DNA from: Candidatus Zixiibacteriota bacterium
Lineage (GTDB): Bacteria > Zixibacteria > MSB-5A5 > GN15 > JAAZOE01
Assembly (NCBI GenBank): GCA_043819555.1
Contig: JBDREQ010000031.1
Span: 31,233-95,232, forward strand
Direction: 5' to 3'
Length of the DNA stretch: 64,000 bases
Each line of letters starts with the position of its first letter. The first letter of the stretch is position 1. The notes under the pieces were generated by a model. The model saw only the letters and a list, made by a program, of their open reading frames with translations. It was not told the origin of the DNA and did no database searches. Shown piece by piece: positions 1 through 64,000 of the stretch. The position numbers and the translations under genes were made by a program.

Positions 1-2
1 TC

Positions 3-929
3 GGCGGATGGTGGCTTTTTAGCAGACAGGATATTTACCCTGCCTCGATTCTGGTCGAGCCGGGTGATCGTTTTCATAACGTTGTTGTCAAACTTAATGA
101 GCGGGATATAGTTGGTTCTCCCTGGTTTTTCTCAAAAGCGGGCATAATAATCGGCCTCGACCGACATATAATCCCCGGCCGGTATGATTTCGAGAAACGG
201 ATATCGAATTTTGAAATCCTGCGAAAACTTTGGCGGGGCGATATCGCCGTTTTGAATGTGACCATTCCCGAGGGCTTTATATTGATGCAGATTCGTGAAT
301 TGTTGCATCAAAAATGCGGTGCCAATCCGGAGAGATTTGACAGCCTGGTGCGCGATTCTTCCTACTTATCAGCCCTGGGAATTGATGCCGGTTTTGCAGA
401 GGGTTATTTATTTCCGGAAACGTATCGATTTCAATGGGGAATAACTTCTCGCGAAGCTGTAGAAACTATGACCGCATATCTCTTTCAGCATCTTGACGAT
501 AGTCTGCTGGAGCGAGGGCGGGAATTAGGTTATAATCTCGATGAGATTCTGACTATGGCCTCAATTGTCGAATCGGAAGGAAGCCACGCCGACGAGTTTC
601 CGCTAATCGCTTCTGTCTATAGAAATCGCCTTAATACTGGAATGAAGCTACAGGCCGATCCCACTATAATTTACGGTATGGGAGGTCTGGATCGGACTTT
701 GATGATAAAGGACTATCAGTTTTCATCGGCTTATAATACATACTTGCATGAAGGTTTGCCGCCGACGCCGATCTGCTCCCCGGGAATGAACGCAATTATG
801 GCGGTTCTATATCCGGATTCAACTGACTATTATTATTTTGTTGCCGATGGCAAAGGCCGCCACATTTTCAACGAAACATATCAGGGGCATCTGCGGGATA
901 CCCGGCGTGTAAAAAATCAGTCTCGATAG
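3..929 (+). CDS. mltG: Endolytic transglycosylase MltG (5' end outside window)
   Basis: Frame is open from base 3 (GGWWLFS...IIPGRYDF...VTIPEG), upstream of the track start at 252. Motifs EGYLFPETY, LTMASIVESE, NRLNTGMKLQADPT, YNTYLHEGLPPTPICSPG. Confidence 0.95.
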   Translation, partial: GGWWLFSRQDIYPASILVEPGDRFHNVVVKLNERDIVGSPWFFSKAGIIIGLDRHIIPGRYDFEKRISNFEILRKLWRGDIAVLNVTIPEGFILMQIRELLHQKCGANPERFDSLVRDSSYLSALGIDAGFAEGYLFPETYRFQWGITSREAVETMTAYLFQHLDDSLLERGRELGYNLDEILTMASIVESEGSHADEFPLIASVYRNRLNTGMKLQADPTIIYGMGGLDRTLMIKDYQFSSAYNTYLHEGLPPTPICSPGMNAIMAVLYPDSTDYYYFVADGKGRHIFNETYQGHLRDTRRVKNQSR

Positions 930-936
930 AAATTGC

Positions 937-1494
937 TCAAACAGCGATCTTTTCCGCGGTTAACAAATGATATAACCGATCGGTAAATTCATAGACAAAA
1001 CCCTTGCCAAGCCCTTCAAAGTAGGTACCAAAAGCGCATTCTTCCACCGAGGACAGGCTTAAAACTCCAATTCGAACCGAATCCATGATGAGGGGAATCA
1101 AAAGAACTGAACGGGTATCATCCGACATTAAAATCTTCTTTTCGATAGTACTGCCGGAAAGATGCTCGGGGAAATTATCGGCAATCGGAAAACCATGCTC
1201 AAGCGACTGATGCATAATTGAATTCTTTTTCTTTATGACCAGTGTTACACCGCTATTGATCTGGCCGTTTTTAAGCATATGGGTAATGAGCATCTTTTCA
1301 TTTTGAGAGTCCAAAAATGAAAGCGCCCCTCTCTCAATATTGAAAAACCTTCCTATTTTACCCCATAGGTTTTGCAATAATTCGCTGATTATTTTGTTGG
1401 TTGCTGGGTTGAGATAATCGGTCAAGTTAAAAGCCATCCTTGAACCTTTCAAAAAATCATCCAGGTGATACTCGTCTTCAGAAAAATACGCCAT
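937..1494 (-). CDS. Stand-alone GAF-like domain protein
   Basis: C-terminal RSVLLIPL...IGVLSL is a GAF-type motif; gene lies directly downstream of the response regulator. Confidence 0.6.
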   Translation of the reverse strand: MAYFSEDEYHLDDFLKGSRMAFNLTDYLNPATNKIISELLQNLWGKIGRFFNIERGALSFLDSQNEKMLITHMLKNGQINSGVTLVIKKKNSIMHQSLEHGFPIADNFPEHLSGSTIEKKILMSDDTRSVLLIPLIMDSVRIGVLSLSSVEECAFGTYFEGLGKGFVYEFTDRLYHLLTAEKIAV

Positions 1495-1519
1495 TTTTTA
1501 CCCCCAGGTTCAATCGACA

Positions 1520-2878
1520 TTAGGCCGGCTGCATTAGATTGAACTTTTTGATTTTTCGCCAGAGCGTTGTTCTTCCTATTCCAAGCTGGTTGGCGGTTAG
1601 AGAATAATTCCAGTTATTCTCTTCCAACGAATTTAAGATTTGCAATTTTTGAGTTTCTGCCAGAGATCGTGATTTATCCAGCGGTGACGGCCTATAAGTC
1701 AGTTCCGTCTCCCGCGGAGAAATGAAGATTATATCTTCATACTTTATCTGGTCTCCTCCGGAAAGGGCGATTGCCCGTTTCAGTGTATTTTCTAATTCCC
1801 GGACATTACCCGGCCATTTATGTTTGAGCAATAATTCTAACCCATCGGTCGATAAGGTAATCGGCGCTCGTTCATATTCTTTTTGGATTTTTCTTAAAAA
1901 ATATTCTGTAAGGGACGGGATATCTTCGAGACGATCCCGGAGGGGTGAAATATGAAGAGGCATGACATTGAGACGGTAGTACAAATCATCTCGGAACTTG
2001 CCCTCTCGAACCATTTTATCAAGGTTAGCGTTGGTCGCGGCTATTACGCGAACGTCAACGATTGACGTCGTGTTGCCTCCAACCGGTCTGATTTCTTTTT
2101 CCTGCAGGACACGGAGAAGTTTGGCCTGAATCGACCCGGGTAAATCACCAATCTCATCGAGGAATATGGTGCCGTTATGCGCCTCGGCAAAGAGGCCTTT
2201 TTTATTTGCGACCGCCGATGTGAAGGCTCCCTTTACGTGCCCAAATAATTCGGATTCCAATAAGTTTTCAGGTATGGCGGAGCAATTAATTGGCACAAAT
2301 GCACCCTTGCGCCGCTCACTATGATGATGAATTACTTTAGCGATAAGCTCTTTGCCGGTGCCTGATTCACCTGTAATCAAAACGGCAATATTTGTGGTTG
2401 AAATCCGACTGATAACCTGTTTGAGATCCCTGATGGCCTTGGAATTTCCAATAATATTATCAAAACCGAATTGATGCGCCACCTCCTGACGCAAGTACCG
2501 TACGGTATGGCGCAAATCCAGCCTCTCCAGGGCTTTATTCGCCTTGAAAACCATCTCTTTATTCTTGAATGGTTTGGTTATATAATCCGAAGCCCCGTTT
2601 TGAATCGCCTGAACCGCAGTCTCAACCGAACCGTAGGCGGTCATAATTATAACTTCCGTTTCGGGATGAAGTTTTTTGCTGAGCATTAAAACACTTAACC
2701 CGGAACCGTTCCCCAAACATAAATCGGTTAAGACCAAATCAAAAATCTGTGACTCAAGCAATCGGCGAGCCTCAACTTCTTCCTCCACTGCAGTCACCGC
2801 AAATCCATTTTTCTCAAATAACCGAGTCAGCGTTTTATTCATTCCGGATTCATCTTCAACTATCAATACTGAAGGCAT
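1520..2878 (-). CDS. Sigma54-dependent response regulator (NtrC/AtoC family: REC-AAA+-Fis HTH)
   Basis: REC domain (VEDE, DLVLTD), GESGTGKE, ESELFGH, GAFTSA, FLDEIG, WPGNVREL, C-terminal HTH LGIGRTTLWRK. Confidence 0.97.
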   Translation of the reverse strand: MPSVLIVEDESGMNKTLTRLFEKNGFAVTAVEEEVEARRLLESQIFDLVLTDLCLGNGSGLSVLMLSKKLHPETEVIIMTAYGSVETAVQAIQNGASDYITKPFKNKEMVFKANKALERLDLRHTVRYLRQEVAHQFGFDNIIGNSKAIRDLKQVISRISTTNIAVLITGESGTGKELIAKVIHHHSERRKGAFVPINCSAIPENLLESELFGHVKGAFTSAVANKKGLFAEAHNGTIFLDEIGDLPGSIQAKLLRVLQEKEIRPVGGNTTSIVDVRVIAATNANLDKMVREGKFRDDLYYRLNVMPLHISPLRDRLEDIPSLTEYFLRKIQKEYERAPITLSTDGLELLLKHKWPGNVRELENTLKRAIALSGGDQIKYEDIIFISPRETELTYRPSPLDKSRSLAETQKLQILNSLEENNWNYSLTANQLGIGRTTLWRKIKKFNLMQPA

Positions 2879-2880
2879 TT

Positions 2881-3615
2881 TTAATATTCCCCATGTTTTG
2901 CTTTTGGTATTATGGCGAACACAATCGTTCCTCCGCCCGGATTTGGCGAAATTTCTATCGAACCACTATGCAAATTAATCAGGCTTTTAGCGACTGCCAA
3001 CCCCAGCCCCGTTCCACCGGCTCGGTGTGTTATAAACGGAAGTAAAATCTCGGCATATTGCTCATCAAAAACACCACTGCCATTATCTTCGACCTTAATA
3101 ATCGCATTGTCGCCATCGAAATCAGTTGAGACAATTATTTGGCCGTCCTCGTTGCCTTTTAATTCTTGTATGGAATTAATAAGTATTTCTCTGAATATCA
3201 GCCTGATCATTTCCACGTCGCAGCAGATCATTGGAAGAGGAGTTAAATTCCCGTATTTTATGTTTATGTTTTTGAAATCATCTCCGAAAGAAGTCGTAAC
3301 ATTTTCGAATTCCTTAAGGCATATTTCATTGATATCGGTTTCAATTATATCCGGCTGGCGCGGCGCCGCATAGAGCATATACCTGATTAATACCTCTTCC
3401 AGATTTTCAGCGGCTTCCAAAATCACTTTTGTGAAATACAAATCATCATCGGTAATAGTTTGCCCGACCGAAAAATCAAGCTGGCTGGCGGCAGTGGTGA
3501 TGACACTTAATGGATTTCGAATCTTGTGCGTCAATCGCTCCGCTAATCTTTCCAATGTTTCAGGAGCGTGCAAATTAACCTCTTTCCTGGATGTCCCTAT
3601 CGCCGTCTTTGCCAT
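2881..3615 (-). CDS. Sensorless histidine kinase (HisKA + HATPase_c)
   Basis: H-box THKIRNPL, N-box EILINS, DNGSG, PF, GTGLGL; no N-terminal sensor or TM segment. Confidence 0.88.
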   Translation of the reverse strand: MAKTAIGTSRKEVNLHAPETLERLAERLTHKIRNPLSVITTAASQLDFSVGQTITDDDLYFTKVILEAAENLEEVLIRYMLYAAPRQPDIIETDINEICLKEFENVTTSFGDDFKNINIKYGNLTPLPMICCDVEMIRLIFREILINSIQELKGNEDGQIIVSTDFDGDNAIIKVEDNGSGVFDEQYAEILLPFITHRAGGTGLGLAVAKSLINLHSGSIEISPNPGGGTIVFAIIPKAKHGEY

Positions 3616-3635
3616 GGTATCCCCATTTTGTTAAT

Positions 3636-3652
3636 TGTTTCACGATGCAACA
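3636..3652. promoter_or_regulatory. Dyad TGTTTCA-N3-TGCAACA, candidate enhancer-binding-protein site
   Basis: Near-perfect inverted repeat just upstream of the kinase start; related dyads at 3897-3913 and 3916-3932. Confidence 0.4.
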
Positions 3653-3662
3653 TATAATTTCA

Positions 3663-3689
3663 ATATCGACTGACTTAAAAAATAATTTA
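3663..3689 (-). promoter_or_regulatory. Possible sigma28-type promoter (TAAA-N15-GTCGATAT)
   Basis: Minus-strand match to TAAA-N15-GCCGATA(A/T) with one mismatch, upstream of the kinase operon. Confidence 0.3.
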
Positions 3690-4297
3690 CCCATGTTTCA
3701 GAGGTTATTTGGTGAGGGAAATAATTTTCGCATTGTAAAAATGCAGGCGGCGATCCGGACACGTTTATGTAAGCCTATAAATATTAATGCCTTGAACGCT
3801 CTTCGTGAGAAGCAGGGAAGAATTTTACGGATTTAATATCAATTTCAATTGACTGCTTTCTATTCGGTGTTTCATAAATCTTCCAGGTTTCATTGTTGCT
3901 TCAGTTTGAATCTTTGATTGCAGTATGAAATAAAAAGCCTTTATGCATTTTTAATATGGCATAATCTGTTTTTTTCTTGACAGTCAAGCGCAAATTTAAT
4001 AACTAAACCTATGCCGATACTTAAGGAACAGATTTCACAGGTAACAACGCAGTCAGGGCAAAAGCCTACAGCCTTCAGAAATAGAAAAAAACTCACACGA
4101 GCTAAGCCAAATACGGGATTGTTGCGAAAAAAGCGCTATGGTGAATACTAAACTTTTTGAAATTGATGATACATCCGCGTTTGTTCATCGGCCTCTTCGT
4201 AAGGGAAAAACAATCCCATCACTCGATGCCGATGAAACATTAAAAAACGTTTTGACCCAAAAGGACTATTATTCTATGGCACCTCGGGTAATATAGA

Positions 4298-5047
4298 ATG
4301 GCACACATTACAGCTATTATCCCTGCCCGTTTGGCAAGCCAGCGGTTTTCTCGAAAGGTGCTTTATCCCCTGAATGGAAAGCCGCTAATTTTTTATGTAT
4401 GGAATTCGATTCGAAAATCAAAATTAATCAATCAGCTTTTTATCGCCACTGACTCGGTGGAAATCGGCGCGGCCGTCAATGCTTTTGGAGGAGCCGTTAT
4501 AATGACTTCAAAAACTCTCCGGAATGGAACGGAGAGAACGGCTGAAGCGGTCAAAATCATGCGGACCGATATAGTCGTAAATATCCAGGCGGATAATATC
4601 GGACTAACAGGCAGAAACATAGATAGTGTCATTGAGGCTATGGTGGCTGATAAGAAAATTCAATTTGCCACTCTCGCTCAAAAAATCGAGGGAATAAATT
4701 CCCGAAAAAAATTAAATGACATAAACGTCGTCAAAGTTATCGAAACCGCTGACGGTCATGCCGGCTGGTTTAGCCGCCATCCTATTCCGCTGGCCAAAAA
4801 TTCAGGTCGAATCAACCCTGCAAGTATTTATCCATATTTGGAACATATTGGCGTATATTTTTTCAGGAAGCAGGCCCTGATGGAATATAAAAAATGGCCG
4901 CGGGCAAAATCAGAGGCGGCCGAATCACTGGAACAATTGCGAATACTCGAAAACGGCGGGCGAATCAGGCTATTCAAGATCAGGCCTCGTGTTTTATCCG
5001 TGGATAGCAAGCAGGCATTGAAAAAAATTGACAAATTGATAAAATAA
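4298..5047 (+). CDS. kdsB: 3-deoxy-manno-octulosonate cytidylyltransferase
   Basis: IIPARLASQRF..K, GTER, VNIQAD, HIGVY, ESLEQLRILENG. Confidence 0.93.
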   Translation: MAHITAIIPARLASQRFSRKVLYPLNGKPLIFYVWNSIRKSKLINQLFIATDSVEIGAAVNAFGGAVIMTSKTLRNGTERTAEAVKIMRTDIVVNIQADNIGLTGRNIDSVIEAMVADKKIQFATLAQKIEGINSRKKLNDINVVKVIETADGHAGWFSRHPIPLAKNSGRINPASIYPYLEHIGVYFFRKQALMEYKKWPRAKSEAAESLEQLRILENGGRIRLFKIRPRVLSVDSKQALKKIDKLIK

Positions 5048-6721
<1,674 letters not shown>

Positions 6722-6743
6722 AATCCCTCAGTAATATATCCTC

Positions 6744-6776
6744 AAAAAGCCGTCGCAGGTTGTGGCGGCTTTTTTG
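6744..6776 (+). terminator. Intrinsic terminator after pyrG
   Basis: AAAAAGCCGTCGC-AGGTT-GTGGCGGCTTTTTT hairpin with T tail. Confidence 0.8.
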
Positions 6777-6820
6777 TAATCTTATGGATCAAAATCCCTG
6801 CGGTTTTGGCAAATACAATA

Positions 6821-6844
6821 CGACAACCCGAGGGTTGTCGCTAC
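6821..6844 (-). repeat. GTAG-family REP
   Basis: Minus strand reads GTAG-CGACAACCC-TC-GGGTTGTCG: perfect palindrome preceded by GTAG. Confidence 0.7.
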
Positions 6845-6859
6845 ACAGTGATCCAACGT

Positions 6860-6923
6860 CGTCATTGCGAACGAGAAGCAGAAAGTAGATCGCCACGTCG
6901 GCCTTCGGCCTCCTCGCGATGAC
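6860..6923. repeat. CGTC-family palindromic repeat
   Basis: CGTCATTGCGA...TCGCGATGAC terminal inverted repeat with internal GGCCTTCGGCC hairpin, typical of CGTC repeats. Confidence 0.7.
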
Positions 6924-7087
6924 TGAGTTTTAATACTATTCTCCAAAAGTTATCCACATTATAGTTCTTAAAATTCCTTGTAACGCAATATTTTCCTATA
7001 GCTTATAGCAAAATGGCTTTGCTTTGTCGTTTTTGGTTATCCGCTACAAGTTTGATGGTGATTATGAAAGGCATTCATAAATTTCCC

Positions 7088-7160
7088 GTAGGGGTCGCTC
7101 GCGAGCGGCGCGAAAATGATATTATTCCAACAGCGGGCTCGTCGCGACGAGCACCAATAG
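7088..7160. repeat. Inverted pair of decayed GTAG REPs (REPIN-like)
   Basis: GTAGGGGTCGCTCGCGAGCGGCGC and GGGCTCGTCGCGACGAGCACC. Confidence 0.6.
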
Positions 7161-7252
7161 ATACCAGTCGGTTTGAAATATACTTCATCATACAAAACGG
7201 GATGATTTCGGAATAAGCGCCAAATCTATTGGAAAAATGTTGATGCTCTCAT

Positions 7253-7302
7253 GCGGGAACCCATCTCAAAAAACGCTGCGCTTATTTTTAAGTTGGGGCA
7301 CC
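7253..7302 (-). repeat. REP copy of the family flanking the RAYT remnant at 20.2-20.5 kb
   Basis: GCGGGAACCCATCTCAAAAAACGCTGCGCTTATTTTTAAGTTGGGGCACC aligns with the reverse complement of 20234-20284 and with 20455-20490. Confidence 0.7.
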
Positions 7303-7329
7303 GGCGGTGCAAGCAAATTGGCGGGAATC

Positions 7330-7584
7330 ACCTTGTCCGATAAGCACGAATCTTTAAAAAGACTCGAAAGGGTCCATAAATTGATTGAGGGTTTTGAAAA
7401 TCCCTATGGAATGGAATTATTAGCTACAGTGCATTGGGTGTTAAAAGATAATAAAGATGGAAAATTATCTGATGCGGAAACAGTTACTAAGGTTTTTGCG
7501 TGGAATGATCGAAAGAAGAAGATTTTCAATTCAGAGCACATAGCAATTGCAAGGAAAAGACTAATTGACGAAAAATGGATTTAG
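7330..7584 (+). pseudogene. darG: 3' fragment of a DarG-like macrodomain antitoxin
   Basis: RLERVHKLIEGFENPYGMELLATVHWV...VFAWNDRKKKIF..EHIAIARKRL matches the DarG C-terminal region. The macrodomain is absent and the first part of track ORF 7237 is REP-derived. Confidence 0.7.
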
Positions 7585-7629
7585 TAACTCCAATGTTCTC
7601 CACTACTATATAGTAGAATCCCCCCCCTC

Positions 7630-8064
7630 CTACTCCAGATTCATGCCGGGCATTTTTACGAAGCAGTTTAATACAGTTTTATTCAGTGATTTAATACTGA
7701 TATAGCCTACAGATTCGTAAAATAGTTTTTGCCTTTCATCGTCGTCCGTCAAGAGAACGTGCGAGCGGACATGTTCGAATCTTTTTAGACAACGATTAAG
7801 AAGTTCTCGGCCAATCCCACGATGCTGAAATTCCGGATCAACAAGAATGTCTTGAAGGTAGTGGATAGCGCTATCGTCAGACAGTGACCGCCCCAGTCCG
7901 ATAAGCTTATTATTGTCCGTACAAACTACAACAAAATTTGAGTTTATTATGGCCTTAATGAGATTTTCCGGGTCTTTTGTATATGTGGTCCAATTAACTG
8001 AGTTGTACAGTCTAAGGATTTCGTCTTTTGAGATATTCTCGATGTCCTCGGTATATGTTAGCAT
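7630..8064 (-). CDS. GNAT family N-acetyltransferase
   Basis: LQDILVDPEFQHRGIGRELL acetyl-CoA motif and FYESVGY; ATG at 8064 has a GGAG Shine-Dalgarno. Confidence 0.9.
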   Translation of the reverse strand: MLTYTEDIENISKDEILRLYNSVNWTTYTKDPENLIKAIINSNFVVVCTDNNKLIGLGRSLSDDSAIHYLQDILVDPEFQHRGIGRELLNRCLKRFEHVRSHVLLTDDDERQKLFYESVGYISIKSLNKTVLNCFVKMPGMNLE

Positions 8065-8203
8065 AATTTTCTCCAGTGTTGAAACAAAACACACCCGCCC
8101 CTTCGGGGCACCGGTCCTAGATAGGCAAGGGCCTAGTGGGGGAACAAGCTGGTTGCTTTACAGAGGAACTCGGTCGGGTGGCCTGCAGCAGAGTACATAT
8201 AAT

Positions 8204-10702
8204 CTAATTCTGTGACTCTTTGACCAGATCCGAGTAGCGGGTGATAATTTTTTCGACGCTTTTTTCCGATTCGGCTTCGGCAATAATTCTAAACGCCGCC
8301 CTCATTCTGTCCGGTACAACCAAAACCGAGCCGCCATTTTCCATTACCCGGACGCCGTCAATAAGCTGTCTCTCTTTACCCTTGGTGATTGTAATTAACT
8401 GGCGCATAACCTGGCCTTTTTTACTCCACGGGCACGGTATCGAAACGGTTTTGCGGACATACGATGTAAATTGATGGCGCAGCTCTTCGATAGTCGTATT
8501 GGCGCTGGCAAGCATCTCGAGCAGAGTGATAATTGCAAACATTGCGTCGGCCCCGACCTGGAAACGCGGGAATATAAATCCGCCCAGGGTTCCGCCGACA
8601 AAATCGGCCCCGCCCCGGATGTGAGCGTTCATCATCGCCAGATGATCGTTTCTGACACGGGTCACTTCAACGCCGTATTCACGAGCCAGTTCCTCGACGC
8701 CCATCGACGCCGCTACCGGTACCGCAATGCGTCGCGATTTATTACTGCGCAGATATAAATCGGTCATAATCAAAAGAAGCAATTGCGCTCCGACTTCATT
8801 TCCATCGCCGTCGATGACTATCATCTTTTCGCCGGAAGGATTTATCATGATTCCCAAATCGGCTGCCAATGATGTTACGATTGTTGATAGCTGTTTGATT
8901 TTATCCCGCAAATCATGCGAATGGTCCGAGGCGCGCAGAGGGTTGGGGTAGGCGTTTAGGCTGAGAGCGTCTATTCCGAGAGATGAGGTGATAGCCGGAA
9001 AACATTGGCCAGCCGAACCGTATGAATAATCGATAATGATCTTGAAATCACGGTGGCGCACTGTTTCCTCGTCAATCATCCGCAAAAACGTCTCCTGATA
9101 ATTCTTGAACAATCCCTCCTGTTCTTCAAGATGACCGGTATCGGCCAGCGATGCCCTGGGGAAATCCTCATTGGTAAATGAGCGTTCCACTTTTTTGGTT
9201 TTTGAAGTTGGCAGATCGAGCCCGGAATCATCGAGGAAAATTATATCGACCACATTATAGTTGTCGGGATTGTGACGCAGATAAATCCCCGCTCCATAAT
9301 TGCCGTTTTTCAGCGTATGGCGCAGTACCGGCAACGGCAGGATATCAAGATCATCCGCATCCACGCCGGTCGCCATGAGGCCGCATAATATGGATCGCTT
9401 CAATAATCGGGTCGCGTCCGAAGCGTCGCGGCTGGCGACAATGCGCTGCTTTTTGCCCAGGGACGCGCCAAAGGCCGCACCCAATTTTACCGCCATCTCG
9501 GGAGTAATTTCGGTCAGTCCCAGACCCGAAACTTTGGAATCGGTGAATAATTCACGATTCCATTTTTCACCCCAGACAATCGAAGAAGAGACAATAGCAC
9601 CGTCATCAATAATTTTGCCCGGCCATATTTTGCAATTGGCTCTGATTGTCGCCTCAGCCCCGACCTGGCATTCATCCGAAACGACTGCCCGGTCGAGAAT
9701 CGACGCCCCGCGCCCGATCTGTACCTGTTTGGTAATAATGGCGCTTGAAATCGATACTAAGGGCCCGATCACGGTTTGCGACCAAATAGTCGTGCCGGAG
9801 ATTTTTGCCTTTTCGCCGATTGTTGTATTTGAGCCAATTATGGAATTGCCGATATGGGCGCCTTCATCAATCCTGCAATTATCTCCTATAAATACAGTTC
9901 CGGAGAAATTAACAGAATTGGCGATATCAACATTTTCACCCAGAAAGACCCGGCCTCCGTTTTTCTCAATCGCTTTGCCTGGACTCGAAATGGCGACATT
10001 CCCCTCGAGAATATCATGCTGGGCGTAAGTGTATTCATCAATATCTCCCACATCCCGCCAGTAACCCTGGGATATTTTCCCCAGTAGATTCATGTTCTTC
10101 TGGAGCATGACCGGGAAAAGATTTTGCGAAAAGTCAAAATTGGTCCGTGGCGGAATTAATTGTACCGTTTCCGGCTCAAGAATATAAATCCCGGTATTGA
10201 TTGTATCGGAAAACATCTCGCCCCATGATGGTTTTTCCAAAAAGCGGGTAATATGGTTGCTCTCGTCGGTAATAACAATACCATAGGCCAGCGGGTTTTC
10301 GAGCCGCGTCAATAGAATACTGGCATCGCCTTTATTATCCTTATGAAATTGAAAAGCCGCACTTAGATCAAAATCGGTCAGCACATCGCCCGAAATAATG
10401 AGTGTTGTCTCGTCGCAAAAATCAGCGGCATAGCGAACCGCTCCGGCGGTGCCATAATCCTGATTGGGCAACATATAATCCATTTTGACGCCAAACTTGC
10501 TGCCGTCCTGGAAATGATTCCGGATAACTTCGGATTGGAAAAATATCAATGACATGATTTCGTCAAATCCATGCTTTTTGAGCAAATTGACGACATGTTC
10601 CATCATAGGCCGATTTCCAATCGGTACCATCGGCTTGGGGATATTGATGGTAAGCGGCCTTAACCGGGTCCCAAATCCTCCGGCCATAATAATCGCTTTC
10701 AC
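8204..10702 (-). CDS. Mannose-1-phosphate guanylyltransferase fused to a degenerate phosphomannomutase-like domain
   Basis: MAGGFGTRLRPLT..PKP, EKP, hexapeptide LbH repeats, C-terminal phosphohexomutase fold. Confidence 0.9.
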   Translation of the reverse strand: MKAIIMAGGFGTRLRPLTINIPKPMVPIGNRPMMEHVVNLLKKHGFDEIMSLIFFQSEVIRNHFQDGSKFGVKMDYMLPNQDYGTAGAVRYAADFCDETTLIISGDVLTDFDLSAAFQFHKDNKGDASILLTRLENPLAYGIVITDESNHITRFLEKPSWGEMFSDTINTGIYILEPETVQLIPPRTNFDFSQNLFPVMLQKNMNLLGKISQGYWRDVGDIDEYTYAQHDILEGNVAISSPGKAIEKNGGRVFLGENVDIANSVNFSGTVFIGDNCRIDEGAHIGNSIIGSNTTIGEKAKISGTTIWSQTVIGPLVSISSAIITKQVQIGRGASILDRAVVSDECQVGAEATIRANCKIWPGKIIDDGAIVSSSIVWGEKWNRELFTDSKVSGLGLTEITPEMAVKLGAAFGASLGKKQRIVASRDASDATRLLKRSILCGLMATGVDADDLDILPLPVLRHTLKNGNYGAGIYLRHNPDNYNVVDIIFLDDSGLDLPTSKTKKVERSFTNEDFPRASLADTGHLEEQEGLFKNYQETFLRMIDEETVRHRDFKIIIDYSYGSAGQCFPAITSSLGIDALSLNAYPNPLRASDHSHDLRDKIKQLSTIVTSLAADLGIMINPSGEKMIVIDGDGNEVGAQLLLLIMTDLYLRSNKSRRIAVPVAASMGVEELAREYGVEVTRVRNDHLAMMNAHIRGGADFVGGTLGGFIFPRFQVGADAMFAIITLLEMLASANTTIEELRHQFTSYVRKTVSIPCPWSKKGQVMRQLITITKGKERQLIDGVRVMENGGSVLVVPDRMRAAFRIIAEAESEKSVEKIITRYSDLVKESQN

Positions 10703-10732
10703 GATTTATGCTCCCTGTATGTATTTGTTTAA

Positions 10733-11398
10733 TTAGCGGCCGATTATTCCGGCCAACATTTCACTTATAGCAGAATAATCATTAAATGGCAAGAATTCAA
10801 TTTTGTGTTCGCGGCAATATTCGGCCAGATAATCTTTGGCAAAAATAATATCGGCTTCGCCAAGCGCGCAAACATCAGACTTGCCGTCGCCAATATATAC
10901 GGCCCGACCATCCGGCTGACGAAGATTTCTGATATGATATCCTTTGCAATTGGCGCATCCGCCGCAGCTATTATCGTAATATGGGAATTTTAATTCAAAG
11001 CGTCCCTCTACCAGTTGGACGGAATTAGCGAACACTCTCAACCCGTTTAGATTATATTTTATAAGCAGGCGATAAATGTAAATATCAAGACCATCTGAGA
11101 GAATGTACAGGGATATATTCTTGCGGCCCAAGTACTCGACAAAATCAAAAAATGATGGGTCGATTTCAAAACTATCTACGAATTCAAATAATTCAGTTTT
11201 AGTAACGTTCCGCATTGCGGCGGCTTCCTGAAGCAAACACTCTCGCGAATCTATTTCGTTAAGCCTCCAGCGGTGGACAGCTTCTTCCGATTTGCCCTCG
11301 GAAAAATGATGAAAGAGGCGATTGCCTACGTCACTAGTCGATATCGTTCCGTCAAAATCGGAAAATACCATTATTTTTTTGTCCCCGGCGATATTCAT
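10733..11398 (-). CDS. MtnX-like HAD-IB phosphatase
   Basis: FSDFDGTI, ILSDG, CxxCxxCK, YIGDGKSD. Confidence 0.85.
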   Translation of the reverse strand: MNIAGDKKIMVFSDFDGTISTSDVGNRLFHHFSEGKSEEAVHRWRLNEIDSRECLLQEAAAMRNVTKTELFEFVDSFEIDPSFFDFVEYLGRKNISLYILSDGLDIYIYRLLIKYNLNGLRVFANSVQLVEGRFELKFPYYDNSCGGCANCKGYHIRNLRQPDGRAVYIGDGKSDVCALGEADIIFAKDYLAEYCREHKIEFLPFNDYSAISEMLAGIIGR

Positions 11399-11439
11399 TC
11401 TGAGTTTCTCGATGGAAAGCGAAATTAAATGACCTCAAA

Positions 11440-11470
11440 CATCAAAGGCGGCTAAAGCCGCCTTTGATGA
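11440..11470. terminator. Hairpin, probable terminator after the ppi gene
   Basis: ATCAAAGGCGGCT-A-AAGCCGCCTTTGAT near-perfect inverted repeat. Confidence 0.65.
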
Positions 11471-11497
11471 TAAAAAATATTCGCTTCATAATTCCGA

Positions 11498-12121
11498 TTA
11501 TTCCGTGGGTTTTTCGGTTCTGACGATTGTCTTGATAACAACATCTTCAACCGGAACATCGCGCATTCCTTTTTTGGCTCCGGTCTTGACCATTTTGATT
11601 TTATCAACCACATCCATCCCCTCAACTACCTGACCAAACACTGCATAACAGGCCTTATCGAGACCAAAATTATCTACAACATTGATATAAAAATGGGTTG
11701 TCGCTGAATTGAGATCGTTGGTTCTACCCAATGCAATCGTGCCACGCGCGTTTTTCAATCCGTTTTTACATTCATTCTCAATTGGCTTGCCCGCCGGTTT
11801 TTGCACCAGATCCGAAGTAAATCCGCCGGCCTGAATCATGAAGTTCGGAATTATTCGATGAAAAATCGTGTTATCGTAAAAGTTCTTATCTACGTAGCCC
11901 AGGATATTTGCGACCGAAAGAGGAGCCTTTTCCCGATTTAATTCCACGACAATATTGCCCATACTCGTCTCGATCCGAATATATTCTAATGGATTTTCCT
12001 TTGTCACCGGCGCCTCCTTCTTGTCTCCCGTGGCACTGCCCTCCTGAGCGAAGACAGGCATGGTTAGTACCACCAAAATGATGCATAATCCCAAAATCTT
12101 GATTGAAACATTTGAAAACAT
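11498..12121 (-). CDS. Exported cyclophilin-type peptidyl-prolyl isomerase
   Basis: Signal peptide; FYDNTIFHRIIPNFMIQAGG, RGTI, YAVFGQVVEGMDVVDKI. Confidence 0.93.
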   Translation of the reverse strand: MFSNVSIKILGLCIILVVLTMPVFAQEGSATGDKKEAPVTKENPLEYIRIETSMGNIVVELNREKAPLSVANILGYVDKNFYDNTIFHRIIPNFMIQAGGFTSDLVQKPAGKPIENECKNGLKNARGTIALGRTNDLNSATTHFYINVVDNFGLDKACYAVFGQVVEGMDVVDKIKMVKTGAKKGMRDVPVEDVVIKTIVRTEKPTE

Positions 12122-12204
12122 AAATTACCCTTTCTATTTTGGCGTTTACAATTACGCTAAAGTAATAAATCTTCATTCAGAAACAAGGCCAAAATCGGCG
12201 CGGT

Positions 12205-13788
12205 TCAAATTTCTGCCTGGATATTTTCCGATAGTATGGCTTCATATTTTTCTATATCGAGCAGTAATTCCGAGGCCAGTCTTATATCAAGCCTTCCGGG
12301 AACGATAACGTAACGATAGGTTTCGTCCGGGCCGGTTTTCCATTCTGTTACGACACGGCGCAAATGAAATTCAACAAAATCGTCATACCGACTAAATGAA
12401 TTCCGATCTGTGTTTACCGATAATTGCCTGAGTTTTCCAAACTTTTTTTCAATTGGTGATGCGGTTGATTCCAGAGATAGATAGCTCAATATGGTTTCGA
12501 TACCGGCAGTCGTTGCGGATACATATTGAGAGTCATAAGTGACGGCAAAATTCTCAAGCATAGGAATTATTGTATCAGGGTATCTGAAATGCGACGGATA
12601 CTGAGATAATTTCGACCAGTTTTCCAATATGAAATCATAAAGGAAAAACGTGGATGTAATATATTCATTGAACTTTCTTTCAACTTCCTGCCTTAACGCG
12701 ATATCAGGCGCTAATCCCGTAAACGATAATTCCGAATCAGGGGGATTGAGAAAGCGGCCGTCCGCGAAATAATAACGGGAGATAGTCATTTTCAGGGCAT
12801 CGCCATTTTGTAAATTAAAATGAGCCTGGACCAATCCCTTCCCATAAGTAGTATCTCCGATAATAACGCCTCGGCCCGCGCCACGAATCGCGCCGGTAAA
12901 TATTTCCGCTGATGAGGCTGTATTGATGTCGGTTAATAAAACCAGGGGTTTATCGGTAAGCTTTTTCCGGACGGAATGATAGGAATTTCGGGCCCATCTT
13001 GAACGACCGTCGGTACCCACAATAAGTTGATTGGCATCGAGAAATATATCGGCGGCGGAAACCGCCTCTTCCAGAAATCCGCCAGGATTACCGGTTACGT
13101 CTAAAATATACCCAATGACATCTTCACCTTCGAGTTCAGTCACACATTTTTCAATCTCGGTCGAAGTCCCGGCCTCAAAATCAGAAATCTTCAAATATCC
13201 AATCCTATCTTTTGTGATACCATAATAGGGGATGTGCTTTAGTTTAACTATCTCGCGAGTTATTTCAAAATCCTCCTCTTCGCCCGATCGCAGCTTCAAT
13301 ACCGTGAGGTTTAGCTTTGTTCCGACCGCCCCTCGCATCAAATTGCCCGCTTCCTGAGGGCTCATATTAAAGAACCTTTGATTATTAATCGCGCTTATTC
13401 TGTCCCCTCGTTTTATTCCGGCGCGTTCGGCGGGACCATCCTCAATAATGGACATTACCAAAATAAAAGAATCTTTGGGGGCGGCAATCATACCAATCCC
13501 CCCGTATTTACCGGAAGATTCTTCAATCAGGAGTTTGTATTGGGCCGACCCGATCCGATTTGTAAAGGGATCCAGCATTTCCAGCATTGCGTCCTGGGCG
13601 GCCGTTAATGCCTGTCCTCGCGAATAAGGCAGCGGATATTGGGAAGCGATCATTGAAGCGGTTAGGCTAAACGTTATCGTTTCTTTCAAGAGCGGGTCTC
13701 GCAAAAGGTACATTCCCCCCATGAACAATATTATGAATATCATGAGGGATGATACTAATCCGACGATGATTTCTCGTTTATCAGGCAT
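12205..13788 (-). CDS. Carboxyl-terminal processing protease (S41, PDZ)
   Basis: N-terminal TM, PDZ YGGIG, GNPGG, TASSAEIF, GDTTYGKGLVQ. Confidence 0.92.
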   Translation of the reverse strand: MPDKREIIVGLVSSLMIFIILFMGGMYLLRDPLLKETITFSLTASMIASQYPLPYSRGQALTAAQDAMLEMLDPFTNRIGSAQYKLLIEESSGKYGGIGMIAAPKDSFILVMSIIEDGPAERAGIKRGDRISAINNQRFFNMSPQEAGNLMRGAVGTKLNLTVLKLRSGEEEDFEITREIVKLKHIPYYGITKDRIGYLKISDFEAGTSTEIEKCVTELEGEDVIGYILDVTGNPGGFLEEAVSAADIFLDANQLIVGTDGRSRWARNSYHSVRKKLTDKPLVLLTDINTASSAEIFTGAIRGAGRGVIIGDTTYGKGLVQAHFNLQNGDALKMTISRYYFADGRFLNPPDSELSFTGLAPDIALRQEVERKFNEYITSTFFLYDFILENWSKLSQYPSHFRYPDTIIPMLENFAVTYDSQYVSATTAGIETILSYLSLESTASPIEKKFGKLRQLSVNTDRNSFSRYDDFVEFHLRRVVTEWKTGPDETYRYVIVPGRLDIRLASELLLDIEKYEAILSENIQAEI

Positions 13789-14410
13789 GTTTACGAGCGC
13801 CTATTTTTGTCAATACCCGCAATTGAATTTGCGCAAAGATAGTTACGATATCATCGCGACCGTCAATCAGGATAACTCGTTTCTTTTTGGATATATCACG
13901 AAATCCTTTGCGAACGCGATTGAAAAACGCCTTTTTTTCTTTCTCCAATCGATCCGGTTTTCCGTTCCTGCGCTTTAAAGAAGTTTCATAATCAACATCG
14001 AGGATAAAAGTCATATCCGGATCACGCTCAAAGCTGGCCGATTTATTTAGCTTCTCAATCAGATTAAGATCCAGTTGTCTGCCATAACCCTGATAAGCCG
14101 TAGTCGAGTCAAAAAAGCGGTCGCAGATGACGATCTGCTTTTTATTCAGGGCGGGAATAATTTTCCTTTCGGTTAAATTGGCACGGGCAGCCTGATATAA
14201 AAACAATTCACTCAGAGCGCTTATTTCGATCCGGTGATCAAGCAGCACTTTCCTGATTTTTTCCGATACCGGAGTGCCGCCCGGTTCACGGATAAAAATT
14301 ACGGGGAGCCCCGCCTTTTTAAGCGTTTGAAATAATTTTCTGGCCTGGGTGGATTTGCCGCACCCGTCAATCCCCTCAAATGTAATAAAGAGTCCCTTGC
14401 GTTTTATCAT
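13781..14410 (-). CDS. tmk: Thymidylate kinase
   Basis: ITFEGIDGCGKST, REPGGT, CDRF..ST.AYQG. Confidence 0.97.
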   Translation of the reverse strand: MIKRKGLFITFEGIDGCGKSTQARKLFQTLKKAGLPVIFIREPGGTPVSEKIRKVLLDHRIEISALSELFLYQAARANLTERKIIPALNKKQIVICDRFFDSTTAYQGYGRQLDLNLIEKLNKSASFERDPDMTFILDVDYETSLKRRNGKPDRLEKEKKAFFNRVRKGFRDISKKKRVILIDGRDDIVTIFAQIQLRVLTKIGARKHA

Positions 14411-14430
14411 AATTTCTAAATATCCAAAAA

Positions 14431-14458
14431 AAAGGCGGCTGTAAATCAGCCGCCTTTA
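14431..14458 (-). terminator. Intrinsic terminator after ino1
   Basis: AAAGGCGGCTG-TAAAT-CAGCCGCCTTT with an A-run on + (U-tail on the minus strand). Confidence 0.8.
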
Positions 14459-14472
14459 AGATAAGAAATAAA

Positions 14473-15666
14473 TCAGGCCATCGCCTTAACTTTTTTTCGA
14501 CCGTTTGGCGCTTTCTTCTTAGCCGTTTTCCTGGTAGTTTCGCCCTTTAACGTAATCTTACGAGATGATTTTCCGTCTGATGATTTCTGGCCGTACTTGC
14601 GGATAAATTCTTCCACCATATCGCGCGCTTCATCATCAGTATATTGCACCGGTGGCGATTTCTTGAAATACGCCGACGGCCCAAGAAGGGCGCCCTTAAG
14701 ACCGTTATCAAGGCCCAGTTTGCAACAACGTACGGCGTCAATAACGACTCCGGCCGAGTTGGGGCTGTCCCAGACTTCCATTTTAAATTCGATATTAAGA
14801 GGGACATTGCCAAAAGTCGTGCCTTCCATGCGAATGTATGCCCATTTTCTATCATCCAGCCATTCAACATAATCGGATGGGCCGATATGAATATTCTTTT
14901 TGCCTATATCATAATTAAGTTGACTGGTCACCGCGTTAGTCTTGGAAATTTTCTTGGATTCCAATCGCTCGCGCTCGAGCATATTCAAAAAATCGGTATT
15001 GCCGCCGACATTGAGCTGGCTGGTTCGTTCCAGTTTGACGCCGCGATCCTGAAAAAGACGAGTCAGAATGCGGTGAGTAATCGTCGCTCCAACCTGTGAT
15101 TTGATATCATCGCCAATAACCGGCAAACCCTTTTCCTCAAAACGCTTCTGCCAGTACTGTTCCCTGGCGATAAAGACCGGGATACAATTTACGAACCCGC
15201 ATCCGGCTTCAAGGATTTGCTCGACATACCATTTGGTAGCATGTTCGGAGCCGACCGGTAAATAGCTGACAACCACATCAGTTTTCGTGTCCTTTAATAA
15301 TTTGACAATGTCCACTGTGTCGCCGGGCGCTTTTTGTATAATCTGGCTGAGATATTTCCCCAGGCCGTCGTGGGTCATCCCGCGTTGAACTTTGATGCCC
15401 ATTTTGGGGACATCACAGAATTTATAGGTATTATTCGGTTTGGTATAAATCGCTTCCGATAAATCCTTGCCGACTTTGTTGGCGTCAATATCAATCGCGG
15501 CCGAAAACTCGACGTCCGAAATATGATAACCGCCCAGGTTGACATGCATCAAACCCGGGACAAAATCGTCAGCCTTGGCCTTTTGATAGAAATGCACTCC
15601 CTGCACAAATGATGAAGCGCAATTACCGACTCCAATAATAGCGACACGCACTTTCTTGCTGCCCAT
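14473..15666 (-). CDS. ino1: myo-inositol-1-phosphate synthase
   Basis: [46 protein letters not shown]; Lys-rich C-terminal tail. Confidence 0.96.
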
Positions 15667-15773
15667 AAAAAGACTCCTTTATCTTTCAAAACTATTCGCT
15701 AATCCCTCAATATTGCCTCGAGAATATACGCACATAAACATAACAGCGCAAATATTTTATGCATAAATATTTA

Positions 15774-15785
15774 ATGTATATACAA
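15774..15785. promoter_or_regulatory. Candidate MarR operator, copy 1 (ATGTATATACAA)
   Basis: Same 12-mer occurs inverted at 15953-15964; core TGTATATACA is palindromic. Confidence 0.5.
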
Positions 15786-15940
15786 CTATTATGTTACATA
15801 TTTGGCTTTTCCAAAATAAACCCGAAAGGATTACCCCTTCAGTTTGCCAGGGCATTCATCAACATAATCCCTTATATAATTATAAGTTATAAGAATTTAT
15901 GTTAGGATTTCTTATAAAACGATATCGAGGAACATTTTAT

Positions 15941-15971
15941 TTGACAATATCATTGTATATACATATATATT
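15941..15971 (+). promoter_or_regulatory. Sigma70 promoter of marR with overlapping operator copy 2
   Basis: TTGACA at 15941-15946, TGTATATACA at 15954-15963 in the spacer, TATATT ending 5 nt before the ATG. Confidence 0.55.
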
Positions 15972-15976
15972 AGAAC

Positions 15977-16414
15977 ATGGCACAGGATATGGATAACAAA
16001 CTTATTGAAGGACTGAATAAACTCTGGTCAGTCAAGCAAACCGCCCTCAGAAAATTACTCGCGTATGCTGATAAAGAACATTATACCGGCGTTAATACTC
16101 CCGAGCAATTCGCCATCCTAACCCGCCTGGCTTCGATTGGTTATGGCGTCGCGATTATAGAAATAACCCGGGAGTCGATGCTTCCCCATGCCAACATTAC
16201 TCGAACTATTGATTTGATGGCCGCCAGAGGGTTGATTCACAAGACCATGGACAAAACCGATAAACGCCGGATGATAATCAAACTGACTCTTGAGGGCAAA
16301 AAGGCGGCCCGCCATATTGAAGAAATAAATCGAAGGCTCAATGATGCTCTCTGGGGAAATCTCAGCGAAGACGAGCGGGCGATGCTGTCGCTCCTGATGT
16401 CAAAAATTTGCTGA
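15977..16414 (+). CDS. MarR family regulator
   Basis: TPEQFAIL, ITRTIDLM..RGLI, DKRR..IKLT.EG wing motif. Confidence 0.9.
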   Translation: MAQDMDNKLIEGLNKLWSVKQTALRKLLAYADKEHYTGVNTPEQFAILTRLASIGYGVAIIEITRESMLPHANITRTIDLMAARGLIHKTMDKTDKRRMIIKLTLEGKKAARHIEEINRRLNDALWGNLSEDERAMLSLLMSKIC

Positions 16415-16437
16415 ATGATAAATTTATTTTTTTCAGC

Positions 16438-16626
16438 TTACATCATCCGGCTTTGGCCGATTCCCAAAACTTTCAGGCAATGGGGGCAGAAATAAATAAT
16501 ATTTTTGCCTTCAATCCAGGGGATACCTTTTGATTTGCTGAATAGCTGATTTATTTCCTTTTCACAGAATGGACATTTGGGCAAAAGATCTCCCCGCTCG
16601 GTAATGGTCATTTTTATTTCCGGCAT
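16438..16626 (-). CDS. Small zinc-ribbon protein
   Basis: CPFC...CPHC pair; GAGG SD before ATG at 16626. Confidence 0.65.
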   Translation of the reverse strand: MPEIKMTITERGDLLPKCPFCEKEINQLFSKSKGIPWIEGKNIIYFCPHCLKVLGIGQSRMM

Positions 16627-16755
16627 GGCGTACCTCATTCATAAATGGTCCTGTTTCTAATATACAATACTACAATCGGGGGAAAATATTCATTTAATCC
16701 GGAAATTTCTGGATAATAGAATAAGGTTTTTGGAAACAAAATTCACCAATTGACG

Positions 16756-16783
16756 TATATTAGTTGTAAGTGATACTAATATA
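16756..16783. promoter_or_regulatory. Inverted repeat TATATTAGT-N10-ACTAATATA, candidate TrmB operator
   Basis: Perfect 9-bp dyad immediately after TTGACG (16750-16755), upstream of the trmB-like gene. Confidence 0.55.
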
Positions 16784-16796
16784 TAATGGAGAAGGT

Positions 16797-17672
16797 ATGC
16801 AGAATATTAACCTAAAACCGCTGATTGGCTTGGGATTCAACAACTTGGAAGCCCAAATATACACCTATTTATTGCAAAATTCACCTGCGACAGGCTATCG
16901 AATCGCCAAAGGATTAGCCAAGCCGGCCTCAAACATTTATAAGGCAATTGAAACTCTTCATAAAAAAGGTGCCATTATAATTGACGATGATACGACTCGG
17001 CTTTGCCGCGCGATTCCGGTCGATGAATTAATTGATTCGCTTCAGAGAAAATTTGACAATCTCAAAAATCAGGCGAAAGCGGAATTAAACAGGCTGAAGA
17101 TTTCTCAGAGCGATAATCGGATTTATCAATTGCAGTCAACAGATCAGGTTATTTCACGTTTTCAAAAAATGCTATCTGAGTGCCAGAGAGTAGCAATAAT
17201 GGATTTATTCCCGTTTGCGGTTGAGATTCTTCATAAGGACATTATTGCGGCGATTGAAAGAGGTGTTCGAGTCATTATGAAACTGTACCGGCCCCGTGAA
17301 ATCCCGGGAGCTACAATTTTCCTGCAATGCGATGGCGAATCGGTCATTGAGAGGTGGCCGGGACAATGGGCCAATGGGATTATTGACGGCGAGGAATACT
17401 TGTTATCCTTTTTGACAAAAGACGCGAAGGACGTTCATCAAGCGGTCTGGAGTAACAACTACTGTTTATCGTGGATATATTATGATGGGTTGGCCAATGA
17501 ATTTCTTGTGACGGCTCTTCGGAATGGGTTTGAAAACAATCAATCGGTCGATGAATTGAAGAATAAATTCAATAAATATGAATCAATGCTAAAACTGGAC
17601 GCCACAGGATTCAAGGGGGCAACCTCTTTCTTTTTGGCCCTTTCCGGTGAAACTGAGAAAGAGAAGGAGTAA
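16797..17672 (+). CDS. TrmB family transcriptional regulator
   Basis: LGFNNLEAQIYTYLL...ATGYRIAK...NIYKAIETL..KG winged HTH; ATG at 16797 has a GGAGAAGG SD. Confidence 0.88.
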   Translation: MQNINLKPLIGLGFNNLEAQIYTYLLQNSPATGYRIAKGLAKPASNIYKAIETLHKKGAIIIDDDTTRLCRAIPVDELIDSLQRKFDNLKNQAKAELNRLKISQSDNRIYQLQSTDQVISRFQKMLSECQRVAIMDLFPFAVEILHKDIIAAIERGVRVIMKLYRPREIPGATIFLQCDGESVIERWPGQWANGIIDGEEYLLSFLTKDAKDVHQAVWSNNYCLSWIYYDGLANEFLVTALRNGFENNQSVDELKNKFNKYESMLKLDATGFKGATSFFLALSGETEKEKE

Positions 17673-17675
17673 TTT

Positions 17676-19544
17676 ATGTGTCGTAAAACTTATTTGGGGT
17701 ATAAACTTCTGGTCGGATTAATTATCATAATCCTGCCTATATCAAATTCGTGGTCGATAGACCGGCTGACCGATCCATATGAAATTTATCAGAAACATTA
17801 TGAGGCTATAGGCGGATTTGACATAGAAAAGAACGAGACCTCCCAACAAATTGAAGCTGAACTGACCGCCTTTGGCCTTCAGGGTACCATTAAGATTTGG
17901 ACTGAAGTTCCATTATTCGAAAGGCAGGAAATCGATTTAACGGTTTTTAAACAAATAATGGGGGATAATGGCCAATTTAGCTGGACTGAAGATGCTAACG
18001 GGAAAGCCACAATCAATCGTGATGAAAATACGTTGAAGCGAAGAGAGATTAATAAATTGAAGGCCGAATACGAGCATCTTGATCCCCGGTCATCCACATT
18101 CACGCTCACTTTTGAAGGTATTGAAACGGTTGGGGGTTCAGAATGCTATGTTATCAAGACAACCAATACCCTAAACAATGATTATGAATTGACCTATTTC
18201 AATATTGAGAATTTCATGATTGAAAAGACCTCCGAAATTACTCCCGACGAAGAAACTTATACGGTGTATTCAGACTATCGAAAAGTAAACGGACTGTTTC
18301 GCTCATTTAGCCAGGAAGTCACGATAATGCCAGACGGCAATATCTTGAGCATAAACGTTACTAAATATGAATCGAATATCGAAATTGATCCAAGTCTGTT
18401 TGAACCTTCCGGAGGAGAAGTTCGAGACTTTCAATTTGTCGAGGGTGATTGTTCGCTTGATATTCCTTTTGTATATTCGCTAAATCATATCCTGATTCCT
18501 GTCAATGTTGCCGGTAAGGAACGATTGTGGATTTATGATACCGGCGCCAGTATCAGTGTAATCGACACTGATTTTGCTCGTTTATTGGGGATAAAGCTTG
18601 AGGGGGAAATCAAGGGCCAGGCAACCGGTCATACAATCTCCGCTTCGTTTATCCAAATGCCTCCGTTTAGCATTCAGGGAATAAATTTTGACACCCAGAC
18701 AATTGCCGCGATAGATTTGAAAAATCTTTTTGCCCGAGCTGGTTGGGATGCGGTCGGCATTTTGGGGTTTGATTTCATTTCCCGTTTTGTCAGTAAGATT
18801 GACTATGCCAACCGCACCATCTCGTTTTACGATCCTCAGTCATTTGAATATGACGGTGACGGTGTTATACTCCAAACTCCTCTTACGGAAAATATTTTAA
18901 GCTTGTCCGCCTCGGTCAACGGCCAATATTCGGGAATGTGGCAACTCGACATCGGCGCTACAGGAACGACAATCCACTACCCTTACGCGGAGAAAAACGG
19001 ATTTCTTGACCTGCCCGGTGTCGATAATGTGGGCATGGGGGCAGGCGGTTTTAATTTTGACCGCAGGGTTCTCTTCGAAACATTTGAAATAGCAAATTTC
19101 ATTGTCGATAAACCAATTATATCAATACCGCTTCAACAATCGACCGGAGCGCACAGTTCGGTTGAATCAATCGGCACTATCGGAAATGATATCTTAAGGC
19201 ATTTCATACTCTATCTCGATTATAACAATCAGCGCATGATCTTTGAAAAGGGAAGTGATTTCGGTAAGACATTCCCTAGACAAAAAAGCGGATTGCAGGT
19301 TATGTATGGCGACAAAGGTCAACTGGAAGTTATTTTTGTATCTCCAAACACGCCGGCCGCGAAATCAGGATTTAAAAAAGATGATATAATTTCCGCCATT
19401 AATGATATTGACGTGGCTAATTTGAAAGGGTTGACCGCATTCAGGAATTTAATGAAGGCTGATGCCGGCACAGAATACGAATTCACAATAATCCGCGACG
19501 GTCAAACAAAAAATCTTAAATTAAAATTACGGGAGCTTTATTAG
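17676..19544 (+). CDS. Exported retropepsin-like aspartyl protease with PDZ domain
   Basis: Signal peptide; IYDTGAS and GILGFDF, second domain LDIGA and GTIGNDIL; C-terminal PDZ (PAAKSGFKKDDII). Confidence 0.85.
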   Translation: MCRKTYLGYKLLVGLIIIILPISNSWSIDRLTDPYEIYQKHYEAIGGFDIEKNETSQQIEAELTAFGLQGTIKIWTEVPLFERQEIDLTVFKQIMGDNGQFSWTEDANGKATINRDENTLKRREINKLKAEYEHLDPRSSTFTLTFEGIETVGGSECYVIKTTNTLNNDYELTYFNIENFMIEKTSEITPDEETYTVYSDYRKVNGLFRSFSQEVTIMPDGNILSINVTKYESNIEIDPSLFEPSGGEVRDFQFVEGDCSLDIPFVYSLNHILIPVNVAGKERLWIYDTGASISVIDTDFARLLGIKLEGEIKGQATGHTISASFIQMPPFSIQGINFDTQTIAAIDLKNLFARAGWDAVGILGFDFISRFVSKIDYANRTISFYDPQSFEYDGDGVILQTPLTENILSLSASVNGQYSGMWQLDIGATGTTIHYPYAEKNGFLDLPGVDNVGMGAGGFNFDRRVLFETFEIANFIVDKPIISIPLQQSTGAHSSVESIGTIGNDILRHFILYLDYNNQRMIFEKGSDFGKTFPRQKSGLQVMYGDKGQLEVIFVSPNTPAAKSGFKKDDIISAINDIDVANLKGLTAFRNLMKADAGTEYEFTIIRDGQTKNLKLKLRELY

Positions 19545-19574
19545 AGACAAACCAAGGTCTTTATATCTAACTCT

Positions 19575-19604
19575 GGCAGGGAGACTCAATCCCTGCCTTT
19601 TTTT
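19575..19604 (+). terminator. Intrinsic terminator
   Basis: GGCAGGGA-N7-TCCCTGCC followed by T7. Confidence 0.85.
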
Positions 19605-19625
19605 ATTGTATATTTTGCGTATACC

Positions 19626-20141
19626 TCACCTCGACAATGCCCGGACGATTTCGCCGGCATACATGCGATGGTAGTCGTTGTTGTATTCGGTATCGATTTT
19701 GGGGTCGAGGAAATTGGACGGATCAAAATCCTGATAATAAATTTTGCGGCATTCCAAAACGATGCGGGCTTCCTCAAAATAAACAGAGCCGGTTTCGCCC
19801 ACTGTTGGAGTCAGGCCGAGGCCTTTTATTTTATCGATATCGCGGCCAGATTTCGTGCCGCATAATTTGAGAATATCCCGGTATTTTTCCTCAAAGAATG
19901 TTAGCGTAAAACAATCGTGCTTCTCCAGAAATTCATATGTGTACCGAGTTGGTCGGACAAAACAAAAGGCTACTTTCTTATGCCACAATTCGCCCAGCGT
20001 CCCGTAGCTGGCGGTCATAGTGTTGAACGATTTGAGCGTTCCGGCAGTAATGAGCATCCAGTCCATTCCGATTAATTTGAAGGGATTGTCTTTTATCAGC
20101 GACGGATCGATCGGTATTAGCTTTGCGGCCATATTGCGCAT
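19626..20141 (-). CDS. Flavin reductase-like FMN-binding protein
   Basis: WMLITAG..FNTMTAS, VRPTRYT, CGTKSGRDIDK, YHRMYAGEI. Confidence 0.9.
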   Translation of the reverse strand: MRNMAAKLIPIDPSLIKDNPFKLIGMDWMLITAGTLKSFNTMTASYGTLGELWHKKVAFCFVRPTRYTYEFLEKHDCFTLTFFEEKYRDILKLCGTKSGRDIDKIKGLGLTPTVGETGSVYFEEARIVLECRKIYYQDFDPSNFLDPKIDTEYNNDYHRMYAGEIVRALSR

Positions 20142-20233
20142 CCTTTCATGTGATTTCGTATCAAATATTATGATATCTTATTGCATAAGCAAATGATTTT
20201 CTATATTAAAATGTTGAGAATCAATTTTTGGAT

Positions 20234-20490
20234 GGTGGCCCTTCGGAAAAATCAGAGAAGCGTGTTTTTGAGGTAGATTCCCGCAGGGAGCGTTGACGAT
20301 AGCTGGTAAATATTTTTATACTAACTTGCATGGTGCGTCTTAAACATTATGATGGTAAAAGAACCCTGCGATTGGGAATGGACGAGTTATAATCGGTATC
20401 AGGGAAAACGTGATGTGCCGTTGGAGATTAATGGAATTGAATTATAGGCTCCAAGCGGGAACCCACCCCAGCAAAGCTGGGATGGGCCAC
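20234..20490 (+). mobile_element. Internally deleted RAYT (TnpA-REP) remnant flanked by inverted REPs
   Basis: REP 20234-20284 (GGTGGCCC...GATTCCCGC); promoter TTGACG-N18-TATACT; ATG 20330 MVRLKHYD joined out of frame to VKEPCDWEWTSYNRYQGKRDVPLEI* (stop 20447); inverted REP 20455-20490. Confidence 0.6.
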
Positions 20491-20557
20491 GGGTCATGTT
20501 TTCAAGGGCGGACCACCGGCTTGTTGTGTTCAATAAAAAGATATTGATTACCGAAAG

Positions 20558-20587
20558 CCCATCCGAAAAATTAGATTTTCGGATGGG
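20558..20587. terminator. Perfect hairpin downstream of the NHL gene
   Basis: CCCATCCGAAAA-N6-TTTTCGGATGGG. Confidence 0.55.
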
Positions 20588-20622
20588 TTCCAGCATTGAG
20601 TAATTTTACGGATTATCGAGTT

Positions 20623-21795
20623 TTACGGATTATCAAGAGTGAAAATCTGAACTCGTCCGTTATGGCCGTCGGCTACATATAGTTTATTTCCGTGCAGGCG
20701 GGCGTCATACGGCGCGAGAAACATTCCCGGGGCGTCGCCTGGACCTGCCAATCCGGATGTTTCCCAACCCATCGTAACGGTACTATCGGATTTTCCGCCC
20801 AGCCATCCGATAAAATGACCGTCAATATCGAATTTCTGAATGCGATGATTGGTGTTGTCGGTTATTATCATGAATTCATTATTGACCAGTTGCAGAGAAA
20901 CCGGGGCATTGAATCCGCCCGGTAAATCCGACGCGGTGGACAGACCGGTGTTTTCCCAGCCGTCGGTCAATCCTCCGGCGGCGCGGCCTCCAATCCAGCC
21001 AAGGAATTGGCCGTCCTGGCTGAATTTCTGGACGCGATGATTTCCCGTTTCGACGACATATAGATTTCCGGCATCATCGACCTGAACCATATGCGGCTTA
21101 AAAAATCCGCCCGGTTCGTACGATATTTGTGCCGAACCGGTATCGGCGAAACCGTTGGTCATGGCGCCCGAAGCGTATTGGCCCATCCACCCGATTAGAT
21201 CTCCGGCCGGATTAAATTTGAAAATCCGATGAGCGTTAAAATCGCTGACCCAGAGATTAAAATCATTATCAAAATTCGCATTGGCGCAACCGTCAAAACC
21301 GAGTTCCGGGCGGGACGGAGGATCAAAAAACAATCCTTTAAATATGCCCAATGAAGAATAAATATGGACGCGTCCGTTCAGATAGTCGGCAACATAGATA
21401 TTGCCGGCCCGGTCAAAATCAACCGAGTGCGGCATATTCAACATGCCTATTTCGGTTCCTCGGTCAGGCTGGCCGGAGAAATGCCACCCTGATTCGGAAT
21501 TGGCAACGCCTTCGACCATGCCGAGCCATCCTCTGAATTGCAGACGGCGATCAAATCGCACGACGCGGCCTTCTTTCAGTTCGGAAACGTAGATGTCTCC
21601 GCTGGGTTTGACGGTTATTCCATACGGCCCGACGAAGCCAGAAATGATGTTAAGTCCTCCGCCATCATATTCCGCGTTTTCCGTTGTCCACTGCGATTCA
21701 ATTAACATTAAGTCGAAAAGCCTCTTGCATGATACCAGACTGAGTAGAATAATTCCCAGCAGTATAACGCTTTTATATTTGTTAGAAAAAGACAT
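20623..21795 (-). CDS. NHL-repeat beta-propeller lipoprotein
   Basis: Lipobox LVSC; repeated P..V.VD..GN.YVAD..N.R.Q.F units. Confidence 0.85.
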   Translation of the reverse strand: MSFSNKYKSVILLGIILLSLVSCKRLFDLMLIESQWTTENAEYDGGGLNIISGFVGPYGITVKPSGDIYVSELKEGRVVRFDRRLQFRGWLGMVEGVANSESGWHFSGQPDRGTEIGMLNMPHSVDFDRAGNIYVADYLNGRVHIYSSLGIFKGLFFDPPSRPELGFDGCANANFDNDFNLWVSDFNAHRIFKFNPAGDLIGWMGQYASGAMTNGFADTGSAQISYEPGGFFKPHMVQVDDAGNLYVVETGNHRVQKFSQDGQFLGWIGGRAAGGLTDGWENTGLSTASDLPGGFNAPVSLQLVNNEFMIITDNTNHRIQKFDIDGHFIGWLGGKSDSTVTMGWETSGLAGPGDAPGMFLAPYDARLHGNKLYVADGHNGRVQIFTLDNP

Positions 21796-21929
21796 AATAT
21801 TATCCCCCGTCAAAAATCCGTTGTATCATAGATATATTATTTATCGGGCATTCGGCCGATAAAATCAATAGGCTGTGAGCCAAATAATTCTACTTAAGAA
21901 AATTGGAATGTGTGCCGAAAAAGTGTTAG

Positions 21930-21959
21930 TTGACATTTTCTATAACGGGGGCATATAAT
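21930..21959 (+). promoter_or_regulatory. Sigma70 promoter
   Basis: TTGACA-N18-TATAAT upstream of the amidotransferase operon. Confidence 0.7.
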
Positions 21960-21995
21960 CACTATCGCGATATCGAATAATGTCTCTTAAAATAA

Positions 21996-23243
21996 GTGAC
22001 CAATCGCAAAGGAGGGTGTGTTATCAAAACGCAAATAACTGTCAAAAAGCGCGAAACTAATCGCATTGTTGCCGGAAAAAGCGAATATATTCGTTATTGT
22101 ACCCGCTGTGTGATGCCGGAAACCAAACCGGATCTGTATATCGATGAAGAGGGAGTTTGTAACGCCTGCCGCAGTTTTGAAAACCGGGCGGTCGTGGATT
22201 GGGATACCCGCAAAACTGAACTGCAGGAGATTCTCGAAAAGTACCGCAACAAAAACAGCACCAATTATGATTGTATTGTCCCCGTAAGCGGGGGGAAGGA
22301 CAGCACTTTCCAGACAGTCAAACTTCTGGAAATGGGCATGAATCCGTTGTGCGTAACATCAACGACATGCAAACTATCGGAAATCGGCAGGAATAACATT
22401 GAGAATTTGAAAATGCGCGGTGTTGATTATGTTGAATTTACCACCAATCCGCTGGTACGCCGCAAAATTAATCGTATTAGTTTGCAGCAAATAGGCGATA
22501 TTTCATGGCCGGAACATTTGACGATTTTCACAATTCCGGTTCGCCTGGCGGTACAAATGAATATCCCACTCCTGATTTGGGGTGAAAATTCGCAGAATGA
22601 ATATGGCGGTCCGGCTGCCGATGCCGACAGTAATATTCTCGACCGGAGATGGCTGGAAGAATTCGGCGGTCTTCTTGGTTTGCGTGTGACCGATTTAATC
22701 GGACAGGAAGATATCAAGGCAAGCCATATTGTCAGCTATACTTACCCGACGGATGAAGAGCTAAAAAAAGTCGGAGTCACGGGATTGTTCCTCGGATATT
22801 ATTTCCCCTGGGATGGTTATACCAATGCACTTTTTTCGCAGGGTTATGGCATGCAGACATATCCGACAGCAATTGAAGGTTCCTTGGTCAATTATGAAAA
22901 CCTGGATAATCTGCAAACGGGGATTCATGATTATTTCAAATATATCAAGTACGGTTTCGGACGCACTACTGATTTTTGCTGCCTGCATCTCAGGCGGGGA
23001 AGACTGACGCGCGAGGATGCCATTGAACTGGTCAAAATGCGCGATGGCAAATTCCCGTGGACCTATCTGGGGGTTTCCATCGAAGATATTCTAAAAGATA
23101 TAGATATGGCGATTGATGAGTTTATTACGATTTGTGATCGCTTCACCAATAAGCGTCTTTTCAAATGCGATGCCCGCGGCAACCTCATCAAAGACCGCGA
23201 CGGCAATCTGACCAAAATTAACTATGACAACATGGATAAGTAA
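21996..23243 (+). CDS. N-acetyl sugar amidotransferase (WbuX/PseA family)
   Basis: CTRCVMPETKP, CNAC, PP-loop VSGGKDS, WGEN..EYGG, HDYFKYIKYGFGR. Confidence 0.92.
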   Translation: MTNRKGGCVIKTQITVKKRETNRIVAGKSEYIRYCTRCVMPETKPDLYIDEEGVCNACRSFENRAVVDWDTRKTELQEILEKYRNKNSTNYDCIVPVSGGKDSTFQTVKLLEMGMNPLCVTSTTCKLSEIGRNNIENLKMRGVDYVEFTTNPLVRRKINRISLQQIGDISWPEHLTIFTIPVRLAVQMNIPLLIWGENSQNEYGGPAADADSNILDRRWLEEFGGLLGLRVTDLIGQEDIKASHIVSYTYPTDEELKKVGVTGLFLGYYFPWDGYTNALFSQGYGMQTYPTAIEGSLVNYENLDNLQTGIHDYFKYIKYGFGRTTDFCCLHLRRGRLTREDAIELVKMRDGKFPWTYLGVSIEDILKDIDMAIDEFITICDRFTNKRLFKCDARGNLIKDRDGNLTKINYDNMDK

Positions 23244-23860
23244 TGAGTGAAGTTGCCATAGTCGATTATGGAATGTGTAATCTCGATTCGATTGGGCGGG
23301 CTGTCGAAGAATGCGGCGGCCGCCCGATAATTACCGAAAATCCCGATGATTTGAAAACGGCCTCCCATATTATCCTGCCCGGCGTGGGTGCCTTTCCCAA
23401 CGGTATGAAAAACCTGGTTGAACGAGGCTTTGCCAAGGTTCTCAATAAAGAAGTTCTCGAAAACGGCGTTCCGTTTCTCGGTATCTGTCTGGGGATGCAG
23501 CTCATGGCCCGGAAAAGTCACGAAGGCGGTTCAACCGAGGGATTGGGCTGGATCGACGGTGATGTGCTTAAATTGGAACCGTACGGCGAAGATACGCGTA
23601 TTCCGCATATTGCCTGGAATGAAGTCTATCCCGAAGGACAGCCGGTTATATTCGAAAATATCGAACCGGGCAAAGATTTTTATTTTGTGCATAGTTATCA
23701 TCTGGCCTGCGAGAATAAGAATCAAGTATTGGCTACAACTCCATACGCGGCCGGATTCGTGTCGGCTGTAGGATATGATAATATCTTTGGGGTTCAGTTT
23801 CACCCTGAGAAAAGCCAGAAGGTTGGTTTTCAGGTTCTCCGCAATTTTCTATCATTGTAG
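23243..23860 (+). CDS. HisH-like glutaminase subunit (WbuY-type)
   Basis: PGVGAF, GICLGMQ, YFVHSY, QFHPEKS; coupled to the amidotransferase. Confidence 0.9.
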   Translation: MSEVAIVDYGMCNLDSIGRAVEECGGRPIITENPDDLKTASHIILPGVGAFPNGMKNLVERGFAKVLNKEVLENGVPFLGICLGMQLMARKSHEGGSTEGLGWIDGDVLKLEPYGEDTRIPHIAWNEVYPEGQPVIFENIEPGKDFYFVHSYHLACENKNQVLATTPYAAGFVSAVGYDNIFGVQFHPEKSQKVGFQVLRNFLSL

Positions 23861-23869
23861 CGAGGTCAA

Positions 23870-24631
23870 ATGTCGGTCAAAATTCGAGTAATGCCCACTT
23901 TGTTATACAAAGACCTCGGTTTGGTCAAGGGCAAGGGTTTTGACTCATGGAGGCGTTTCGGCGGCGTCATGCAGGCGGTCAAAGTATATAATATGCGGGA
24001 GGTCGATGAGCTTGTATTCGTCGATGTCACGGCAACCAACCAGGGGCGCGAACCTGATTATGAAATCGTTGATGAAATCGCTGATGAATGTTTTATGCCG
24101 TTGACGGTAGGCGGCGGAATAAAATCGGTTGAGCATGTTCGCCGGCTTCTGATGGTCGGGGCCGATAAGATCGCGATTAATTCCGAAATAGTCGAAAATC
24201 CCGAACTAATCCGGCGGGTGGCCCGCAAATTCGGTTCGCAGTGCATGGTTGCTTCCATAGATTTCAGATGCCATGAAAACGGCAAATATGAAGTGTTTAC
24301 CCAATCGGGGACCAAACCAACGGGTCTCGATCCGGTCGAGTGGGCCAAAACCGTTGAGGAATACGAAGCCGGAGAAATCCTGTTGACGTCGGTTGAACGC
24401 GATGGGACTATGATCGGATATGACGTTGAATTGACTCAAAAGGTATCTGAGGCCGTTTCAATACCGGTTATCGCATCCGGTGGAGCCGGAGAATATGAAC
24501 ATATGGCTCAGGTATTGAGCGAAGGCCAGGCATCAGCCGTGGCCGCCGGCGCCATTTATCATTACACGCAGCGAACCCCGCTTGAAGCCAAGAAATATCT
24601 TAAGGAACACGGCTTTAACGTTCGCATCTAA
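23870..24631 (+). CDS. HisF-like cyclase paralog (WbuZ-type)
   Basis: VKG..F, VDELVFVD, MPLTVGGG, GEILLTS..RDGT, IASGGAG; polysaccharide context. Confidence 0.9.
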   Translation: MSVKIRVMPTLLYKDLGLVKGKGFDSWRRFGGVMQAVKVYNMREVDELVFVDVTATNQGREPDYEIVDEIADECFMPLTVGGGIKSVEHVRRLLMVGADKIAINSEIVENPELIRRVARKFGSQCMVASIDFRCHENGKYEVFTQSGTKPTGLDPVEWAKTVEEYEAGEILLTSVERDGTMIGYDVELTQKVSEAVSIPVIASGGAGEYEHMAQVLSEGQASAVAAGAIYHYTQRTPLEAKKYLKEHGFNVRI

Positions 24632-24661
24632 AACACCAATATAAACCAATAATCATTGAGG

Positions 24662-26176
24662 TTAAGTAATTTTATTTTTCAGGGCGGCTAATCTGCCCCA
24701 GAGGAAAGCTTTTTCTTCTCCATTGAGAAGGTACTTGTAATTTATCAGATAATTGGCGATAAGGGTAACCGCGATGCATGAAATTATTGGAATCATCTGT
24801 CCTTTGAAAACGTATCTCAGCGCGAAATGCATCAGCATGAATAATACACTGGTGAAGGCAATTGGAAAGAGAGGTTTAATGGCATCGCCGAGTTGGAATT
24901 TTAGAAATTTCTTCATTGCCAGAAGATATGGGATTAGACCGAAGGCTTCACCGCAGAATGCCCCGATCATGAGGCCGGGCAGGCCGATAAATTGAAGAAG
25001 ACTCAGGCTTAATCCTACATTTATTATGGTCGATACAATCGCGATCCAGATCGTTTGTTTGACTTTTTCCAGACCGACAACCATTGTTGAGGCTACCGAA
25101 GGAATCGGCAATACTATATATACCGCCAGCAATATCAAAGCCATGTACGCATGAGGCACGAATTCTTCCCCAACCCAAAGACGCAAAAGATCATTTATAT
25201 ACACGCCCATGACGGCAACAATTGGAAGAATTATCAGATACGCATAGCGAGTCAGATTAATGAATAAGGTGCTGATCGATTTCAAGTCTTTGAGCTGGTG
25301 CAGACGGGCAACTTCGGGGACAATGGCAGAATTAAGGACGCTCATAACCAGCCTCAAAAGATTTGCGGGCCGTGAAACGACGTCGAAAACTGTCATGCTG
25401 GATACGGTCAGGTACAGCCAAATCAGGAACTTGGGAGACTGATTGCAAATCAGGCCTATAATTCGGTTGATAAACAATATGGAGCTATAGTTGACCAAAG
25501 TTCTGAGAAGTTTCCAGTCAAAGTGAACACGCATTTTTCTGAAATATGAAAGCTTAAAAGCGAAAATGTATAGCAGGATGAGCAGCATTATAAAAGTCAG
25601 GCCGGCAATTATCGCAAAGGCGTATTCGATGCGCTGATACTTGACGGCAATGAAGATAATAAGCAGATAACGGGCGGTTGTGATAATCGAGCTTAGTAAT
25701 TTGGTAATCACGAAGCGTCGCATACCCTGCAAAACTGCCATAAAGGGAACTGTCAGGAATTGCAAAAATATGTTTATTGAAATAAATGAAATCGCGCGGC
25801 GAATGCTGACAATACCAATCGTGCCATTTTCTTCGATTAACCTCCCCGCGATAATGTCGCCCGCCAGATAAATTCCAATTCCCAAAATTAAACCCAGGAG
25901 CGCATAGTATAATATTGAGGCCGACAACGTATCCTGTAATTTGCGCTTATCCTTATCGGCGTCAAAACGGGCCACATAATTCATCAGCGATCCTTCCATT
26001 CCCAAATCGAAGAATGAAAGAGCTCCGTATATGCTGAATATGCTGAGGAACACGAAGGCGCCGTATCCGTCAACACCGAAATGTTTAATCAGAATAGGTG
26101 TCGCCAGAAGGTTAAGAACAATCAGGACGAAATAATCTAATGACGTAAAGACGGTATTTTTAAATAATCTTTTCAT
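24662..26176 (-). CDS. wzx: Oligosaccharide flippase (Wzx)
   Basis: About 12-14 hydrophobic segments, TP.LI..FG..GYG, FDLG; located in a polysaccharide cluster. Confidence 0.85.
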   Translation of the reverse strand: MKRLFKNTVFTSLDYFVLIVLNLLATPILIKHFGVDGYGAFVFLSIFSIYGALSFFDLGMEGSLMNYVARFDADKDKRKLQDTLSASILYYALLGLILGIGIYLAGDIIAGRLIEENGTIGIVSIRRAISFISINIFLQFLTVPFMAVLQGMRRFVITKLLSSIITTARYLLIIFIAVKYQRIEYAFAIIAGLTFIMLLILLYIFAFKLSYFRKMRVHFDWKLLRTLVNYSSILFINRIIGLICNQSPKFLIWLYLTVSSMTVFDVVSRPANLLRLVMSVLNSAIVPEVARLHQLKDLKSISTLFINLTRYAYLIILPIVAVMGVYINDLLRLWVGEEFVPHAYMALILLAVYIVLPIPSVASTMVVGLEKVKQTIWIAIVSTIINVGLSLSLLQFIGLPGLMIGAFCGEAFGLIPYLLAMKKFLKFQLGDAIKPLFPIAFTSVLFMLMHFALRYVFKGQMIPIISCIAVTLIANYLINYKYLLNGEEKAFLWGRLAALKNKIT

Positions 26177-27429
26177 TGAATCATCGTGTCAATAGCTTCA
26201 AAAAACCGAGAGCTGACATGCCCATCCGGTTTATGCAGATATTTATTAATGAACGCTTCGCGTTTTTTTATGTTTTCTTCAGAAAAATTGAAATCTTTGC
26301 GGTCTTGATTAAAAAACCGCTGGCATATCTTTTTGAAATCTTCAAAAGATTTTGCAGTAACGATTCCGGGAGCATCATGAAAAGGAAGGATATCGTTTAT
26401 TAAATCGCGGTAATTTTCATCCCAGCAGGTATAGATCACTTTTTTATTCATAAACATTGCTTCAATAACACCGGTTGTTTGAAAGGCAATGATTAATTCC
26501 GATCGTTGAATAAGCTCGTTAGCAACCGCCGCGCCGCCAATAACAGCCAGATTATCAAGCTGATATTTTTCATGCAAAAAGGCCAGATCGGATTGCTGAG
26601 GATGGGTTTTGATTACAAAATTGTATTTTGGATTGCCCTTGGCCAAATCGAAAATAAAATCATGAGTTTCGGTTTTCATTGTATTCCAATTAATTCCCTG
26701 CCGGGCAAGATATGGCGGGACATAGGCCGTATCTTCGTATGAAAACAAGGTTATCAATGGTCTGGAACTATTAAAATACTTATCGATCGCCTCATTTTGC
26801 TGGCAATGAAATAAATCCGAACGGGGCTGGCCCAAAACGGTAATCAATTTTTCGGGAACTCCGATTTTTTGCCAGTATTGTTTTTGCCTGTCACTCCACA
26901 CGAAAATATGATCGGATATAAAAGGTGCTCGTTCGCGTATCCGTTTTGCCTCGGCGTCAAAATCAAAGGGAGATATCAATCCTTCTTTATCAATCACGAA
27001 AGTTTTGATATCATGATCATGCCCGACGGCAATCAATTCCCGAATCCACCAGAAAATATCGGATGGAGTAATTATCAAGTTGATATTAAAACGGCGATTC
27101 AGGAGTTTAAAGATATGCCGGCATTCCGTCTTCCATGCCCGGCGGTTGGCTTCACTTTCATTGACATAGGGAGCATTAATTTGAATAACATCATTTGAAA
27201 AAAACAGTTTGCCTCCTCGCACCAGGCGAGGCGCATCCACGATTATAAAATTATACTTTTCATTGACTCGAGCCAGCGCGAATAAATCCTGGTCATAGAA
27301 ATGATTCAAAGCCAGAATTGTCTTTTTGGCCGGATCATATTCCGGATTTAGTCCATTGATATATTTGCCGACCAGATAGCGGTAGATGATTCTTTTGATC
27401 TGGCGAATCAAATTATTCGGCTGCTCCAT
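26173..27429 (-). CDS. Putative GT-B glycosyltransferase, candidate pseudaminyl transferase
   Basis: D.IFVWS, VLGQPRSD, IKTHP, TT.VIEAMFMNKKVI resemble CMP-sugar/CDP-glycerol GT-B transferases; lies between pseI and wzx. Confidence 0.6.
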   Translation of the reverse strand: MEQPNNLIRQIKRIIYRYLVGKYINGLNPEYDPAKKTILALNHFYDQDLFALARVNEKYNFIIVDAPRLVRGGKLFFSNDVIQINAPYVNESEANRRAWKTECRHIFKLLNRRFNINLIITPSDIFWWIRELIAVGHDHDIKTFVIDKEGLISPFDFDAEAKRIRERAPFISDHIFVWSDRQKQYWQKIGVPEKLITVLGQPRSDLFHCQQNEAIDKYFNSSRPLITLFSYEDTAYVPPYLARQGINWNTMKTETHDFIFDLAKGNPKYNFVIKTHPQQSDLAFLHEKYQLDNLAVIGGAAVANELIQRSELIIAFQTTGVIEAMFMNKKVIYTCWDENYRDLINDILPFHDAPGIVTAKSFEDFKKICQRFFNQDRKDFNFSEENIKKREAFINKYLHKPDGHVSSRFFEAIDTMIQ

Positions 27430-27469
27430 CCCGTATTAAACATCTTCCCTGATGTTTTGATTTAACTAC

Positions 27470-28522
27470 TTACCCAACCAGATCCCAGTCAACCGGCGTA
27501 CCTTTTTTTACATCGCGGTTTACGCGCTTCCCCATCAGACGTTCAATATGTTTGGGAGGCAATCCCAGGCCGGGTCTGATAGCCCTTAGGTTTCGAGGAT
27601 TGAATTCGTCGCCCGCTTTCATATCTTCCACGACATATATAGACCGCCGGAACTGGAGTGATTTCTTTTCCTTTTCGGTCGGTCCGTAACTGATGTGTCC
27701 CAGAGCCTGCCAGGCTCGCTTTGATTCAATGACCAGGGTTTTCATCTCTTCCGGCTCCAGCGAAAATGCCGAATCGACTCCGCCATCGGCGCGGGCAAGA
27801 GTAAAGTGTTTTTCCAACACTGTCGCACCCAGGGCAATGGCCGCGATTGCTGCGCCGGTACCCATCGTATGATCTGACAGTCCAACCAGGATGTCAAACA
27901 TATCACGCATATGGGGGATGGTTCGTAAATTTGTGTTTTCGGGCGAGGCCGGATATGAACTGGTACATTTCAATAAAATTATATCATTGCAACCGTTCAA
28001 TCGCGCGGTACGCATAGTTTCATCGAGTTCGGAAATTTGAGCCATGCCGGTCGATATAATCATCGGTTTTCCGGTCGCGGCAATACGTTTGATAAGCGGC
28101 AAATCAGTGTTTTCAAATGAAGCGACCTTATAGCAGGCGACATCCAGTTCTTCCAGAAAATCGACGGCGCTGTCATCAAATGGAGTGCTGAAAGGAATCA
28201 TGCCGTGTTCTCTGGCGCGGTCAAATATCTTAGAGTGCCACTCCCAGGGAGTATAGGCTTCATTATAAAGTTTATGCAATGATTTACCGGTCCAAAGGCT
28301 GTTTTTATCCTCAATGCGAAATTCGCCTTCGTCAAGATCGATTGTCATTGTATCGGCCGTATAGGTTTGGATTTTCAAGGCGTCAGCCCCGGTTTCGGCC
28401 GCGGCATCGACAATTTGAAGAGCTCGCTCCAAAGATTGATTATGATTACCCGACATTTCGGCGATTATAAAAGGCGGATGGTCCGAACCTATTATCCGAC
28501 CGGCAATATTTATATCTTGCAT
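27470..28522 (-). CDS. pseI: Pseudaminic acid synthase
   Basis: IIAEMSGNHNQS, KIQTYTADTMT, LKCTSSYP, GLSDHT, EKHFTL, SAF domain. Confidence 0.95.
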   Translation of the reverse strand: MQDINIAGRIIGSDHPPFIIAEMSGNHNQSLERALQIVDAAAETGADALKIQTYTADTMTIDLDEGEFRIEDKNSLWTGKSLHKLYNEAYTPWEWHSKIFDRAREHGMIPFSTPFDDSAVDFLEELDVACYKVASFENTDLPLIKRIAATGKPMIISTGMAQISELDETMRTARLNGCNDIILLKCTSSYPASPENTNLRTIPHMRDMFDILVGLSDHTMGTGAAIAAIALGATVLEKHFTLARADGGVDSAFSLEPEEMKTLVIESKRAWQALGHISYGPTEKEKKSLQFRRSIYVVEDMKAGDEFNPRNLRAIRPGLGLPPKHIERLMGKRVNRDVKKGTPVDWDLVG

Positions 28523-28524
28523 AA

Positions 28525-29082
28525 TTAGCCATCTCTTTCGAAAAAAAGTTTTATCAACGATGGTTTTATATCGCGCCATCCATCCTCGAGTATAGCCAAC
28601 GTTACGACATCCTCATATTTTCCATCTTTTAAAACATAATCACGAAGGCGGCCTTCTTCAATAAATCCCAGCCGCTTATGATATTTGACGCTATCGGAAT
28701 TAAAGGCAAAAGCCTCGCCGACGATGCGGTGGAATTCAAGCTTTTCAAACAGATGCTCCAGGGCAAAAAACCCCATAGCGGACCCGCTTCCCCGAGGGGC
28801 ATTTTCTGCGCCGATGTAAAAACCCCAGACACATTTTTTATTTTCATTATCAATATTTGTTATATTGACAACCCCCAGAGGTATGCCATTCGTTTCAAAA
28901 ATAAAATGAAGTGATTTTTTCTCAGCACTAATTTTCTCAAACCATTTTTGATGCTCGTCGAATGAGATAATATGCGAAGTGTACATATTTTCACGAATCC
29001 GTTCGCTATTTCTCCACTTGAGGACGAGATCCAAATCGCCGCGCTCAATAGGTCTGATTTGATATTGATCACGCCAATTCAT
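28525..29082 (-). CDS. pseH: UDP-4-amino-4,6-dideoxy-AltNAc N-acetyltransferase
   Basis: GNAT: WRNS..IR..M, EHQKWF, WGFY, HKRLGF; context. Confidence 0.9.
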   Translation of the reverse strand: MNWRDQYQIRPIERGDLDLVLKWRNSERIRENMYTSHIISFDEHQKWFEKISAEKKSLHFIFETNGIPLGVVNITNIDNENKKCVWGFYIGAENAPRGSGSAMGFFALEHLFEKLEFHRIVGEAFAFNSDSVKYHKRLGFIEEGRLRDYVLKDGKYEDVVTLAILEDGWRDIKPSLIKLFFERDG

Positions 29083-30184
29083 TACGCACTTCTTTCATGG
29101 CCTCATAAACTTTTTCGACTCCCGGACGGGGATCATCACCGAATAGGTTTAAGGCGCGCCGGCTCATGGCAATCATTTCATTGGGATTGGCGATGGCAAA
29201 TTCGATAGCGCTTCTGATTTTTGTCGCCGTGACATCGGTATGAAAGCCGAGGTTCCAGGCCGTGCCGGTCCGGTGCAAAGCCTCGGCCCCGCTTTTTTGA
29301 TTTTCGGCCAGGACAATGACTATTGACGGCAAACCCAGCCAGGCGCGCTCCCATGAGGTCGTTCCCGCGGCTCCAATGGCCAGATCCGCCCGCGCCATCA
29401 GTTCGGCCATGTTATTAACATTACGGAGAATCCTGCATGTTTTCAGATTTTTACTAATTTTCTTTATCTCTTCATAATACAAATTGTTCATTCCGACTAT
29501 AATATCGATGTGTAAATTTTCGGAATCGCATTGTGCTACGGCTTCGATAGCCTTGACGGTTAAATTATCGTTATCAACTCCTCCGAAAAAGATTAATAAA
29601 TTATTAACCTGGCCATTATGCTCTTTTAATGATTTTTTAATATCAATAAATTCAGGCCTTAAAAGCGCGAATTCGGGCCCGATTAATCTGACGCATTGGT
29701 CGGGTACCAGGTCGCCGTACCGGCCATTCATATTTCCATTCAGATTTTGATCCAACAGTAAATCGCATTCGTATTTTCGGTTGGCCAGATCATCAATGAC
29801 CATTATTTTTTTGCAATGAGGTTTTAGTTCTTTATGCCAACTCTTATCCAAGGCGTAATGATCAATGATTAACCAGTCAATATTAGTATTTTTTGACAGC
29901 ATTTGTGAAGTTTGCTTCGCGTCAAATCTGGCCGATACTGTCAGCCAGTTTTCATAACCTTTCAGATGCTCGGGATCAGCATCCCCGTCAGGAAGCATAA
30001 GAGTTTCAACCGCAAATCCCCTCTGCTCAATATATGAAATCATATTGCCGGGGAGGTCTCGACAGATAAAATCGGCCGAGTTTCCCTGAGAACAAAGATA
30101 ATCGGCCAAGGTCAGGCATCTCATGACATGCCCGCTTCCAATTTGACCCGACGCGTCGGTACGAATAATTACATCCACCTCCAA
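29069..30184 (-). CDS. pseG: UDP-2,4-diacetamido-2,4,6-trideoxy-altropyranose hydrolase
   Basis: IGSGHVMRCL.LA, IDHY, IDDLA, DQN, GTTSWER, AENQ. Confidence 0.93.
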   Translation of the reverse strand: MEVDVIIRTDASGQIGSGHVMRCLTLADYLCSQGNSADFICRDLPGNMISYIEQRGFAVETLMLPDGDADPEHLKGYENWLTVSARFDAKQTSQMLSKNTNIDWLIIDHYALDKSWHKELKPHCKKIMVIDDLANRKYECDLLLDQNLNGNMNGRYGDLVPDQCVRLIGPEFALLRPEFIDIKKSLKEHNGQVNNLLIFFGGVDNDNLTVKAIEAVAQCDSENLHIDIIVGMNNLYYEEIKKISKNLKTCRILRNVNNMAELMARADLAIGAAGTTSWERAWLGLPSIVIVLAENQKSGAEALHRTGTAWNLGFHTDVTATKIRSAIEFAIANPNEMIAMSRRALNLFGDDPRPGVEKVYEAMKEVRNELA

Positions 30185-30264
30185 TAATCCTCCAATAAAC
30201 AGAGTATTGTTGTGGATACCGATTGTCCACTAAAATCTATTCTGCTCATTAATATGACAGGGAT

Positions 30265-30292
30265 AAAAAAGGGCCGGGATTTTGCCCGGCCC
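30265..30292 (-). terminator. Intrinsic terminator between pseF and pseG
   Basis: Minus strand GGGCCGGG-CAAAAT-CCCGGCCC followed by a T-run. Confidence 0.75.
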
Positions 30293-30342
30293 AACCATAG
30301 TAACGTATCAAGAAGAGAATCTATATGCTTATTAACGCCCCT

Positions 30343-31146
30343 TTAGGTTTCAATTATGTTCTTCTCCAGAAATATTATATCTTCCCTGATTGATTTTTCA
30401 TATCCGACTCCGTGAATTATATCATAATTCAGGCTCATGAGTTCCGGTCTTCTCTCTAGTAATCTTAAAACATCATTGGTTGTGAAAGCCGGATTATCCG
30501 GATATAATGATTCAAATACCTTCAGGACAAATTCAAAATCCTGCGGTTCATCTACTGTCCAGCGATGATGCGATAAGTCGATGTCGTTGGAAAATTGCCC
30601 GATGGAAAATATTTCCGGATGATTGTGGAAATACGGCGTGACATGTTCCCGCTCGGACGGCAAGACCGCATTCTCCCCAGCCTTTTTGAGATGGTGTGAG
30701 TAAAATATCTCAAAATCAAGACCAATCGGGAAAGTTCTCTCAACGGTATTACTGAGATAATCAAAATCACTATTTATAAAGCGTTTAATTCCATGATCAA
30801 TGATTTTTGGATCAGCCAGCGGGCAATCGCCCGTTAGACGAACTATTATATCAGATGGAAACTCAAGGCTGGCCCGGTAGAAACGATCCAGGACGTCATT
30901 CAAACTGCCCCGATAAAAATCCACCCCAAGATTATCACATAGATCGCAAATGGGAGAATCGTCTTTTTGATCGCTAGTGGCAACTATAAGTTTGTCAATT
31001 TTACATGACCGCGACAATCGCCCGAGATGATACTCCAGCATCGGCCGGCCCATTATCGGCCGCAATACTTTTCCCGGCAAGCGGGAAGAGGACATCCGGG
31101 CCTGCAATATTGCAACGACGCTATATGATGACTTTTTTTCCATCAT
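30343..31146 (-). CDS. pseF: SpsF-type cytidylyltransferase (PseF role)
   Basis: QARMSSSRLPGKVL, RGSLNDVLDRF, RLTGDCP, REHVT, RWTVD. Confidence 0.85.
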   Translation of the reverse strand: MMEKKSSYSVVAILQARMSSSRLPGKVLRPIMGRPMLEYHLGRLSRSCKIDKLIVATSDQKDDSPICDLCDNLGVDFYRGSLNDVLDRFYRASLEFPSDIIVRLTGDCPLADPKIIDHGIKRFINSDFDYLSNTVERTFPIGLDFEIFYSHHLKKAGENAVLPSEREHVTPYFHNHPEIFSIGQFSNDIDLSHHRWTVDEPQDFEFVLKVFESLYPDNPAFTTNDVLRLLERRPELMSLNYDIIHGVGYEKSIREDIIFLEKNIIET

Positions 31147-32385
31147 TTATACCGTTATTTTTCTTTCATAGCTTTTCATTAATATCGCTTCTAGTTCATC
31201 AACGACGCGCTTGATATCATCCTTAGTTAAATTCGGATACATCGGCAGGCTCAAGGCTTTCTCATAGTATATTTCGGTGTTGGGGCAATCGCCCGGCCTG
31301 GTACCGCAGACTCTTTGATAATAAGGTTGGAGGTGAACCGGAATATAATGAACTTGAGTCCCGATGCCCTGGGCGCGAAGTTGATTCATTACTTCGGCCC
31401 GGGAAACGCCCAGTCTTTCAAAATCGATCTGAACGACAAACAGGTGATATGCATTTTCAACTTCAGATTTATTTATCAAAGGCAAAACCTCGCCGTTGGC
31501 AAATTTATCCTGTATTAAACGGCAATAAATGCCGGCCAGCTCACGGCGTTTTTCAAGCGACCAATCCAATCGCTTAAGCTGTTGAATGCCCAGCGCGGCC
31601 TGGATATCGGTCAGCCGGTAATTGAATCCCAGTTCAGTCATTTCATAATACCAGGGATTGGCCATTCCTTCCGGGCTGAGAGCCATATCATCATTAATTT
31701 TCGATTCGCGGGAGATTCCATGATTGCGAAATAGTCTCAACCGATCGGCCATTTCGGGCTGATTGGTTGTAATGGCTCCGCCTTCACCCATGGCAACATG
31801 CTTAACCGGATGGAATGAAAATACGGTCATATCACTATGGGGATTATTGCCAATTAAGTATGTTTTCCCATCATAATTATAAGATGCTCCGATGGCATGG
31901 CAGGCGTCATCGATGACCCAGGCGTCATGATTTTTGGCAAGATCATAAATAGCCGGTAAATCAATCGGTTGGCCGGCAAAATGCACCGGGATAATCGCCT
32001 TTATTTTCTTCTCGGTATCGTTTTTTAATAAGTGTCCAACGCTATCAGGATCGATTAGACCGGTTTCGGGATTAATATCGGCGAAACAAACATCGGCTCC
32101 GACAAATCGAGCGCAGTTGGCCGAGGCGGCAAAAGTATTTGACGATGTAATAACCGCATCTTTAGAACCTATCCCAAGGGAAAGCATACAAAGATGCAAG
32201 GCCGCGGTGCCGCTGGAGCATGCGACCGCCTCCCGGGCTCCGAGTTTGTCGGCCAGAGCATGCTCAAAATCAACAATCGTCGGGCCTTGAGTCAGCCAAT
32301 CTGATTTGAGAACTTCGCATACGGCAGCGATATCATCTTCGGTGACGTGTTGAGTGCCATAAGGCAGAAATTTCTGATTTTCCAT
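31147..32385 (-). CDS. pseC: UDP-4-keto sugar aminotransferase
   Basis: PYG.Q, LTQGP, DACHA, SFHPVK, GFNYRLTDIQAALG. Confidence 0.95.
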   Translation of the reverse strand: MENQKFLPYGTQHVTEDDIAAVCEVLKSDWLTQGPTIVDFEHALADKLGAREAVACSSGTAALHLCMLSLGIGSKDAVITSSNTFAASANCARFVGADVCFADINPETGLIDPDSVGHLLKNDTEKKIKAIIPVHFAGQPIDLPAIYDLAKNHDAWVIDDACHAIGASYNYDGKTYLIGNNPHSDMTVFSFHPVKHVAMGEGGAITTNQPEMADRLRLFRNHGISRESKINDDMALSPEGMANPWYYEMTELGFNYRLTDIQAALGIQQLKRLDWSLEKRRELAGIYCRLIQDKFANGEVLPLINKSEVENAYHLFVVQIDFERLGVSRAEVMNQLRAQGIGTQVHYIPVHLQPYYQRVCGTRPGDCPNTEIYYEKALSLPMYPNLTKDDIKRVVDELEAILMKSYERKITV

Positions 32386-32386
32386 A

Positions 32387-33547
<1,161 letters not shown>

Positions 33548-33567
33548 TCAGAATTTTTGTCTCATGT

Positions 33568-35952
33568 TTACAGGCGATCAATGATTAAGAATGAAGTCGC
33601 CACTCCGGTTAATATTGATAGGCTGGTTGTGATGAATTTGAACCAGTCCTTATCTTTTTTGATTTCCGCCGGAACGACAATGACATCACCCAGATCTACT
33701 TTTTTCTTGAGAACGCCGTTGGAGGCGTAAACGCGCCCGTTAGCTTTAATCAGACGGGTCTCGCCCTTATCAGCCCGTTTGGTAAATCCCCCTGCTTTTT
33801 GGAGATACTCCTTAACTCGCAGACCATCCTGATACTTGATTGTACCATTGGCGCAGATTTCCCCTAAAACCGGAATCCCGGTTGGCGTTTCGGGGACATG
33901 GATATAGTCACCGGCCTGTAATTTAAAATCACCCTGTGCGCCATTTGTCTTAAGCAACAGATCCATATCAAGGATTATGCGGTCCATGCTGTTTGGCCTC
34001 AAACCAATAATTTTTTGCTGATGAATTTCGCCCATAGAATCGGCGACAAGAGGCTGTGAATTGTTAATGATGCCCTCAATATCTTTGCGGAGCAGATCTT
34101 CGACGATAGCGGGACGTTTGCATATCGTTCCTGTCGGGAAAGCCTTGTCGGTAAATCCTCCGGCCCGCATGAGCAATTCCCAAAAAGTTTCATCGCGATG
34201 AGTCAGCGTATAAACTCCCGGAAATTTGACTTCGCCTTCAATCGCCACCGTACGGTGCAGTTGATAACCGGGAATTTTGCGAACAAATAGATGATCGTTT
34301 TCCTGAAGTTGAAATTGCTGATGAGAGTCGTTATAAAGATGAATATTAATTATCTCGGTGTTGCCCAAAGTGTCAATACGAGCCAGCTCCGCCTCAAGCA
34401 TATAGGCGCTGGCTTTAAGATTTCCGGCATGAAATATTAAATCAGAAATCGTCATGTTCTTATAAAGCGGATAACGGCCCGGTTTTTGCACCAGACCGTC
34501 AATATCGATAAATTTCCTTCGTTCGATATTGGCAACGTCAAAAACTTCGAGAGAATCAAGATCGGCCAGTTGAATATCCGCGGCAGTATCGCCATTCATG
34601 ACCGCCCGAAGATTAACGGCGATAATCTCGCGCTGCCCTTCCGGCGTCCGGCGATACAAATCAGCCCTCTCGAGAAATACATTATTCGGCCGGAGTTGGC
34701 ATTTGTCGATTAAATCCGATATTTTCATTAATTCTGTGCGTTGGTATGTTCCCGGATGTTTGACCATCCCTGTTGCCCAGACCAGATTTTGCCGCATTTT
34801 GAAAATACTAAAGACCGATAAGTCATCGCCATCAGCGAGGGTCAAATCGTTTTTGTCAGTTTCAGTAAAATTTATATCCATGATTTTACGGGAGTCATCA
34901 TCAGAAACCCGATCGAGCATCAGTCTTTCCATAAAGGCATGTGCGGTTGGACCGCCGGCGAGAGTGAATAAATCGGAGATGCACTCGTTATCAATTAATT
35001 CATAAATGGCGGGTCGTTTGACTTCGCCTCGAATTGTAACCTGGGGACCGACCAGCGGCACAAAAACAACATCTCCGGATAAAAGAGGCGCGTCGCAACT
35101 CTTATCACCGCTGACGAGGAAATCATAGAGGTCAATAGTCTTTTGTTTTTTATCCCGAATTAATTTTATCTGTCGCAGGGAGCCATTATTAGTCGGTCCA
35201 CCGGCCCTATATAAAGCGTTAAAAAGTGTCGAAAGAGCCGAGACCGCATAGCCTCCGGGAGAATATACTTCACCGAAAATAAAAACTTTTATGGTGCGGA
35301 TTTTGCCGATTGTGACCTTGCGCTTGAAGCCAGTGTAAACTTTTGAGATTTCATTATCAAGCTGCTTTTCAAACTCGGTCGGTGTCAATCCCCATGCGGT
35401 AATTTCGCCAACCTTGGGGATAAATACTTTGCCTTCGCGATCGACCGTAAGGTTCCATTCCTGCTGAACCCGTCCCCAAAGATTGATGATTATATTATCG
35501 CCCGGGCCCAAAAGATAATCATCCGGAATCGAGGCTTCATTTATTTCCCCTATTCTGGTATTGGTAAACAGATCATAACCGAAACGCCGTATTTGGTTTT
35601 TATCCGGAAAGGTCAATTGGTCGTTCGGATTATTAGAAATAACATTCGGTGTCCCTTCACCGCCGGCGACTTCATCTCCGCGATTATCCCGCTCTTTTCT
35701 TTTCTCTTCTTCCTGAAGCCTCAATATTTCCTGCTGGACGTTTTCGTCAGACGTCTCACCGCTTCCTTCAAATATGGATGGTGATTTGTAAGTCTGATTG
35801 CCGGGATTAACGGGTTGAGGATTTTTCTTTTTTAGCTCCTGATATGCCTTGATTTGCTCAGGAGTAGGATTTTCCTGGGCAAAGCCATGCTTCAGCCAAT
35901 TAATACATATAAGCACAATGACTAAAGCGGCAATTAATAGCTTTCTCTTCAT
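33568..35952 (-). CDS. SLBB-domain polysaccharide export protein (KpsD/OtnA/Wza-like)
   Basis: Signal peptide, DDYLLGPGD Poly_export motif, several GEV..PG.Y / AGG SLBB repeats; ATG at 35952 with GGAAGG SD. Confidence 0.9.
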   Translation of the reverse strand: MKRKLLIAALVIVLICINWLKHGFAQENPTPEQIKAYQELKKKNPQPVNPGNQTYKSPSIFEGSGETSDENVQQEILRLQEEEKRKERDNRGDEVAGGEGTPNVISNNPNDQLTFPDKNQIRRFGYDLFTNTRIGEINEASIPDDYLLGPGDNIIINLWGRVQQEWNLTVDREGKVFIPKVGEITAWGLTPTEFEKQLDNEISKVYTGFKRKVTIGKIRTIKVFIFGEVYSPGGYAVSALSTLFNALYRAGGPTNNGSLRQIKLIRDKKQKTIDLYDFLVSGDKSCDAPLLSGDVVFVPLVGPQVTIRGEVKRPAIYELIDNECISDLFTLAGGPTAHAFMERLMLDRVSDDDSRKIMDINFTETDKNDLTLADGDDLSVFSIFKMRQNLVWATGMVKHPGTYQRTELMKISDLIDKCQLRPNNVFLERADLYRRTPEGQREIIAVNLRAVMNGDTAADIQLADLDSLEVFDVANIERRKFIDIDGLVQKPGRYPLYKNMTISDLIFHAGNLKASAYMLEAELARIDTLGNTEIINIHLYNDSHQQFQLQENDHLFVRKIPGYQLHRTVAIEGEVKFPGVYTLTHRDETFWELLMRAGGFTDKAFPTGTICKRPAIVEDLLRKDIEGIINNSQPLVADSMGEIHQQKIIGLRPNSMDRIILDMDLLLKTNGAQGDFKLQAGDYIHVPETPTGIPVLGEICANGTIKYQDGLRVKEYLQKAGGFTKRADKGETRLIKANGRVYASNGVLKKKVDLGDVIVVPAEIKKDKDWFKFITTSLSILTGVATSFLIIDRL

Positions 35953-36200
35953 ATTGTTACCTTCCATGGTTTGGCATATGACATGCACCTTTCATGCCGG
36001 AGTGCGACGGAAGTTGTAACTGCTTATTAAACAAGAAGATTAACGAAATAAAATTGTATGTTAAGCGGAGGTTTCCCCTTGCGATGGAAAAAAAATTACA
36101 AAAACTCCGGAAAATAATTCCTATCGATTGAAAAAAAAAGCCGAACACGGCGTCATAGTCTTAGAGGTGTCCTGGTATTATAAAAAAAGACGGCATAGAC

Positions 36201-36229
36201 TTGACAAAAATCGGCGGATATTGTACCTT
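36201..36229 (+). promoter_or_regulatory. Sigma70 promoter of the fadL-like operon
   Basis: TTGACA-N17-TACCTT. Confidence 0.55.
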
Positions 36230-36334
36230 TTCAATTCGTTTCTCCGGCAAACTCGCTAAATAAAGAGTGTATCGGGTTGCGATAAGTAGGTGAGATGGGA
36301 TAATATTTTGTCATCAATAGAGTTGGAGTAGAGG

Positions 36335-37813
36335 ATGAGAAGAACAATGGTCATCTTTTTCTTATGCGTTGGCATTGCCCTTATGACGATATCATCGGTT
36401 TTTGCCGGTGGCATGGGAGTAATGGGTGTTGGCGCCAAGGCCAGTGCGATGGGCGGGACCTTTCGTGCTATTGCCGATGATTGGTCGGCCGCATATTATA
36501 ATCCGGCGGGTTTGTTTTACATGACTGAAAATGAGTTGACAGTTAATGAAGTGATTTCCAATTATCAGCTCAAGTATGCACCCGGCATCAATTACGGCGG
36601 TTATCCGGTTGGTTTTTATCAAGGTGAGATTTACAATCGCTATGAAATTTTGACCAACCCTACCTTGGGAGGATATTTTAAACTTCCGGTTTCCGGGCGA
36701 GATGTTGTATTTGGTTTGGCTATCTTTCAACCCTTTGACCAAAACCTCTCCTGGGAATTGTTTGGATCTCTCAATAATTCGGCCTCGCTTCCGGGGCAAC
36801 AAATCGAGCATAATTTTGACGCAGTCGCATTCAATGTTGTCACGGCAATTGAATTAATGGAAAACAAATTGAGTTTTGGATTATCGGGCGGATTATTAAA
36901 GGGTGATTTGATTTATGGCGGTTTTTTCCTGCGTGATAATCCGGCTGACCCCACCGCTTCATATTATGAACGTGTGGCCAGCCGCCCAAATGATTTGATC
37001 ACGGAATGGCAACATTCTGATGGCAATGGTTTAGGTTTTAATTTACGTTCAGGTCTACTTTTCAAACCGACTGAAAAACTGAATTTGGGTCTGACCTATG
37101 CTCTGCCTTCTTCGGTGACTATCGACGGCGATAGCTATTTCTATTACTATATGCCGGATAACCCATATTATAGGCTTGATGACGATGTTTTGTTTCCAAA
37201 CTCGGCCAATTATATACTTTCTTATGGAGCCGTTTATGAGGCCGAGGGCACCTTTGAAACCGAAGTGAAGCTTCCGGGACAACTTGCGGGCGGTTTTGCG
37301 TTCCAGGTTAATGATAAACTGCTCGTCACAGGCGATATGGAGTTCACATTCTGGTCAGATTTCAAAGGCTACGCTTTTGATTACCAGTTTAGTGATAGCG
37401 GCATTACCTTTAATGATGAGATTAACGCCTGGATGGTTGAGGATATGTCGTTGCCGGTTTATTGGAAAAACACTCTCAGTGGTTCACTGGGATTGCAATA
37501 TGCATACACTGAAAAAATATTCCTTCGGGCCGGCTATGCCGCCGATCAATCACCATTTGAAGTGGGAACCTTGCATCTGGCGTTTTTTGATTCCGGTCTT
37601 AAACACAGCGCAACTCTGGGATTAGGGTTGGTATTCGAAAATGTCCGTCTCGATTTCTCAACAAAATATACAAAATACCCGGAAGCAATCGAAACCGGAA
37701 ATGTCGATTTGGAAGACAGTAATGGCAATCATGACGCTGTTTTTGATAATTTGCCGGGTACTTATTCCGGTTCAGCATTAGAATCAATTGCCCAATTCAC
37801 GGTTCGGTTTTAA
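36335..37813 (+). CDS. OmpP1/FadL/TodX family outer-membrane channel
   Basis: Signal peptide, GAKASAMGG...ADDWSAAYYNPAGL hatch motif, LRAGY, C-terminal Phe. Confidence 0.9.
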   Translation: MRRTMVIFFLCVGIALMTISSVFAGGMGVMGVGAKASAMGGTFRAIADDWSAAYYNPAGLFYMTENELTVNEVISNYQLKYAPGINYGGYPVGFYQGEIYNRYEILTNPTLGGYFKLPVSGRDVVFGLAIFQPFDQNLSWELFGSLNNSASLPGQQIEHNFDAVAFNVVTAIELMENKLSFGLSGGLLKGDLIYGGFFLRDNPADPTASYYERVASRPNDLITEWQHSDGNGLGFNLRSGLLFKPTEKLNLGLTYALPSSVTIDGDSYFYYYMPDNPYYRLDDDVLFPNSANYILSYGAVYEAEGTFETEVKLPGQLAGGFAFQVNDKLLVTGDMEFTFWSDFKGYAFDYQFSDSGITFNDEINAWMVEDMSLPVYWKNTLSGSLGLQYAYTEKIFLRAGYAADQSPFEVGTLHLAFFDSGLKHSATLGLGLVFENVRLDFSTKYTKYPEAIETGNVDLEDSNGNHDAVFDNLPGTYSGSALESIAQFTVRF

Positions 37814-37824
37814 GGGAGAATGAG

Positions 37825-39117
37825 ATGAAATTCAAATTATTGGCATTAGTTTTTGGTGTTATACTCACCATCGCATTCCTTGCCGGATGTACCGATAAAA
37901 CGAAAGATAATCCGACCAGATCAATAATCACGGAAAAGGGATTGCTCTGGAATTGGCCGATGCAATTCGAAAGCATTTTGACTTCGACTGTATTTGATGC
38001 CACGACTGAAAACCCAAGCGTTCGGGGCGTTCATATTTATACCCCGCCGGGATATAATTGGCAGGCTCAGGGACGGCCGTATCCGGTCTTATACTTATTG
38101 TCTCCCTTCCAGGCCAATGATCTCTATTATAGCGAACATGGCCTGGTGGAAACCGCTGATCGTTTGCTTAGCGAAGGCAAGATTCAACCGATGATAATCG
38201 TTTGTTTTGATGGGCGGTCTCTTTTGGGTGGATCATTCTATACCAATTCCATCAGGCAGGGCAATTACTTTACGGCCCTGTTCCATGATACATCTTACAT
38301 AGATATAGAATGGCGGGGTCTTAACGATACCGGATTAGTCAGTATATTCAGCAAGGGACTGGTTAATCGGGTGGATCTGGCATATTCCACGATTCAGGAT
38401 AAAGGCGCTCGCGCTATTGGCGGTGTGGGCATGGGCGGTTATGGAGCTTTTGCCGCCGCGATCCAAACCGACCTGTTCAGCTCGGTATCAGCCGTAAATG
38501 CTCCTCTTGATTTTGATGGCAGCGGGAATGGCGGTTTTAAGACAATTATAGAGAATGAAATCTCAACCGTGTGGCCGCTCGATACTTCCCTATCCGATCC
38601 AAAGACATCATTGATAGTCTCCGCGTCATCGGCTTTTTCTCCGCATGTGACTGCGATTGATAGTATCTTTTATTTCACCAGTCAGGTTTCTCAGGCTCGC
38701 ACTTTTGGATATATTACAGGAGATACTCTGACTGATGATTTGAAATCATATTTGCCCAGACATCAATCGCATGCCCCGATTGATTCAACCGGAACATTTG
38801 ATACTTACATCTGGGGATTGTGGATGGCTCATAATATCGATTCGCTTTATATCAACGACCCGGAAGGTTTCTCGGCACAATTTACCAATATGCCGAAATA
38901 TCTGGTTACTTCCGACGAAGCGAAATTCCATTATGATGAACAGATGTCAGCTTTTATAGATTTCTTAAATAGCAATGGAATGTCCAGTACTTTTCAACAT
39001 GAGGTATTCGAAGGCAATGGCGAATTGCCGGCAACCGCCGAAAACTACCTTTATGATCTTCTGGAAGATATCCTGATATTCCATTCTGATAATTTTGATA
39101 TTCCGGATGATTTATAA
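37825..39117 (+). CDS. Esterase-family alpha/beta-hydrolase lipoprotein lacking the nucleophile Ser
   Basis: Lipobox LAGC; IYTPPGY...YPVLYLL, PMIIV, GSFY.NS, RAIGGVGMGGYGA. Confidence 0.8.
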   Translation: MKFKLLALVFGVILTIAFLAGCTDKTKDNPTRSIITEKGLLWNWPMQFESILTSTVFDATTENPSVRGVHIYTPPGYNWQAQGRPYPVLYLLSPFQANDLYYSEHGLVETADRLLSEGKIQPMIIVCFDGRSLLGGSFYTNSIRQGNYFTALFHDTSYIDIEWRGLNDTGLVSIFSKGLVNRVDLAYSTIQDKGARAIGGVGMGGYGAFAAAIQTDLFSSVSAVNAPLDFDGSGNGGFKTIIENEISTVWPLDTSLSDPKTSLIVSASSAFSPHVTAIDSIFYFTSQVSQARTFGYITGDTLTDDLKSYLPRHQSHAPIDSTGTFDTYIWGLWMAHNIDSLYINDPEGFSAQFTNMPKYLVTSDEAKFHYDEQMSAFIDFLNSNGMSSTFQHEVFEGNGELPATAENYLYDLLEDILIFHSDNFDIPDDL

Positions 39118-39147
39118 GACTGATAAATAGTTATTCGAAAATTAAGG

Positions 39148-39183
39148 GTTGGGCCGGAAAGAATATTCTTTTCGGCCCTTTTT
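39148..39183 (+). terminator. Intrinsic terminator
   Basis: GGGCCGGAAAGAAT-ATTCTTTTCGGCCC followed by a T-run. Confidence 0.75.
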
Positions 39184-39189
39184 CTTACG

Positions 39190-39903
39190 ATGAAAGAATA
39201 TGATATAATTTCGATCGGCGCCCACCCGGATGATGTAGAAGTCGGGACGGGAGGCATCATTATTAAGCTGACCGAGAAAAACTACAGGGCTGGTATAATC
39301 TACTTGACCGCCGGTGAAATGGGTACCGGTGGCGAAGCCGAAGAGCGAAGCCGTGAAGCCGAAGATGCTGCCAGATTAATGGGCGCGGATTTGCTCAAAA
39401 CATACGATTGGGGAGATACTTCGCTCGCCGACAGTTATGATAAACGCCTGGCGTTGGCGCGAGATATAAGAGACTATAAGCCTTCGGTAATTTTGTGTCC
39501 GGCGCCATGGAAAGGGCATGGCCGAAGGCAATCGCATTCGGACCATGTCGCCTGCGGAGAAATAAGTATTAATGCCGCCAATCTGGCGTCGCTTAAGAAA
39601 GTTCCTATTGAGGGAGTACCGTATCAGGTTAATCGGATCTTTTACTATTTTCTGCCCCCCGGGATGAATCCTGATTTTGTAGTTGATATAAGCGATGAAT
39701 TCGATAAATGGTTGGAAGCCTTAAAATGCCATAAAAGCCAGTTTCTCAATCCTGAAAAATCACGCGATTATATTTGGGCGCTTGAGAGTCTGGTGCGTCA
39801 TTATGGCATGTTGGCCGGTGTAAAATATGGTCAGGGTTTTAAAAGCGACCAAACGCTTTTGGTAAATAATATTATGGATTTGGCTAAAGGACACAGATTC
39901 TAA
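39190..39903 (+). CDS. PIG-L family deacetylase, BshB1-like
   Basis: GAHPDDVE, LTAGEMGT, R..EA..AA, HSDH, PDFVVDIS, HKSQF. Confidence 0.85.
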   Translation: MKEYDIISIGAHPDDVEVGTGGIIIKLTEKNYRAGIIYLTAGEMGTGGEAEERSREAEDAARLMGADLLKTYDWGDTSLADSYDKRLALARDIRDYKPSVILCPAPWKGHGRRQSHSDHVACGEISINAANLASLKKVPIEGVPYQVNRIFYYFLPPGMNPDFVVDISDEFDKWLEALKCHKSQFLNPEKSRDYIWALESLVRHYGMLAGVKYGQGFKSDQTLLVNNIMDLAKGHRF

Positions 39904-40042
39904 TCGGACCGAAGAAGGATAAATCCGCAGAACTGAAACAAGGCAAAATGCCCATCGCAATTCGAATAATAAATGGCCAAAAAGCGGCCAAACGGCGAAT
40001 GCAATTCATTGTTTCACAATGAATTAGGGGTATAGAAATTGC

Positions 40043-40071
40043 TTGACAGACGTGAACCAATTGCTTAGCTT
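40043..40071 (+). promoter_or_regulatory. Sigma70 promoter of the yceD-rpmF-plsX-fab operon
   Basis: TTGACA-N17-TAGCTT, ending 8 nt before the ATG at 40080. Confidence 0.6.
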
Positions 40072-40079
40072 GATAGGCT

Positions 40080-40619
40080 ATGAAACTGAATTTGAATAAT
40101 ATAGATACCTTCCCTGCCCATGTAGTTCTTCATGGCGAAGCCGGTGATTTGAGACTGGAGGGATATCGCGAGTTGGTTGAAACAAATTCTTTTCAGGTCG
40201 AAATGGATATTTTCCTGAGCGATAATATTTATTATTGTCAAGGTCAGGTTAAATGTGATGCCAAAATGGAATGTTCTCGATGCCTGGAGGCTTATCCTGT
40301 GTCTCTAAATGGCAGAATCGATTTTTCGATTCAGGAACTTTCCGATAAACATCCGGTTGATACAGATGAAGTTCCGGAAAGCGAAATAATGTTGACATCC
40401 GGAACCAAAGAAGTAGATATCAGCCAGCCGATTCGCGAAGCCTTAATTCTGGAGATACCATTAAAACCGATTTGTGCTGACTCATGTCGCGGTCTTTGCC
40501 CTCTCTGCGGCGGCAACAAGAATGTTCATCCATGTGACTGCCGGTTAGAGAGCGCGGATTCGAGATGGGACGGTTTGAAAGATTTATTAGTAGATCAGCA
40601 AAACTCAGAAAATAATTGA
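40080..40619 (+). CDS. yceD: YceD/DUF177 protein
   Basis: CSRCL, P.KPIC..SCRGLCPLCG, C.C, D.RW..L; upstream of rpmF. Confidence 0.92.
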   Translation: MKLNLNNIDTFPAHVVLHGEAGDLRLEGYRELVETNSFQVEMDIFLSDNIYYCQGQVKCDAKMECSRCLEAYPVSLNGRIDFSIQELSDKHPVDTDEVPESEIMLTSGTKEVDISQPIREALILEIPLKPICADSCRGLCPLCGGNKNVHPCDCRLESADSRWDGLKDLLVDQQNSENN

Positions 40620-40628
40620 GGAGAGATT

Positions 40629-40805
40629 ATGGCACTACCAAAAAGGAGACATTCACGAGCTCGAGGTCGCAAGCGCCGGACACACTGGAAATTGGATCCG
40701 CCGACCATTGCCGATTGTCCGCAATGTCACCAGCCCAAATTGTCGCATCACATCTGTCCCAATTGCGGCTTTTATAAGGGTGAAGAAGTCCTTGAAGTCA
40801 AATAA
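40629..40805 (+). CDS. rpmF: 50S ribosomal protein L32 (58 aa, not in the ORF track)
   Basis: Manual translation MALPKRRHSRARGRKRRTHWKL...CPQC...HHICPNCGFYKG; GAGGAG SD. Confidence 0.98.
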   Translation: MALPKRRHSRARGRKRRTHWKLDPPTIADCPQCHQPKLSHHICPNCGFYKGEEVLEVK

Positions 40806-40831
40806 CACGGTAAATAATCAGGCCCATCATT

Positions 40832-41917
40832 ATGCCTGAAAAGACGGGGATAAAAATAGCGCTTGATGTTATGGGCACCGACAGCGGCCCCGGAAATATT
40901 ATTGCCGGAGGCGTCGAGGCGGCGCGCAAATTTGGATCGGATATAAGGATTATTTTAGTTGGCCGGCAAGACATCATAAGAAGCGAGTTAAAAAAGCTGC
41001 GTGATGTCCCGACTAATCTCGATATTCACCACGCCGAAGGGGTCGTCACTATGGAGGATCCTCCGGCTGACGCGATTCGCCGTTCGGGAACTTCAATTGC
41101 CGAAGCATTCCGGCTCCATAAGGAAGGACAAGTCAACGCCGTGGTTTCACCGGGAAATACCGGCGCCGTTATGGGTACAGCCGTTTTGCAACTGGGGCGT
41201 CTGCGGGAAGTTCGCCGTCCCGCCATCGCATCGTTTTTCCCAACGATTCACAGCAGCCAAACCGTTGTTCTGGATGTCGGGGCCAATTCCTCTTGCAAGC
41301 CGATCCATTTGTATCAATTTGCTATCATGGGTACGATTGTGGCCAAGTCAATGATGCATAGGAAAAATCCTCAGGTCGGTTTGTTGTCTATCGGTGAAGA
41401 AAAAAGCAAGGGTAATGAACTGATTGTCAGCACTTATCCTCTTTTGAAAAATAATAAAGCCTTGAATTTTATAGGTAATATCGAAGGCCGCGATATTCTG
41501 ATGGGAAATGCCGACGTCGTTGTCACCGATGGTTTTGTGGGCAACATCGTACTCAAATTTGCCGAATCGGTTGAAGGTTTTTTAACAACTTTATTGCGCC
41601 GACAGGTTTCGACAAATGTCTTTTCACGGTGCGGCGCGCTGCTGATGTATCCGTTTTTGAGGCGTTTGCGCAAAGCCTTTGATTACGCCGAATATGGCGG
41701 GGCGCCTTTATTAGGAATTAACGGCGTCTGTTTGATTTGCCACGGGGATTCTTCGGCGAGGGCAATTATAAGCGCTTTAATGGTTGCTCGAGACATGGTG
41801 TCGTTCCAGGTGAACAGAAAAATAGAGGCGGTTTTGACAGCTGGACAGAACGGAGATAATGAAGCCGTTGATTATAATATAAACGGCGAATCGCTATCTA
41901 AGAAGTTGCAAAGTTAA
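40832..41917 (+). CDS. plsX: Phosphate acyltransferase
   Basis: IALDVMG.D, GNTGA, RPAI, LDVGAN, DGFVGN, GGAPLLG. Confidence 0.97.
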   Translation: MPEKTGIKIALDVMGTDSGPGNIIAGGVEAARKFGSDIRIILVGRQDIIRSELKKLRDVPTNLDIHHAEGVVTMEDPPADAIRRSGTSIAEAFRLHKEGQVNAVVSPGNTGAVMGTAVLQLGRLREVRRPAIASFFPTIHSSQTVVLDVGANSSCKPIHLYQFAIMGTIVAKSMMHRKNPQVGLLSIGEEKSKGNELIVSTYPLLKNNKALNFIGNIEGRDILMGNADVVVTDGFVGNIVLKFAESVEGFLTTLLRRQVSTNVFSRCGALLMYPFLRRLRKAFDYAEYGGAPLLGINGVCLICHGDSSARAIISALMVARDMVSFQVNRKIEAVLTAGQNGDNEAVDYNINGESLSKKLQS

Positions 41918-41935
41918 ATTGGATGATATAAACTA

Positions 41936-42919
41936 ATGCTAAGAGCAAAAATTATCGGAACCGGATCGTACACGCCGGATAAGATATTGACCAATCAGGA
42001 TTTTGAAAAGATGGTTGATACTTCCGATGAATGGATAAAGAGTCGGACGGGAATATCCGAACGACATGTGGCTGTTAAGGGTCAGGTAACTTCAGATTTT
42101 TGTGTCGCCGCGGCCAAAAGAGCCCTCGAAATGGCCAATATTGGCGCCGACGATATCGATTTACTTCTCATTGGAACGGTAACACCGGATTATAAACTGC
42201 CTTCATTGGCCTGTGTCGTTCAGAGAAAACTGGGTTTGAAAAACGCGGCTACTATGGATATTGTCGCGGCCTGTTCCGGATTTATTTTTGGCTTATCTAT
42301 TGCCCGCGCTCAAATCATTTCCGGAATTTATAAGAATATCATGGTTATTGGCGCAGAAATGCTTAGTTCGATAACAAACTATGAAGACCGCAATACTTGC
42401 GTTTTATTCGGCGATGCGGCGGGAGCGGCAATTTTGACCGCGACAGAAGAGGATACCGGAATTCTCTCGACCTATATGAAATCGGACGGAAATCTGGGTG
42501 AATTATTATGCATTCCGGCCGGAGGAACTCAAAATCCATTCAGCCGCAATGGTAATACGCCATGGTCCGATTATTTCATTCAAATGCGCGGTAATGAAAT
42601 CTTTAAGCATGCCGTGCGGCATATGGGCGACGCCGCTGAAAGGGTCATCAGTGAAGCCGGGATGACTTGCGAGCAAATCGACTGGTTGATTCCTCATCAG
42701 GCCAATATCCGAATTATCAAGGCCACGGCCGATCGCGTCGGGATACCGATGGAAAAAGTTTTTATGAATATAGAAAAATACGGCAACACTTCGGCCGCGT
42801 CGGTGCCGCTTGCTCTTGATCAAGCGGTTCGAACAGGTGTGGTAAAAACCGGTGATAACATTGTCAGTGTTGCTTTCGGGGGCGGTTTAACATGGGGAGC
42901 GGTTCTATTCCGCTGGTAG
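41936..42919 (+). CDS. fabH: 3-oxoacyl-ACP synthase III
   Basis: AACSGF, PHQAN, GNTSAAS. Confidence 0.97.
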   Translation: MLRAKIIGTGSYTPDKILTNQDFEKMVDTSDEWIKSRTGISERHVAVKGQVTSDFCVAAAKRALEMANIGADDIDLLLIGTVTPDYKLPSLACVVQRKLGLKNAATMDIVAACSGFIFGLSIARAQIISGIYKNIMVIGAEMLSSITNYEDRNTCVLFGDAAGAAILTATEEDTGILSTYMKSDGNLGELLCIPAGGTQNPFSRNGNTPWSDYFIQMRGNEIFKHAVRHMGDAAERVISEAGMTCEQIDWLIPHQANIRIIKATADRVGIPMEKVFMNIEKYGNTSAASVPLALDQAVRTGVVKTGDNIVSVAFGGGLTWGAVLFRW

Positions 42920-42925
42920 GAGAAC

Positions 42926-43861
42926 GTGAATAAGACAGCATATATATTTCCCGGACAGGCGTCTCAATACGTCGGCATGGGACAGGAATTTTATAAAAAA
43001 TCGGATCGCGTCAGGCAGTTTTATCGACAAGCATCTGATTTACTTGGCGATGATTTGGCCCGCATCTCATTTGAGGGGCCGGCTGATAAATTAAAACAAA
43101 CGATTTTTACTCAACCGGCTATCCTGATTCATTCTCTGGCCATTTTGGAGATTGCCGGAGATAGTCTGGTGCCGCCGTCTTTTGCAGCCGGTCATAGCCT
43201 GGGCGAATATGGGGCTCTGGTATGTTGCGGGGCTATGAATAATGAAGACGCCATTACGGCGGTGTGCACTCGGGCCAAATTAATGGAGCAAGCCTGTCTC
43301 GATAACCCGGGAACAATGGCGGCAATTCTTGCTCTAAATGATGAAATGCTTAATGAAGTCATAAGCGAAGCCTCATCCAAAGGGATTATAACGGCCGCCA
43401 ATATTAACTCGGCCATTCAGGTTGCCGTTTCCGGCGATATACCTGCCGTTGAAGAAGCTTGTCGTCTGGCCAAAGAGAAGGGCGCTAAACGGGCAGTCAT
43501 GCTCGAAGTTGGAGGAGCTTTCCATTCGCCGTTGATGAATTCAGCCACTGACGGGATGGCAAAATGTCTGGACGAGATCAATATCGGGGATGCTTTGATT
43601 CCGGTTGTCGCGAATGTGACGGCTCAGCCGGTTACTAAAGCGGAAGATATTCGCCGTCTTTTGGTCGAACAGATAATATCGCCGGTCAGGTGGCGCGATA
43701 CGATGGCATGTTTCGTTGAACAGAATGTCGAAACGGTCGTTGAAATTGGACCCGGCAAAGTACTCAGCGGTTTGGCCAAAAGAGATATGCCCGGGGTAAG
43801 TTTGTTTAATATCGATACTTTTGCTGATTTGGAAGTATTTGCCAAACAGTCCGTAATTTAG
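42926..43861 (+). CDS. fabD: Malonyl CoA-ACP transacylase
   Basis: FPGQ, GHSLGEY, AFHS, EIGPG. Confidence 0.97.
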   Translation: MNKTAYIFPGQASQYVGMGQEFYKKSDRVRQFYRQASDLLGDDLARISFEGPADKLKQTIFTQPAILIHSLAILEIAGDSLVPPSFAAGHSLGEYGALVCCGAMNNEDAITAVCTRAKLMEQACLDNPGTMAAILALNDEMLNEVISEASSKGIITAANINSAIQVAVSGDIPAVEEACRLAKEKGAKRAVMLEVGGAFHSPLMNSATDGMAKCLDEINIGDALIPVVANVTAQPVTKAEDIRRLLVEQIISPVRWRDTMACFVEQNVETVVEIGPGKVLSGLAKRDMPGVSLFNIDTFADLEVFAKQSVI

Positions 43862-43870
43862 GGATAATTT

Positions 43871-44614
43871 ATGAAGCCATTGGAAGGTAAAACAGCATTA
43901 GTGACCGGTTCGGCCAGAGGGATTGGAAAAGCCATAGCCGACAAGTTGGGCAGTTTGGGAGCAAAGCTGGTAATTTCTGATGTTATGGAAGAGATGGCAA
44001 AACAAACGGCCGCCGAATTCTCCGATAAAGGATATACGGCTTATGCTATCTGCTGCAATGTTAGTGATCCTGTAAGCGTCAATGATTTGGTTAATAAGGC
44101 GACAGATAAATTTGGCTCTATTGACATTCTGGTCAATAATGCCGGTATTACCCGGGATGGCCTTTTGATTCGCCAGACATTAGAGGCCTGGAATCAGGTT
44201 ATGGATGTTAATCTTAAGGGGGCCTTTTTGACAATTAAAGCCGTATCGCGGGTGATGATGAAAGCCCGTTACGGCAAAATCATAAATATCAGTTCTGTGG
44301 TTGGTCTAATGGGCAACGCCGGGCAGGCAAATTATGCCGCTTCCAAGGCGGGCCTGGTTGGTTTGACCAAATCTATAGCCAAAGAACTAGCCGGGCGAGG
44401 AATTACCGTTAACGCTGTGGCGCCGGGTTACATCGCAACCCACATGACCGAGGAATTACCCGAGGCCGCTCGCGAAGCGTTTTTAAATGTTATTCCTCTA
44501 AAACGACCGGGAACTTCCGAAGACGTTGCTTCGGCGGTCGCGTTTTTGGCGTCCCCTGAATCTGATTATATTACCGGTCAGGTTTTGCAGGTCGACGGCG
44601 GTATGCTGATGTAA
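43871..44614 (+). CDS. fabG: 3-oxoacyl-ACP reductase
   Basis: [21 protein letters not shown]. Confidence 0.97.
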
Positions 44615-44658
44615 ACAGATTTTTAAATAACAGGACAACATTATCAAAGGAGATTGGA

Positions 44659-44895
44659 ATGTCTGTTGAAGAAAAAGTAAAAGAAATTGTCATGGACAAA
44701 TTGAATGTTACGGCTGAGCAGGTAACTATTGAAGCATCCTTTGCGGAGGATCTGGGCGCTGATTCTCTCGATCAGGCCGAATTAGTGCTGGCGCTGGAAG
44801 ATGAATTTGGAATGCAGATTTCCGACAAAGACAGTGAAAATCTAACTACTGTCGGAGCGGCGATTGAATATATAAATAGCCAAAAAGGCAATTAA
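44659..44895 (+). CDS. acpP: Acyl carrier protein
   Basis: DLGADSLD phosphopantetheine site. Confidence 0.98.
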
Positions 44896-44924
44896 CCATA
44901 GCAGGACAAGGAAGTTCACCTCGC

Positions 44925-46169
44925 ATGAAAACGAGAGTTGTAATTACCGGACTGGGAGCAGTTACTCCCCTGGCCAATTCTTTTAATGAAACCTGGAAGT
45001 TGTTGCTCGAAGGAAAATCAGGTGTCGATACCGTCACCAATTTTTCCACCGAAGGATTGCCGACGACTATTGCCGCTGAAATTAAAGGTTTGGATGCTGA
45101 GAAATATATCGACAAAAAGGCTTTGCGCCGCATGGATCCCAATGAGTTGTATGCCATTGTCGCTTCCCAGATGGCCTATGACGATGCCGGGTTTAAGGAA
45201 GATGGCGAAGGGCTTGACCTCGATCGATGCGGCGTCGTACTCGGATCGGGAATAGGCGGTATACAGACTCTGGAAGCGCAGCATCTGGCCTTGAATGAAC
45301 ACGGTCCTAAACGGGTGTCACCGTTTTTTATACCAATGATAATCATTGATATGTGCGCCGGGATGGCGGCCATGCGATTTAAGTTCCGTGGCCCCAATTA
45401 TTCTACGGTTTCAGCCTGTGCCTCGGCCGCCCACGCTATTGCTGACGCCTATCGAATCATACAGCGAGGTGAAGCGGATGTGATGATTACCGGCGGATCC
45501 GAAGCGGCAATTACTCGTTTGTCCATGGCCGGTTTTTGTTCAGCCAAGGCTCTGTCATCAAGAAATGATGAACCCCAGCGGGCCAGCCGTCCCTTTGACA
45601 AAGACCGCGACGGCTTTGTTATGGGCGAGGGATCCGGGATTATGATAATCGAGTCGCTTGAGTCTGCCAAAGCCCGGGGAGCTCGGATTTATGCCGAAAT
45701 AATCGGCGCCGGTATGACTTGCGATGCACATCACATGACGGCGCCTCTGCCTGATGGAGGCGGCGCGGTGCGAGCCATGAAACTGGCGATTAAAGATGCG
45801 GGCATCAATTCCGATGAAATTGACTATGTCAATAGCCACGGTACTTCGACCGGTTTGGGCGATATAGCGGAAGTCAAGGCTTTGAAAACCGTATTCGGTG
45901 ACCATGCATATAAATTTGTAATCAACTCCACGAAATCGATGGTCGGGCATTTGCTGGGAGCGGCCGGGGGGGTCGAAACGGCCGTTACCGCCAAATCAAT
46001 CAAAGAGCAAATGGTGCATCCGACCGCGAATATTGAAAATCAGGATGAGGAATGCGATCTTGATTTCGCTGCCGATGGCAAACGTTCTTTGAAGATACGG
46101 AATGCCATCACCAATTCATTCGGGTTTGGCGGGCATAATGTCAGTATTATCCTGTCCGCGCATGATTAG
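44925..46169 (+). CDS. fabF: 3-oxoacyl-ACP synthase II
   Basis: SACA, HGTST, GHLLGAAG, NSFGFGGHN. Confidence 0.97.
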   Translation: MKTRVVITGLGAVTPLANSFNETWKLLLEGKSGVDTVTNFSTEGLPTTIAAEIKGLDAEKYIDKKALRRMDPNELYAIVASQMAYDDAGFKEDGEGLDLDRCGVVLGSGIGGIQTLEAQHLALNEHGPKRVSPFFIPMIIIDMCAGMAAMRFKFRGPNYSTVSACASAAHAIADAYRIIQRGEADVMITGGSEAAITRLSMAGFCSAKALSSRNDEPQRASRPFDKDRDGFVMGEGSGIMIIESLESAKARGARIYAEIIGAGMTCDAHHMTAPLPDGGGAVRAMKLAIKDAGINSDEIDYVNSHGTSTGLGDIAEVKALKTVFGDHAYKFVINSTKSMVGHLLGAAGGVETAVTAKSIKEQMVHPTANIENQDEECDLDFAADGKRSLKIRNAITNSFGFGGHNVSIILSAHD

Positions 46170-46179
46170 ATAGACTAAA

Positions 46180-46935
46180 ATGGGCATCTGGGAATCGATT
46201 AAAGAATTGTTTGGGGCCGGTAGGGTGGTCGAGAATCGGAGATTATTGGCAAGTTTTCAGAGCGAAATAGAATATACTTTCAAAAATGAAGACCTTTTAC
46301 AAGTAGCCTTAACCCATCGATCCTTCGCCAAATTGGGAGAAAAGGACTGGCTGCCCTCCAATGAACGCCTGGAATTTCTGGGTGATTCGGTGCTCGGTCT
46401 CGTCGCTGCGAACTATCTGTTCGATAAATATCCCCAAAAACCCGAGGGTGATTTGACAAAATTCAAAGCCCTATTAGTCAATGAAACTACTCTCGCACGG
46501 CAGTCCGTCACTTTTAATTTAGGCGATTATATTCTACTTTCATCCGAAGAGGAAAAATCAGGGGGCCGTGAACGAGCTTCAATTTTGGCCGATGCTTTTG
46601 AAGCCGTCATCGGGGCGATATTCCTTGATGGCGGATTATTTCCGGCCAAAACGTTTATCGAGAGAACCATTATTGCCTACTCCGATGAGATTGCCGCCGA
46701 CAAAACCTACATCAATTATAAAGGGGAACTGCTTGAGTTTCTTCAGGGTCGCAGCGAAGGAATGCCCCGTTATGAAGTTGTCAGCGAAGAAGGACCGGAT
46801 CATAACAAGACATTTACGATCGAAGTAATCGCCAACGGTAAAATTATCGGCAACGGTGTCGGTCCATCCAAAAAAGACGCCGAACAAAAAGCGGCCGCTG
46901 TCGCGCTGGAAAAATTAAAGGATGGGTACAAATAG
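46180..46935 (+). CDS. rnc: Ribonuclease III
   Basis: NERLEFLGDSVL, DAFEA, dsRBD (SKKDAEQKAA). Confidence 0.97.
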   Translation: MGIWESIKELFGAGRVVENRRLLASFQSEIEYTFKNEDLLQVALTHRSFAKLGEKDWLPSNERLEFLGDSVLGLVAANYLFDKYPQKPEGDLTKFKALLVNETTLARQSVTFNLGDYILLSSEEEKSGGRERASILADAFEAVIGAIFLDGGLFPAKTFIERTIIAYSDEIAADKTYINYKGELLEFLQGRSEGMPRYEVVSEEGPDHNKTFTIEVIANGKIIGNGVGPSKKDAEQKAAAVALEKLKDGYK

Positions 46936-47049
46936 CAGATGATAGAATTGACACGGCGGTCCAATGGTTTTGAATTTTATAAATGAGAAGTAATACCGGA
47001 AATAGCGTTTTTGTAACGAACATGATTTGATGATATACTGGAGGTTTGA

Positions 47050-47835
47050 ATGAACATTGTTGTTATCATAAAGCAGGTTCCTGAAATTGAATTGGTGCGC
47101 GTTGACGACGCGTCCGGGCAGGTCAATCTTCCTTCGGGTCCCGGGATTGTCAATCCCTTTGATGAATATGCCATCGAAGAGGCGCTCAAAATAAAAGAAG
47201 CCAACGGAGGGAAAGTTACGGCCCTTACCTTTGGGGGCGATCGAGCCGAATCGGTTCTTCGCCAGGCACTTTCTGTCGGCGCCGATGAGGCGATTCTTGT
47301 TTCTGATTCGGCCTTTGAAAATTCTGATGGAATGGCGACCTCCAAAATCCTCGCCGCCGCCATAAGCAAAATCGGCGACGTCAATCTCGTTCTCGCCGGC
47401 AAGCAGGCCATCGATGACGATGCCGCCGCCGTCCCGGCCGCTTTGGCTGCCAATCTCGATTGGCCCCAGGTTTTATTCGTTCGCAAGACCGAGAGCATCT
47501 CCGACAACGAAGCGGTTTTCCAGCGAACCTCCGAAGAAGGATATGATACCGTATGTACTTCTCTTCCGGCAGTGGTTTCGGTCGTTAAGGAAATCAATGA
47601 GCCTCGGCTGCCCTCACTGAAAGGCAAAATGACGGCCAAGAAAAAGCCCATCACAAAATGGTCCGCTGCCGATATTGGCATCGATGCCTCGAATGTCGGC
47701 GTCAATTCGCCATCAAGAACATTAAAGGCGGCATCGCCTCCCCCGCGCCAAAAAGGAGAAATGATTGAGGGTGAAACGCCCGAAGAAATTGCCGATAAGC
47801 TGGTAAAAAAGCTTCGCGATAATCAGATTCTGTAG
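47050..47835 (+). CDS. etfB: Electron transfer flavoprotein beta subunit
   Basis: KQVP, NPFDEYAIEEA, GKQAIDDD, NEPRLPS. Confidence 0.93.
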   Translation: MNIVVIIKQVPEIELVRVDDASGQVNLPSGPGIVNPFDEYAIEEALKIKEANGGKVTALTFGGDRAESVLRQALSVGADEAILVSDSAFENSDGMATSKILAAAISKIGDVNLVLAGKQAIDDDAAAVPAALAANLDWPQVLFVRKTESISDNEAVFQRTSEEGYDTVCTSLPAVVSVVKEINEPRLPSLKGKMTAKKKPITKWSAADIGIDASNVGVNSPSRTLKAASPPPRQKGEMIEGETPEEIADKLVKKLRDNQIL

Positions 47836-47959
47836 GCTGATTTTATAAGCCTTTAGAATTGGTTATTTTGATAAAAAAAGGGCTTGATTTTCGTGAGGTC
47901 ATATATTAATTCCCTTTTGTAAAATGGCCACTACGACACATCTCGATTGAGGTTTACTT

Positions 47960-48211
47960 ATGCGTTGCGATTTTTGCGGCGATAATATAGAAGGTATTCC
48001 ATTCCAAAAGGATGGGATGACCTTTTGTTCGCTGGAATGCTCCGATGCCATGGAGACAGGCGAAGCGATTCCTCTGGGCGAAGAAATGCTTGATGATCCC
48101 GACGACTATGATGACGATGATTATGGTCTGCTCGATGAAGACGAGGACGATTACGAGGAAGATGATTATGCCAACGTGGATTTGGCTGAAGATTCGGAAT
48201 CGGAAGATTAG
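47960..48211 (+). CDS. Small Cys-motif (TRASH/YHS-like) protein with very acidic tail
   Basis: CDFC...FCSLEC then D/E-rich C-terminal half; GAGGT SD. Confidence 0.7.
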   Translation: MRCDFCGDNIEGIPFQKDGMTFCSLECSDAMETGEAIPLGEEMLDDPDDYDDDDYGLLDEDEDDYEEDDYANVDLAEDSESED

Positions 48212-48318
48212 TAATAGTTTGTGATATTTTTCGTTTAGATAATCTATATCTATCCGTATAACCCGATATATTCAATATAGCGGCGGCTCACCAATAAACC
48301 TCCCGCCGCCGGGGTCTT

Positions 48319-48963
48319 ATGATGATTACATTATATTTTTTTGCGGCCATTCTTATCTTTGCAGCTTTTACAATCGTTCTAACCAGGACCGTTTTCGATA
48401 TTTCTTTTCAAAAAAGACAGTTATGCCTGCTCGTGACAGTATTGCGATGCGGTTTTTTTTATGATATTACCGGCAAACGGGCGGGGCTTTATCTAAACGG
48501 ATTTAAAAAGCTCTCACTTGCAATTAAAACAGGAGAAAAAACTAGGAAGAAGAAGGCCGCTTCCCCAAAGGAAAAAATCAAAAAGGATAAGAAAATTAAA
48601 AAAGACAAAAAGCGAATGCCCCTTAGCTTGATTTTGAAAATGGCCAAGGCCGGATTTCTTTTTCTCTGCCGATTAATCTCGCGCGTACAATATGATACCG
48701 GGCAATTGGTTTATGAACCGGTAATGGCCAATCCGGCTATGGCCGGGATTGCTTATGGATGGACTCAGGCTTTTGGAGGGGCATTTCCCGGATTGGGCAG
48801 GACGTTTCAATTTTTACCGCGCTTTGATGGCGGCCTTAGCCGGATATCGGGGCGGCTGACATTGTCGATTAAAAACCGGGAGGTTATTTATATATTCTTT
48901 CAATTGCTGGGCGAATTGCCGATAAGACAATTAGTGAAACATTTTATAGGAAGGCGAGGATAA
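48319..48963 (+). CDS. DUF2953/YtfI-like membrane-anchored protein
   Basis: N-terminal hydrophobic segment, Lys-rich linker, NPAMAGIAYG motif; upstream of a YtfJ gene. Confidence 0.65.
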   Translation: MMITLYFFAAILIFAAFTIVLTRTVFDISFQKRQLCLLVTVLRCGFFYDITGKRAGLYLNGFKKLSLAIKTGEKTRKKKAASPKEKIKKDKKIKKDKKRMPLSLILKMAKAGFLFLCRLISRVQYDTGQLVYEPVMANPAMAGIAYGWTQAFGGAFPGLGRTFQFLPRFDGGLSRISGRLTLSIKNREVIYIFFQLLGELPIRQLVKHFIGRRG

Positions 48964-48964
48964 T

Positions 48965-49369
48965 ATGCCTAATAATGTCATGGAAGTCATCTCCGGCATA
49001 GTCGGAGAATTAAAACAGATCGCCAGCGCCGAAACGATTATCGGCGAAGCAGTCACGGTTGGGAACAAAACCGTTATACCGATCGTCAAAATTTCGGTTG
49101 GTTTTGGAGCCGGCGGCGGCGAAGGCGAAAAGGAAAAAACCGTGGGCGGGTACGGAGCCGGCGGTGGTGGTGGATGCATTGTAGAGCCGGCCGCATTTAT
49201 TATTATGGATGAAAGCGGCATTTCGCTGCTTCCCGCAAAACCGGGCAAAATCGACTCCATCGTCGAAGCGATTCCCGGTGTCGTCAGCAAAATTATGAAT
49301 CTCAAGAAGAAGCTCAAAAAGTCAGACAACGGGGATTCGGATAAAGGCGTGGAAAGCACGGACGAATAA
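48965..49369 (+). CDS. YtfJ/GerW family protein
   Basis: ETIIGE..TVIP..KISVGFGAGGG...GAGGGGG..EP.AF. Confidence 0.9.
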   Translation: MPNNVMEVISGIVGELKQIASAETIIGEAVTVGNKTVIPIVKISVGFGAGGGEGEKEKTVGGYGAGGGGGCIVEPAAFIIMDESGISLLPAKPGKIDSIVEAIPGVVSKIMNLKKKLKKSDNGDSDKGVESTDE

Positions 49370-49430
49370 GTTACTGTCAGGTCACACGCCTCCTTCGTCG
49401 TCGCAAGACGTGACAGAACATAGAAAAAAT

Positions 49431-49472
49431 GCAGGTCGGGTTCTGAGGCCATCAGGCCGAAAAAACCCGACA
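49431..49472 (+). repeat. GTAG-like REP hairpin (decayed partner at about 49375-49415)
   Basis: GCAG-GTCGGGTT...GGCC-ATCA-GGCC...AACCCGAC. Confidence 0.55.
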
Positions 49473-49579
49473 ATTAATTATGATGGGTTTCTCATTTGTA
49501 ACACCACTTATGTAGCTCTGTTAATTTGGAACCCGATTTACTCAATTTTCAATTTGTACTTAAGTATCAATTATTTATC

Positions 49580-49867
49580 ATGCGTGAAGAAAATCATGAC
49601 AGTGTCGAATATCCTATCGATGGAACGCTTGATTTGCATCAGTTTCAACCCAAAGATGTTGCCGATGTTGTTAAAGAATATATTGCATGTTGTTTGGATA
49701 AAAAGATCTTTGCCGTGCGTATCATTCACGGCAAAGGAATTGGGGTTCAGCGCGAAATCGTCCGGTCAATATTGGAAGATCATCCAGCCGTGATATCATT
49801 CCGTCATGAAGGCGGTTCCGGCGGCGGATGGGGAGCGACCGTGGTTGATTTGAGCAGGGATGATTGA
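49580..49867 (+). CDS. Stand-alone Smr domain protein
   Basis: LDLH, IIHGKG, GGWGATVV; likely start ATG 49580. Confidence 0.9.
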   Translation: MREENHDSVEYPIDGTLDLHQFQPKDVADVVKEYIACCLDKKIFAVRIIHGKGIGVQREIVRSILEDHPAVISFRHEGGSGGGWGATVVDLSRDD

Positions 49868-49921
49868 TATAAATCATTATCGAAACCGCAATGGTTTCGA
49901 TACGCCATTTTTTACAGATTA

Positions 49922-50578
49922 TTAAAACAAAAAATAGTAAAGTTTGTAGAAAAAAATCAAAAGCGATACAATCGCCACCGCCCGCACACAAAAAACTACA
50001 ATTGGGCTTTTGAATAAATAGTCTGGTTGGCCATGTATGATAAAAGAAGCAAATGCCGCAGTATAATTAATGGTCGAGAAGACAAAAAAGACCAAAGTGA
50101 TGATTGTCATAAATGATTGGCCGAATGAAAACGAAATCATAAAACTCCCCAGAAGAAATGCCAGGGATCCGAAATAATATTTGCCGATAATGTCCGAGGC
50201 GGGAATCGCATCCCGTTTACCCATTACCAACAATCCGGCCAGCAAAATTAATATATCGCGCCCAATAATCAAAGATACCAGCCAGAGTGGGAAGTCACGG
50301 ATAAAGATAAGAGCGATAATGAGGACAATGGCGAGGATCTTGTCGGCCAGAGGATCGAGAACCAGCCCCAGTCTTGTCACTTGGTTTAGCCTGCGGGCCA
50401 GAAGACCGTCGAGGAAATCGGTAAATCCCGCCAAAATTAAAACCAGTAGTGCGATGCGGTCGGCGTTTTGAATATCTGAAATTAAAATCAGAACAATTAT
50501 TGGCGCAAGTACAATGCGAATGATCGACATTAAATTGGGAGGCAGGAAAATATGCTTAAATTTAATTTTATCAGACAT
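49922..50578 (-). CDS. CDP-alcohol phosphatidyltransferase (PgsA/cardiolipin synthase-like)
   Basis: PN.MS..R, TDFLDGLLAR...T.LG..LDPLADK. Confidence 0.92.
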   Translation of the reverse strand: MSDKIKFKHIFLPPNLMSIIRIVLAPIIVLILISDIQNADRIALLVLILAGFTDFLDGLLARRLNQVTRLGLVLDPLADKILAIVLIIALIFIRDFPLWLVSLIIGRDILILLAGLLVMGKRDAIPASDIIGKYYFGSLAFLLGSFMISFSFGQSFMTIITLVFFVFSTINYTAAFASFIIHGQPDYLFKSPIVVFCVRAVAIVSLLIFFYKLYYFLF

Positions 50579-50699
50579 GGTACGCTACCGCAATAGATTT
50601 ATTTACCCTTTGTGATAATTACACAGAAAATAAATCAAAAGGGGCGGCATGACAACTTAATAAATTGCCCAGGCGATTAAGGGGAAATGGAAATTTTCA

Positions 50700-52376
50700 T
50701 CAATCGGAATTTATAAACCATTCGGGGGCGAGGCGCTGCGTTGCGTCGACAATTTCGGCGTTTTTTTCCTGAAGGGCCGACCGTTCGATCAGGCTTCGGA
50801 TAGTGTTTTTCAAAAGAAGCATTTTATCTCTGGCGGGAATCAAGGCTGGATAATACTCATTATTGAAAAATATCCGAAAACGCTCTCTCATCCGTTCATC
50901 ATTGAGCATTATCCCAATGGCGTTTTCCAATTCTTTTCCTGTGAGTTCGTCCAGTTTTTCCTTTGGCGAGCACATTAAATCTCTTGTGTGATCAATGCTA
51001 TGATTGGTCTTAAATTGCATTACCCAGCAATCCACAATACCCAAAGAATTGACTGTTATGACATTGACATTTATAGTTTTCTTGTCAGGATTGGCTTCGA
51101 CTCCTGTAACCATCGGGATATAATAATTATCGGTGATGGCGCCAAAGGCGCTAATGCCTCCGGCAAACGGATCTTCAACAATATCGGATACGGTAAAATA
51201 TGGTTTGCGTTCAAAACGGGCGTCCTGAATCGTCAAAAATTCCTCTTCGGTAAAATGGAATCTTTCTTTCCATCGCTCATCGGGCGTGAATTTGGAATTT
51301 GTCAATGCCGTCTGGCTGGTCAGCATCCCGATCATCTGGCCGCCCCGCCAGACCAATGGCAGGACACCGATCGCCCATTCAGCCGATCCGCCAATCTCGC
51401 CAATCATCGAATGCAGTCCATGGCCGTCGGGAAAATGCAAACCATCCAAACCAAGAAACACAGCCGGTAACAAATCTCCGTCCTTATCCATTGGCGTTGC
51501 AATTCCTTCGCGGTGCAACTGGCTAATCATCGGCAGATGCCGGTCTCGGTCGAGAAAGAAAGCGCTTAATTTACTTTTATCGGAAAAACCGTATGACTGT
51601 GAAATGATATCGGTGATCTCGGAGGTATCCAGTTCCCGGGGATTGAATTCCTTGAAATATTTCCCCGAGCCCCAGCGTTGGACATAAATATCCGGCAGAT
51701 GCCGTTTGACTCCAGATTCAGTCACGAATAATGCAGTCATGCTGGAATGGAGCCCTTTGACCGATTTGGTTGTCCCTTCAACGACGTCGCTGCCCATCGA
51801 AAGAAGCGTAACGTTTCGCGGCATTGTCAACCCGTATTGGGTGCGGTGGCTTTTTTTCCCAAAAACGGCGCCGACCGCGATGGTCGGATTGCCACCCGGT
51901 TCCTTTCCAGGTTTAGCGCGGGCGCCTTCGGTGATAGTTGACTCGATTAATACTTCCTCGCCCACAGGTAAAGTCTCCGTCGTTGTCTGAAGTACTTCCG
52001 ACATTATTTGGGCTGCCGTTCGGTCATTGGCGCGCTTAAGATTATTGGTAAGTTCTTTGGTAATCATTTCCTTGGGCACGCCGCACAAACTACCCCGACC
52101 GTGAAGCCCTACGGCCACAGCCGACAAAGCAGCCGATAAAATCACCGATTGGCGTAATTTCCGATTGCGAAGGGCTCCCAGGTTGGATTTATAATTAATT
52201 TCTTCGCTGAGTGTAATTATATCACATGCTTTGAGCGCTAAGTCGTAATTAGCTAAAACAGATTTATGGCGGTGATTAAATTCAATGATTCTATCTTTAT
52301 TAAATTTCAGTAAAACCTGACGGCCATCATAGGAGAGCCGTTCATCCGCAATATTAAAACCCAGGCTATTTTTCAT
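50700..52376 (-). CDS. Divergent, extended class II fructose-1,6-bisphosphatase (GlpX-like)
   Basis: GRG...ANDRTAAQIM, TEG, DVVEGTT, PDIY, LDRDRH, DGD, IGGSAE, GGQMIG follow GlpX motif order. Confidence 0.7.
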   Translation of the reverse strand: MKNSLGFNIADERLSYDGRQVLLKFNKDRIIEFNHRHKSVLANYDLALKACDIITLSEEINYKSNLGALRNRKLRQSVILSAALSAVAVGLHGRGSLCGVPKEMITKELTNNLKRANDRTAAQIMSEVLQTTTETLPVGEEVLIESTITEGARAKPGKEPGGNPTIAVGAVFGKKSHRTQYGLTMPRNVTLLSMGSDVVEGTTKSVKGLHSSMTALFVTESGVKRHLPDIYVQRWGSGKYFKEFNPRELDTSEITDIISQSYGFSDKSKLSAFFLDRDRHLPMISQLHREGIATPMDKDGDLLPAVFLGLDGLHFPDGHGLHSMIGEIGGSAEWAIGVLPLVWRGGQMIGMLTSQTALTNSKFTPDERWKERFHFTEEEFLTIQDARFERKPYFTVSDIVEDPFAGGISAFGAITDNYYIPMVTGVEANPDKKTINVNVITVNSLGIVDCWVMQFKTNHSIDHTRDLMCSPKEKLDELTGKELENAIGIMLNDERMRERFRIFFNNEYYPALIPARDKMLLLKNTIRSLIERSALQEKNAEIVDATQRLAPEWFINSD

Positions 52377-52475
52377 CTTAAAACCTTCTCAATGAGTTTT
52401 AAATAAAAAGCATAGTCGCTCGATTATAAATTCTCAAGCATATTGAAACAAGAAATATCTGATGACAGGCGATAT

Positions 52476-53795
52476 TTAATTAATATCGATCTGACCGGTC
52501 AGCTTTTGTATTTCCAGAAAAGTAATTCGGGCGCTGTACCGGGCCGAGATTAAAGCTATTTGAGCTCGGCTAAAACTTACTTGAGCATCCCGAAACTCAA
52601 GCGAGCTTGAGGACCCCAGTTGATAACGATCATTCTGCAATTCGAGATTTTGCGCGGCGGCTCTTACATTTTGCTCTTCAAGCTCGACCAGTTTCAAATA
52701 ACGCAGAAATGATTCATATTTTTCATTTACCAGTCCGGACAGTTGTATTTCCCGCTCACGCAGGTTCAATGTTTGATTTTTTGCCGTTAATCGCGCCGTC
52801 TGGAGATTAACCCGGTCGCTGCCGCCATTGAATAAATTATATGATAGATTGAGGCCGATATTCCCATCGGTACTATGCGAAGTTATATCCTCACCGACAT
52901 CGCGCGCTGTCGTTCGGTCGGAATATCCGTAAGCGGCCTGCAATGATACTCGAGGCAGGAATTTGGCGCGGGCGAGACCGATGTCTTTATCAGCCACAAT
53001 TTTCCCCTGGCGGGTCAGGCGCAAACCGCTGTTTTTTTCCATGGCCAAATCCAGAAGTTGATCATAAGTCATATTTAAGAGAGGGATATCGATTTCTTTT
53101 ATGACAGAAATTTCCCGCGCCGGATTTTGTCCGAGCAGGACGTTTAAGTTTTTGCGAGCGATTACAGCCAGCATTTCCTGATTTAAGTATATCGCTTCGT
53201 CATTGTTGAATGATACCCGGGCGTTCAATAAATCAGTCGATGACGCGCCTCCGACATCATGTCGCACCTGTTCCTTTTCCAAACGAGTTTGTGATATTTC
53301 CATTGTTTCCCGGGAGACATCGAGGAGCATTTCCTGACGAACCAGATTAAAATAGGCCGCCGAAATAGCGACCACAAGATTTTCAATAATTTCCTGGGAT
53401 TGATAAGTTCCCAGACGGGACAAAGCATTGAATCGAGATTTATTGGAAAACATTCCGAGGCCGTCAAAAAGTGTCCAGTTGAGTGATAATTGCCCCGAGA
53501 TATTTTCTGCGTCAGTATTCCCGAAACTAAACGGGGAATTAGTTTCTACATTACTTTGGCTTAATGAATAACTACCAGCGGCGTCGATTTTGGGTAAAAA
53601 ACCGGCCGTTCCCAAAGATGCGTTTTGCTCCGCGATACGACCCAGATTGCGGGCGATCTGAATATTGTTGTTTTGTTTCAGACCTGTTTTTACAGCATCT
53701 TCCAGAGTCAAATTACTTTGACCATACGAATTAATCGCGCAGAACGCGGGGATGAAGATAGATAATATAAATCGTCTGACATATATGAAGCGCAA
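52476..53795 (-). CDS. TolC family outer-membrane factor
   Basis: Signal peptide, LTLEDAV, FLP..., LFDG/LFNG repeats, AYFNL, RYQLG. Confidence 0.92.
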   Translation of the reverse strand: MRFIYVRRFILSIFIPAFCAINSYGQSNLTLEDAVKTGLKQNNNIQIARNLGRIAEQNASLGTAGFLPKIDAAGSYSLSQSNVETNSPFSFGNTDAENISGQLSLNWTLFDGLGMFSNKSRFNALSRLGTYQSQEIIENLVVAISAAYFNLVRQEMLLDVSRETMEISQTRLEKEQVRHDVGGASSTDLLNARVSFNNDEAIYLNQEMLAVIARKNLNVLLGQNPAREISVIKEIDIPLLNMTYDQLLDLAMEKNSGLRLTRQGKIVADKDIGLARAKFLPRVSLQAAYGYSDRTTARDVGEDITSHSTDGNIGLNLSYNLFNGGSDRVNLQTARLTAKNQTLNLREREIQLSGLVNEKYESFLRYLKLVELEEQNVRAAAQNLELQNDRYQLGSSSSLEFRDAQVSFSRAQIALISARYSARITFLEIQKLTGQIDIN

Positions 53796-53812
53796 AATAA
53801 AACCTCCCGCAA

Positions 53813-56800
53813 TTACTCAATTGGTATAGTTTGCAATTCCTTAACCGCCGGTTCCACCGATTCGCTGGTTACCTGCCGATTCATGAAAAACTTGGCGGCC
53901 CGTACGCGGATATCATTGACCACCAGAAAAGTCGCCGGTAATATCAAAAGCAGAATCAATGTCCCGAACACCAAGCCATAGGCGACTGAAATCGCCATAG
54001 GAATTAAAAATTGAGCCTGTCGGCTTGTTTCCAGTATCAAAGGCGCAAGGCCCAACGCAGTCGTCATCGTTGTTAAAATAATCGGGCGCAAACGGGTCAG
54101 TCCGGCATTATGAATGGCATCGAATACTCTCTCGCCATTTTTTAAATTGCGGTTAATTTGATCGACAAGGACAATGCTGTCATTGATAATAATTCCGGAT
54201 AGAGCAATAACGCCGAATATCGACAACATATTTAGCTGAATACCATGAATTCCATGACCCCAGATTGCTCCAAGAAAGCCAATAGGAATTAATGAGAAAA
54301 TAATCATCGCCTGCAGATATGAACGGAAGACAAGAACCACTAATATTACCATCGCTATAAGCGCAAGCGGAAATGCCCGGCGAATGGATGCCTGACTCTT
54401 GGCCTGGTCGCGCGTCTGACCTTCAAACGAAAAGTTTACGCCCGATACTTGCGCCAACACACGCGGCATAACCTCAAATTCTATTTCATTCAGAATCGGC
54501 GGCAAGTCATCGCCGACATTCGCCTGATTGGCTTCGACTTTAATCTCGCGCATGCGATCAAGATGATTAATACTGGTCACGCCTCGTTCGATATTATAAT
54601 TGGCCAGTTCGGAAAATGGATACTCCTCGCCGGTCCGGGTGCGTATTCGCATATTATCGAGAAATCCCAGGGCCGCCCGTTCTTCCGGCCGATATCTGAC
54701 CCAGACCCGTATTTCATCGCGGCCGCGCTGGATTCTTTGAATCTCCTGTCCGAAAAATCCCTGGCGCACCTGCCCGGCAATATCTCTTAATGTTAATCCC
54801 AGAGCATGAGCCCTCGGTTTGAGGGTGATATTAACTTCCCGCCGTCCCTTATTATCAGAATCCGTGATATCCTTCAAAGTTGTAAAGTCCATGAGTTCAG
54901 CCAGTAATAGCTCTTTGGCAGTCTGTAATTGATCAGGGTCCTTGCTTAGCAGACTCACTGAAACGGCTTTTCCAAAATGGCCTGACTGCCCGAAGGTCAT
55001 ATTGCGAACTTCGGAAATGTTCCCAACTTTATCTCGAATGCGATTGCCGATTATGTAACTTTCCATTTTCCTTTCTTCGCCATCAAGCAATTGGATGGTC
55101 AAACTGCCGGCATGACCGCCCGATTCTCCCAGAGTATTGGATCCAATATCCCTTTTAATGCCCAGTATGACATCTAATGAATCGTCTCGTTCGGTTTTTA
55201 TTTCCTCGTTAACTTCCCAGGCGATCCTTTCGATTCTTTGCAATATGGCGTCGGTATCGGTTTCCTGACGTCCAGAGACCAAAGAAACATTGACCGGAAT
55301 TACATCTGAATCAACGTAAGGGAAAAACGTCGCACCGATATGCCCGCCGAATACCAGACCGATAGTCATTAAAGCCAGCGCGATAGGGGAGGCGATCACC
55401 AGCCATTTATATTTCAGAGTTGTCTTCAGGATCGGAGAATATATATCATGCGTCAGTTTGTGAATGAACTTTTCAATCTTTTTGCGGATGGGAGGGTCCT
55501 CGCTATGAAGCCGCAGTCCTTTTGAATGGGCCAGGTGTGAAGGAAGAATCAGAAGGGCTTCAACCAGCGAAAACATCAGCGACGCCCCGACGACAAGCGC
55601 CATCTGCCAGATAAATTTGCCCATAATACCGTCTAGAAAATAAAACGGCATAAAAGCCATAATGGTTGTCAGGACGGAGGTTACCACCGGAGCCATTACA
55701 TCTTTGGTGCCATTAATGGCTGCCGAATAGGCGCTTTCTCCTCTTTCAAAACGAGCGTAGATTCTCTCGCCGACGACAATGGCATCATCAACGAGGATAC
55801 CGACGACGATAATCATGCCAAACAGCGAGATGACATTGATTGTGATACCAACGGCGTTAGCGATGATAAACATCCCCGCAAAGGAGAAAGGGATGCTTAT
55901 CGCGACCCAGAAAGATAATCGTAAATTCAGGAAAAACCCAAGAGCGATAATAACCAGAACCAAACCGATGATTCCGTTTTTAACCAGAAGCTCAACGCGC
56001 TGGCGCAGAGGAATCGTCTGGTCGTCGAGAATTTTAGCCTCAACAGTATCATGCTCAAGATTGAATTTCGCGATTTCATCTTTGGTTGCATCAGCAATTT
56101 TAATGATATCTTCCTGCTGGGTGCGGTCAATGTTTATGATAACGGCGTTGCGCCCATTATAGAAGCTCTTATCCGGGACGTCTTCCCATTGTTCTTTGAC
56201 TTCGGCCACATCGCGCAGGTAAATGCTGGTTCCATTCGAATTGCCGCGGATGGGGATTTTCAATAACTCGGCCGTGAAGTAACCCTGACCCCAGGCGCGG
56301 ATAAGAATCTCTTCGTCGGTAGTTTCGAATTTTCCTCCGGAAATATTTACATTCGCCTGTCTGATAGCATTGGATATCTCATCAAATGTAAGTTGGTAAC
56401 GGCGCAAATCGGATTCGGATACTTCTATGGAAAATTCCAGATCGGGCAGCCCCTGCATGGATACCTGGGATATTTCAGGGCGGGCCAATAATGCATCTCG
56501 AAACTCCTCAGCGATAAATTTTAAATTATATAAGTCGGCCTCACCGTACAAGACAACCGACAGAGATCGCATGCGGAATTCCTGCTGGAAAATTACCGGT
56601 TTTTCGCTATTTTCAGGAAACGAGCTAATCCGGTCAACCGCGTTTTTTACATCATTCAGAACTTTGTCAATATTGGCTCCCTTGATTATCTCAATCGTAA
56701 CCTGCCCGATATTCTCACGGGAAACCGAAGTTATCCGATCAACACCCTCAAGACCATCAAGCTGTTCCTCAATTTTTAAGACTACCCCCTCAGCGACTTC

Positions 56801-56974
56801 ATCCGGCGAAGCACCCGGGTATGGGACCATGACATTGATTATATCGGGCGTCGTTTCCGGGAAAAACGAAAAGGTCATCTGCGACAATGAAATTAGGCCA
56901 AATACGATAATGCCTAATTTTAAAACCGTCACCCAGACGGGAAAACGAATCATATAGGCGATTAATTTGTTCAT
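53813..56974 (-). CDS. RND efflux permease (AcrB/CzcA superfamily)
   Basis: YPGASP, GILVDDAIVV, RLRPIILT, PMAISVAYG. Confidence 0.95.
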   Translation of the reverse strand: MNKLIAYMIRFPVWVTVLKLGIIVFGLISLSQMTFSFFPETTPDIINVMVPYPGASPDEVAEGVVLKIEEQLDGLEGVDRITSVSRENIGQVTIEIIKGANIDKVLNDVKNAVDRISSFPENSEKPVIFQQEFRMRSLSVVLYGEADLYNLKFIAEEFRDALLARPEISQVSMQGLPDLEFSIEVSESDLRRYQLTFDEISNAIRQANVNISGGKFETTDEEILIRAWGQGYFTAELLKIPIRGNSNGTSIYLRDVAEVKEQWEDVPDKSFYNGRNAVIINIDRTQQEDIIKIADATKDEIAKFNLEHDTVEAKILDDQTIPLRQRVELLVKNGIIGLVLVIIALGFFLNLRLSFWVAISIPFSFAGMFIIANAVGITINVISLFGMIIVVGILVDDAIVVGERIYARFERGESAYSAAINGTKDVMAPVVTSVLTTIMAFMPFYFLDGIMGKFIWQMALVVGASLMFSLVEALLILPSHLAHSKGLRLHSEDPPIRKKIEKFIHKLTHDIYSPILKTTLKYKWLVIASPIALALMTIGLVFGGHIGATFFPYVDSDVIPVNVSLVSGRQETDTDAILQRIERIAWEVNEEIKTERDDSLDVILGIKRDIGSNTLGESGGHAGSLTIQLLDGEERKMESYIIGNRIRDKVGNISEVRNMTFGQSGHFGKAVSVSLLSKDPDQLQTAKELLLAELMDFTTLKDITDSDNKGRREVNITLKPRAHALGLTLRDIAGQVRQGFFGQEIQRIQRGRDEIRVWVRYRPEERAALGFLDNMRIRTRTGEEYPFSELANYNIERGVTSINHLDRMREIKVEANQANVGDDLPPILNEIEFEVMPRVLAQVSGVNFSFEGQTRDQAKSQASIRRAFPLALIAMVILVVLVFRSYLQAMIIFSLIPIGFLGAIWGHGIHGIQLNMLSIFGVIALSGIIINDSIVLVDQINRNLKNGERVFDAIHNAGLTRLRPIILTTMTTALGLAPLILETSRQAQFLIPMAISVAYGLVFGTLILLLILPATFLVVNDIRVRAAKFFMNRQVTSESVEPAVKELQTIPIE

Positions 56975-58119
56975 AACTGCCCCGAGAGATCGTTAGAAAT
57001 TAACCTCGCTTTGGCCGGCATTCCTGACGCCACGCCCTGCAAGACCTCGACCACCAGTGTATCCCCTGTGGACAATCCATGATTGACAATAACGTTGTCA
57101 GATTCCTTGCGAATTATAGTAATCTGGCGCAAATCCAATTTACCTGAATTGACGAGATAGACATATTTCTCATTGTATAAGGCTTTGCGAGGCACCAAAA
57201 CAGCGTTTTCAAACGTAATTCCCTGAATATCGGCCCGCAGGAAAGCCCCGTCTAATATAGCCGCATTGTTTCCATTGTTTATCGAAATATAAACTGGCAC
57301 GGTTTGAGTCCGTGAATCAATTGCGCTTCCGATCCTCAGTATTTTGCCCAACCATTCACCTTGCACCTCGGACGAAGTGAATCTAACGGTTGCGTTTTTA
57401 TCCATCTGCGCCAGATCATTGACGCCAACGGTTACTTCAACTTCAAGATGTTCCAGATTAATAATGTCGCCCAATAATGAACCTGCCCGAACAGTGGAAC
57501 CGATTCGCAAATCGGCTCGAATAATCGAACCGTCAAACGGGGCCTGAATATAATGTTTTTCCAGCCTTATCTCTAAATCCCGAACGGCAAAATACAGTTT
57601 ATAGACATTGAATCGGGATAGAAACATCCTTATTTTCGGATTTATAGTTTCCGGTAAATCCTCAAGAAGCTTGTCAAACTCGCAGGAATTGAAATAATCC
57701 TGCCAGACTTTGAATTCGCCGGGGAAATCAACTTTGATTTCAGGCAGTAACGAAGCTAATGCATTCAGCAAATCACTTTTGGCGCTATTCAGGTTCATAA
57801 GGGCCTGACGGTCATCGATTTTTAATAAAAGATCGCCTTGTTTGAAAGATTGAGCCGGCTGGAAAGGTATTTGGCCCTCCATAATAGTCCCCGTAGTTTC
57901 ACTAAAAAGCTGTACCGGCTGTGAACTGGAAACCCGTCCAAAGGCGGTAATCGTGGCCGGAACGGTTCCGGTTTCAACAACTATCGATTCGACTATTTTT
58001 ACTTTTGGAGATGAAGTTCTTTTTGGCGTGTCTTCTTTCAAACTTATCAAGGCAACCAGGGATATTATGCCCGCTGCCATGATTATTATAAAAGTCAATA
58101 TTTTCCCACGGGTATTCAT
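56971..58119 (-). CDS. RND periplasmic adaptor (MFP)
   Basis: N-terminal TM, GDLLLKIDD, IQAPFDG, ID..TQT, GL..GD. Confidence 0.92.
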   Translation of the reverse strand: MNTRGKILTFIIIMAAGIISLVALISLKEDTPKRTSSPKVKIVESIVVETGTVPATITAFGRVSSSQPVQLFSETTGTIMEGQIPFQPAQSFKQGDLLLKIDDRQALMNLNSAKSDLLNALASLLPEIKVDFPGEFKVWQDYFNSCEFDKLLEDLPETINPKIRMFLSRFNVYKLYFAVRDLEIRLEKHYIQAPFDGSIIRADLRIGSTVRAGSLLGDIINLEHLEVEVTVGVNDLAQMDKNATVRFTSSEVQGEWLGKILRIGSAIDSRTQTVPVYISINNGNNAAILDGAFLRADIQGITFENAVLVPRKALYNEKYVYLVNSGKLDLRQITIIRKESDNVIVNHGLSTGDTLVVEVLQGVASGMPAKARLISNDLSGQL

Positions 58120-58221
58120 TTATATGCCCCTTCCTTTAATCATTTGTTGTACTCGCAAGTTCATTAACCAATATTTGTTGCCAAGGTTCAAATCTTTGTC
58201 AATTCATGTCCTGACCAAATA

Positions 58222-58239
58222 TAGTTGCAGATACAACTA
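58222..58239. promoter_or_regulatory. Candidate MarR operator at the marR stop codon
   Basis: TAGTTG-CAGATA-CAACTA, same dyad as 58708-58736. Confidence 0.6.
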
Positions 58240-58689
58240 ATTCTCCAATTTCGCGAGATTATTCATAATAATCTCAAGAACCTCTTTGCAGGCCATAAGC
58301 CGGTTTTTGCTGATTCCTTTCAGGGCTTCTTCATGCATTTGATCAACAACCTTCATTAATTTGGGGCAGAGAGATTTCCCTTCATGGGTCAAATAAATCA
58401 TATTCTGCCGGCGATCGGTCTTATCCGGCACGCGCACTGCCAGGTTGCGTTTTTCCAGACCGTCAATCATTCGCACTGTACTGGTTTTGTTGTTGTCGAG
58501 GATTTCTGAAATTTGCCGTTGGTTCATTCCCTCCCGATCCCAGAGATTGCAAATTACGATCAACTGCTCGGCGGTAACGTCATAGCCCCGCTCAGATAAT
58601 ATTTTTTGAAGACGATTGCGCAGGCTTTTGCGGGTCATGCCGATCATGCGGCCGAGGGCGTGATGAAATCTGTCTTTGGCATCAAGCAT
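58237..58689 (-). CDS. MarR family regulator
   Basis: VTAEQ, Q..I, RMIDGLEKR, DRRQ..IYLT.EG. Confidence 0.92.
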   Translation of the reverse strand: MLDAKDRFHHALGRMIGMTRKSLRNRLQKILSERGYDVTAEQLIVICNLWDREGMNQRQISEILDNNKTSTVRMIDGLEKRNLAVRVPDKTDRRQNMIYLTHEGKSLCPKLMKVVDQMHEEALKGISKNRLMACKEVLEIIMNNLAKLEN

Positions 58690-58707
58690 AGAATAAATCC
58701 AATATTA

Positions 58708-58736
58708 GTTGCATATGCAACAGTTGCATATATAAC
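58708..58736. promoter_or_regulatory. Tandem MarR operator candidates
   Basis: GTTGCATATGCAAC (perfect palindrome, 58708-58721) and GTTGCATATATAAC (58723-58736). Confidence 0.7.
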
Positions 58737-58869
58737 AAATATATTACGAAAGGCAAGCAATTTTTGAGAAGTTTGTTTGAAATTTATTTTATGATTACCT
58801 TATATTCTCCCTTTACAATAGCCCTGATTGTTGTATTTTTTGGTATAAGCAGATATGAGATATGATTCT

Positions 58870-60048
58870 ATGGAAAAAACACTATTCACCATATGCGCTG
58901 TTTTATGCATGACGTTACCCGGTTTTGCGGTTGAGCCGCAATCTTTGGATGAAGCTAAGACTCTGTCCAATCAAACCGGCAAGCCGCTTCTTCTTGAATT
59001 TTATCGAGACGACTGAGAATACTGCGAACTGGCCGCTCGTGAAGCGGAAAGTGAAGCGGCGATGATAAATGCCCTGGGGCATGTCGTCCATTATTCAATG
59101 TGCGTTCAGTATGGCGAGGGTCTCGAATTATCGCCCCGATATCATGTTGGCAGTACTTACCCGGTTTTTATTTTGGCTAACAGCCGCGGCGAACCGATCC
59201 AGCGCTGGAGCGGTTTTTCCACAGCTCAACAATTCGTCTCGCAACTGCAATCATCAATGTCGGACCTGACATCAATTGACGAACAAGTAAAACGTTTTAA
59301 CGATAAGCCCACATTTCGAGATGCTATAACGCTTGCCAAATATCATGCCGATACCAAACAGTTTTTGAAGGCGATTGAATACTATGAAAAAGCTCAAACT
59401 CTTATAACCGGAAGAAAGCTCGATTATTCTTATCAGATTTTTACCAATACCGCCAATGCCGTCTGGTCTGATTCTCTGCCGTTTGATAAATTACTGGCGA
59501 CCGCTGGCAGCGTTTTTCAAAATCGCAAAAACGTCAATAACATTATCCAGACCATCAAAATCCTGGGACGGGCGGCACGCAAAAAAGACAGAACCGACGC
59601 ACTGGGCAGCTATTTAAGATTCGGACTTGAGATAACAGCTAACGCCAAAGACGATAATTCCAAAGGCGCCCATTCCGAATTTGCAATAGATACGATTTTA
59701 TATGTGACCCGAGACACAGCGACAGCAATCAGAGCCAAAGAATTCAGTATGGGGCTGGGATGGCAAAATGACCCCAAACAGTTTTACCGCTATGCCGCAT
59801 GGTGTCTCGAACGGCAAATAAACCTTGCCAAGGCCGAAACGTATGCCCGCACTGCCGCCGACTGGGCCGAGCCCGGAGCTTATAAGGCAATGGCTCTTCA
59901 TCAATTAGCCAGTATTCTCGATATGCGAATGAAATACGACCAAGCTGTCAGGATAATGGAACTGGCTGTCGAAGAGGACCCGTCTCATGCGTATTATGCC
60001 AAAGAACTTCAGCGAATGAAAGACAATCTCGAAAACAGCCTGAAATAG
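58870..60048 (+). CDS. Exported thioredoxin-fold/TPR protein, probable selenoprotein (UEYC; TGA at 59014-59016)
   Basis: ATG 58870 is in frame with track ORF 59062: MEKTLFTICAVLCMTLPGFA-VEPQSLDEAKTLSNQTGKPLLLEFYRDD*EYCEL...; later TYP cis-Pro motif and TPR-like helices. Confidence 0.85.
59022..59059 (+). promoter_or_regulatory. Bacterial SECIS-like hairpin
   Basis: CCGCT-CGTGA-AGCGG apical stem-loop (59033-59047), loop starts 21 nt after UGA with GU at loop positions 2-3; ACT/AGT and CTGC/GCGG lower stems. Confidence 0.7.
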
Positions 60049-60157
60049 AAATTCATTTTCCATTTTCCCCCGCGACTTTTCCATGAAATGCATTAAATAA
60101 TTGAACCTTTTTATGGACTATATCGTCAATAAAAGTAAACCAAAACGTTCGGAGCAA

Positions 60158-62611
60158 ATGAGTATGCGTTTTTTGAAGATGTATTATGGATTTTTGGGAT
60201 TAATTTTTATTTTATCTGCAAGCTCAGTGGTAATGGCTGATGACGAGTATAAGCCTGTTTTCCATCCCCAAATCCATATTTCCCGCGCGCCGGGAGAAAT
60301 AAAAATTGATGGTGCGATAAACGATCCCGGATGGAAGAATGCCGCCATAGCCGACCATTTTGTTGAGAATGAACCCGGCGACCAGATAAAACCTCCGGTT
60401 GATACCAAAGTGCTTGTTACTTACGATGATAATAATCTGTATCTGGCTTTTATATGCTATGATAATCCCGAAGATGTCCGGGCTTCATTTTGTGAACGGG
60501 ACCGGATATTTAACGACGACAATATCGGATTCTTTTTCGATACATATGGCGAAGCAGCCTGGTCGTATATGTTTAATGTCAATCCCTACGGCTTTCAATA
60601 TGACGCCATCGGGGTCAATGATTATGGCGAGGACGATGGGTTTGATTTGGTCTGGCGATCGGAGGGCCAGATCACCGATTCGGGGTGGCAGGTGGAAGTG
60701 GCTATGCCGTTTTCGGGACTTCGCTTCCCCAACCGGGAGGAACAGGTCTGGCGGATCGAATTCTGGAGGCATTATAGTCGAGATATGCACCATAGCATTT
60801 CCTGGTCTGCTTACGACCGCAATGAATCGTGTTGGCGCTGCAACTGGGGAACGATGACCGGTCTGAAAGATATTAAGCCGGGGAAGGGTGTGGAAGTTTT
60901 GGCTTCGGCTATTGGTTTTCAATCGGGCTCACTAAATCAGGTCGGAATTTCATCCGATGGTGTTCTCGATACGCTTTGCTTTCACAATGAGAAGCTGGAT
61001 GGAGATGGATCATTGGGAATAAAATATTCCCCATCTTCCAATTTTACTCTGGAAGCGACACTCAATCCCGATTTCAGCCAGGTTGAAGCCGATGCCGGCC
61101 AGATTGATGTTAATTCGACAACGGCGCTGCAATTTCCTGAAAGAAGGCCATTTTTTCAAGAAGGAATAGATATCTTTCGCACTCAATTCAATGCCGTTTA
61201 TACTCGAATGATAAACGATCCTTTTTTCGCGGTTAAATCAACGGCTCGGATGGGGCGAACCAGTATCGGTTACATGGGCGCTTTTGATGAAAGTTCTCCG
61301 GTAATAATTCCTTTTGAAGAAGGCAGTTCGCCGACCTTTAATGCAGACACTACTTTTACCAATATTGTTCGTGTTCGCCAGACTTTTGGTGCCAACTCTC
61401 AGGTTGGTTTACTGGCGACCGACCGCCGATTCAAAGGCGGAGGCTCGAGTACAATTATGGGCATTGATGGGAGTTTGAGGCTCAGCAGTAATTTTACAGT
61501 TAACGGACAGATTCTTACCACGCGGACTATTGAACCGGATGATACGACAATTACATTATTAGGTTCTGATCCCCAAATGCATATAGAAACGGCAACTAAT
61601 GATACTACTTATTATAATGCCTACGATACACTTTTATTTGATGATATACATAATGCCACATTCAATGGCGAGTCCTTCTCGGGGCATGGCTTTCGAGGCG
61701 CTTTAAATTACGGTGATCGGAACCTGTTTGCCGGAGCAAGTTACAGAGAGTATAGTCCCACCTTCCGGCTTGATAACGGATATGAACCGCGCAATAACCG
61801 ACGCGAAATCGATTTCAATACTAACTACATATTGCGTTATGACGAGGGATTGATAGAGTCAATTTCTCCAAGTATGAATCTGGCTCGCGTGTGGAACTTT
61901 GATGGAAAAAAGAAGGACGAGTGGATTAATGCCGGTATTAATTTTAACTTCCGAAAAGCCCAATCTCATTATAATATGATGTATATGCGGAGCACTGAAA
62001 CCTATGGCGGTGTGTACTTTGGAGATATCTGGGACTGGAATTTTCATAGCTGCGCCACGCCAAGCAAATATATTTCCCTTGGTACGACAGTGACTTATGG
62101 CAATCGGGTAGCGCGCGGACCCAAAATTATGGGCAGGCAGTTGGGATGGGCTGGGGTAGTTGATATCCGGCCGGATGACCGATTGCAGATATCGTTTAGT
62201 TATAATTATATCCAGAGCCGGGCATCGGAAGATAAATACAAATTGGATGATTTGGGAGATTCCGTTTTGGTAATTGCCACCGATTATATGCTCTTCAAGG
62301 GCCATATTTTCCGCACGCGTTTGAATTATCAACACAACAAGGAATTATCGGTTCGGCTCGTCGTTCAATATGATTATTTCGGTGATTCCTGGGATATAGA
62401 TCCGTTAATTACCTATCGGTTGACACCGTTTTCAATGTTTTACATCGGGACCACGTATGATTACCAAAATCTTTATAACCATAGTGGCCAGAATCTTGGA
62501 CGACAGTTTGATGACCCGGTTGTTTACAATGAATCCGGTACATCTTACAATTCAACGAAATTGACATCGCGGCAGATTTTCATGAAATTGCAATATTTGT
62601 TCCAGATATAG
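60158..62611 (+). CDS. CBM9-like/DUF5916 domain outer-membrane protein
   Basis: Signal peptide, IDG..D..W..A, YDDNNLY, NP.G.Q.D, W.VE..MPFS.LRF, TLNPDFSQVEAD, FPERRPFFQEG, C-terminal KLQYLF. Confidence 0.85.
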   Translation: MSMRFLKMYYGFLGLIFILSASSVVMADDEYKPVFHPQIHISRAPGEIKIDGAINDPGWKNAAIADHFVENEPGDQIKPPVDTKVLVTYDDNNLYLAFICYDNPEDVRASFCERDRIFNDDNIGFFFDTYGEAAWSYMFNVNPYGFQYDAIGVNDYGEDDGFDLVWRSEGQITDSGWQVEVAMPFSGLRFPNREEQVWRIEFWRHYSRDMHHSISWSAYDRNESCWRCNWGTMTGLKDIKPGKGVEVLASAIGFQSGSLNQVGISSDGVLDTLCFHNEKLDGDGSLGIKYSPSSNFTLEATLNPDFSQVEADAGQIDVNSTTALQFPERRPFFQEGIDIFRTQFNAVYTRMINDPFFAVKSTARMGRTSIGYMGAFDESSPVIIPFEEGSSPTFNADTTFTNIVRVRQTFGANSQVGLLATDRRFKGGGSSTIMGIDGSLRLSSNFTVNGQILTTRTIEPDDTTITLLGSDPQMHIETATNDTTYYNAYDTLLFDDIHNATFNGESFSGHGFRGALNYGDRNLFAGASYREYSPTFRLDNGYEPRNNRREIDFNTNYILRYDEGLIESISPSMNLARVWNFDGKKKDEWINAGINFNFRKAQSHYNMMYMRSTETYGGVYFGDIWDWNFHSCATPSKYISLGTTVTYGNRVARGPKIMGRQLGWAGVVDIRPDDRLQISFSYNYIQSRASEDKYKLDDLGDSVLVIATDYMLFKGHIFRTRLNYQHNKELSVRLVVQYDYFGDSWDIDPLITYRLTPFSMFYIGTTYDYQNLYNHSGQNLGRQFDDPVVYNESGTSYNSTKLTSRQIFMKLQYLFQI

Positions 62612-62651
62612 AAAATTATCTACACCGGCAGTATCATGAGCCATATATAAG

Positions 62652-62684
62652 AAAAGCCGTCTTTGATATAGAGGCGGTTTTTTA
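62652..62684. terminator. Bidirectional terminator between convergent genes
   Basis: AAAAGCCGTCT...AGAGGCGGTTTTTT. Confidence 0.7.
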
Positions 62685-63641
62685 TTCATATCGTAAAGCA
62701 ATGATAGGATCGACCCGCGAAGCCCGCCAGGCCGGATACACACCGGCTGTCATTCCGGTTCCGATTGAGACGGCCAGACCCGCAAATGTCCATATAAACG
62801 ATAAGTGATAATGCCAATCAAGCGATGCTGTAATTACCAATCCCACTAAAGCCCCGAAAAATATGCCGATAAGTCCCCCGACTCCGGTTAAAGTTCCGGC
62901 TTCGACGAGAAACTGAAACAGAATATTTTTTCGCCTCGCTCCGAGGGCTTTGCGGATGCCGATTTCGCGAGTTCTTTGAGTCACCGATATTAGCATTATA
63001 TTCAGTACCCCGATAACGCCGACTAATAGGCCAACGCAGGCGACTGCCACGGCAACCATGTGAACCGTTCCGACAATATCATTTATCATGTTTTTAAATC
63101 GTTCCTGAGTTTGGAAACCGAAATTATTTGGGTCTTCCGGCCGCAATTTGCGAACTCTTCGAAGAGCGTTTACAATCTGATCCATCGCCTCGCCAAACAT
63201 ATCTCTGGAGATAGCGCTGGCCAGTAAATAGACCTGATTTGTGTTCGGATAATATTGGTCAAAAGTAGTCATTGGGATGTAAATGAAGTCATTTTCACTG
63301 ATGCCGAAGAAATCGTCAATTTCTTCCTGGACGCCGATAACATTAAAAGCATAACCGTTAACTTTGATTTCCTTCCCAATAGCGTCTTCACGATGATCAA
63401 AAAGAGCGTCGGCAACGGCGGGACCGATAACGCATACCTTTGATGCCCGTCGCATATCATTATCGTCGATGAACCGGCCATTCGACACGTCGCGATTAGT
63501 AACAATGGCTTGTTCCGGCCAGCAACCCCGAAAATCATCAGGCGACCTGATTTCGCGGTCCATATATTTGGCGACATTGCGATAGGCTTTTTTTTCAGGC
63601 GAGACGGCTTTAATTAAGGGGCACATATCCCTGATTGCCAG
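62682..63641 (-). pseudogene. 3' part of a MacB/FtsX-type ABC permease, interrupted by an integrated element
   Basis: LAIRDMCPLIKAVSP, GRFI, VCVIG, VGVIGVLNIMLISVTQRTREIGIRKALGA, QFLVEA, PA.RAS..DPI.ALRYE; lacks the N-terminal TM1 region. Confidence 0.88.
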
Positions 63642-64000
63642 CCAAAAATCAGAACCACTCCCTTCAACAAGCAAATTGAAGGGTTTTGTGTATGTGGGAT
63701 AAAGAGTTAAATCTTTTATTGTGCAGTTCGAAAGTAATTTCCTTAACAGTTTTCCCTGTTCCTCTGTAGTTTGCCTAACATAATGCGAATAAATACCTTG
63801 AGCGAGTTCTAAAAATTCAACACCCTCTTGATAATAATCAGTATTGGCCGTTTCCAATCTCTGAATCTGTAACGAAATTGCATTCTGTTCTGTTATCCAG
63901 TTCTCGTGTTGCTTTTGCCAAAATCCAGTATTTATACGCCCTTCAATCTTATCCAAATAACAATTGTCAAGTTTTTCTTGAAGTCCAGAATGCTTACGTC
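63627..64000 (-). mobile_element. End of an integrative element: C-terminus of a large serine recombinase plus att junction
   Basis: Frame open to the window edge: LQEKLDNCYLDKIEGRI...W..EQ...LELAQ...LLSNC...YTKPFNLL...FWLAIRD. GC drops across the junction (hand counts: 31/60 at 63421-63480, 19/60 at 63661-63720). Confidence 0.75.

Follow-up and report, generated by a model that had tools for sequence, protein, structure and literature searches.

The open reading frame called at position 59062 on the forward strand of the window (the whole stretch of DNA analysed here, 64,000 nucleotides) raises the question of where its gene begins, whether a TGA codon in front of it is a stop or encodes selenocysteine (Sec), and what kind of protein results. 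The table-11 call begins at 59062, and the same frame is open for another 64 codons upstream, to an ATG at 58870, with a single TGA at 59014-59016 inside. An earlier note on this DNA had drawn attention to this hidden extension, and read-through translation bears out the frame: the product from ATG 58870 comprises 392 amino acids and contains GKPLLLEFYRDD-U-EYC. The features discussed below are the following, where representatives are the best 150 of the 292 (50% clusters) retrieved by a profile search at E <= 1e-30 and residues are counted from ATG 58870 unless referred to the model.

58841..58849, forward strand: possible extended -10 element TG-n-TATAAG, seen in the sequence, five bases before ATG 58855
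58855..60048, forward strand: full gene read through the TGA, 397 amino acids from ATG 58855, stop codon TAG
58855..58929, forward strand: predicted cleavable signal peptide ending ...LPGFA, from the sequence pattern and the hydrophobicity of homologues
58930..59265, forward strand: thioredoxin-fold domain (Thioredoxin_2/Thioredoxin_7-like), from Pfam and fold matches
59014..59016, forward strand: TGA, very probable selenocysteine codon for U49, from the codons at 92 homologous sites (58 TGA, 34 TGC/TGT)
59023..59025, forward strand: C52, second residue of UxxC, Cys in all 83 of the 150 representatives that cover the column
59033..59047, forward strand: SECIS upper stem-loop CCGCU-CGUGA-AGCGG, from fold, comparative pairing and covariation
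59158..59163, forward strand: Y97-P98, with Pro in 144 of 150 representatives, preceded by Y in 84 and F in 45
59275..60042, forward strand: all-helical TPR-like solenoid, model residues 116 to 371, from the helices and TPR matches
59800..59805, forward strand: conserved W311-C312 in the TPR part, from alignment conservation

The frame of the earlier note thus stood, open to 58870, but translation probably begins five codons before that, at an in-frame ATG at 58855, since the same-genus orthologue has an ATG there and an ATA at the position of 58870. The TG-n-TATAAG motif recurs with identical spacing in this orthologue, is absent from the promoter-scan list, and so near to ATG 58855 would hint weakly at a leaderless mRNA; no SD-like motif precedes the ATG of the gene or that of the same-genus orthologue. 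Note that promoter and terminator counts were at chance level (14 vs 10.3 and 6 vs 4.7, respectively). As a family-wide trait a leaderless start was rejected, as an SD-like motif precedes 42 of 78 homologue starts; a -10-like motif was seen in 15 of the 78. One 158-nt contig of an RNA run covers 59964-60121 and is too short for any inference on expression or co-transcription.

The earlier note had located the TGA exactly at the first cysteine of a thioredoxin CxxC motif (D-U-E-Y-C) and had suggested looking for a pairing of Cys and TGA codons in homologues. Of 122 family loci, 30 were set aside as duplicates or because the column was missing from them, and at the remaining 92 distinct sites the pairing is evident: the codon is TGA in 58, TGC in 28 and TGT in 6 cases, and no other codon, TAA and TAG included, was found. 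The reading frames of the TGA-form homologues are open past this codon. The note would have given up the idea for a TGA limited to one genome with no conserved hairpin, and this is not so, as both TGA and hairpin are kept across relatives. The machinery that it had proposed to look for is complete in the genome (97% complete), where selA, selB, selC and selD all score above their cut-offs; selA and selB are adjacent on one contig (C33), selD contains an in-frame TGA of its own, and the tRNA-Sec(UCA), at 74.3 bits, is the sole tRNA with a UCA anticodon. A TGA-bearing relative, G011 (93% complete), gave no match for selA, selB or tRNA-Sec. It does carry a TGA-containing selD, and in its congener G002 selC and selA are only 11 kb apart, so that a single assembly gap could account for the missing genes and is the simplest reading. 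In a further genome, G058, the match for selA is partial, with selB, selC and selD present. Judged by these comparisons residue 49 is almost certainly selenocysteine, and SelB would bind the hairpin 21 nt past the UGA and deliver Sec-tRNA at codon 49.

That the TGA is instead a true stop, be it a nonsense mutation, an assembly error or the end of a short peptide gene that precedes a distinct 328-aa TPR gene, is very unlikely. Gene callers do deposit 14 of the 27 close database matches as proteins of 316-332 amino acids without the N-terminus, called hypothetical where they are named, and the base at the TGA is without read confirmation, as none of the contigs from four public sequencing runs spans 59014-59016. 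Nevertheless, TGA recurs at 58 of 92 distinct sites, is never replaced by TAA or TAG, always occupies the position of the catalytic cysteine and is accompanied by the hairpin, and according to the structure model a cut here would land within the folded thioredoxin domain. One intact gene that is not split at the TGA is the best explanation. Global recoding of TGA to Trp or Gly, considered improbable already in the earlier note, has the in-frame TGA itself in its favour and nothing more, and it is exceedingly unlikely, as TGA terminates 287 of the 1,175 long open reading frames that end in a stop codon in this genome and is therefore not globally recoded, the only UCA-anticodon tRNA is tRNA-Sec, and homologues hold Cys, not Trp, at this column.

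The hairpin CCGCU-CGUGA-AGCGG had likewise been pointed out before, with a loop 21 nt downstream and GU near the loop start, and it was recovered as described. The arms, 59033-59037 and 59043-59047, enclose a loop (59038-59042) that starts 21 nt after the TGA and has G and then U at positions 2-3, and the element belongs to the minimum-energy fold of -17.2 kcal/mol; a lower stem (59022-59059) forms in the gene studied here and is not conserved. The bSECIS model (PMC13188914) allows a loop of 3-9 nt with G among its two leading positions, an upper stem of 4-16 bp, a spacing of 16-37 nt and an MFE <= -7.5. Compared by hand, the loop of 5 nt (CGUGA), the stem of 5 bp, the spacing of 21 nt and the energy of -17.2 kcal/mol agree with every one of these values, so that the assignment to the bacterial SECIS model holds. 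The 47-nt fold gave z = -3.19, with 0 of 200 shuffles as low, and the 26-nt hairpin alone z = -0.84, with 37 of 200 as low. Rfam returned no SECIS match within 58000-61000. Since a loose hairpin filter lets through 916 of the genome's 12,548 frame-flanked TGA codons, the hairpin by itself is weak evidence; it is the comparative data that raise the case above chance.

At fixed register, 55 of 58 TGA forms have all five pairs of the stem, with four of five in the remaining three, versus 3 of 34 Cys forms with the full stem, and stem plus nGTG loop are found in 53 of 58 versus 2 of 34. When seven pairs were counted on 56 distinct TGA rows, 84% of the cells pair and 37 cells change on both sides, as compared to 31-47% of cells pairing in slid controls. 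None of 500 shuffles reached the paired fraction or the number of double changes, but such counts are not p-values, as the rows share ancestry, the hairpin lies within coding sequence, and a Cys control (14 rows, 53% of cells pairing) yet beats its shuffles on covariation (1/500). Across 13 close Sec forms, fixation at the hairpin's four fourfold-degenerate sites amounts to 85-100%, versus a mean of 53% for 42 such sites elsewhere, two of which reach 84%.

The family is patchy, present in 63 of 201 genomes of the phylum and at an additional 27 metagenome loci, while selA was detected in 191 of the 201. An NCBI protein labelled candidate division Zixibacteria is 84% identical to the gene product, and a search for related loci in genome contigs gave a single distant locus. 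With the Sec column and the SECIS-coded residues masked, 89 family rows (without 3 short ones) and 8 outgroup sequences were placed in a FastTree tree; 16 Sec/Cys changes are needed on it, of which well-supported branches force at least 7. For the 27 closest rows, an IQ-TREE tree requires 5 changes, with at least 3 forced. The full SECIS-like stem and a CGTGA loop persist in two Cys orthologues (TGC/TGT), L156 and L092, and as each of these stands beside Sec relatives in the tree they are likely recent Sec-to-Cys changes. Several genomes hold a second family copy (L149-L163, L166) from a W-U-G-x-C / W-C-G-P-C subfamily in which the hairpin register is unchanged, and in some two-copy genomes one copy has Sec and the other Cys. 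Repeated change from Sec to Cys is favoured by these sequences, because the hairpin register is common to both subfamilies and L156 and L092 retain the hairpin; gene transfer could mimic such a pattern. Given that Cys orthologues are common even in Sec-making genomes, Sec in this family seems best explained as a swappable upgrade. The alternation, in a phylum with selA in nearly every genome, amounts to a clean natural experiment, in which the benefit of Sec over Cys becomes testable with pairs of close orthologues.

The expectation that standard pipelines truncate the gene is borne out by the 14 shortened database proteins: full-length entries with Cys carry the name thioredoxin family or TPR protein, while Sec forms enter the databases as hypothetical or TPR proteins that lack signal peptide and active site. 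Among the best 150 of 292 representatives, 67 are without the catalytic column, some of these being fragments at contig ends. Truncated homologues were also named from Candidatus Eisenbacteria and Krumholzibacteria, and these may contain Sec as well. Reading through the TGA thus fixes a systematic annotation error and restores the signal peptide and active site that are missing from the Sec forms.

The genome holds further candidates, some of them from two crude genome-wide screens that do not amount to a full selenoproteome. A second, shorter exported thioredoxin-TPR gene of 320 amino acids with K-U-P-W-C (L052:2436-3404, reverse strand, G000:C76, TGA at 53747) is located between gcvPA and gcvPB-like genes, has the hairpin TCGATAC-CGTGAC-GTATCGA and shares 22% identity with the present protein over 150 amino acids; its relatives likewise alternate between TGA and TGY. 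A protein of secreted appearance that has T-T-U-P-F-C within a glutaredoxin/Omp28-like domain, and PKD and dockerin domains in addition (L167:383-1843, reverse strand, G000:C15, TGA at 21015), is probably another selenoprotein by its sequence, its TGA being followed by ACGCC-CGTGA-GGCGT with a loop identical to that of our gene. A HesB/IscA-like protein with G-U-S-G-P (L168:243-614, reverse strand, G000:C73, TGA at 199696) is of a catalogued selenoprotein type. In a large secreted-looking frame (L170, reverse strand, G000:C49, TGA at 3581), 229 codons precede and 1192 follow a single TGA, with a hairpin loop beginning about 14 nt past it; this TGA is either a nonsense change or an atypical Sec codon.

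The upstream extension adds the signal peptide that the earlier note had foreseen, as predicted from the sequence pattern. In a hydrophobicity check run with no negative control, an N-terminal hydrophobic stretch was present in all 90 testable homologues (of 92), and the protein would be exported via this peptide. For the thioredoxin part, Pfam matches remained below cut-off, with PF13899 at E 6.6e-5 and PF13098 at E 7e-5 (23.6 bits against 27). A structure model of the mature chain, calculated with Cys substituted for Sec, reached a pLDDT of 95.4 and a pTM of 0.88 and consists of a thioredoxin domain (residues 1-112) and an all-helical solenoid. As evidenced by fold searches, residues 1-112 match DsbH (2ju5; Z 14.2, rmsd 2.1, 109 aligned) and also 2kuc (Z 14.2; rmsd 2.1-2.2 taken with 2ju5), 2lst and DsbD-gamma, and the C-terminal remainder matches TPR arrays, in support of the thioredoxin and TPR-like protein proposed before. 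Y97-P98 is at what we take to be the position of the thioredoxin cis-proline loop. In the TPR part, C312 is kept in 47 of 47 rows of alignment A1 and in 138 of 150 representatives, and is accompanied by C350 in 76 of the 150. An ESM Atlas search with a Cys orthologue (P0006) returned similar-looking thioredoxin-TPR clusters from several phyla, all of them automatically named.

As to function, we infer that the protein is probably a periplasmic disulfide reductase or isomerase fed by DsbD, with Sec at U49 and a TPR part that binds clients. The genome encodes a 647-aa DsbD in whose sequence the alpha, membrane and gamma cysteine pairs are visible, DsbB and VKOR were not found in the genome at its 97% completeness, and the nearest folds are those of envelope reductants, and it is for these reasons that this reading is favoured. 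DsbH and DsbD-gamma act as reductants of the envelope. There, U49 and C52 would cycle between selenolate/thiol and selenenyl-sulfide states, with electrons coming from the full-length DsbD, and the protein would act on the reducing side, reducing or reshuffling wrong or oxidised disulfides of exported proteins, while the TPR solenoid would hold a client or partner complex. Counting against a DsbD-fed role, the genome has other exported thioredoxin-like proteins that are possible DsbD partners. A CcdA-like membrane protein (L175, G000:C39) adjoins a cysteine-rich protein and a corrinoid protein gene that, by sequence appearance, we take to be HgcA-like.

No neighbouring gene is shared throughout the 27 orthologue loci, and none points to a client or to DsbD. 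A DUF5916/CBM9-like gene is located downstream in the three closest genomes only, and MarR-efflux genes are located upstream in two genomes only. In the window the latter set occupies 52476-58689 on the reverse strand, divergent from the thioredoxin-TPR gene, with a MarR regulator followed by an RND-type efflux set of membrane fusion protein, transporter and TolC-like protein, all but MarR named by sequence appearance; it is linked to our gene in the same genus only. Separately, on the reverse strand at 62682-64000, a MacB/FtsX permease gene is represented by its 3' two-thirds, joined without loss of frame to about 119 codons; judging by motif, we take these to resemble the tail of a serine recombinase. 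The N-terminus of the permease was not found elsewhere in the assembly, and by appearance an element has inserted into the permease gene where the contig ends.

An alternative that we consider unlikely is that the protein is mainly an envelope chaperedoxin, whose TPR part would hold unfolded exported proteins under oxidative stress while Sec49 or C312 forms protective mixed bonds. The domain order is that of CnoX/YbbN, whose structures 3qou and 3qdn come fifth and sixth in Foldseek (E 9.3e-5 and 2.1e-4), and according to PMC8129009 the mixed disulfides of CnoX use a cysteine away from the CxxC-type motif, a role for which C312, kept in 138 of 150 representatives, could be the counterpart. The whole-chain TM-score to YbbN is merely 0.23, however, and the clients of CnoX are handed to cytoplasmic GroEL/DnaK (same source), out of reach for an exported protein. 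The intact C/UxxC suggests catalysis, and C312 may be merely structural, given C350 as its companion in half of the representatives. A bolder version, in which an exported CnoX counterpart uses selenium, the Sec-thioredoxin repairs clients cradled by the TPR part and W-C312 is a second redox site, is rather unlikely. If it were true, the gene would belong to a larger redox system of the Zixibacteria envelope that is based on selenium, as suggested by the observation that three or more thioredoxin-fold selenoproteins appear to be exported in this genome's case, each with CGUGA as its SECIS loop.

Quite unlikely, too, is a DsbA-like oxidase, a peroxidase or a metal- or metalloid-binding selenoprotein. 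The unusual motif D-U-E-Y-C in place of W-C-G-P-C speaks for such a function, as does the failure to find DsbB and VKOR, which leaves the cell's route of disulfide formation open. In the model, however, the thioredoxin domain is without the helical insertion that is part of DsbA anatomy, the best fold matches are of the DsbH and DsbD-gamma types, and W-C-G-P-C, a motif typical of reducing thioredoxins, is seen in the deeper subfamily (30 of 82 full-length representatives). A DsbD-fed reductase or isomerase thus remains the reading that we prefer.

The known system closest in its thioredoxin part is the pair of DsbH (PDB 2ju5) and DsbD gamma, the nearest solved domains with Z 14.2 and 12.5 (DsbD-gamma E 4e-6), both about 21-23% identical to the present protein and both without TPR solenoid and Sec. 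CnoX/YbbN (PDB 3qou) shares an N-terminal thioredoxin domain followed by a TPR domain, but according to PMC8129009 it is a cytoplasmic GroEL/DnaK partner with SxxC in E. coli and no Sec, whereas the present protein has a predicted signal peptide, UxxC and a longer solenoid; membership was rejected on the grounds of predicted location, given the signal-like stretch in every testable homologue. The NCBIfam family NF041199, a Trx7/PDZ (seleno)protein, likewise combines a Thioredoxin_7-like domain with a protein-binding domain in about 390 amino acids, but the score was 12.6 bits (residues 25-53 only) against a cut-off of 300, there is TPR here and PDZ there, with no PDZ match in Pfam, and UxxC here contrasts with CxxU in the catalogue, so that membership was rejected as well. 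No NCBIfam family scored over its cut-off for this protein or three homologues. The known UxxC selenoproteins, 'Thiol:disulfide interchange protein' (PF13098) and Sec-thioredoxin (PF00085) in Table 1 of PMC13188914, have in common with it the thioredoxin fold, Sec at the first CxxC position, a SECIS within the reading frame and the existence of Cys homologues, and our protein adds a signal peptide and a TPR-like solenoid of about 255 amino acids. In its mode of action it would resemble these UxxC selenoproteins. It may belong to the PF13098 family (listed representative WP_011366075.1), with the sub-threshold Pfam score given above and with precomputed PF13098 matches for many full-length Cys homologues. 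The literature searched on Zixibacteria selenoproteins and on thioredoxin/TPR selenoproteins yielded no description of the family; in the portions available, PMC12013277 has no TPR or thioredoxin term and bioRxiv 10.1101/2022.07.06.499078 no TPR term. The BSepDB supplement (PMC13326102) has 7 Zixibacteria genomes among those examined, so that family members may already be present there under a generic thioredoxin name. The combination of signal peptide, thioredoxin and TPR is absent from the 119-family selenoprotein catalogue, and the architecture is uncatalogued, although its class, UxxC in a thioredoxin fold, is the commonest among bacterial selenoproteins. The bacterial selenoproteome thereby gains an exported thioredoxin-TPR architecture, which is useful to the specialist rather than surprising.

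What the first reader, a model, noticed from the sequence alone, without database searches (positions are those of the whole stretch)
62682..64000. Serine integrase fused in frame to the ABC permease gene it interrupts
Seen: the 424-aa ORF is chimeric. About 105 AT-rich codons of coiled-coil, large-serine-recombinase-like C-terminus run with no stop through FWLAIRD into a MacB-type permease lacking roughly its first 90 residues. Inference: the element's att site lies inside the integrase 3' end, so the target gene supplies the integrase C-terminus, here a periplasmic domain plus three TM helices. The integrated state would break the transporter and could tether or inactivate the integrase; excision would restore the permease and give the integrase a different C-terminus. 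Established analogues: skin and nifD excision elements, and Mx8 whose attP lies within int. This is a candidate recombination-controlled on/off switch for a transporter.
Basis: partly seen in the sequence, partly recalled or inferred. Interest (0 to 1): 0.85.

Follow-up and report, generated by a model that had tools for sequence, protein, structure and literature searches.

The report
Mobile element splits a transporter gene
A mobile element whose serine integrase normally inserts at the end of a glutamine tRNA gene has landed inside a transporter gene that looks a little like that tRNA, so the integrase and transporter reading frames run together; this is most likely an off-target insertion, not a genetic switch.

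Summary
The chimeric ORF is real. It runs off the end of its contig (window 64000 = end of contig C31). Its first 118 codons are 55-65% identical to the C-terminal part of five full-length large serine recombinases (LSRs). The rest is residues 99-417 of a 417-aa MacB/FtsX permease. The missing permease 5' part sits at the start of another contig of the same MAG (C71). The two junctions share the 8-bp core CTGGCAAT, and joining them in silico gives an uninterrupted 417-aa gene.

This is a family trait. In 49 of 71 related loci the integrase frame has no stop before it enters an antisense tRNA gene. The closest relatives, including the same-genus genome, sit at tRNA-Gln.

The permease site resembles the tRNA-Gln half-site (15 of 24 bases). 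Best reading (0.68): an evolutionarily recent secondary-site insertion, with the in-frame fusion incidental.

The on/off-switch idea has no support. All 9 relatives' orthologs are intact, no reads could be obtained, and the integrase catalytic part and the element interior are absent from the MAG.

The scan met this integrase type before on other DNA (note e1-1312034).

The parts
62682..63998 (-). Chimeric open frame, 438 codons, 5'-open at the contig end: integrase 3' part + core + permease 3' part
63642..64000 (-). 3' fragment of a large serine recombinase gene, equivalent to residues 388-505 of P0002 (coiled-coil and post-coiled-coil region). Its last ~25-50 bases are the P arm of attP.
   Evidence: 55-65% identity to P0002-P0006. 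84% nucleotide identity to the remnant beside tRNA-Gln in same-genus G001. dN/dS 0.16-0.22 against G001 and G003. P0002 residues 203-411 align to the A118 integrase C-terminal domain structures 6dnw/4kis.
63634..63641 (-). 8-bp core CTGGCAAT, identical at both junctions and in the attP-form relic. The crossover must lie within it, most likely in its first four bases CTGG.
   Evidence: The identity block with tRNA-Gln sites ends at ...TGGCTGG.
63618..63641 (-). Permease-side half-site (B' arm) that resembles the 3' acceptor/T-arm of tRNA-Gln read antisense: CTGG, CAGGGAT, G and CCCC in register
   Evidence: 15 of 24 identical to the genome's own tRNA-Gln. Only 582 of about 6.7 million genome positions score 15 or more. 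Alignment with tRNA-Gln junctions of G001, G003, L024 and L028.
62682..63633 (-). 3' part of a MacB/FtsX-type ABC permease gene (codons 102-417 plus stop). It lacks TM1 and the first ~60 residues of the periplasmic domain.
   Evidence: Pfam. 91% identical to the 417-aa ortholog P0007. dN/dS 0.041 against G001 with no stops or frameshifts.

Best explanation
The last 1.3 kb of the window is the integrase-side junction (attR type) of an integrative element.

The element belongs to a widespread group whose large serine recombinase gene carries attP inside its own last codons. The gene has no stop of its own before the crossover point. The group normally inserts at the extreme 3' end (CCA/discriminator) of a tRNA gene; for this subgroup the target is tRNA-Gln(CTG).

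In this Zixibacteria genome the element instead recombined with codons 99-101 of the last gene of a HlyD-permease-permease operon. That site shares CTGGCAAT with attP, and its downstream half resembles the tRNA-Gln acceptor/T-arm.

The insertion splits the permease into two pieces:
- A 5' piece on contig C71: 101 residues plus 8 element-encoded residues, then a stop.
- A 3' piece that the integrase frame happens to enter in phase, which produces the chimeric ORF.

The fusion is a by-product, and the transporter subunit is inactivated. Precise excision would rebuild it.

Shown: both junctions, the core, the attP form in a relative, the empty site in relatives, and the family-wide tRNA geometry.

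Inferred: that the serine recombinase (rather than a partner tyrosine recombinase) did it, that the element is still whole, and that the site was chosen through tRNA mimicry.
For: 1. Complementary halves. C71:728->427 encodes permease residues 1-101 and then leaves it; window 63641->62682 carries the rest. Both share CTGGCAAT. The in-silico join is 1254 nt = 417 aa + stop, with no gap, and 381/417 identical to P0007.

2. Empty sites. All 9 relatives' best orthologs are open at 418-428 codons. The same-genus site reads GAAGCTCTGGCCATTCGGGAT.

3. attP. G001:C50 holds an integrase 3' remnant + CTGGCAAT + 24 further bases that match the C71 side with 2 mismatches; after that the sequences diverge.

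4. Family habit. Of 71 evaluable loci out of 80 fetched, the integrase frame's first stop lies inside or beyond an antisense tRNA in 49. Fifteen more have a T-arm-like tail and 7 have other tails. In 33 of 33 loci where the T-loop was located it is read GAT-TCG-AAx in the integrase frame; 17 further loci were not scored by my pattern.

5. Nearest relatives sit at tRNA-Gln: G003 with an intact gene (P0002), G001 with a remnant, plus L023, L024 and L028.

6. Site mimicry. 15/24 identity to the genome's own tRNA-Gln arm, in the top ~1e-4 of genome positions.

7. Both permease halves show dN/dS of 0.02-0.04 against G001, like the intact neighbour gene (0.047). The break is therefore young on the scale of that divergence.

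8. A tyrosine recombinase lies within 3 kb upstream in only 6 of 55 loci, so tRNA targeting goes with the serine enzyme.
Against: - Only 118 integrase codons are visible. Residues 1-387 and the element interior are nowhere in the MAG.
- The C31 end and the C71 start have no k-mer overlap with any other contig, although many other contig ends overlap by 141 nt. Whether the element is whole or active is therefore unknown.
- In same-genus G001 both copies of this integrase are truncated remnants. One is cut at residue ~376, close to where this contig ends (residue 388).
- The canonical tRNA-Gln site in this genome is intact and empty, which makes use of a secondary site odd.
- The mimicry is moderate. 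582 genome positions score as well or better, and the CTGG-N4-YAGGGAT-N2-G-N2-CCCC motif (2 hits) was derived post hoc.
- Eight bases of identity exceed what serine integrases need and are typical of tyrosine recombinases. The closest clade (L023-L027, L029, L031, G003) carries an HTH protein and a tyrosine recombinase just upstream of the serine recombinase.
- The DNA next to the C71 junction encodes a T9SS-tail protein of a kind common in the host chromosome.
- No read data were available to confirm coverage across either junction.
Confidence: 0.68

Rival explanations
1. Dead relic or rearrangement. The integrase piece is a truncated remnant, as in G001. The junctions were made long ago, or by a related recombinase acting in trans on a resident att-type site (translocation or inversion). 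The permease is then permanently broken and nothing can excise.
For: Both G001 copies are remnants: residues 376-530 beside tRNA-Gln and 459-507 on C50. The G000 fragment differs from the G001 remnant by dS 0.85, against about 1.1-1.2 for two of the three chromosomal genes compared (permease 3' part 1.18, permease A 1.12; permease 5' part 2.81), which is compatible with vertical descent. No integrase N-terminus is in the MAG. G000 and G001 differ in gene order around tRNA-Gln. T9SS-tail genes like the one at C71:3-248 are common on the chromosome.
Against: Both permease halves are undecayed, with dN/dS 0.02-0.04 and no stops. The fragment itself has dN/dS 0.22. The C71 side matches the attP arm for exactly 24 bases beyond the core and then diverges, as expected of an element end rather than a conserved chromosomal locus. 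A missing interior is usual for mobile elements in binned assemblies.
Confidence: 0.2
2. One reading: a recombination-controlled on/off switch. The element is kept in the permease gene, and regulated excision restores the transporter, like skin, SPbeta or the nifD/fdxN elements. The membrane-protein extension tethers or silences the integrase while the element is integrated.
For: Precise excision would restore an intact 417-aa gene. Both halves are under strong purifying selection. The integrase C-terminus does change with integration state.
Against: The interruption occurs in 0 of 9 relatives' orthologs, including the same genus. Among the 6 proteins matching the integrase fragment, only the window's own carries permease domains. 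The family's regular target is a tRNA end. The genome has several paralogous permease pairs. The fused product lacks TM1, so the periplasmic domain would be mis-placed. No directionality factor was identified and no read evidence for both states exists.
Confidence: 0.07
3. Same insertion, different enzyme. The tyrosine recombinase that accompanies the serine recombinase in the closest relatives catalysed the insertion, using the 8-bp identity as its overlap region. The serine recombinase gene merely overlaps the site.
For: An HTH protein + tyrosine recombinase + serine recombinase are in a row in L023, L024, L025, L027, L029 and G003 and, by tblastn, in L026 and L031. Identity blocks of 8 bp (permease) and 12-14 bp (tRNA-Gln) are typical of tyrosine recombinase cores.
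Against: 49 of 55 loci with the same tRNA-end geometry have no tyrosine recombinase within 3 kb upstream (ORFs of 220 aa or more, E<=1e-5). L028 and L030, also Zixibacteria, lack it. The invariant reading frame ties the site to the serine recombinase gene.
Confidence: 0.12
4. Assembly chimera: the integrase piece was joined to the permease by mis-assembly.
For: The junction lies 359 bp from a contig end in a short-read MAG. No reads could be laid.
Against: Two independent contigs carry reciprocal junctions at the same 8 bp, and together they rebuild the gene exactly. The other arm matches a natural attP-form sequence in another genome. An 8-bp overlap cannot join de Bruijn contigs that overlap by 141 nt elsewhere in this assembly.
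Confidence: 0.02

Closest known systems
Phage and ICE large serine integrases (A118/LI integrase, TP901-1, SPbeta YokA/SprA; also phiC31 and Bxb1, named from recall)
   Same: Homologs carry Resolvase + Recombinase + Zn-ribbon domains. P0002 aligns to the A118 integrase C-terminal domain (6dnw/4kis, E 2.5e-10), the TP901-1 catalytic domain and YokA. Short att sites with a small core.
   Different: At most 29% identity to any record of the phage collection and at most 32% to any plasmid record. attP lies inside the gene's own last codons. The usual target is a tRNA 3' end, whereas serine-integrase proviruses are reported to prefer protein-coding genes (PMC13626063, passages read).
Myxophage Mx8 intP/attP (recalled, no paper read here; search found nothing useful)
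   Same: attP lies within the integrase coding region, so integration changes the integrase C-terminus. The target is a tRNA gene.
   Different: Mx8 Int is a tyrosine recombinase. Here the gene is a serine recombinase and the change affects only residues after a conserved Trp.
Gene-interrupting excision elements with serine recombinases: skin/SpoIVCA, SPbeta/SprA, Anabaena fdxN element/XisF (recalled); 'regulated gene integrity' (Mageeney 2020, seen only as a citation in PMC12884075; the paper itself is not held)
   Same: An element with a serine recombinase splits a protein-coding gene. Precise excision would restore it.
   Different: No conservation of the insertion (0 of 9 relatives). No evidence of regulated excision. 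The family's usual target is a tRNA, so this copy looks off-target.
tRNA-targeting genomic islands (Islander, PMC4383910 abstract) and tycheposons (bioRxiv 10.1101/2020.12.28.424599, passages)
   Same: Islands at tRNA genes that carry defence and accessory cargo. Cargo seen in relatives includes R-M systems, AbiEi, Schlafen/AlbA_2, Rep and primase genes. In tycheposons, 27 of 937 elements carry a large serine recombinase.
   Different: Those islands are overwhelmingly driven by tyrosine integrases and regenerate a longer tRNA segment. Here the crossover is at the CCA/discriminator end, and the integrase reads through the tRNA antisense.

Membership tests
Large serine recombinase (LSR) | N-terminal resolvase catalytic domain with the serine nucleophile (PF00239) | not testable with these tools
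   The contig ends at the equivalent of residue 388. tblastn with P0002 finds residues 1-387 nowhere in the MAG. All five full-length homologs have PF00239.
Large serine recombinase (LSR) | Recombinase domain (PF07508) and zinc ribbon (PF13408) | not testable with these tools
   Same reason as above. Both domains are present in P0002-P0006. P0002 residues 203-411 align to the A118 integrase RD/ZD structures.
Large serine recombinase (LSR) | C-terminal coiled-coil and post-coiled-coil region homologous to LSRs | tested here: met
   118 aa, 55-65% identity, 99-100% coverage, E 2e-45 to 1.5e-33 against five LSRs.
Integrated site-specific element (attL/attR pair) | Two reciprocal junctions sharing a core, which together rebuild the uninterrupted target | tested here: met
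   Core CTGGCAAT at C71:434->427 and window 63641->63634. The join gives 417 aa + stop, 381/417 identical to P0007.
Integrated site-specific element (attL/attR pair) | Uninterrupted target (attB) in relatives and contiguous attP form | tested here: met
   9 of 9 relatives' orthologs are intact. P arm-core-P' arm is contiguous in G001:C50.
Integrated site-specific element (attL/attR pair) | Both junctions physically linked by one element with a complete recombinase | not testable with these tools
   The interior is absent from the MAG. No runs were listed. Two metagenome pattern scans gave 0 hits.
MacB/FtsX-type ABC permease | MacB periplasmic core domain + FtsX C-terminal TM bundle | tested here: met
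   PF12704 4.4e-21 and PF02687 2.1e-20. 7904 homologs at E<=1e-20; orthologs are 417 aa.
MacB/FtsX-type ABC permease | Complete four-TM topology including N-terminal TM1 | tested here: not met
   The window ORF starts at profile position 60 of MacB_PCD. Residues 1-101 with TM1 are on C71.
Regulated gene-integrity switch (skin / SPbeta / fdxN type) | Interruption conserved in the lineage, with evidence of programmed excision | tested here: not met
   0 of 9 relatives are interrupted. No other integrase-permease fusion among the 6 hits. Excision itself could not be tested.
attP-within-int architecture (Mx8-like) | Crossover inside the integrase coding region, so the C-terminus depends on integration state | tested here: met
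   Tail in attP form is ...WLAIVDYFRTAA. At tRNA-Gln it is ...WLGDRDSNPDSTVQSRMSCHWTIPQ. Here it is 320 permease residues. 49 + 15 of 71 loci run into tRNA sequence.

The most novel reading that the evidence does not exclude
The state-dependent C-terminus is functional. In this whole integrase group the residues after the conserved Trp (the Trp codon is the antisense of the tRNA's CCA) are supplied by whichever DNA lies across the crossover. The enzyme would then 'know' whether it is excised or integrated: a short element-encoded tail when excised, and a tail dominated by the invariant T-arm peptide xDSNxRP when integrated. The tail, which sits right after the coiled-coil that controls directionality in serine integrases, would bias integration versus excision without a separate directionality factor. 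In this window the 320-residue membrane-protein tail would then lock the element in place.
Probability: 0.1. Interest if true: 0.8.

Novelty: new variant of a known kind. Interest (0 to 1): 0.5.

Why it matters
Three points matter.

First, the window documents, with both junctions and a natural attP-form sequence, a group of large serine recombinases that break two textbook habits. They target tRNA 3' ends, and their attachment site lies inside their own coding sequence. The group is found in many phyla and is at most ~30% identical to any integrase in the curated phage and plasmid collections.

Second, the off-target event is a natural experiment. Comparing the tRNA-Gln and permease sites narrows the crossover to about four bases (CTGG). 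It also points to the half-site bases the enzyme may read (CAGGGAT and CCCC). Both are directly testable and of use to those who mine serine integrases for genome engineering.

Third, it is a caution for annotation. The 438-codon 'fusion protein' is a junction artefact of biology, not a new domain architecture.

Tried and rejected
- Read mapping. The look-up of sequencing runs listed no run for window 62700-64000.
- Metagenome scans. Two exact-pattern scans of metagenome contigs with integrase-fragment patterns found 0 stretches.
- Element interior in the MAG. tblastn with P0002, with three tyrosine recombinases, three HTH proteins and one L028 ORF, and with seven G001 island proteins gave nothing except T9SS-tail paralogs. 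Neither the C31 end nor the C71 start overlaps another contig.
- Far ends of tRNA-integrated relatives. No repeat of 11 nt or more of the tRNA-end region lies within the up to 10 kb upstream in 11 loci, apart from two 11-nt matches that look like chance. The core pattern occurs once in G003's 16 kb.
- Dyad symmetry of the reconstructed attP and attB. The best scores (12/24 and 10/20) do not fall at the core, so this was uninformative.
- Literature. Searches found no description of serine integrases reading antisense into tRNA genes. This covers only the held open-access library. Mageeney 2020 is not held.
- Misassembly was considered and rejected (see rivals).
- A chromosomal target for the C71-side arm was considered. 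It is less likely because homology to G001 stops 24 bases past the core.

Full report
**What is at the coordinates**

The minus strand carries one open frame from the window's last bases to a stop at 62682-62684. Window position 64000 is the last base of contig C31 of a 79-contig, 3.35-Mb MAG (97% complete).

Pfam places MacB_PCD (profile positions 60-204 of 207) and FtsX on residues 120-431, and nothing at gathering score on the first ~118 residues. Those 118 residues are 55-65% identical, over 99-100% of their length, to the C-terminal parts of five 495-532-aa proteins. All five carry Resolvase, Recombinase and Zn-ribbon-recombinase domains. The best of them, P0002, aligns to the A118 integrase C-terminal domain structures through residue 411.

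The permease part is 91% identical to a 417-aa Zixibacteria ortholog, P0007, from residue 96/99 onward.

**The other junction**

In the same-genus genome G001 the intact permease gene directly follows a paralogous permease gene. In the window's own genome that paralog lies at C71:724-1947, next to the start of contig C71.

tblastn with P0007 finds residues 1-103 at C71:728->420. Read in the permease sense, C71 gives ...GAAGCT-CTGGCAAT-AGTAGAC... and stops eight codons later. The window gives ...GATTTTTGG-CTGGCAAT-CAGGGAT....

The 8-bp core is at C71:434->427 and at window 63641->63634. Joining the two halves at the core, from files inside a script, gives 1254 nt. That is 417 codons plus stop, with no internal stop and no gap, 381/417 identical to P0007.

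The operon on C71 reads HlyD-family adaptor, permease A, then the interrupted permease B.

All nine relatives' best orthologs are uninterrupted, with open frames of 418-428 codons. The G001 site reads GAAGCTCTGGCCATTCGGGAT.

Reciprocal junctions on two contigs that rebuild the gene exactly rule out a chimera, since contigs in this assembly overlap by 141 nt.

**The attachment site is inside the integrase gene**

Same-genus G001 carries, on contig C50, a 73-codon integrase 3' remnant followed by CTGGCAAT and then AGTGGACTATTTTAGAACTGCTGC. This matches the C71 side of the junction for the core plus 24 bases with two mismatches. After that the two sequences are unrelated.

This is the un-recombined arrangement: integrase end, core, then the element's other arm. 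It shows two things:
- The C71-side sequence is an element arm of half-site length.
- In the excised state the integrase ends ...DFWLAIVDYFRTAA.

**A family habit**

A pattern-and-tblastn scan of one genome per species returned 575 relatives, of which 80 loci were kept. Of these, 71 have at least 120 bp downstream of the match.

- In 49 of the 71 the first in-frame stop of the integrase lies inside or beyond a tRNA gene on the opposite strand. The kinds are Arg 15, Asn 11, Gln 7, Asp 4, His 4, Pro 4, Glu 2, Ser 2, Ala 1, from the slightly different count of 50.
- In 15 more, no tRNA is called but the tail has the T-arm peptide.
- Seven have other tails.
- In 33 of 33 loci where my pattern located the T-loop it is read GAT-TCG-AAx in the integrase frame. 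A Trp codon lies 12 bases upstream, which is the antisense of the tRNA's CCA. Seventeen loci with ACTCGAA-type loops were not scored by the pattern.

The gene thus never has its own stop before the crossover, and the target always supplies the last residues. The hosts span Zixibacteria, Ignavibacteria, Acidobacteriota, Planctomycetota, Nitrospirales, Proteobacteria and others.

The curated phage and plasmid collections hold nothing closer than 29% and 32% identity.

The scan met this kind of integrase before, at tRNA-Asp in a Patescibacteria genome (note e1-1312034). My 80-locus survey agrees with that note.

**Normal target of this subgroup**

The closest relatives read into tRNA-Gln(CTG): P0002 in G003 (intact gene at L126:11881-13473), L023, L024, L028, and G001.

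In G001 only residues ~376-530 remain beside tRNA-Gln, 84% identical in DNA to the window fragment. G001's contigs C47 and C50 overlap by 126 nt. The tRNA-side remnant and the attP-form relic therefore bound a ~9-kb island.

The window genome's own tRNA-Gln (C20:55707-55780) is intact, with no integrase beside it. Its 3' end and trailer share GATTTTTGGCTGG with the integrase end.

The identity block with tRNA-Gln ends at ...CTGG, and the block with the permease is CTGGCAAT. If one position of attP is cut in both reactions, it lies in CTGG, the discriminator and first acceptor bases. This is inference.

**Why the permease?**

Downstream of CTGG, the permease reads CAATCAGGGATATGTGCCCC where tRNA-Gln reads GGGA(C/T)AGGGATTCGAACCCC.

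Against the genome's own tRNA-Gln this is 15 of 24 identities in fixed register. Only 582 of ~6.7 million genome positions reach 15. The motif CTGG-N4-YAGGGAT-N2-G-N2-CCCC occurs twice in the genome, at exactly these two places, but I derived it from them. The upstream halves are unrelated, as are the natural tRNA trailers among relatives.

I read this as secondary-site capture through resemblance to the conserved (tRNA) half-site. The resemblance is moderate, so this step remains an inference.

**Age and state**

Against G001, dN/dS values are as follows:

| Gene piece | dN/dS | dS |
|---|---|---|
| Permease 3' part | 0.041 | 1.18 |
| Permease 5' part | 0.018 | 2.81 |
| Intact neighbouring permease A | 0.047 | 1.12 |

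There is no decay, so the break is young relative to the split of the two species, or else is maintained.

The integrase fragment shows dN/dS 0.22 against G001 (dS 0.85) and 0.16 against G003.

What cannot be seen is the rest of the element. The integrase N-terminus, the tyrosine recombinase and HTH gene that precede the serine recombinase in the closest clade, and G001's island genes are all absent from the MAG. The two contig ends have no graph neighbour in the bin. No sequencing run was listed, and two metagenome scans were empty.

**Which enzyme**

A tyrosine recombinase lies within 3 kb upstream in 6 of 55 evaluable loci. These are L023, L024, L025, L027 and L029, plus an unrelated one in L068. 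It is also present in G003 and, by tblastn, in L026 and L031.

The tRNA-end geometry and the fixed frame hold in the other 49 loci, so I assign the reaction to the serine recombinase. The 8-bp identity and the partner gene in the nearest clade keep the tyrosine enzyme as a 0.12 rival.

**The switch idea**

Excision would indeed restore the gene and swap the integrase tail. Against a switch:
- The insertion is unique to this genome (0 of 9 relatives).
- It is the only integrase-permease fusion among the 6 hits.
- It lies in a family that otherwise uses tRNAs.
- It sits in one of several paralogous permease pairs.
- The fused product lacks TM1.
- In-phase entry is a one-in-three event.

I give the switch 0.07.

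**Verdict**

The window shows an ordinary gene disruption, made by an out-of-the-ordinary and poorly described kind of serine integrase.

Noticed in passing
L125 (G001:C47:1-3716) and L127 (G001:C50:1-5431): The same-genus genome has a ~9-kb island at tRNA-Gln bounded by two integrase 3' remnants in direct orientation. One is joined to the tRNA; the other is in attP form (integrase end-core-other arm). This looks like successive insertions at one site. The island ORFs (256, 182, 244, 380 and 344 aa) have no Pfam match. Contigs C47 and C50 overlap by 126 nt.
   Followed up: partly
L023:5836-9286, L024:5660-8996, L027:7291-10564, L126:10061-13473 (also L025, L029): In the Zixibacteria/Ignavibacteria clade the serine recombinase is preceded by a conserved pair: a ~150-200-aa HTH protein with Cys-rich C-terminus and a ~365-aa tyrosine recombinase. 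The role of this three-gene module is unknown.
   Followed up: partly
L023-L102: In 33 of 33 scored loci the integrase frame reads the tRNA T-loop as Asp-Ser-Asn, with a conserved Trp codon that is the antisense of CCA. The integrated-state tail is therefore similar whatever tRNA is used.
   Followed up: partly
L063, L065, L068, L078, L087, L093, L101: Seven relatives have integrase tails with no tRNA-like sequence (for example L065 ...GDWLAALDDFRNYLIREAA). They may be further non-tRNA insertions or attP-form copies.
   Followed up: no
G008:C158:35-108, G015:C4:3-62 and C7:1-55, G018:C4:6-78 and C29:3362-3411: In several related genomes tRNA-Gln lies at, or is cut by, a contig end. This would be expected if this site is a hot spot for variable islands.
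   Followed up: no
G000:C20:55700-64053 and 82986-97515, compared with G001:C47 and C50: Gene order around tRNA-Gln differs between the two species of the genus. The block that is 27 kb to the right of tRNA-Gln in G000 abuts the tRNA-Gln island in G001, in reverse orientation. This suggests a rearrangement with an end at the att region.
   Followed up: no
G000:C7:2931-3755 and 6588-8261; G000:C67:56275-57828: The MAG has three other serine recombinase genes (275-aa open frame, 558 aa and 517 aa), about 24-28% identical to P0002. Two lie 3 kb apart on C7.
   Followed up: no
L059:7003-9279 and L064:7002-8330: Two Acidobacteriota loci have MacB/FtsX permease ORFs within 3 kb upstream of the serine recombinase. 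This is probably chance, given how common these genes are.
   Followed up: no
phage collection records MT836653.1 (9264 bp) and MT837677.1 (6409 bp): The best matches in the phage collection are two small unannotated 'Bacteriophage sp.' records, with the recombinase near one end (27-29% identity).
   Followed up: no
C71:3-248 (+), L003: The gene next to the element's far arm ends in a T9SS sorting domain (FlgD_ig / Por_Secre_tail). Dozens of paralogous tails occur in the genome, so it cannot tell element from chromosome.
   Followed up: partly
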